In this document: positions 1 through 334 of the stretch, piece by piece | Numbering within the stretch: the first letter of the stretch is position 1 | Layout of the letters: the number at the start of each line of letters is the position of its first letter | Source of the DNA: Escherichia coli | Lineage (GTDB): Bacteria > Pseudomonadota > Gammaproteobacteria > Enterobacterales > Enterobacteriaceae | Length of the DNA stretch: 334 nucleotides | Assembly (NCBI RefSeq): GCF_003334335.1 | Contig: NZ_QOWQ01000217.1 | Direction: 5' to 3' (one strand) | Notes under the pieces: generated by a model | Database searches by the model: none | Told to the model about the DNA's origin: nothing | What the model saw: only the letters and a program-made list of their open reading frames with translations | Made by a program: the position numbers and the translations under genes

Positions 1-334
1 GTCCGGTGGCCATCACGCCCTATACCCTGATGCAGGCCATTGCGGCGGAAGGTGATGTCACCACACCGGTGGTGGTGAAGCCGTCGGATGGAGAAGGCAC
101 AGTTATCAGCACCACCAGCGAACCGGAGTATTACTTTGTTGTTGTTCTGGCGGGGCAGTCAAACTCAATGTCTTTTGGTGAAGGGCTGCCGCTGCCGGAT
201 ACATATGACCGTCCGGACCCGCGTATTAAACAGCTGGCGCGTCGCAGTACGGTGACGCCGGGTGGTGTCGCCTGTAAATATAACGACATCATTCCGGCGG
301 ACCATTGTCTGCATGATGTACAGGACATGAGCCG
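1..334 (+). CDS. nanS: Internal fragment (5' and 3' ends outside the window) of an SGNH-hydrolase / sialate O-acetylesterase (SASA)-family protein, most likely a NanS-like 9-O-acetyl-N-acetylneuraminate esterase, possibly the prophage-type (NanS-p) form with an N-terminal extension
   Basis: Seen in sequence: the frame starting at nt 3 is open to nt 334 with no stop codon (first full codon 3-5, last full codon 330-332). Translation: PVAITPYTLMQAIAAEGDVTTPVVVKPSDGEGTVISTTSEPEYYFVVVLAGQSNSMSFGEGLPLPDTYDRPDPRIKQLARRSTVTPGGVACKYNDIIPADHCLHDVQDMS. Both other + frames hit stops within the first ~55 nt (tga at 28-30 in frame 1; tga at 53-55 in frame 2). Established knowledge: hydrophobic beta-strand followed by GQSN(A/S)M is the block-I nucleophile motif of SASA/SGNH esterases. 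The GEGLPLPD...DPRIKQLARRSTVTPGG...C.YNDIIPADHCLHDVQDMS stretch matches my recollection of E. coli NanS/YjhS-family proteins; this is recalled, not searched. Codon usage (ctg, ccg, gcg, cgt, ggt favoured) looks enterobacterial. The strand and frame are well supported; the specific NanS assignment is less certain. Confidence 0.8.
51..128 (+). other. Low-complexity Thr/Val/Pro/Ser-rich segment (GDVTTPVVVKPSDGEGTVISTTSEPE), putative interdomain linker upstream of the esterase core
   Basis: Seen in sequence: codons 17-42 of the open frame are dominated by T, V, P, S, G, E and D with no long hydrophobic run, directly preceding the first beta-strand of the esterase domain. Inference: this composition is typical of flexible linkers between domains and suggests another domain is encoded upstream of the window. 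Confidence 0.4.
153..164 (+). other. GQSN active-site motif (SGNH block I); putative catalytic nucleophile Ser encoded by tca at 159-161
   Basis: Seen in sequence: ggg cag tca aac at 153-164 encodes G-Q-S-N, immediately after the hydrophobic run YYFVVVLA (codons at 129-152). Established knowledge: in SASA/SGNH esterases the Ser of this motif is the nucleophile. The downstream catalytic Asp/His block lies beyond the window and cannot be confirmed. Confidence 0.7.

Follow-up and report, generated by a model that had tools for sequence, protein, structure and literature searches.

Here, we identify a 334-nt stretch of Escherichia coli DNA (hereafter, the window) as a fragment of a NanS-p gene in the late operon of a lambdoid phage, an assignment that is close to certain. 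More specifically, the window very probably represents codons 35 to 144 of the gene for a 662-aa NanS-p-type sialate O-acetylesterase of the stx-negative lambdoid phage PhiR5_1, or of an almost identical E. coli prophage. The finding of NanS-p is already known in that the sequence is in GenBank and that biochemical and structural work on the family, as well as a catalogue of its domain diversity, exists. The original prediction, made from the letters alone, interpreted the window as part of a prophage NanS-p-type gene with an N-terminal extension, and the DUF1737 domain, the SASA core and the phage flanks were all found. The window contains the following features, with positions in nt:

1 to 334, plus strand: internal segment (codons 35-144 of 662, frame 3) of a nanS-p-type gene, with two additional bases at each end.
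3 to 50, plus strand: C-terminal third of the DUF1737 domain, residues 35-50, based on the Pfam match to residues 3-50 and an AF2 domain model.
6 to 14, 15 to 23 and 24 to 47, plus strand: predicted strand beta2, hairpin tip Thr39-Pro40-Tyr41 and strand beta3 of this domain, respectively, based on the AF2 model.
21 to 23, plus strand: codon of Tyr41 at the hairpin tip, at the alignment position of the capsid "tooth" Tyr42 of phi24B gp84.
30 to 32, plus strand: in-frame ATG (codon 10), which is the internal Met44 and not the start, as judged from the upstream start with a Shine-Dalgarno sequence and the conserved DUF1737 residues before Met44.
54 to 122, plus strand: interdomain linker, residues 52-74, DVTTPVVVKPSDGEGTVISTTSE, bounded by the last residue of the Pfam DUF1737 match (50) and the first residue with NanS homology (75), with a pLDDT of 53-57 after residue 50.
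123 to 334, plus strand: first 70 residues (75-144) of the SGNH/SASA catalytic domain, based on BLASTP to NanS, PDB 3PT5 and Pfam SASA.
153 to 164, plus strand: SGNH block I, GQSN, residues 85-88, by direct reading and alignment with NanS.

Several lines of evidence support this identification. First, frame 3 of the window (nt 3-332) consists of 110 sense codons and no stops, and forward frames 1 and 2 contain four and seven stops, respectively. By simple arithmetic, the chance of a stop-free run over 110 codons is ~0.005, i.e., (61/64)^110. The GQSN motif had been placed at codon 51 of this open frame, and it is indeed encoded there (GGG CAG TCA AAC, codons 51-54); similarly, the frame that appeared open at the left edge of the window continues in the PhiR5_1 record for 34 further codons up to an ATG. 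Short ORFs in the other frames and on the minus strand of the window were discounted as lying inside a coding frame under selection and lacking support. Scans of the window matched no Rfam elements and revealed no promoter- or terminator-like sites. Second, the window matches positions 18946-19279 of Escherichia phage PhiR5_1 (PV340545.1) with 100% identity and a prophage of E. coli NCTC9112 with 99.4% identity. Close matches to the window are present in 1,020 of 5,426 complete E. coli genomes (about one in five), with a median of three copies and a maximum of seven, and in 302 phage records, which are mostly those of Stx-converting phages.

Third, the complete gene can be delineated in the PhiR5_1 record, where positions with the prefix L001 refer to the 18-kb stretch that we analysed around it:

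L001 8901-10889 (PV340545.1 18846-20834), plus strand: nanS-p-type CDS of 1,989 nt, encoding 662 aa, from the PhiR5_1 record.

Its ATG at L001 8901, 100 nt upstream of the window, is the first start codon after a stop and is preceded by a strong ribosome-binding site (GGGAGGattc; GGGAGGattcATG). Accordingly numbered, window codon 1 is residue 35 of the 662-aa protein, and the phrog_143 profile matches this protein over its full length with 1012 bits. An ORF beginning at the internal ATG at nt 30-32 would have argued against an N-terminal extension; instead, the ORF runs upstream past the window, and translation from the internal ATG was rejected on the grounds that the start lies 34 codons upstream of the window behind a strong Shine-Dalgarno sequence and that the residues upstream of Met44 belong to a conserved Pfam domain. 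In GenBank, the complete three-domain gene is labelled only as [quoted passage not shown] and RefSeq names prophage copies inconsistently as "SASA family carbohydrate esterase" or "DUF6645 domain-containing protein." A search of NCBIfam with the 662-aa protein assigned no family, and a literature search found no paper on PhiR5_1.

Fourth, the domain architecture is that of NanS-p proteins. A profile search with the full-length protein, as originally proposed as a check, returned both Pfam DUF1737 (PF08410; residues 3-50, E 2.3e-15) and Pfam SASA (residues 81-276, E 4.2e-9). It also returned the C-terminal lectin-like domain DUF6645 (residues 511-619, E 1.6e-32). Thus, the predicted order of DUF1737, linker and SASA stands, and the lectin-like domain, for which PDB 6YP6 is the structural counterpart, has to be added to it. 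PDB 3PT5 (NanS/YjhS) matches residues 74-394 (E 1.6e-114), and PDB 6YP6, the crystallised C-terminal domain of phi24B NanS-p, matches residues 448-656 (E 3.8e-48). In the full-length AF2 model, the C-terminal domain is a beta-sandwich with a pLDDT of about 85-90; residues 1-72 are not modelled confidently (pLDDT 33-64) because the alignment is shallow. The interdomain linker between DUF1737 and the catalytic domain is hypervariable, with 23 distinct versions, 8-23 aa in length, in 92 CDS. The second interdomain linker (residues 405-444; L001 about 10113-10232) is predicted to be disordered (pLDDT about 23), is ~30 residues longer than in 933W and does not contain "SSP," a motif put forward in the phi24B preprint as a site of autoproteolysis. 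No hydrophobic stretch resembling a signal peptide was seen at the N-terminus of the 662-aa protein.

The catalytic residues are retained. The SGNH blocks GQSN, WMQGE and R-x-x-H are all present in the PhiR5_1 protein, and GQSN is invariant in 22 homologues. Ser87 (nt 159-161), which aligns with Ser19 of NanS, is the predicted nucleophile. [quoted passage not shown] Block IV lies outside the window at residues 370-373 and reads RKTH, with the His kept; for NanS-p of Stx phages, the literature describes RSSH or RASH in this block, with RPTH as the single exception. The description of the esterase core as located in the middle of the ORF is correct within the window; in the whole protein, by contrast, GQSN falls in the N-terminal seventh of the 662 residues.

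A catalytic core homologous to NanS could also be expected if the window were the chromosomal nanS (yjhS) gene of the nanCMS operon and the open frame upstream of it were untranslated read-through. Chromosomal nanS, fetched for comparison, belongs to a nanC-nanM-nanS operon and encodes a protein of 326 aa that begins with MNAIISPDYYYVLTVAGQSN and has GQSN at residue 17; the short leader originally attributed to it was, therefore, correct. In BLASTP, residues 75-394 of the phage protein align with residues 7-322 of NanS with 54% identity (E 3e-125), and the two proteins share the SGNH core, the conserved Ser and His and, presumably, the substrate 9-O-acetyl sialic acid (3PT5). However, within part of the core, the two genes are only about 67% identical at the DNA level, NanS has 16 residues ahead of GQSN and lacks DUF1737, and the residues upstream of the core in the window form a significant Pfam domain that is under selection. 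Moreover, the 100% match of the window is to a phage record with phage genes on both flanks. Instead of a single-domain protein of ~326 aa encoded by nanCMS, we found a three-domain protein of 662 aa in a phage context. The phage match and flanks, the DUF1737 domain and the gene layout of NanS together refute the chromosomal reading, to which we assign practically no probability. The phage protein exceeds NanS by 68 residues at the N-terminus and by about 270 at the C-terminus; NanS has a single domain, with neither DUF1737 nor the C-terminal domain, and it is encoded in a sialic-acid-inducible operon rather than a phage late operon.

PhiR5_1 was deposited as a complete phage genome with E. 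coli C as the host. Upstream of nanS-p it has cI, cro, cII, O, P, ren, ninB, ninE and rusA and then the Q antiterminator; downstream of nanS-p follow genes for DUF1378 and DUF826 proteins, holin S, lysozyme R, Rz, head genes of the lambda type (Nu1-A-W-B-C/Nu3-D-E) and a long tail. The elements closest to nanS-p are:

L001 7524-7904: antiterminator Q (phrog_79, E 2.5e-48).
L001 8120-8317, plus strand: 65-aa ORF between Q and STnc100 (phrog_331, E 2.4e-37).
L001 8472-8677, plus strand: STnc100 RNA element (Rfam RF02076), about 220 nt upstream of the nanS-p start.
L001 11615-11830: holin S, followed by lysozyme R, Rz and terminase.

The flanks had been expected to carry phage genes, and they do so on both sides, with Q upstream and S, R, Rz and the lambda-type terminase and head genes downstream. 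The gene had also been placed between the toxin genes and the lysis cassette of an Stx phage. Its position before the lysis cassette of a lambdoid phage holds. However, tblastn with the A and B subunits of Stx1 and Stx2 against positions 9946-50981 of the PhiR5_1 record returned nothing below E 0.1, which rules out an Stx-phage context for PhiR5_1, and the gene sits between Q and S. Stx phages have Q, nanS-p and holin in the same order. Between Q and nanS-p of PhiR5_1 are several terminator-like hairpins, an arrangement that would fit Q-dependent late expression. ARAGORN detected no tRNA genes in the 18-kb stretch around nanS-p.

The region between Q and nanS-p has features of its own. The 65-aa ORF is followed by a terminator-like hairpin (8304-8321) and lies roughly at the position of stx in Stx phages. 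A full-length STnc100 (143-208 bits) is located just upstream of nanS-p in every phage scanned (L002 8466-8671, L003 2589-2794, L004 5590-5795, L005 8211-8426, L011 16711-16925 and L013 17601-17814, in addition to PhiR5_1), and looks like a conserved part of the nanS-p module. In Stx phages, it is located between stxB and nanS-p with a terminator-like hairpin at its end. Directly after STnc100, the opposite strand encodes the anti-sRNAs AsxR (933W type) or AgvB (Stx1 phage), with these matches:

L003 2796-2848, L004 5797-5849 and L013 17816-17875, minus strand: AsxR/AgvB.

At the same place in PhiR5_1, AsxR and AgvB gave no match at E <= 0.1, and only a minus-strand terminator-like hairpin (L001 8706..8685) is present.

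The PhiR5_1 protein shares the layout of DUF1737, SGNH/SASA and a lectin-like jelly-roll with NanS-p proteins of Stx and non-Stx phages (933W L0105/z1466; phi24B vb_24B_21, i.e., gp84; and those of EDL933 and O104:H4). The same three-domain layout has been described for NanS-p, with DUF1737 at residues 3-53 in 933W (PMC10462455). Also shared are the SGNH blocks, nearly identical residues 1-34 and the locus after Q and an STnc100-type RNA element and before DUF1378, DUF826 and holin. By contrast, the PhiR5_1 protein is only 58-59% identical overall to that of 933W, and it differs from known NanS-p proteins in block IV (RKTH), the longer second linker and a divergent C-terminal domain. The DUF1737 hairpin loop has the shorter ITPYT instead of the STAGYGAE of the 933W/phi24B type, and the putative cleavage motif "SISSP" of phi24B is absent. 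The phage itself differs from the Stx phages that carry NanS-p by having no stx, a lambda-type head and a long tail.

Expression of nanS-p of stx2a phages is induced by mitomycin C (PMC10462455), and NanS-p of EDL933 and O104:H4 are esterases with activity on Neu5,9Ac2 as well as on mucin, and they support growth (PMC8065619). By analogy with these homologues, nanS-p of PhiR5_1 would be transcribed together with the late genes after Q antitermination upon prophage induction, and the protein would exit the cell at phage lysis. It would then de-O-acetylate Neu5,9Ac2 and the sialic acids of mucin, in that way rendering sialic acids usable by E. coli, and the C-terminal lectin-like domain may aid in glycan binding. 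The N-terminal extension may serve as a conserved docking or oligomerisation module that is tethered to the enzyme by the linker. Among these steps, we infer on good grounds that the protein would de-O-acetylate sialic acid, be produced late and be released at lysis.

To model the N-terminal domain, residues 1-62 were built on an alignment of diverse DUF1737 sequences. Residues 1-50 of this AF2 domain model have a pLDDT of 79-94 and form a strand (5-11), a helix (14-26) and two further strands (36-38 and 42-49). This predicted fold matches the description of the phi24B domain in the preprint. A Foldseek search of the PDB with the model gave nothing significant (best E 0.28), and, therefore, no solved decoration protein was usable as a comparator; in BFVD, the same model matched uncharacterised DUF1737 proteins and nothing else. 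Across the family, conservation is seen in the helix and in the strand that follows the loop; the loop is hypervariable and does not contain an aromatic residue in all members. In variant A, the loop type of the window, codons 35-53 have a pN/pS of 0.019 and codons 1-34 one of 0.088 (with pS of 0.3-0.4), compared to 0.14-0.31 for the catalytic part. Thus, purifying selection on variant A is stronger in the DUF1737 part than in the enzyme core.

DUF1737 also occurs outside the three-domain arrangement. Phage vB_EcoS-640R1 has a stand-alone variant-A DUF1737 ORF of 62-67 aa (L016 19986-20189) before the holin, where nanS-p normally sits, and this ORF appears to be a deletion derivative that retains only the N-terminal domain. 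PHROGs lists a separate 67-aa family of stand-alone DUF1737 proteins (phrog_2036). A P2-family phage from E. coli ST131 has a DUF1737-SASA gene after the lysis genes (L015 20001-21464) with a fourth loop variant (…EPGTPWYLMQAMV…); therefore, the architecture extends beyond lambdoid phages. Metagenomes contain distant stand-alone DUF1737 genes (L101 266-1471, L103 2-548 and L104 840-6243) in non-phage neighbourhoods, which are cellular for two of these genes. In two short contigs, the DUF1737 gene is directly downstream of a gene for a DnaJ-domain protein, and in a 196-kb contig its neighbours are transporter and peptidase genes, and a DnaJ gene is found at a distance of 4 kb.

The truncated derivatives, i.e., the stand-alone ORF of 640R1 and a copy of only 349 aa in another locus (L084), would be in line with a decaying prophage remnant in which the open frame of the window is a functionless pseudogene fragment. 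However, the PhiR5_1 ORF is intact, with 662 aa, all three domains and all catalytic motifs; the DUF1737 and catalytic parts are both under purifying selection; and the genome was deposited as that of a complete phage. We, therefore, consider decay highly improbable and an intact nanS-p gene the appropriate reading.

The function of the N-terminal domain is less clear-cut. In phi24B, the NanS-p homologue gp84 is present in purified virions, and its residues 2-57 have been resolved as a hexamer inserted in the hexon at the centre of each face of the T=9 capsid (bioRxiv 10.64898/2026.04.10.717836). The hexamer is anchored by the hairpin "tooth" Tyr42, and the resolved chain ends near Gly54-Ser57, beside the SISSP motif (bioRxiv 10.64898/2026.04.10.717836). 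The window had been described as lying in a moron-type accessory gene. That it lies in a phage gene is correct; the moron label is questionable and possibly wrong because gp84 is found in the virion and DUF1737 of phi24B anchors the esterase on capsid hexons, as described in the 2026 preprint. A virion mass-spectrometry paper on related phages contains no report on NanS. The domains of PhiR5_1 and phi24B share the Pfam family, a predicted fold of one helix and three antiparallel strands, an aromatic residue at the predicted hairpin tip and a flexible linker, and Tyr41 of PhiR5_1 is by alignment the putative equivalent of the Tyr42 "tooth." However, the loop of PhiR5_1 lacks three residues relative to the AGYGAE loop of phi24B and 933W and has another sequence, and the partner capsids are unrelated: the head genes of PhiR5_1 encode E and D of the lambda type, whereas phi24B has a T=9 shell of gp69.

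Loop variants and capsid types provide further information on this question. In the alignment of homologues, residues 1-34 are nearly invariant and variants diverge from residue 35, which is where the window starts. The loop variants span residues 35-48, which correspond to nt 3-44 of the window. Loop variant A, that of the window, is SPVAITPYTLMQAI; variant B, the 933W and phi24B type, is S(A/P)(L/I)IS(T/N)AGYGAEFIQ; and variant C is GGPFSSYTDDGAALIQ. The head module could be typed by terminase and major capsid protein (MCP) in 43 of the 99 loci fetched (L001-L099), and BLASTP between the capsid types revealed no similarity. The loci are distributed as follows:

Variant A: lambda E heads (13 loci), a 645-aa fusion (15), another HK97 type (1) and a ClpP-scaffold-MCP fusion (1).
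Variant B: phi24B-type capsid with a podovirus MCP in 5/5 loci.
Variant C: ClpP-scaffold-MCP fusion in 8/8 loci.

Fisher tests gave p about 1e-6 for variant B and p about 6e-8 for variant C, with relatedness and linkage ignored. Four alleles share all of their first 95 residues but are distributed over two different head types.

One possibility is that DUF1737 hexamers plug the hexon centres of lambda-type gpE via Thr39-Pro40-Tyr41 and thereby display the esterase on the head, in which case the gene would be a virion gene rather than a moron of benefit to the lysogen. The precedent of phi24B gp84 as a virion protein with DUF1737 in hexon pores, the same predicted fold with an aromatic residue at the hairpin tip, and the position of the gene, which is always in the late operon and adjoins structural genes, are consistent with such a decoration. 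The very strong constraint on the domain (pN/pS 0.02-0.09) and the capsid-specific loops of variants B and C, each strictly tied to one capsid type, argue for a protein partner. However, the associations of B and C may simply reflect linkage within related phages, and distant stand-alone DUF1737 genes in cellular rather than phage contexts speak against a docking role. Variant A is found with four capsid families that have no sequence similarity, the identical 95-residue alleles occur with two head types, the hairpin loop is three residues shorter than that of phi24B and has another sequence, and binding in phi24B is limited to the hexon of the flat T=9 face on the three-fold axis. From the known geometry of capsids, lambda-type T=7 heads have no flat hexon on a three-fold axis, and we count this against docking. 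Altogether, the pairing of identical variant-A alleles with unrelated capsids and the restriction of the phi24B site to T=9 argue against a simple transfer of the phi24B mechanism. We, therefore, regard decoration of lambda-type heads as possible but doubtful, and attachment in the manner of phi24B in the lambda-type PhiR5_1 as rather unlikely.

Alternatively, DUF1737 of the type in the window (…SPVAITPYTLMQAIAAEGDV) could be a promiscuous binder of hexon pores that docks NanS-p on several unrelated capsids of the HK97 fold, including lambda-type T=7 heads, those with the 645-aa fusion and others. Display of the esterase on virions would then be general in lambdoid phages, whether or not these are Stx-converting, and would serve movement or retention of the phage in mucus beyond feeding the lysogen. 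A promiscuous binder would fit the pN/pS of about 0.02, the spread of variant A across head types and the strict pairing of variants B and C; nonetheless, we consider this scenario unlikely.

NanS-p enzymes have already been linked to the foraging of mucin sialic acids by EHEC. If DUF1737 docks on lambda-type capsids, nanS-p would be reclassified from a "moron" that benefits the lysogen to a virion component that acts on mucus. Such a reclassification, if true, would change the understanding of how Stx phages spread in the gut.

What the first reader, a model, noticed from the sequence alone, without database searches (positions are those of the whole stretch)
129..185. Catalytic block I of an SGNH/SASA esterase (YYFVVVLAGQSNSMSFGEG) with Ser replacing the usual Ala after GQSN
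The motif is intact, so the enzyme is probably catalytically competent. The residues just after the nucleophile (S-M-S-F here) form part of the oxyanion-hole and substrate-binding neighbourhood in SGNH hydrolases, and variation there can accompany altered specificity for O-acetyl position or substrate. It may mark this as a distinct allele among the several NanS paralogues that enteric genomes often carry.
Basis: partly seen in the sequence, partly recalled or inferred. Interest (0 to 1): 0.35.

Follow-up and report, generated by a model that had tools for sequence, protein, structure and literature searches.

The report
Ordinary phage NanS-p sialate esterase motif

Summary
The window is 100% identical to Escherichia phage PhiR5_1. 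It encodes aa 35-144 of a 662-aa NanS-p protein with three domains: DUF1737, a SASA/NanS esterase and a lectin-like C-terminus. The gene sits between antiterminator Q and holin S. The motif YYFVVVLAGQSNSMSFGEG is at 129-185 as stated.

The catalytic domain matches E. coli NanS (3PT5) at E=1.6e-114, and the model superposes with TM 0.92-0.96. Gln86, Ser87, the QGE block and His373 are all present. The "missing" block V Asp is normal for NanS. Purifying selection (dN/dS 0.08-0.20) supports an active enzyme.

The Ser after GQSN is not distinctive. Among E. coli NanS-p clusters the position reads G95/S13/A4/N2/C1. Among distant relatives it reads A50/G18/S17/M12. In SGNH enzymes generally this residue is described as contributing only a backbone NH. 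The oxyanion-hole side chain is the Gln before the nucleophile.

Codon 159-161 is the nucleophile itself. The variant Ser is at 165-167.

The allele does belong to a rare, untested lineage found in 36 of 5,426 complete E. coli genomes. That lineage is defined mainly downstream of the window, from about aa 181, including a block II Gly-to-Asp change. Verdict: already known, low interest.

The parts
3..334 (+). Partial CDS: aa 35-144 (plus 2 bases of codon 145) of a 662-aa phage NanS-p sialate O-acetylesterase
   Evidence: Open frame of 110 codons. 100% identical to PhiR5_1 PV340545.1 18946-19279, inside CDS XSB41304.1.
3..50 (+). C-terminal part of the N-terminal DUF1737 domain (aa 35-50)
   Evidence: Pfam DUF1737 covers aa 3-50, E=2.3e-15. 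The homologous domain of phi24B gp84 is reported as a capsid-decorating domain (bioRxiv 10.64898/2026.04.10.717836).
51..128 (+). Interdomain linker (aa 51-76), including DVTTP at 54-68
   Evidence: Lies between the Pfam DUF1737 hit and the start of the NanS homology at aa 74. It is variable between alleles.
129..185 (+). Strand beta-1 plus SGNH/SASA block I (aa 77-95, YYFVVVLAGQSNSMSFGEG)
   Evidence: Translation. Aligns to NanS block I 17-GQSNA-21 (PMC10792757). In the AF2 model, beta-1 is aa 77-85 and S87-N88-S89 form one helical turn.
156..158 (+). Gln86, the oxyanion-hole side chain of SASA enzymes
   Evidence: Q in 115 of 115 close and 100 of 105 distant homologues. Role taken from PMC9487903.
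159..161 (+). Ser87 (TCA), the catalytic nucleophile, equivalent to NanS Ser19
   Evidence: Alignment to 3PT5. S in 115 of 115 close and 102 of 105 distant homologues.
165..167 (+). Ser89 (TCA), the flagged variant at nucleophile +2 (NanS Ala21)
   Evidence: Polymorphic position: G95/S13/A4/N2/C1 in close clusters and A50/G18/S17/M12/N3/C3/T1 in distant ones.
171..176 (+). Ser91-Phe92, also variable. The full string GQSNSMSFGEG is specific to this lineage.
   Evidence: Position 91 reads A64/S55 and position 92 reads Y109/F8/T2 in close clusters. GQSNSMSFGEG occurs only in 4 clusters with 812 members and is conserved in the sister sub-lineage.
186..334 (+). Continuation of the catalytic domain (aa 96-145), nearly identical across NanS-p alleles
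   Evidence: 87-98% nucleotide identity to other alleles across aa 76-150. Alignment shown.

Best explanation
The window is an internal piece of the nanS-p gene of a lambda-like temperate phage, PhiR5_1. Near-identical copies sit in E. coli prophages.

The protein has three parts:
- an N-terminal DUF1737 domain
- a NanS-type SASA/SGNH esterase domain (aa ~77-395)
- a lectin-like jelly-roll C-terminal domain

The flagged motif is strand beta-1 plus block I. Ser87 (window 159-161) is the nucleophile. Inferred from NanS: Ser87 works with His373 as a Ser-His pair with no catalytic Asp. The oxyanion hole is built from the Ser87 backbone NH, a block II backbone NH (G189/D190) and the Gln86 side chain, which is positioned by Q247-G248-E249. 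By homology the enzyme removes O-acetyl groups from 9-O-acetylated sialic acids such as Neu5,9Ac2. From its position between Q and the lysis genes, it would be expressed with the late genes.

Ser89, the residue after GQSN, is one state of a naturally variable position (A, G, S, M, N or C). In SGNH enzymes generally, that position is described as contributing only its backbone to the nucleophile turn. It is an ordinary polymorphism, not a functional signature.

Shown here: sequence identity, domain architecture, conservation of the catalytic residues, fold, purifying selection, gene position and variant frequencies.

Inferred: catalytic activity, substrate and late expression.
For: - Identity and context: 100% match to PhiR5_1. 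The CDS lies between Q and holin S, and the same slot is used in E. coli prophages and Stx phages.
- Domains: DUF1737, SASA and DUF6645. PDB matches to NanS 3PT5 (E=1.6e-114) and the NanS-p C-terminal domain 6YP6 (E=3.8e-48).
- Fold: AF2 model pLDDT 94.9. The top fold match is 3PT5 with TM 0.92/0.96 and rmsd 1.5 A.
- Catalytic blocks present: GQSN, RGDSGF, WMQGEKD, RKTHFS. G85, Q86, S87, N88, G189, Q247, G248, E249, D251, R370 and H373 sit at positions that are invariant or nearly so in the E. coli set and strongly conserved (about 70-99%) among distant relatives.
- Selection: dN/dS in the catalytic domain is 0.13-0.18 against other lineages. Against the sister sub-lineage it is 0.08-0.20, with all four block variants conserved.
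- Ser at +2 is common.
- Literature: all tested NanS-p alleles were active (7 in EDL933, 5 in O104:H4; review PMC8065619). The SASA oxyanion hole uses the Gln before the Ser, and NanS lacks the Asp (PMC9487903, PMC10792757).
Against: - No enzyme from this lineage has been assayed. EDL933, Sakai and O104:H4 2011C-3493 are in the searched collection but are not among the 36 genomes carrying the lineage-specific part.
- Block II carries Asp190 where NanS has Gly122, the residue listed as the oxyanion Gly in PMC10792757. Only 5 of 120 close clusters share this.
- I could not measure how close the Ser89 side chain is to the acetyl pocket, because no coordinates were available.
- The 2026 preprint on phi24B suggests the protein may act mainly as a virion component rather than a lysogen enzyme.
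Confidence: 0.88

Rival explanations
1. One reading: the S-M-S-F residues after the nucleophile retune substrate or O-acetyl-position specificity, so this allele is functionally distinct.
For: The exact string GQSNSMSFGEG is confined to this lineage (4 clusters, 812 members) and is conserved in the sister sub-lineage despite dS of 0.7 in that segment. The lineage also has correlated changes in blocks II, III and V. M90-F92 lie in a loop next to the nucleophile turn.
Against: Each residue is individually common. S89 occurs with three different block II variants. S91 is in 55 of 119 clusters, including the characterised 933W allele, and F92 is in 8 clusters. The +2 residue's described role in thioesterase I is backbone only, and Ser is the native +2 residue there (GDSLS; PMC10792757). 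Ser is the second or third most common state in distant relatives. No specificity data link this position to regiospecificity.
Confidence: 0.08
2. Pseudo-enzyme: the lineage has lost catalysis, for example through Asp at the block II Gly position, and is kept only for capsid-binding or lectin functions.
For: G190D sits at the position equivalent to NanS Gly122, the OxyII residue in PMC10792757. Replacing the block II Gly reshapes the loop in SpOatA (PMC9487903). No activity data exist for this lineage.
Against: The nucleophile, Gln, QGE block, His and G189 are all intact. Position 190 is naturally tolerant: A16/D5/S1 in close clusters and S8/E6/A4/D3/L2/N2 in distant ones, whereas G189 is invariant in the E. 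coli clusters and G in 95 of 104 distant representatives. The oxyanion contact is a backbone NH. The catalytic domain, including the blocks, is under purifying selection with dN/dS of 0.08-0.20. The model keeps the NanS fold at rmsd 1.5 A.
Confidence: 0.05
3. The protein's main role is for the virion. It would attach to capsid hexons through DUF1737, be self-processed, and carry the esterase and lectin domains for mucus or cell-surface interactions of the phage. Feeding the lysogen would be secondary. This concerns the biological role and is compatible with the enzymology above.
For: In phi24B, gp84 (NanS-p) was abundant in virions, its N-terminal domain was seen as a hexamer on capsid hexons, and it is processed after Gly54 (bioRxiv 10.64898/2026.04.10.717836). 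The gene sits in the late operon beside the lysis and head genes. SGNH-like esterase folds also appear in phage tailspike and tail-complex structures among the fold hits (9vyh, 9lc0).
Against: PhiR5_1 is a lambda-type siphovirus with gpE and gpD, not a T=9 podovirus. Its DUF1737 anchor loop is 3 aa shorter, and the proposed SISSP processing motif reads DVTTP. Growth on Neu5,9Ac2 by lysogens has been shown for other alleles (PMC8065619).
Confidence: 0.25

Closest known systems
[quoted passage not shown]
   Same: Same catalytic fold: E=1.6e-114 over aa 74-394, model TM 0.92/0.96, rmsd 1.5 A, 54% identity. Same block scheme: GQSN, RGx, MQGE, R..HFS. Same absence of the block V Asp.
   Different: NanS is a single-domain chromosomal enzyme of 326 aa. 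This protein adds DUF1737 and a lectin-like C-terminal domain and is phage-borne. Block residues differ: A21S, A23S, Y24F, C119G, G122D, A124G, F182K, S299K, S300T.
NanS-p of phage 933W (z1466/L0105) and phi24B (vb_24B_21/gp84; C-terminal domain PDB 6YP6)
   Same: Same three-domain architecture and the same gene slot between Q (or stx) and S. The C-terminal domain is homologous to 6YP6 at E=3.8e-48. The 933W enzyme is experimentally active (PMC8065619).
   Different: Identity is only 70% in the catalytic domain, 48% in the C-terminal domain and 63% in the N-terminal domain. 933W block I reads GQSNGMSYGEG and its block II reads CCRGGSAF. PhiR5_1 has no stx genes or tRNAs upstream and is a siphovirus.
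SASA / CAZy CE6 family (Pfam PF03629; At4g34215 2APJ, CAC0529 1ZMB, mammalian SIAE 8F9O)
   Same: GQSN block I, the QGE block III and the inverted oxyanion hole that uses the Gln. Pfam SASA hit at E=4.2e-9. Fold matches at E from 1e-8 to 1e-4.
   Different: These are distant (12-17% identity, TM about 0.5). According to PMC9487903 the other solved SASA structures keep the block V Asp that EcNanS lacks.

Membership tests
SASA / NanS-type SGNH esterase | Block I GQSN with the nucleophile Ser directly after the oxyanion Gln | tested here: met
   G85-Q86-S87-N88 at window 153-164. These positions are invariant in 115 of 115 close homologues.
SASA / NanS-type SGNH esterase | Block III (H/M)QGE motif that positions the Gln | tested here: met
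   W245-M-Q247-G-E249-K-D251. Q, G and E are conserved in at least 96 of about 104 distant representatives.
SASA / NanS-type SGNH esterase | Block II Gly that donates a backbone NH to the oxyanion hole | tested here: inconclusive
   The sequence is R188-G189-D190-S191. G189 is invariant in the E. coli clusters and G in 95 of 104 distant representatives, but the residue aligned to NanS Gly122 (OxyII in PMC10792757) is Asp. That position is variable in the family: 22 of 120 close and 28 of 104 distant homologues are non-Gly. The geometry could not be checked.
SASA / NanS-type SGNH esterase | Block V catalytic His (NanS His301), with no Asp in the NanS subgroup | tested here: met
   R370-K-T-H373-F-S. 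H is present in 118 of 118 close homologues. Arg occupies the position of the usual Asp, as in NanS (PMC10792757, PMC9487903).
SASA / NanS-type SGNH esterase | SGNH alpha/beta fold | tested here: met
   AF2 pLDDT 94.9 and pTM 0.94. Foldseek top hit is 3PT5 at E=7e-46, TM 0.92/0.96.
SASA / NanS-type SGNH esterase | Sialate O-acetylesterase activity on Neu5,9Ac2 | not testable with these tools
   Needs an enzyme assay. No tested allele belongs to this lineage.
NanS-p (prophage-borne NanS) | Three-domain architecture: DUF1737, SASA, C-terminal lectin-like domain (DUF6645) | tested here: met
   Pfam hits at aa 3-50, 81-276 and 511-619. 6YP6 matches aa 448-656. PHROG 143 covers the full length.
NanS-p (prophage-borne NanS) | Located in the lambdoid late region downstream of Q (and stx where present) and upstream of holin S | tested here: met
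   Gene order in PhiR5_1 is Q, two small ORFs, nanS-p, DUF1378, DUF826, S. The order is the same.
NanS-p (prophage-borne NanS) | Q-dependent late, induction-responsive expression | not tested
   Inferred from gene position and from qPCR on other alleles (PMC10462455). Terminator-like hairpins are enriched in L001 4400-8700, several of them between Q and nanS-p (12 against 4.8 expected).

The most novel reading that the evidence does not exclude
This allele belongs to a rare NanS-p lineage that has never been assayed. It is found in 36 of 5,426 complete E. coli genomes, in no Stx phage, and not in EDL933, Sakai or O104:H4. The lineage carries a conserved, co-inherited set of changes next to all four catalytic blocks: S89/S91/F92, C187G/G190D/A192G, F250K and A371K/S372T. 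It also has a C-terminal lectin-like domain only 48% identical to the characterised one. Together these could give a different substrate range, such as another O-acetyl position or a non-sialic O-acetylated glycan like LPS or capsule. If so, the Ser is only one minor marker of that difference.
Probability: 0.1. Interest if true: 0.35.

Novelty: already known. Interest (0 to 1): 0.1.

Why it matters
It matters little as it stands. NanS-p esterases are a described family that lets pathogenic E. coli use O-acetylated mucin sialic acids, and they may also decorate phage capsids. This window adds one more allele.

Three corrections are useful:
- The position after GQSN is naturally variable and should not be read as a specificity marker.
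- The absence of a block V Asp is normal for NanS.
- The nucleophile codon is 159-161.

If the rare lineage did prove to have a different substrate range, it would be a modest addition to how prophage paralogues diversify mucin foraging.

Tried and rejected
- Primary papers were not held, so catalytic-residue roles come from two reviews or analyses (PMC9487903, PMC10792757) and a Stx-phage review (PMC8065619). The papers sought were Rangarajan 2011 (PMC3149194), Saile 2016 (PMC5038053), Feuerbaum 2018 (PMC7106450) and Rangel 2016 (PMC5038012).
- NCBIfam gave no hit.
- Rfam found nothing in the window on either strand.
- No paper on PhiR5_1 was found.
- I considered that a recombination breakpoint sits at block I, because STEC435 has an identical N-terminus but a different motif. 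I rejected this: nucleotide identity stays at 87-98% through aa ~180 and collapses only from about aa 181.
- I considered Asp190 as evidence for a dead enzyme. I rejected this as unsupported, because the position is variable across the family and the lineage is under purifying selection.
- The distance from the Ser89 side chain to the active site could not be measured, because the model tool returns no coordinates.
- The short minus-strand ORFs in the window were treated as by-products of the coding strand and were not pursued.

Full report
**1. Observation**

Window 129-185 on the + strand translates to YYFVVVLAGQSNSMSFGEG, exactly as stated. The same frame is open for all 110 codons of the window. 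The other frames hold only short ORFs.

- G85 is at 153-155, Q86 at 156-158 and N88 at 162-164.
- Nucleophile Ser87 is at 159-161.
- The "Ser instead of Ala" (Ser89) is at 165-167.
- S91 is at 171-173 and F92 at 174-176.

A Ser-to-Ala change at 159-161 would therefore remove the nucleophile. It would not revert the variant.

**2. What it is**

The window is 100% identical to Escherichia phage PhiR5_1 (PV340545.1, 18946-19279). It lies in a 662-aa CDS annotated "hypothetical protein".

*Gene context.* The gene sits after antiterminator Q and two small ORFs, and before DUF1378, DUF826, holin S and the lysis genes. This is the classic nanS-p slot. The same order is seen:
- downstream of stx2 in 933W and Stx2_EH2201
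- downstream of stx1 in EDL933 CP-933V
- in several non-Stx prophages

PhiR5_1 has no stx genes and no tRNAs in this region.

*Domains.*
- Pfam finds DUF1737 (aa 3-50), SASA (aa 81-276) and DUF6645 (aa 511-619).
- Solved structures give NanS 3PT5 at E=1.6e-114 over aa 74-394, and the NanS-p C-terminal lectin-like domain 6YP6 at E=3.8e-48.
- PHROG 143 covers the full length.
- An AlphaFold model of aa 70-400 has pLDDT 94.9. It superposes on 3PT5 with TM 0.92/0.96 and rmsd 1.5 A.

The window thus covers the end of DUF1737, the first linker, block I and the next 50 residues of the esterase domain.

**3. Catalytic competence**

| Block | This protein | NanS |
|---|---|---|
| I | GQSNSMSFGEG | GQSNAMAYGEG |
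| II | VPCGRGDSGFT | VPCCRGGSAFT |
| III | WMQGEKD | WMQGEFD |
| V | RKTHFS | RSSHFS |

Residues G85, Q86, S87, N88, G189, Q247, G248, E249, D251, R370 and H373 occupy positions that are invariant or nearly so among 120 E. coli clusters. Among about 104 distant representatives they are strongly conserved, at about 70-99%.

- In SASA enzymes the oxyanion-hole side chain is the Gln that precedes the Ser, positioned by the QGE block. EcNanS lacks the block V Asp (PMC9487903).
- In 3PT5 a main-chain carbonyl takes the place of the acid (PMC10792757).

"Asp missing" is therefore not a valid refutation test. The relevant residue is the His, and it is present.

*Selection.* The catalytic domain has dN/dS of 0.13-0.18 against other NanS-p lineages. 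Against a sister sub-lineage (PhiR12_1 and strain 2015C-3121) it is 0.08 for aa 77-180 and 0.20 for aa 181-395. That sister is at dS 0.33-0.71 and keeps all four block variants unchanged. This supports a working enzyme, but activity itself is inferred.

**4. The flagged Ser**

Position 89 is polymorphic.

| Set | Residues at position 89 | Source |
|---|---|---|
| E. coli NanS-p clusters (90% identity) | G95, S13, A4, N2, C1 | |
| Same set, weighted by member sequences | A about 14,200; S about 8,300; G about 6,600 | |
| Representatives of 50%-identity clusters | A50, G18, S17, M12, N3, C3, T1 | |

Ser89 occurs with three different block II variants:
- Stx2_EH2201 and E2863 have GQSNSMAYGEG with CCRGGSAF.
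- FHI_NMBU_10 has GQSNSMAYGEG with CCRGASAF.
- This lineage has GQSNSMSFGEG with CGRGDSGF.

The characterised 933W allele and the CP-933V allele both have Gly at this position.

In the SGNH framework the +2 residue supplies its backbone NH to the turn that presents the nucleophile. Thioesterase I has Ser there natively (GDSLS) (PMC10792757). In the model, S87-N88-S89 form the single helical turn after beta-1, and M90-F92 are loop.

"Ala is usual" is therefore true for NanS and for the wider family's plurality. Ser is a routine alternative, and nothing ties it to specificity.

**5. What actually distinguishes this allele**

NanS-p genes are mosaics. Against STEC435, FHI_NMBU_10, E2863 and Stx2_EH2201, nucleotide identity is 82-100% for most of aa 1-180 and falls to about 50-70% from about aa 181 onward. 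STEC435 even has an identical N-terminus and linker combined with a catalytic domain only 71% identical.

This explains the difference in hit counts:
- The window matches 1,020 of 5,426 complete E. coli genomes, with a median of 3 copies.
- The lineage-specific 3' part (L001:6441-7886) matches only 36 genomes: 31 at 95% or above and 5 at about 87-90%.
- Among phages it matches only PhiR5_1 and the PhiR12 phages, and no Stx phage.

EDL933, Sakai and O104:H4 2011C-3493 are in the collection but are not among the 36. The experimentally tested alleles (7 in EDL933, 5 in O104:H4, all active; PMC8065619) therefore do not include this lineage.

The lineage's most unusual active-site feature is Asp190, at the position of NanS Gly122. 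It lies outside the window. That position is tolerant of change (A16/D5/S1 in close clusters; S8/E6/A4/D3 in distant ones), whereas G189 is invariant in the E. coli clusters and G in 95 of 104 distant representatives. I do not read it as inactivating.

**6. Biological role**

By homology the enzyme de-O-acetylates Neu5,9Ac2 and related mucin sialic acids. NanS acts on O-7, O-8 and O-9 but not O-4 (PMC8319020).

A 2026 preprint shows that the phi24B homologue is an abundant, self-processed capsid-decoration protein anchored through DUF1737. Whether that holds here is open, for three reasons:
- PhiR5_1 is a lambda-type siphovirus with gpE and gpD.
- Its anchor loop is 3 aa shorter than in 933W.
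- The proposed SISSP processing motif reads DVTTP, at window 54-68.

**7. Verdict**

- The family assignment and likely competence are supported.
- The significance attached to the Ser is not supported.
- This is a known kind of gene. Near-identical prophage copies are annotated in RefSeq as "SASA family carbohydrate esterase".

Interest is low. The only residual novelty is that the allele belongs to a rare, unassayed NanS-p lineage.

Noticed in passing
window 54-68 (aa 52-56, DVTTP): This stretch aligns with the 'SISSP' sequence just after Gly54 in 933W/phi24B NanS-p, which a 2026 preprint proposes as an autoprocessing site between the capsid-binding domain and the esterase. Here the Ser-Ser is Thr-Thr, so processing may differ.
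   Followed up: partly
window ~12-32 (aa 38-44): The DUF1737 'anchor loop' carries the Tyr that plugs into the capsid in phi24B. It is 3 residues shorter here than in 933W (ITP---YTL against STAGYGAEF).
   Followed up: no
L001:6441 onward (aa ~181 of the gene, 107 nt past the window's 3' end): There is a sharp mosaic boundary. Identity to other NanS-p alleles drops from about 82-100% to about 50-70% right at block II. The N-terminal domain, the linker and the first 100 residues of the esterase domain are exchanged among lineages.
   Followed up: yes
L001:6468-6470 (Asp190): Block II reads CGRGDSGF. Asp sits where NanS has Gly122, the residue listed as the oxyanion-hole Gly. This is shared by only 5 of 120 E. 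coli clusters but is conserved across both sub-lineages.
   Followed up: partly
L001:7086-7241 (aa 396-447, second linker): The Gly/Pro/Ser-rich linker between the esterase and the lectin-like domain evolves much faster than the domains (dN/dS 0.45, with indels) and is essentially unalignable between lineages.
   Followed up: partly
L001:4400-8700 (several sites in the Q to nanS-p interval, 4905-5900): PhiR5_1 has no stx genes and no tRNAs where Stx phages carry them, only two small ORFs. Terminator-like hairpins are enriched in the scanned region L001 4400-8700, several of them between Q and nanS-p (12 found against 4.8 expected), including one just after Q at 4973-4993.
   Followed up: partly
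L016 (PV340545.1 25000-50981): PhiR5_1 has a full lambda-type head and tail module (Nu1, A, W, B, Nu3, D, E, V, H, J). A DUF1737-NanS-p protein therefore coexists with the gpD decoration protein on a capsid type different from the T=9 podovirus where DUF1737 binding was shown. EDL933 CP-933V is likewise a siphovirus-type prophage.
   Followed up: no
model of aa 70-400 (fold search): Besides NanS and the SASA structures, fold hits include the cyanopodophage Pan3 tailspike (9vyh; E about 5e-7, TM about 0.5) and, only at chance level, the phage N4 tail complex (9lc0; E about 0.05-0.09, TM about 0.4). SGNH/SASA-like esterase modules therefore recur in phage virion proteins.
   Followed up: no
window 131-328, minus strand: A 65-aa ATG-started ORF and other short antisense ORFs overlap the coding frame. 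Nothing suggests they are genes.
   Followed up: no

Follow-up and report, generated by a model that had tools for sequence, protein, structure and literature searches.

The gene nanS-p lets enterohaemorrhagic and Shiga toxin-producing Escherichia coli (EHEC and STEC) use the O-acetylated sialic acids of mucin. The three-domain architecture of its product and the location of these sialate O-acetylesterase genes in the late region of the phage genome have been described (PMC10462455). More recently, the product has been reported to decorate the phage capsid (bioRxiv 10.64898/2026.04.10.717836, a 2026 preprint). The described NanS-p proteins of EHEC and STEC, among them L0105 of phage 933W and gp84 of phage phi24B (vb_24B_21), consist of DUF1737, an esterase domain of the SASA family and a C-terminal lectin-like domain. 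Their genes lie between the antiterminator gene Q (or stx) and the holin gene S, and their sequences carry the GQSN, QGE and His blocks. All of these features are shared by the gene to which the DNA analyzed here belongs.

The window, by which we mean the whole stretch of 334 nt that was analyzed, is 100% identical to positions 18946-19279 of Escherichia phage PhiR5_1 (PV340545.1). In the extracted PhiR5_1 locus (L001) it occupies positions 6001-6334 and falls inside an annotated plus-strand CDS of 662 codons (L001 5901-7889). The order of genes in this locus is Q (4524-4904), nanS-p (5901-7889) and holin S (8615-8830), with lysozyme R and Rz downstream. Stx phages carry the homologous gene directly downstream of stxAB, gene L0105 of 933W being an example; PhiR5_1 differs from them in that it lacks stx and has Q followed by small ORFs and then nanS-p. 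The window is thus, almost certainly, an interior section of nanS-p, a known prophage gene, read on the plus strand. In the explanation that we propose, this is the nanS-p of the late region of lambdoid and Stx-type E. coli prophages, whose product is a three-domain sialate 9-O-acetylesterase. The features of the window are as follows.

3..332, plus strand: coding sequence from within nanS-p, codons 35-144 of 662; neither end of the gene lies inside.
3..50, plus strand: C-terminal third of DUF1737 (residues 35-50); the Pfam domain covers residues 3-50 of the full protein.
51..119, plus strand: variable interdomain linker (residues 51-73), marked by indels and by the peak of pN/pS along the gene.
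120..332, plus strand: first part of the catalytic esterase domain, SASA (SGNH-type), residues 74-144; the alignment with 3pt5 begins at residue 74.
153..164, plus strand: Block I, G85-Q86-S87-N88, with the predicted nucleophile Ser87 at bases 159-161.
131..328, minus strand: antisense shadow ORF of 65 codons, judged non-coding; unconserved, of a length in the chance range, and without a Pfam or NCBIfam match.

The plus-strand frame that begins at base 3 runs through 110 codons with 0 stops (translation PVAITPYTLMQAIAAEGDVTTPVVVKPSDGEGTVISTTSEPEYYFVVVLAGQSNSMSFGEGLPLPDTYDRPDPRIKQLARRSTVTPGGVACKYNDIIPADHCLHDVQDMS) and carries the motif AGQSN, and the remaining two plus-strand frames of the window are full of stops. 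The segment of the catalytic domain seen in the window comprises the first 71 residues of that domain, counted from residue 74, where the alignment with 3pt5 (NanS) starts; according to Pfam, SASA starts at residue 81. The divergence of the linker is evident both in its pN/pS, which reaches 0.66 over residues 51-77 and is the maximum of the gene, and in the many alleles whose DNA aligns with the window only from about base 116-123 onward. Linker residues 51-73, also in the other phage loci that were compared (L002-L016), form the most variable part of the gene and contain indels. In gp84 of phi24B, DUF1737 is the capsid-binding part of the protein (bioRxiv 10.64898/2026.04.10.717836, 2026 preprint), and a cleavage has been proposed just after it, at about residues 54-57 and beside the sequence SISSP, such that only the N-terminal domain stays on the capsid (bioRxiv 10.64898/2026.04.10.717836). 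The linker of the present allele contains the sequence VISTTSEP, which may be set beside the SISSP that adjoins the proposed site in gp84.

Assignment of the plus-strand gene to a family rests on full-length Pfam, PDB and PHROG matches. Pfam places DUF1737 at residues 3-50, SASA at 81-276 and DUF6645 at 511-619 of the 662-aa protein. Among PDB entries, 3pt5 (NanS, or YjhS, of E. coli O157:H7) matches residues 74-394 with about 62% identity (E 1.6e-114), and 6yp6, the C-terminal lectin-like domain of NanS-p, matches residues 448-656 (E 3.8e-48). The plus frame of the window matches PHROG family phrog_143 (E 6e-63). The order DUF1737, SASA esterase and C-terminal lectin-like domain is therefore the three-domain architecture of NanS-p. 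Taken by itself, the 110-aa fragment of the window gave no Pfam match even at E 10, because it comprises no more than the end of DUF1737 and the beginning of SASA. No NCBIfam model scored above its cut-off with the full protein, LysJ appearing as noise with 14 bits where 700 are required.

Block I is invariant. The sequence (A)GQSN was found in 18 of 18 homologues, the chromosomal nanS of K-12 included, and GQSN aligns with 17-GQSNA-21 of 3PT5. Positions of the catalytic blocks were taken from PMC10792757, which tabulates those of 3PT5, and from PMC9487903. The latter identifies the Gln that precedes the nucleophilic Ser as an oxyanion-hole residue of the SASA type (PMC9487903), which corresponds to Gln86 in the present protein, and names the (H)QGE motif Block III (PMC9487903). 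Downstream of the window, WMQGEKD aligns with WMQGEFD of 3pt5, and KTHFSS, the His block, aligns with SSHFSS. The identity of the gene, its domain architecture and the conservation of its motifs are established by these matches. As the predicted nucleophile, Ser87 of Block I would take the 9-O-acetyl group off Neu5,9Ac2. From the approximately 62% identity to the characterized NanS catalytic domain, and from what is known of the family, we infer that the protein hydrolyses this group.

Matches to the window at 80-99% identity occur in 1020 of 5426 complete E. coli genomes, at a median of 3 places per matching genome and at up to 7, with roughly 2600 nanS-p copies overall, and they are annotated as SASA family carbohydrate esterase or as DUF6645 domain-containing protein. 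Two draft E. coli contigs (L019 and L020) end inside nanS-p, an observation that fits assembly breaks at a prophage gene present in many copies, and many database entries for the plus-strand protein are labelled "partial". In three phages the gene is interrupted, the first stop falling after residue 73 in PhiR5_2 (L002), 280 in phage 2851 (L005) and 269 in Stx1_2409 (L013). The first two are annotated as two CDSs, and the corresponding stretch of the third carries no annotation. These interrupted copies could be pseudogenes or sequencing errors. Immediately upstream of nanS-p in PhiR5_1, between the small ORF that follows Q and nanS-p itself, 580 bp (L001 5318-5900) are without an annotated gene. 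This stretch holds a minus-strand ORF of 107 aa (L001 5579-5902) whose start overlaps the ATG of nanS-p. That it might be the IraM-like gene that Stx phages have at this position was considered and rejected, as no similarity was seen; its single match was a partial one, to phrog_31368, a family of 40 residues whose function is unknown.

The list of ORFs that accompanied the window presents a different picture. Six ORFs of at least 20 aa occur in the window, and a single one of at least 60 aa, a minus-strand ORF of 65 aa at 131..328 with an ATG start. The lister applied a default cut-off of 60 aa and left out ORFs running off either end. The preliminary description had called this minus-strand ORF the only one listed, and we recovered it with identical coordinates and an identical peptide. 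It had also claimed that the ORF fully overlaps a plus-strand frame with the conserved motif, which is the case, as that frame is open and contains AGQSN. Its explanation of why the plus-strand gene is missing, namely that neither end lies in the window, agrees with the listing rule: the gene is absent from the track because ORFs running off either end are unlisted, and the minus-strand ORF 131..328 is left as the "only ORF" because a stop-to-stop lister cannot report a gene with both ends outside the 334 bases. A search of both window strands against Rfam gave no match and no sign of a structured RNA.

The geometry of the two frames determines which tests are informative. The codons of the minus-strand ORF are the triplets 131-133, 134-136 and so on, and their third positions fall on the same bases as those of nanS-p codons. 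Only sense-strand junctions of the form NNY-TAY or NNT-CAN can consequently give rise to a minus-frame stop. We propose that the minus frame stays open here since the local sense codons happen to form no such junctions. In the PhiR5_1 genome it remains open for 143 codons; its first start, a TTG, gives 91 aa, and the ATG at base 328 is internal to that longer reading. The length of 65 aa is thus partly set by the edge of the window.

Is such a length unusual? When the protein segment of the window was resampled with synonymous codons, 16% of the resamplings (0.159) carried a minus-strand ORF of at least 65 aa under the definition used by the ORF lister; the fraction becomes 0.05 when an upstream stop inside the window is required, a value that is not comparable with the output of the lister. 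In the real nanS-p gene, 35% of 334-nt windows contain a minus-strand ORF of this size or larger. Resampled whole genes had a mean of 3.8 antisense ORFs of at least 65 aa, the longest having a median length of 129 aa, and the antisense ORFs of the real gene measure 92, 91, 88, 88, 83 and 68 aa. An antisense ORF of 65 aa is within chance expectation.

The composition of the minus-strand ORF was evaluated as well. Codon usage, scored as log-odds against the other annotated genes of PhiR5_1, gave +14.7 bits for the nanS-p frame, the only positive frame, and -22.8 bits for the frame of the 65-aa ORF. The peptide had been described as low-complexity, which holds in a mild form: 11 of its 65 residues are Ser and SGSGSPSP occurs as a run, yet the entropy amounts to 3.87 bits per residue vs 4.07 for the plus-strand peptide. 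Consensus scans, which are weak evidence either way, found no clear AGGAG-like Shine-Dalgarno sequence 5-10 nt before the minus-strand ATG and no minus-strand promoter-like site upstream of the ORF.

To compare the conservation of the two frames, 18 homologues were aligned without gaps. The plus frame is open in all 18, at 60-100% identity, and in 10 of the 18 the minus-strand ORF has lost its ATG or gained internal stops. The ATG is lost in L002, L007, L010/11, L016 and K-12 nanS, and internal stops appear in L010/11, L012-L015, L016 and K-12 nanS. The length of the minus-strand ORF is accordingly 17, 29, 52, 53, 91, 132 or 140 aa depending on the allele, with five alleles having only 17-53 aa. 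One large group of Stx-phage alleles has no minus-frame stop over 172-180 codons, which gives ORFs of 132-140 aa. Silent changes in nanS-p at bases 155, 173, 203, 215 and 320 each make a minus-strand stop in some allele, and another at base 326 destroys the minus-strand ATG. The change at base 155 is from GGG to GGT, and that at base 173 from GCx to GCT.

Tests of selection used a small sample, 15 distinct sequences, without phylogenetic correction. The pN/pS of the minus frame was 0.286 and that of the plus frame 0.165, a minus-frame value below 1 being expected because the third codon positions of that frame coincide with those of nanS-p. For the same reason, codon-position periodicity cannot separate the frames. 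Since neither periodicity nor pN/pS discriminates between them, we counted substitutions that are silent in one frame only, restricting the count to single-site differences in an otherwise identical codon context. Changes that are silent in the plus frame and non-silent in the minus frame numbered 24 (16 amino-acid changes and 8 stops), and those of the reverse kind numbered 5, the opportunities for the two classes being equal (33 vs 33). Changes that create minus-strand stops made up 8 of 95 observed silent changes vs 6 of 145 possible ones, and are thus not depleted. The preliminary description had proposed a comparison of synonymous sites as a check, and its outcome favors the plus strand: beneath the minus-strand ORF the silent divergence of nanS-p is not lowered, the pooled pS of the plus frame being 0.426 there vs 0.33-0.39 elsewhere in the gene outside the linker, and the discriminating changes stand at 24 vs 5. 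In the segment under the minus-strand ORF, the pN/pS of the plus frame is 0.117, the minimum of the gene. The antisense frame shows neither conservation nor selection in these comparisons.

Comparison of homology hits for both translations, another check proposed at the outset, was equally one-sided. The plus-strand translation found 168 protein clusters, named DUF1737 domain-containing protein, sialate O-acetylesterase or SASA family esterase; the size of many of them ranges from hundreds of members to more than 1500. The full-length plus-strand protein matches NanS at the E value given above. The minus-strand peptide found one cluster with one member among 5.8 billion. This single relative is a 66-aa "hypothetical protein, partial" encoded by bases 1-201 of draft contigs whose end cuts nanS-p. 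On these contigs the true nanS-p fragment is called on the opposite strand, so that the situation is the same as in the 334-base window.

The peptide had further been said to have no recognizable motif. This is correct for Pfam and NCBIfam, neither of which gave a match, but not for PHROG, where it matches family phrog_25016 (E 1.2e-31). The antisense ORFs of 132-140 aa in the Stx-phage alleles span the profile of this family end to end. In addition, the record of the Stx1 converting phage NC_004913.3 has an annotated ORF spanning the site of the minus-strand ORF, namely ORF b71 (NP_859225.1; 122 aa as deposited). That record lists 201 features in 60 kb, and in the extracted locus (L021, 105-2051) it places 4 ORFs inside nanS-p, B76 and B77 on the same strand and b72 and b71 antisense. 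None of the other 17 phage and genome loci that were fetched has a minus-strand annotation at this position. ORF b71 is probably over-annotated and was probably carried into the family database, where it is the likely source of phrog_25016. Conserved homologues of its own had been named as the finding that would turn the case in favor of the minus-strand product. The family phrog_25016 and the protein NP_859225.1 formally touch this point, but both represent this shadow ORF as it occurs in other nanS-p alleles, that is, in other alleles of the same DNA, and are therefore not independent homologues.

These data bear on several alternatives. The minus-strand ORF could be a real antisense overlapping gene within nanS-p, equivalent to ORF b71, that encodes a small Ser/Cys-rich protein; we regard this as very improbable. 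The reading draws on the considerable length over which the minus frame stays open, 143 codons here and 172-180 in many Stx-phage alleles. However, the length of the ORF is expected by chance, its start and stop are unconserved, with 17-53 aa left in five alleles, and silent changes of nanS-p freely make minus-strand stops and remove the ATG. It could likewise appeal to the pN/pS of 0.286, yet beneath the ORF the silent sites of nanS-p show no drop in divergence, and the codon usage of the ORF resembles that of non-coding sequence. That an antisense frame has been deposited as a protein (NP_859225.1, ORF b71) and forms phrog_25016 loses its weight once it is considered that the annotation stems from a record listing every ORF, and that the minus-strand peptide is without homologues outside the nanS-p locus. 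Precedents do exist, since translated antisense ORFs have been reported for other genes of EHEC (E. coli O157:H7) and in K-12 the small protein YthB is annotated on the strand opposite the 3' end of chromosomal nanS; but in a limited check of the EHEC overlapping-gene literature we found no mention of nanS, and consensus scans of the minus-strand ORF found no Shine-Dalgarno or promoter-like site. A narrower version, in which the antisense frame is translated at prophage induction as a young and lineage-restricted overlapping gene within nanS-p, is slightly less probable still.

Just as improbable as this narrower version is the idea that neither strand encodes a working protein, the plus frame of PhiR5_1 being a decayed or non-functional copy of nanS-p. 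Disrupted alleles do exist, with stops after residues 73, 280 and 269 (L002, L005 and L013). The copy in PhiR5_1, however, is intact over 662 codons and has the three domains and all catalytic blocks; an intact copy 99.5% identical to it is present in E. coli NCTC9112, and purifying selection on the plus frame is strongest in the catalytic-domain segment of the window. The explanation that we prefer is that the minus-strand ORF is a shadow ORF of nanS-p, neither conserved nor selected. From knowledge of the family, we also infer that antisense expression is absent.

The earlier reading, a real gene on the plus strand and a spurious ORF on the minus strand, is supported. Its warning that an annotation based on the track alone would pick the wrong strand describes what can be seen in public data, in the 66-aa call at a contig end and in ORF b71. 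The significance of the finding is mainly one of quality control: ORF lists made from short windows or contig ends miss genes whose ends lie outside, and may offer an antisense shadow ORF instead. The gene nanS-p is already described, and the antisense ORF is an ordinary by-product of chance.

The present allele can be placed relative to described ones at the level of both protein and DNA. It encodes 662 aa vs about 645 aa in the Stx-phage alleles, and it has its own linker and its own C-terminal variant. Compared with it, the Stx-phage alleles show 81-92% DNA identity over the esterase core; for the initial 1000-1200 nt of the gene the figure is about 70-78%, and in the part coding for the C terminus the alignment is limited to 173 nt, at about 71%. 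Chromosomal NanS (YjhS, 3PT5) has the same SASA/SGNH domain, with the GQSN nucleophile at Ser19 there and at Ser87 here. Unlike the prophage protein, it is a single-domain protein of 326 aa without DUF1737 or the lectin-like domain, and its gene belongs to the nanCMS operon and not to a prophage. The antisense frame that corresponds to the minus-strand ORF is full of stops in chromosomal nanS. In K-12 MG1655 (L018), YthB (b4802; 32 aa; 6598-6696, plus strand) overlaps nanS (6615-7595, minus strand); it lies over a different part of the gene than the window ORF and is unrelated to it.

The minus-strand ORF itself is comparable to known shadow ORFs and to the disputed antisense overlapping genes of EHEC, which are also long ORFs embedded antisense in a conserved gene. 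Published candidates for overlapping genes are backed by ribosome-profiling or phenotype data; the present ORF differs from them and fails the tests of conservation and selection. Such embedded ORFs are sometimes taken up by permissive annotation, as happened with ORF b71.

Follow-up and report, generated by a model that had tools for sequence, protein, structure and literature searches.

A conserved cysteine pair in the esterase domain of a prophage NanS-p protein is probably a pair of structural cytoplasmic thiols

The closest described relatives of the gene studied here are the NanS-p proteins of Stx and other lambdoid phages, such as z1466/933Wp42 of phage 933W and vb_24B_21/gp84 of phi24B, which share its three-domain architecture and its position between Q and the lysis genes. 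Their gene, nanS-p, belongs to the late genes and is strongly induced, and the products of recombinant alleles remove O-acetyl groups from Neu5,9Ac2 and from mucin glycans (review PMC8065619). The phi24B homologue gp84 has been described as an abundant virion protein that decorates the T=9 capsid; its DUF1737 domain binds to the central hexons as a hexamer and is anchored by a Tyr 'tooth'. In fresh virions this protein is ~70 kDa, upon storage it is converted to ~35 kDa, and autoprocessing has been proposed to occur in its linkers, including the one between DUF1737 and the esterase domain (preprint 10.64898/2026.04.10.717836). The second well-described relative is the chromosomal NanS of E. 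coli (YjhS, PDB 3PT5), which is encoded in the nanCMS operon and consists of the esterase domain alone, without a capsid-binding or lectin-like domain. Further away, the wider SASA/CE6 group of SGNH esterases (At4g34215, PDB 2APJ; CAC0529, PDB 1ZMB; mammalian SIAE; the esterase domains of phage tailspikes) has the SGNH fold together with the GQSN and QGE blocks (PMC9487903). For these enzymes the structural TM scores are only 0.4–0.6, at 12–18% sequence identity.

We analysed a 334-nt stretch of E. coli DNA (contig NZ_QOWQ01000217.1), referred to below as the window. An earlier note, made from the sequence alone, had drawn attention to two closely spaced cysteines (C-K-Y-N-D-I-I-P-A-D-H-C) in a conserved-looking segment of an esterase domain, and had suggested a disulfide or a metal or structural site, whose presence would be relevant to a site of action outside the cytoplasm. 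The frame starting at base 3 (frame +3) is the sole stop-free one among the six; its translation reads ...GGVACKYNDIIPADHCLHDVQDMS, and the segment in question is V-A-C-K-Y-N-D-I-I-P-A-D-H-C-L-H-D. The coordinates, the peptide and the 11-residue spacing given in the note were all correct, as both TGT codons (273–275 and 306–308) lie in this only open frame. In the peptide encoded by the window, the two cysteines are at positions 91 and 102, and in the full open reading frame (ORF) at 125 and 136; we use the latter numbering (C125 and C136) throughout. By itself, the spacing is unremarkable: two randomly placed cysteines within 110 aa are ≤11 residues apart with a chance of 19%, and with six cysteines in the 331-aa esterase domain, some pair falls within that distance in 67% of cases by chance. 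The feature that stands above chance is the conservation of the pair. ORFs in the other frames of the window were taken as chance ORFs, since they sit inside a well-supported gene. On the minus strand, an antisense ATG ORF of 65 aa (131–328) comes with no evidence of being a gene and is most likely a chance ORF as well.

The window matches Escherichia phage PhiR5_1 (PV340545.1, 18946–19279) with 100% identity, lying there within the CDS at 18846–20834, and it matches many Stx1 and Stx2 phages with 88–92% identity. Of 5426 complete E. coli genomes, 1020 contain related copies, and the median number per copy-bearing genome is three. The full ORF in PhiR5_1 (L001:4901–6889) encodes 662 aa, of which the window covers residues 35–145 as a partial CDS on the plus strand (3–334); this assignment is supported by the open frame, the identity to PhiR5_1, the Pfam matches and a match to PHROG 143 that spans the full length of the ORF. 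Pfam identified three domains, namely DUF1737 (PF08410, residues 3–50, E 2.3e-15), SASA (PF03629, residues 81–276, E 4.2e-9) and DUF6645 (residues 511–619), whereas an NCBIfam search of the protein gave no match. Using phmmer, chromosomal NanS (PDB 3PT5) aligned to residues 74–394 (E 1.6e-114), and the C-terminal domain of NanS-p (PDB 6YP6) to residues 448–656 (E 3.8e-48). On these sequence matches, the gene is a NanS-p-type prophage sialate 9-O-acetylesterase composed of DUF1737, a SASA/SGNH esterase domain and a lectin-like DUF6645 domain.

The genomic context is that of a lambdoid late region. In PhiR5_1, the ORF lies downstream of Q (L001 3524–3904) and upstream of the lysis cassette (holin S, 7615–7830; lysozyme R, 8789–9322), which is the classic position of nanS-p. 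The layout is the same in an Stx2a phage (L002), where the gene for the homologue lies behind stx2AB and carries the annotation 9-O-acetyl-N-acetylneuraminic acid deacetylase; PhiR5_1, in contrast, has neither stx nor tRNA genes between Q and nanS-p. At L001 3900–4900, nanS-p is preceded only by a pair of short hypothetical ORFs and a ~580-bp gap. The PhiR5_1 allele and the NanS-p of the Stx2a phage are 60% identical overall, with a single difference in residues 1–57 and five in the block from 121 to 180, whereas residues 181–662 have diverged. The gene is thus a mosaic, in which residues 1–57 and ~74–180 are near-identical to the Stx2a-phage protein and the remainder from 181 to 662 is far more diverged. 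Such a pattern between L001 4901–6889 and L002 3901–5838 is consistent with recombination inside nanS-p, as judged from the two alleles.

Within the window, the C-terminal part of DUF1737 (residues 35–50) occupies positions 3–50 and includes Tyr41 (21–23). It is followed by the inter-domain linker (residues 51–73; 51–119), which varies between alleles and diverges from the Stx2a-phage NanS-p at residues 58–73. No other part of the window varies as much across alleles, and the linker corresponds to the region for which the gp84 preprint proposes a second autoprocessing site. The esterase domain (residues 74–394) begins at position 120 and fills the rest of the window (residues 74–145; 120–334), as supported by phmmer, by an AlphaFold2 (AF2) model and by Foldseek. 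The location of the cysteine pair in an esterase domain, as proposed in the earlier note, is therefore borne out by both the SASA/SGNH match (PF03629) and the match to PDB 3PT5. Block I (G85-Q86-S87-N88, ggg cag tca aac) lies at 153–164 and contains the nucleophilic Ser87; it aligns with '17 GQSNA 21' of 3PT5, and its four residues are 97–100% conserved family-wide. The remaining blocks, Block II (R188-G189), Block III (M246-Q247-G248-E249) and Block V (H373), lie further along the full ORF, beyond the window. Chromosomal NanS, which is 54% identical over the whole esterase domain, has the same residues in Blocks I, II, III and V. Neither C125 nor C136 belongs to these blocks as they have been defined and listed for 3PT5 (PMC10792757).

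Block II of the PhiR5_1 allele differs from that of most alleles (L001 5459–5470, residues 187–190; VPCGRGDSGF versus VPCCRGGSAF). Both substitutions are minority residues in a set of 120 close cluster representatives, where C187G occurs in six and G190D in five, and most members of the wider family have Gly at position 190, which makes D190 unusual. Judging by these residues, the esterase activity of the PhiR5_1 allele may be altered.

To place the two cysteines on the fold, we used an AF2 model built from a 67-sequence alignment (pLDDT 96, pTM 0.94); a single-sequence AF2 prediction of residues 1–400 was discarded (pLDDT 34). Foldseek matched the model to 3PT5 with TM scores of 0.92/0.96 and an rmsd of 1.6 Å, and to 2APJ and 1ZMB with E values of ~1e-8 to 1e-9. 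C125 lies in an inserted loop (residues 116–129, S-T-V-T-P-G-G-V-A-C-K-Y-N-D; 246–287) that is restricted to the NanS/NanS-p clade and is lost or shortened in most relatives below ~45% identity. DSSP assigned isolated beta-bridges to T117 and A124 of the model, between the strands at 109–112 and 130–132, which suggests that the insertion is folded as a small beta-finger with C125 at its base. C136 was modelled in coil, four residues past the strand at 130–132 and just after the second SGNH beta-strand. It forms part of a motif (P132-A-D-H-C136-L-H-D-V-Q141-D-M143; 294–329) that was also recognizable in distant relatives, as described below.

In the close set of 120 cluster representatives (67–99% identity, mostly E. 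coli NanS-p alleles), C125 and C136 are both invariant (120/120), and all NanS-p alleles that we examined carry both; the segment is thus as strongly conserved as it had looked. The neighbours of C125 are hypervariable in the same set (2.3, 1.0 and 2.2 bits at positions 123, 124 and 126). An invariant cysteine amid hypervariable neighbours is a classic signature of a disulfide partner, and a true structural C125–C136 bond, formed after lysis, could staple the beta-finger to the motif and stabilize the enzyme in mucus. The i, i+11 spacing corresponds to a common disulfide loop size. The pair is also present in Salmonella homologues and in chromosomal NanS, where it is C57 and C68, and a profile search showed that homologues at 55–66% identity (Salmonella and others) nearly all have the C...C arrangement. 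Exceptions included P0329 and P0358, with Ser at position 125, and P0131 (47% identity), with Thr; all three keep C136, which argues against a disulfide.

The two residues part company in the wider family. Our family search covered 1.84 billion representatives and returned 385 matches at E ≤1e-3. Position 136 is Cys in 83 of the 102 matches that cover it (81%), with mainly S, N, A, T and G as replacements, and these small substitutes suggest a buried or tightly packed free thiol. Of 70 long representatives, 73% retain C136, even at identities as low as 26%, within the motif P-x-x-H-C-x4-Q-D-M (P132 in 79%, Q141 in 81% and M143 in 83%), whereas C125 is found only in the eight closest. In distant relatives, the loop from 116 to 129 is deleted or position 125 is D, T, L, G or V. 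Put differently, sequence-detectable SASA/CE6 relatives mostly lack the C125 loop, and ~80% of them keep C136. C136 without C125 occurred in >50 matches and C125 without C136 in none of the sequences covering both positions, although these counts are phylogenetically non-independent; co-occurrence is therefore given as counts rather than as Fisher tests, given that the sequences are related and include fragments. Conservation of both cysteines among homologues, on which the earlier note had let its proposal stand or fall, thus holds within the NanS/NanS-p clade and breaks down beyond it, where C136 is found without C125 and C125 is deleted or replaced. From the alignments, C136 is an old residue of the family motif, and C125 is a later addition on a NanS-clade loop. 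One match found by the search with L001:5108–6100 was P0144 of Carp edema virus, a eukaryotic poxvirus; this 384-aa protein is 39% identical to the esterase domain and combines V125 with C136.

This distribution can be read in two ways with respect to a disulfide. C125 is seen only together with C136, as expected if the role of C125 depends on C136. Conversely, C136 is kept across most of the family without a partner at 125, and a disulfide therefore cannot explain the conservation of C136. The other cysteines of the esterase domain do not point to disulfide formation either: C160, C187, C282 and C294 are sporadic (17–42% Cys) and show no pairing pattern. Chromosomal NanS has seven cysteines, compared with six in the PhiR5_1 esterase domain, and a vicinal C186-C187 directly precedes Block II in most alleles. 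Sporadic additional cysteines, an odd cysteine number in NanS and a vicinal pair would all fit reduced, cytoplasmic thiols.

The surrounding histidines could point to a metal site. None of C125, H135, C136, H138 and D139 varies among the 120 close homologues, and H138 is kept across the clade at ≥45% identity, so that a structural ion such as Zn2+ could be held by C125, H135 or C136, and H138 (C-x9-H-C-x-H). Neither histidine holds in the wider family, however: where C136 is retained, position 138 can be Q, D or E and position 135 can be P, Y or W, with P0132 (W135) as an example. Adjacent His-Cys residues also rarely coordinate one ion. As both histidines change in sequences that retain C136, we give this alternative a low weight and consider it very improbable. 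In addition, a table of ligands bound to SGNH enzymes gives none for 3PT5, which is weak evidence in the same direction (PMC10792757).

The full-length N-terminus (MAFKHYDVVRAASPSDLAERL...) shows no Sec or Tat signal peptide, no lipobox and no hydrophobic core. It is made up of the hydrophilic DUF1737 domain, and the highest 10-residue Kyte–Doolittle mean within residues 1–69 is 1.03. Chromosomal NanS likewise has no signal peptide: the K-12 protein begins MNAIISPDYYYVLTVAGQSN and has its catalytic nucleophile at Ser19, which leaves no room for a cleavable leader. Most of the relatives that we inspected do not have a leader-like N-terminus either, with a hydrophobic start in three distant ones (P0151, P0153 and P0154). 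Inspection of the N-terminus for a signal peptide, proposed in the earlier note, was thus negative for the NanS-p ORF as well as for chromosomal NanS. Without a signal peptide there is no access to DsbA, which speaks against a C125–C136 disulfide, as does the retention of the pair in the signal-less chromosomal enzyme. In its favour, NanS-p is exposed on the virion and active outside the cell, where oxidation is possible. Yet conditions in the gut lumen are mostly anaerobic, and activity has been reported for NanS and NanS-p produced recombinantly in the E. coli cytoplasm. A text search of the literature for a disulfide or signal peptide in NanS-p and for Cys57/Cys68 of 3PT5 found nothing relevant. 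Taking these points together, we consider a structural disulfide formed after lysis unlikely, although it deserves to be kept in mind.

The same observations bear on the localization of the enzyme. The claim that the pair informs on action outside the cytoplasm could not be upheld, because the signal-less NanS carries it too and because the presence of gp84 in virions already shows extracellular action independently of the pair; the pair is therefore uninformative on localization. The N-terminal module is itself variable: in Salmonella enterica proteins whose esterase domains are 60–66% identical to that of PhiR5_1 (P0291–P0307), unrelated N-terminal segments often replace DUF1737. Judging by these sequences, phages seem to exchange the virion-anchoring module.

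A more elaborate possibility is that the pair acts as a redox switch, with cytoplasmic thiols turning into a disulfide after lysis and thereby timing the activation of the enzyme or the delayed self-processing of the capsid-bound protein. In line with this, the phi24B homologue is processed only after its release from the cell and during storage, and the pair is specific to a clade that includes the DUF1737-linked phage enzymes. However, chromosomal NanS has the pair and yet possesses no DUF1737 or C-terminal domain to be processed, and the proposed cleavage sites belong to the linkers, at a large sequence distance from the two cysteines. The idea is speculative, and we deem it highly improbable. 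The same very low odds apply to a redox sensor of the phage/NanS clade that would be reduced during capsid assembly and oxidized after lysis, and that would thereby alter activity or trigger self-cleavage from DUF1737. If true, a disulfide or redox switch acting after lysis would be a neat case of a virion enzyme that matures outside the cell.

The explanation that we favour, with a probability of roughly 60%, is that C125 and C136 are two structural thiols of a cytoplasmic protein, perhaps oxidizing after lysis, rather than marks of a secreted, disulfide-dependent one. C136 would be the ancient motif residue, kept alone in most relatives as a tightly packed free thiol, and C125 would have been gained later at the base of the beta-finger, where it most likely packs against the C136 region. 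Lacking a signal peptide, the protein would be synthesized in the reducing cytoplasm and would fold there, so that both cysteines should be thiols when the enzyme folds and becomes active. It would leave the cell at phage lysis, with DUF1737 anchoring the enzyme to the capsid. Later, opportunistic oxidation could give a disulfide, which would not be needed for folding or catalysis. We infer the thiol state, the role in packing and the dispensability of a bond for activity in this way, and a structural role for the pair, which the earlier note had also raised, is plausible on this basis.

The gene, its family, its fold and a crystal structure that contains the pair are all known, and the two cysteines are an ordinary feature of a known enzyme. 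The enzyme is a well-studied accessory protein of lambdoid and Stx prophages, and the finding changes little in practice. Even so, the two cysteines differ in their evolutionary history: C136 goes back to the family motif, and C125 was gained recently. What is useful is a correction: it would be a mistake to take the pair as a sign of export; members of this family leave the cell by lysis and capsid attachment.

Follow-up and report, generated by a model that had tools for sequence, protein, structure and literature searches.

An internal segment of a prophage nanS-p gene in the stx-negative lambda-like phage PhiR5_1, and co-variation of the encoded DUF1737 domain with the phage head module

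The window analysed in this work, that is, the whole stretch of 334 nucleotides, is 100% identical to positions 18946-19279 of Escherichia phage PhiR5_1 (PV340545.1) and lies wholly within a coding sequence of that record (18846..20834, 662 aa, protein XSB41304.1), of which it covers codons 35-144 with a partial codon at each end. In a six-frame translation frame +3 alone is open over all 334 bases. The peptide that it encodes (PVAITPYTLMQAIAAEGDVTTPVVVKPSDGEGTVISTTSEPEYYFVVVLAGQSNSM...) contains a GQSN motif, and the ORFs found in the other frames are short (22-65 aa). All these data make it very probable (about 93%) that the window comes from the interior of nanS-p, the prophage paralogue of NanS, carried by the stx-negative lambda-like PhiR5_1. 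About 300 further phage records, mostly of Stx-converting phages, are 80-95% identical to the window, with 302 phage records matched in all. Among 5426 complete E. coli genomes, 1020 have a match to it, at 2621 places in total and at a median of three and up to seven places per positive genome. A literature search on PhiR5_1 itself found no relevant paper. The features that we have assigned to the window are collected in Table 1.

Table 1. Features assigned to the 334-nucleotide window, with positions counted from its first base and residues numbered as in the full 662-aa protein.
Feature	Position	Strand	Description
nanS-p coding sequence, internal fragment	1..334	+	frame +3, codons 35-144 of 662
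DUF1737 domain, C-terminal third	3..50	+	residues 35-50; Pfam DUF1737
DUF1737 variable loop	3-29	+	residues 35-43
Tyr41	21-23	+	likely counterpart of phi24B gp84 Tyr42
Interdomain linker 1	51..119	+	residues 51-73; relaxed constraint, hypervariable, with an indel among alleles
GDVTTP	51-68	+	at the position of GSISSP in phi24B gp84, where cleavage has been proposed
SGNH/SASA esterase domain, start	120..332	+	residues 74-144, first 71 residues of the domain; aligns to 3PT5
SGNH block I, GQSN	153..164	+	residues 85-88; invariant in 81/81 homologues, aligned to GQSN of 3PT5
Predicted nucleophile Ser87	159-161 (TCA)	+	within GQSN

The use of frame +3 is well supported by the way in which the region evolves. 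We built a codon alignment of the window region from 80 related IMG/VR loci and two annotated relatives, which gave 43 distinct nucleotide versions, and the differences from the window, summed over the 42 distinct homologous versions, were distributed as 284:284:1121 over codon positions 1, 2 and 3. Pairwise dN/dS values ranged from 0 to 0.34 where dS could be estimated, with one very divergent version being saturated. This third-position excess together with the low dN/dS indicates that frame +3 is translated and under purifying selection. Constraint is not uniform along the window, as mean pN and pS were 0.040 and 0.321 for residues 35-50, 0.143 and 0.251 for residues 51-73, and 0.049 and 0.309 for residues 74-144. 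Residues 51-73 thus evolve like a linker, constraint being relaxed there with respect to both flanking domains.

We have also looked for a second element in the window (an overlapping antisense gene, an internal promoter or a regulatory RNA) that could be hidden beside nanS-p, and we regard its existence as highly improbable. Its best candidate would be a 49-aa ORF on the minus strand (165-314), which is open in 40 of the 43 versions. However, this openness is a by-product of sense coding, as the antisense frame is codon-aligned and can acquire stops only from sense TTA, CTA or TCA codons; in fact, the stop of this ORF is the complement of the TCA codon of Ser89. Roughly half of the versions interrupt each of the other alternative ORFs: a 65-aa ORF on the minus strand (131-328) is intact in 20/43 and broken in 23/43, and a 55-aa ORF in frame +1 (88-255) is intact in 18/42 and broken in 24/42. 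Furthermore, the pile-up of substitutions at sense third positions gives no sign of a second constraint. No promoter-like site was found in the window, the single one in the 17400-21800 region of PhiR5_1 being at 18852-18824; no terminator-like site was found in it either, the only one of the gene falling outside the window, and Rfam gave no match inside the nanS-p gene. Tandem repeats were absent from the window, and the only other repeats were near-repeats at chance level, two direct ones of 12 nt and two inverted ones of 11 nt. The original prediction, made from the window alone, that it contains no intergenic region, no repeat array and no second gene is therefore confirmed, with one coding sequence in frame +3 and no credible alternative ORF.

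The family was established by PDB sequence search, Pfam analysis of the full protein and assignment to PHROG 143 (phrog_143, which is labelled 'unknown function'). Pfam identified DUF1737 (PF08410) at residues 3-50 (E 2.3e-15), SASA at residues 81-276 (E 4.2e-9) and DUF6645 at residues 511-619 (E 1.6e-32). Residues 74-394 matched PDB 3PT5, described as 'NanS (YjhS), a 9-O-acetyl N-acetylneuraminic acid esterase', with an E value of 1.6e-114, and residues 448-656 matched PDB 6YP6 ('NanS-p') with an E value of 3.8e-48. An NCBIfam hit of the full protein to LysJ was sub-threshold and was judged spurious. According to the block definitions published for NanS and NanS-p (PMC10462455), the SGNH blocks are all present (GQSN 85-88, R188-G189, WMQGE.D 245-251 and R370..H373), with no or almost no variation among 81 homologues. 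From these matches we have shown that the gene encodes three predicted domains, namely DUF1737 at the N-terminus, an SGNH/SASA esterase whose catalytic blocks are all intact, and a C-terminal jelly-roll of lectin-like type. The protein thus has the hallmarks of NanS-p (a NanS-like SASA domain, the SGNH blocks, an N-terminal DUF1737, a lectin-like C-terminus and a gene located in the slot between Q and S), and the domain matches together with the complete SGNH blocks lead us to predict that it is an active NanS-p-type prophage sialate O-acetylesterase.

It had been proposed that the window belongs entirely to one recognisable enzyme family. This holds for codons 74-144, which do encode the enzyme, but codons 35-73 correspond to the end of DUF1737 and the linker; as these first 39 codons are non-enzymatic, a fusion junction lies inside the window. 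The window on its own is also less recognisable than that proposal implied, since its 110-aa peptide gave no match in Pfam or NCBIfam and only its residues 40-109 aligned to NanS (residues 17-86 of 3PT5, E 6.4e-27).

The temperate lambda-like phage PhiR5_1 has a genome of 50,981 bp. It carries int/xis, exo/bet/gam, cI/cro/cII, O/P, the nin genes, Q, the genes for lysis, the lambda-type head genes Nu1/A/W/B/C/Nu3/D/E/FI/FII, the tail genes Z-U-V-G-T-H-M-L-K-I-J, and lom. In this genome (PV340545.1) nanS-p (18846-20834) is placed between the antiterminator gene Q (17469-17849) and the holin gene S (21560-21775), with a GGGAGGA ribosome-binding site 5 nt upstream of its ATG, and it belongs to the late operon controlled by Q, immediately ahead of the lysis cassette. 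The interval between Q and nanS-p contains two small ORFs and an STnc100-type sRNA, and small ORFs of the DUF1378 and DUF826 types follow nanS-p. A minus-strand ORF of 107 aa (18524-18847) abuts the start of nanS-p, at the position occupied by an annotated 'iraM' in an Stx2a phage; we judged it spurious because its translation is Arg-rich and unrelated to the IraM of the Stx2a phage, and because it overlaps terminator hairpins. No tRNA genes were found between 17000 and 22000 and no stx genes in the PhiR5_1 annotation, and PADLOC gave no match for NanS-p, nor for any of the three small ORFs examined beside it.

When other phages are compared, the nanS-p slot and its downstream neighbours are conserved and the upstream cargo is variable. 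In the Stx2a phage the order is Q, a methylase, three tRNAs, stx2A, stx2B, 'iraM', nanS-p ('yjhS'), two small ORFs and the holin, and in the NCTC9112 prophage it is Q-region genes, a methylase, three tRNAs, TerB, DUF3927, nanS-p, DUF1378, DUF826 and the holin. This agrees with the published picture of a conserved slot, shared by Stx and non-Stx phages, with variable cargo upstream (PMC10462455). Neither the window nor its flanks contain a novel multi-gene system, and the genes run through PADLOC give no sign of a defence island, in agreement with the original prediction: the flanks are those of a lambda-like phage with the standard Q-S slot. That prediction also took fusion to, or operonic linkage with, genes of unknown or unexpected function as a finding that would speak against it. 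Taken literally such partners do exist, in the form of the fusion to DUF1737 and DUF6645 and of the small ORFs, but they are not unexpected, the fusion and the neighbourhood being the published standard arrangement of NanS-p (PMC10462455; PMC8065619; PDB 6YP6).

A near-identical relative is WP_126502619.1, annotated as 'SASA family carbohydrate esterase' in a prophage of E. coli NCTC9112, which also has 662 aa and differs from the PhiR5_1 protein only at residue 2. The DNA of the window is 99.4% identical in NCTC9112, and the downstream genes (DUF1378, DUF826 and holin) are as in PhiR5_1, but the cargo upstream differs, with the DNA methyltransferase, the three tRNAs, TerB and DUF3927 being placed between Q and nanS-p. 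The chromosomal NanS (YjhS, 3PT5) has a homologous catalytic domain (residues 17-333 against residues 74-394 of the PhiR5_1 protein) in which GQSN, QGE.D and R..H are conserved. Unlike the PhiR5_1 protein, NanS has a single domain and about 330 residues in all, without DUF1737 or the C-terminal lectin domain, and it belongs to the nanCMS sialic-acid operon and not to a phage late operon.

The PhiR5_1 protein shares its three-domain architecture, its catalytic blocks and its Q-S late-operon position with the NanS-p proteins of EHEC and STEC (933Wp42/Z1466 of 933W, vb_24B_21, which is gp84 of phi24B, and NanS-p1 to NanS-p7 of EDL933). The carriers differ, PhiR5_1 being an stx-negative phage of the lambda type and not a podovirus of the 933W type. 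The PhiR5_1 protein and that of the VT2-Sakai/933W type are 55% identical overall, with 64% in DUF1737, 13% in linker 1, 70% in the catalytic domain, 21% in linker 2 and 44% in the C-terminal domain. Linker 1 contains GDVTTP where phi24B gp84 has GSISSP, and SGNH block IV (in the numbering of PMC10462455) reads RKTH in PhiR5_1 and RSSH or RASH in the EHEC/STEC proteins. With no more than about 44% identity to the phi24B domain of the crystal structure, the C-terminal domain may differ in ligand specificity; in general, the C-terminal domain types are 36-50% identical to one another. The domain-wise mosaic diversity of alleles that we have observed is of the kind already published for NanS-p (PMC10462455). 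All in all, the literature or RefSeq already covered the gene with its architecture, position and mosaic diversity, as well as a near-identical allele.

Other alleles of NanS-p have been characterised biochemically, and they de-O-acetylate Neu5,9Ac2 as well as mono-, di- and tri-O-acetylated mucin glycans, permit growth on Neu5,9Ac2 and give the lysogen a growth advantage (PMC8065619). NanS-p is also present in phages without stx (PMC8065619; PMC10462455), and qPCR in Stx2a phages showed that nanS-p expression is increased by 1-2.4 logs on induction with mitomycin C (PMC10462455). According to what is known from close homologues, and to its position downstream of Q, PhiR5_1 nanS-p would be transcribed on prophage induction. 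The N-terminus of the protein is DUF1737, in which we saw no hydrophobic leader by eye, and, as proposed for its homologues, the enzyme would probably be released at lysis. Once outside the cells it could strip 9-O-acetyl groups from Neu5,9Ac2 and from mucin O-glycans, and the de-acetylated sialic acid would then be usable by the E. coli population, again judging from the homologous enzymes.

A further role is suggested by a single 2026 preprint in which phi24B gp84 was described as a virion protein (bioRxiv 10.64898/2026.04.10.717836). According to this work, the DUF1737 domain of gp84 (residues 2-57) sits as a hexamer on the hexons at the facet centres of the T=9 capsid of this podovirus, with Tyr42 as an anchor that plugs the hexon pore, binding is confined to the facet-centre hexon, and the protein is apparently cleaved after residues ~54-57 (beside SISSP) and between the catalytic and the lectin domains (bioRxiv 10.64898/2026.04.10.717836). 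The PhiR5_1 protein contains a homologous DUF1737 with a loop Tyr, and in fact a Tyr is present in the anchor loop of nearly every allele that we have seen, with loops of variable length. The PhiR5_1 loop is three residues shorter than that of the phi24B type and its Tyr is displaced by two columns, the alignment of the loop between types being ambiguous. There is also a weak parallel between the TTP found in both linkers of the PhiR5_1 protein (residues 54-56 and 413-415) and the SSP found in both linkers of gp84. A capsid decoration protein that displays a functional domain has an analogue in T4 Hoc. However, gp84 has been seen in the virion and the PhiR5_1 protein is known from its sequence, in a phage with lambda-type head genes (module Hlam, see below) and not with those of the 933W/phi24B type (module H4), and we take it as no more than a candidate for a class of 'phi24B-type capsid-decorating esterases'. 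In lambda, head genes of the former kind build a T=7 shell, which has no hexon at the centre of its facets.

We have analysed whether DUF1737 alleles co-vary with head modules by using relatives of the PhiR5_1 protein and of the phi24B-type allele with 10-kb flanks, in which the large downstream ORFs were clustered and named with PHROG. The sample was small, with 33 non-identical loci that are phylogenetically non-independent. Four head modules were distinguished: Hlam, which includes PhiR5_1 (TerL phrog_15, portal phrog_21); H2 (TerL phrog_9, major head protein phrog_617, portal phrog_2271); H3 (TerL phrog_15, protease/head fusion phrog_133, portal phrog_21); and H4 (portal phrog_156, TerL phrog_2), whose portal is 100% identical to those of 933W and VT2-Sakai. 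The DUF1737 sequences fell into three types, each with a signature of its own. Type A, that of PhiR5_1 (SPVAITPYT), was found with Hlam in nine loci, with H2 in nine and with H3 in one; type B, the phi24B type (S[TNS]AGYG), was found with H4 in three and with H2 in one; and type C (FSSYTDDGAAL) was found with H3 in ten. There are two exceptions to the pattern, and type A pairs with two different head modules.

The adjusted mutual information (AMI) between DUF1737 type and head module was 0.62 in these 33 loci, a value that was reached in 0 of 2000 permutations. Among the other segments of the protein, linker 1, the catalytic domain and linker 2 each gave 0.14 and the C-terminal domain gave 0.19, even though these segments sit physically nearer to the head genes than DUF1737 does. 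When only the 21 unique combinations of domains and heads were considered, the AMI was 0.48 for DUF1737 and between -0.05 and -0.11 for the other segments. Within DUF1737, residues 1-17 are invariant, residues 18-33 gave 0.51 and residues 34-50, most of which fall in the window, gave 0.60, and residues 18-50 thus form an isolated peak with adjoining segments at 0.14 or less.

The upstream side was also examined, since both flanks could stay linked in the absence of selection if gene conversion had replaced short patches in mid-gene. The last 300 nt upstream of nanS-p fell into ten types among the loci, with an AMI with head type of -0.02. The presence or absence of protein families was used as a calibrated control, and it gave AMI values of -0.02 to 0.27 for upstream families, -0.01 to 0.26 for lysis-region families and small ORFs, and 0.30 to 0.64 for true head-module families; on this same scale, the DUF1737 types scored 0.46 (type A), 0.28 (type B) and 0.51 (type C). 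Sliding or fixed-offset nucleotide windows were tried as a negative control and discarded, since they over-split the loci into 20-25 types and even the terminase windows reached only 0.23. DUF1737 therefore stands out from its surroundings by its association with the head module, which fits a functional coupling with the capsid.

On this basis we hypothesize that the capsid observation made in phi24B extends to other head lineages. For PhiR5_1, the N-terminal DUF1737 might also dock the enzyme onto the phage capsid in the way described for gp84, the loop encoded by window positions 3-29 might help to set the capsid type that is bound, and the linker encoded by positions 51-119 might act as a tether or as a cleavage region that later frees the enzyme. 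By analogy with gp84 we give this docking, with its loop and linker roles, a chance just short of even. The broader proposal that DUF1737 is a head-type-specific capsid anchor in several lambdoid head lineages, including the lambda-type PhiR5_1, and not in phi24B alone, is more tentative, and we hold it to be possible at somewhat lower odds.

These proposals have to be weighed against a rival explanation, to which we also attribute a little under an even chance, in which PhiR5_1 NanS-p is only a 'moron' enzyme of benefit to the lysogen, DUF1737 has no capsid role, and the association arises from shared backbone ancestry together with mid-gene short-patch gene conversion among nanS-p copies. 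The presence of several copies per positive genome (median 3, up to 7) favours such gene conversion, Hlam and H2 are unrelated head modules that share the type A DUF1737, the binding described in phi24B is limited to a hexon position that the T=7 shell lacks, and the growth-advantage function is supported experimentally with no need for virion association (PMC8065619). However, linkage to the backbone predicts an association on the upstream side as well, and there the families did not exceed 0.27 and the last 300 nt gave -0.02; moreover, it accounts poorly for the confinement of the signal to residues 18-50 of DUF1737 (0.51-0.60, with flanks at or below 0.14). Another explanation is that the esterase serves mainly the phage itself and not the nutrition of the lysogen population, by de-acetylating the LPS O-antigen, the capsule or the sialoglycans of mucus for adsorption or for movement through mucus, a role that was raised as an open possibility in PMC8065619 and in the discussion of the phi24B preprint (bioRxiv 10.64898/2026.04.10.717836). 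The virion association of the phi24B protein and its lectin-like C-terminus would fit a particle-borne enzyme, and a wide divergence like that of the C-terminal domain (36-50% identity between types) is common in receptor-binding modules. We consider this role unlikely, as the review reports no experimental support for a part in attachment (PMC8065619), the catalytic and lectin domains of the phi24B protein appear to be cleaved off the particle (bioRxiv 10.64898/2026.04.10.717836), and the C-terminal type tracks no phage module that we examined.

Finally, the identification of the window as a segment of nanS-p has a direct consequence for annotation, as the GenBank record of PhiR5_1 labels the gene 'hypothetical protein' and this could become NanS-p-type sialate O-acetylesterase. 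The family to which it belongs is already experimentally characterised and partly structure-solved, and it is present in about one fifth of the complete E. coli genomes. The co-variation of DUF1737 with the head module provides independent comparative support for NanS-p as a capsid-decorating protein, and it predicts the same in lambda-type heads. If this were true, the window would encode a capsid-matching loop (3-29) and a fast-evolving tether or release linker (51-119), and the multiple nanS-p copies of EHEC would be mucus-interacting structural accessories of phages and not metabolic cargo alone. In a large share of E. coli prophages, NanS-p would in that case be an enzyme displayed on the virion and active on mucus, beyond its role as a lysogen 'moron'.

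The DUF1737 domain of the prophage sialate O-acetylesterase NanS-p co-varies in allele type with the head-gene module lying downstream, with an adjusted mutual information (AMI) with head type of 0.62 over 33 loci. These loci were drawn from L001-L189, the PhiR5_1 record PV340545.1 and its related loci, each taken as nanS-p with up to 10 kb of flank per side. The signal is located in DUF1737 residues 18-50, half of which are encoded by the window, and no such co-variation was found in the same 33 loci for the rest of nanS-p (linkers, catalytic domain and C-terminal domain), the upstream region or the lysis cassette (AMI at most 0.27).

Both interdomain linkers of PhiR5_1 NanS-p carry the tripeptide TTP, at residues 54-56 (window 60-68) and 413-415. 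This parallels gp84, the NanS-p homologue of phi24B, in which SSP occurs in both linkers as the sole common feature near the proposed cleavage sites (phi24B preprint). In one IMG/VR relative (L068, 894-2729) the nanS-p reading frame is cut to 349 aa; the cause may be a frameshift or an IS insertion, as has been reported in some Stx2a phages. Two labels in PV340545.1 were counted as annotation issues: nanS-p (18846-20834) is entered as 'hypothetical protein', and the 96-aa ORF that follows it (21194-21484) as 'head completion protein'. The equivalent of the latter in NCTC9112, an E. coli with a near-identical prophage nanS-p, is of equal size and offset and is called 'DUF826 domain-containing protein'; the family is found in 33/33 loci.

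Features in and around nanS-p of PhiR5_1 (PV340545.1 coordinates unless marked as window)
Feature	Position	Strand	Remark
HipA-like protein (249 aa) and partner (275 aa)	7915-9488	-	annotated HipA/HipD
STnc100 prophage sRNA match	18417-18622	+	Rfam RF02076
107-aa ORF	18524-18847	-	start codon overlaps nanS-p ATG (CATG)
49-aa antisense ORF	window 165-314	-	codon-aligned antisense frame

Upstream of nanS-p, 224 nt from its start, the STnc100 match is strong (143 bits vs a gathering score of 47) and ends in a terminator-like hairpin (18592-18611). It carries no annotation in the record. STnc100/PasD-type sRNAs have been tied to Stx-type prophage esterase genes (2026 preprint). The 107-aa ORF is probably spurious: its product is rich in Arg, two terminator-like hairpins fall within its span, and it bears no relation to 'iraM', the ORF of equal length (107 aa) that is annotated in the corresponding position of the Stx2a phage EH2201. 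Among 43 homologous versions, 40 keep the 49-aa antisense ORF free of stops because the sense frame lacks TTA, CTA and TCA codons there, and this openness is no evidence for a gene.

Further to the left, neither strand of the 425-bp gap at 7490-7915, the expected place of a lambda-like N antiterminator gene, holds an ORF of at least 60 aa, and no N gene is annotated in the whole record. Between this gap and cI (9611-10366) lies the HipA-like pair, at the place occupied in lambda by rexAB, and in PADLOC its members match the candidate defence pair PDC-M66A/PDC-M66B (E values of 6e-15 and 3.8e-16).
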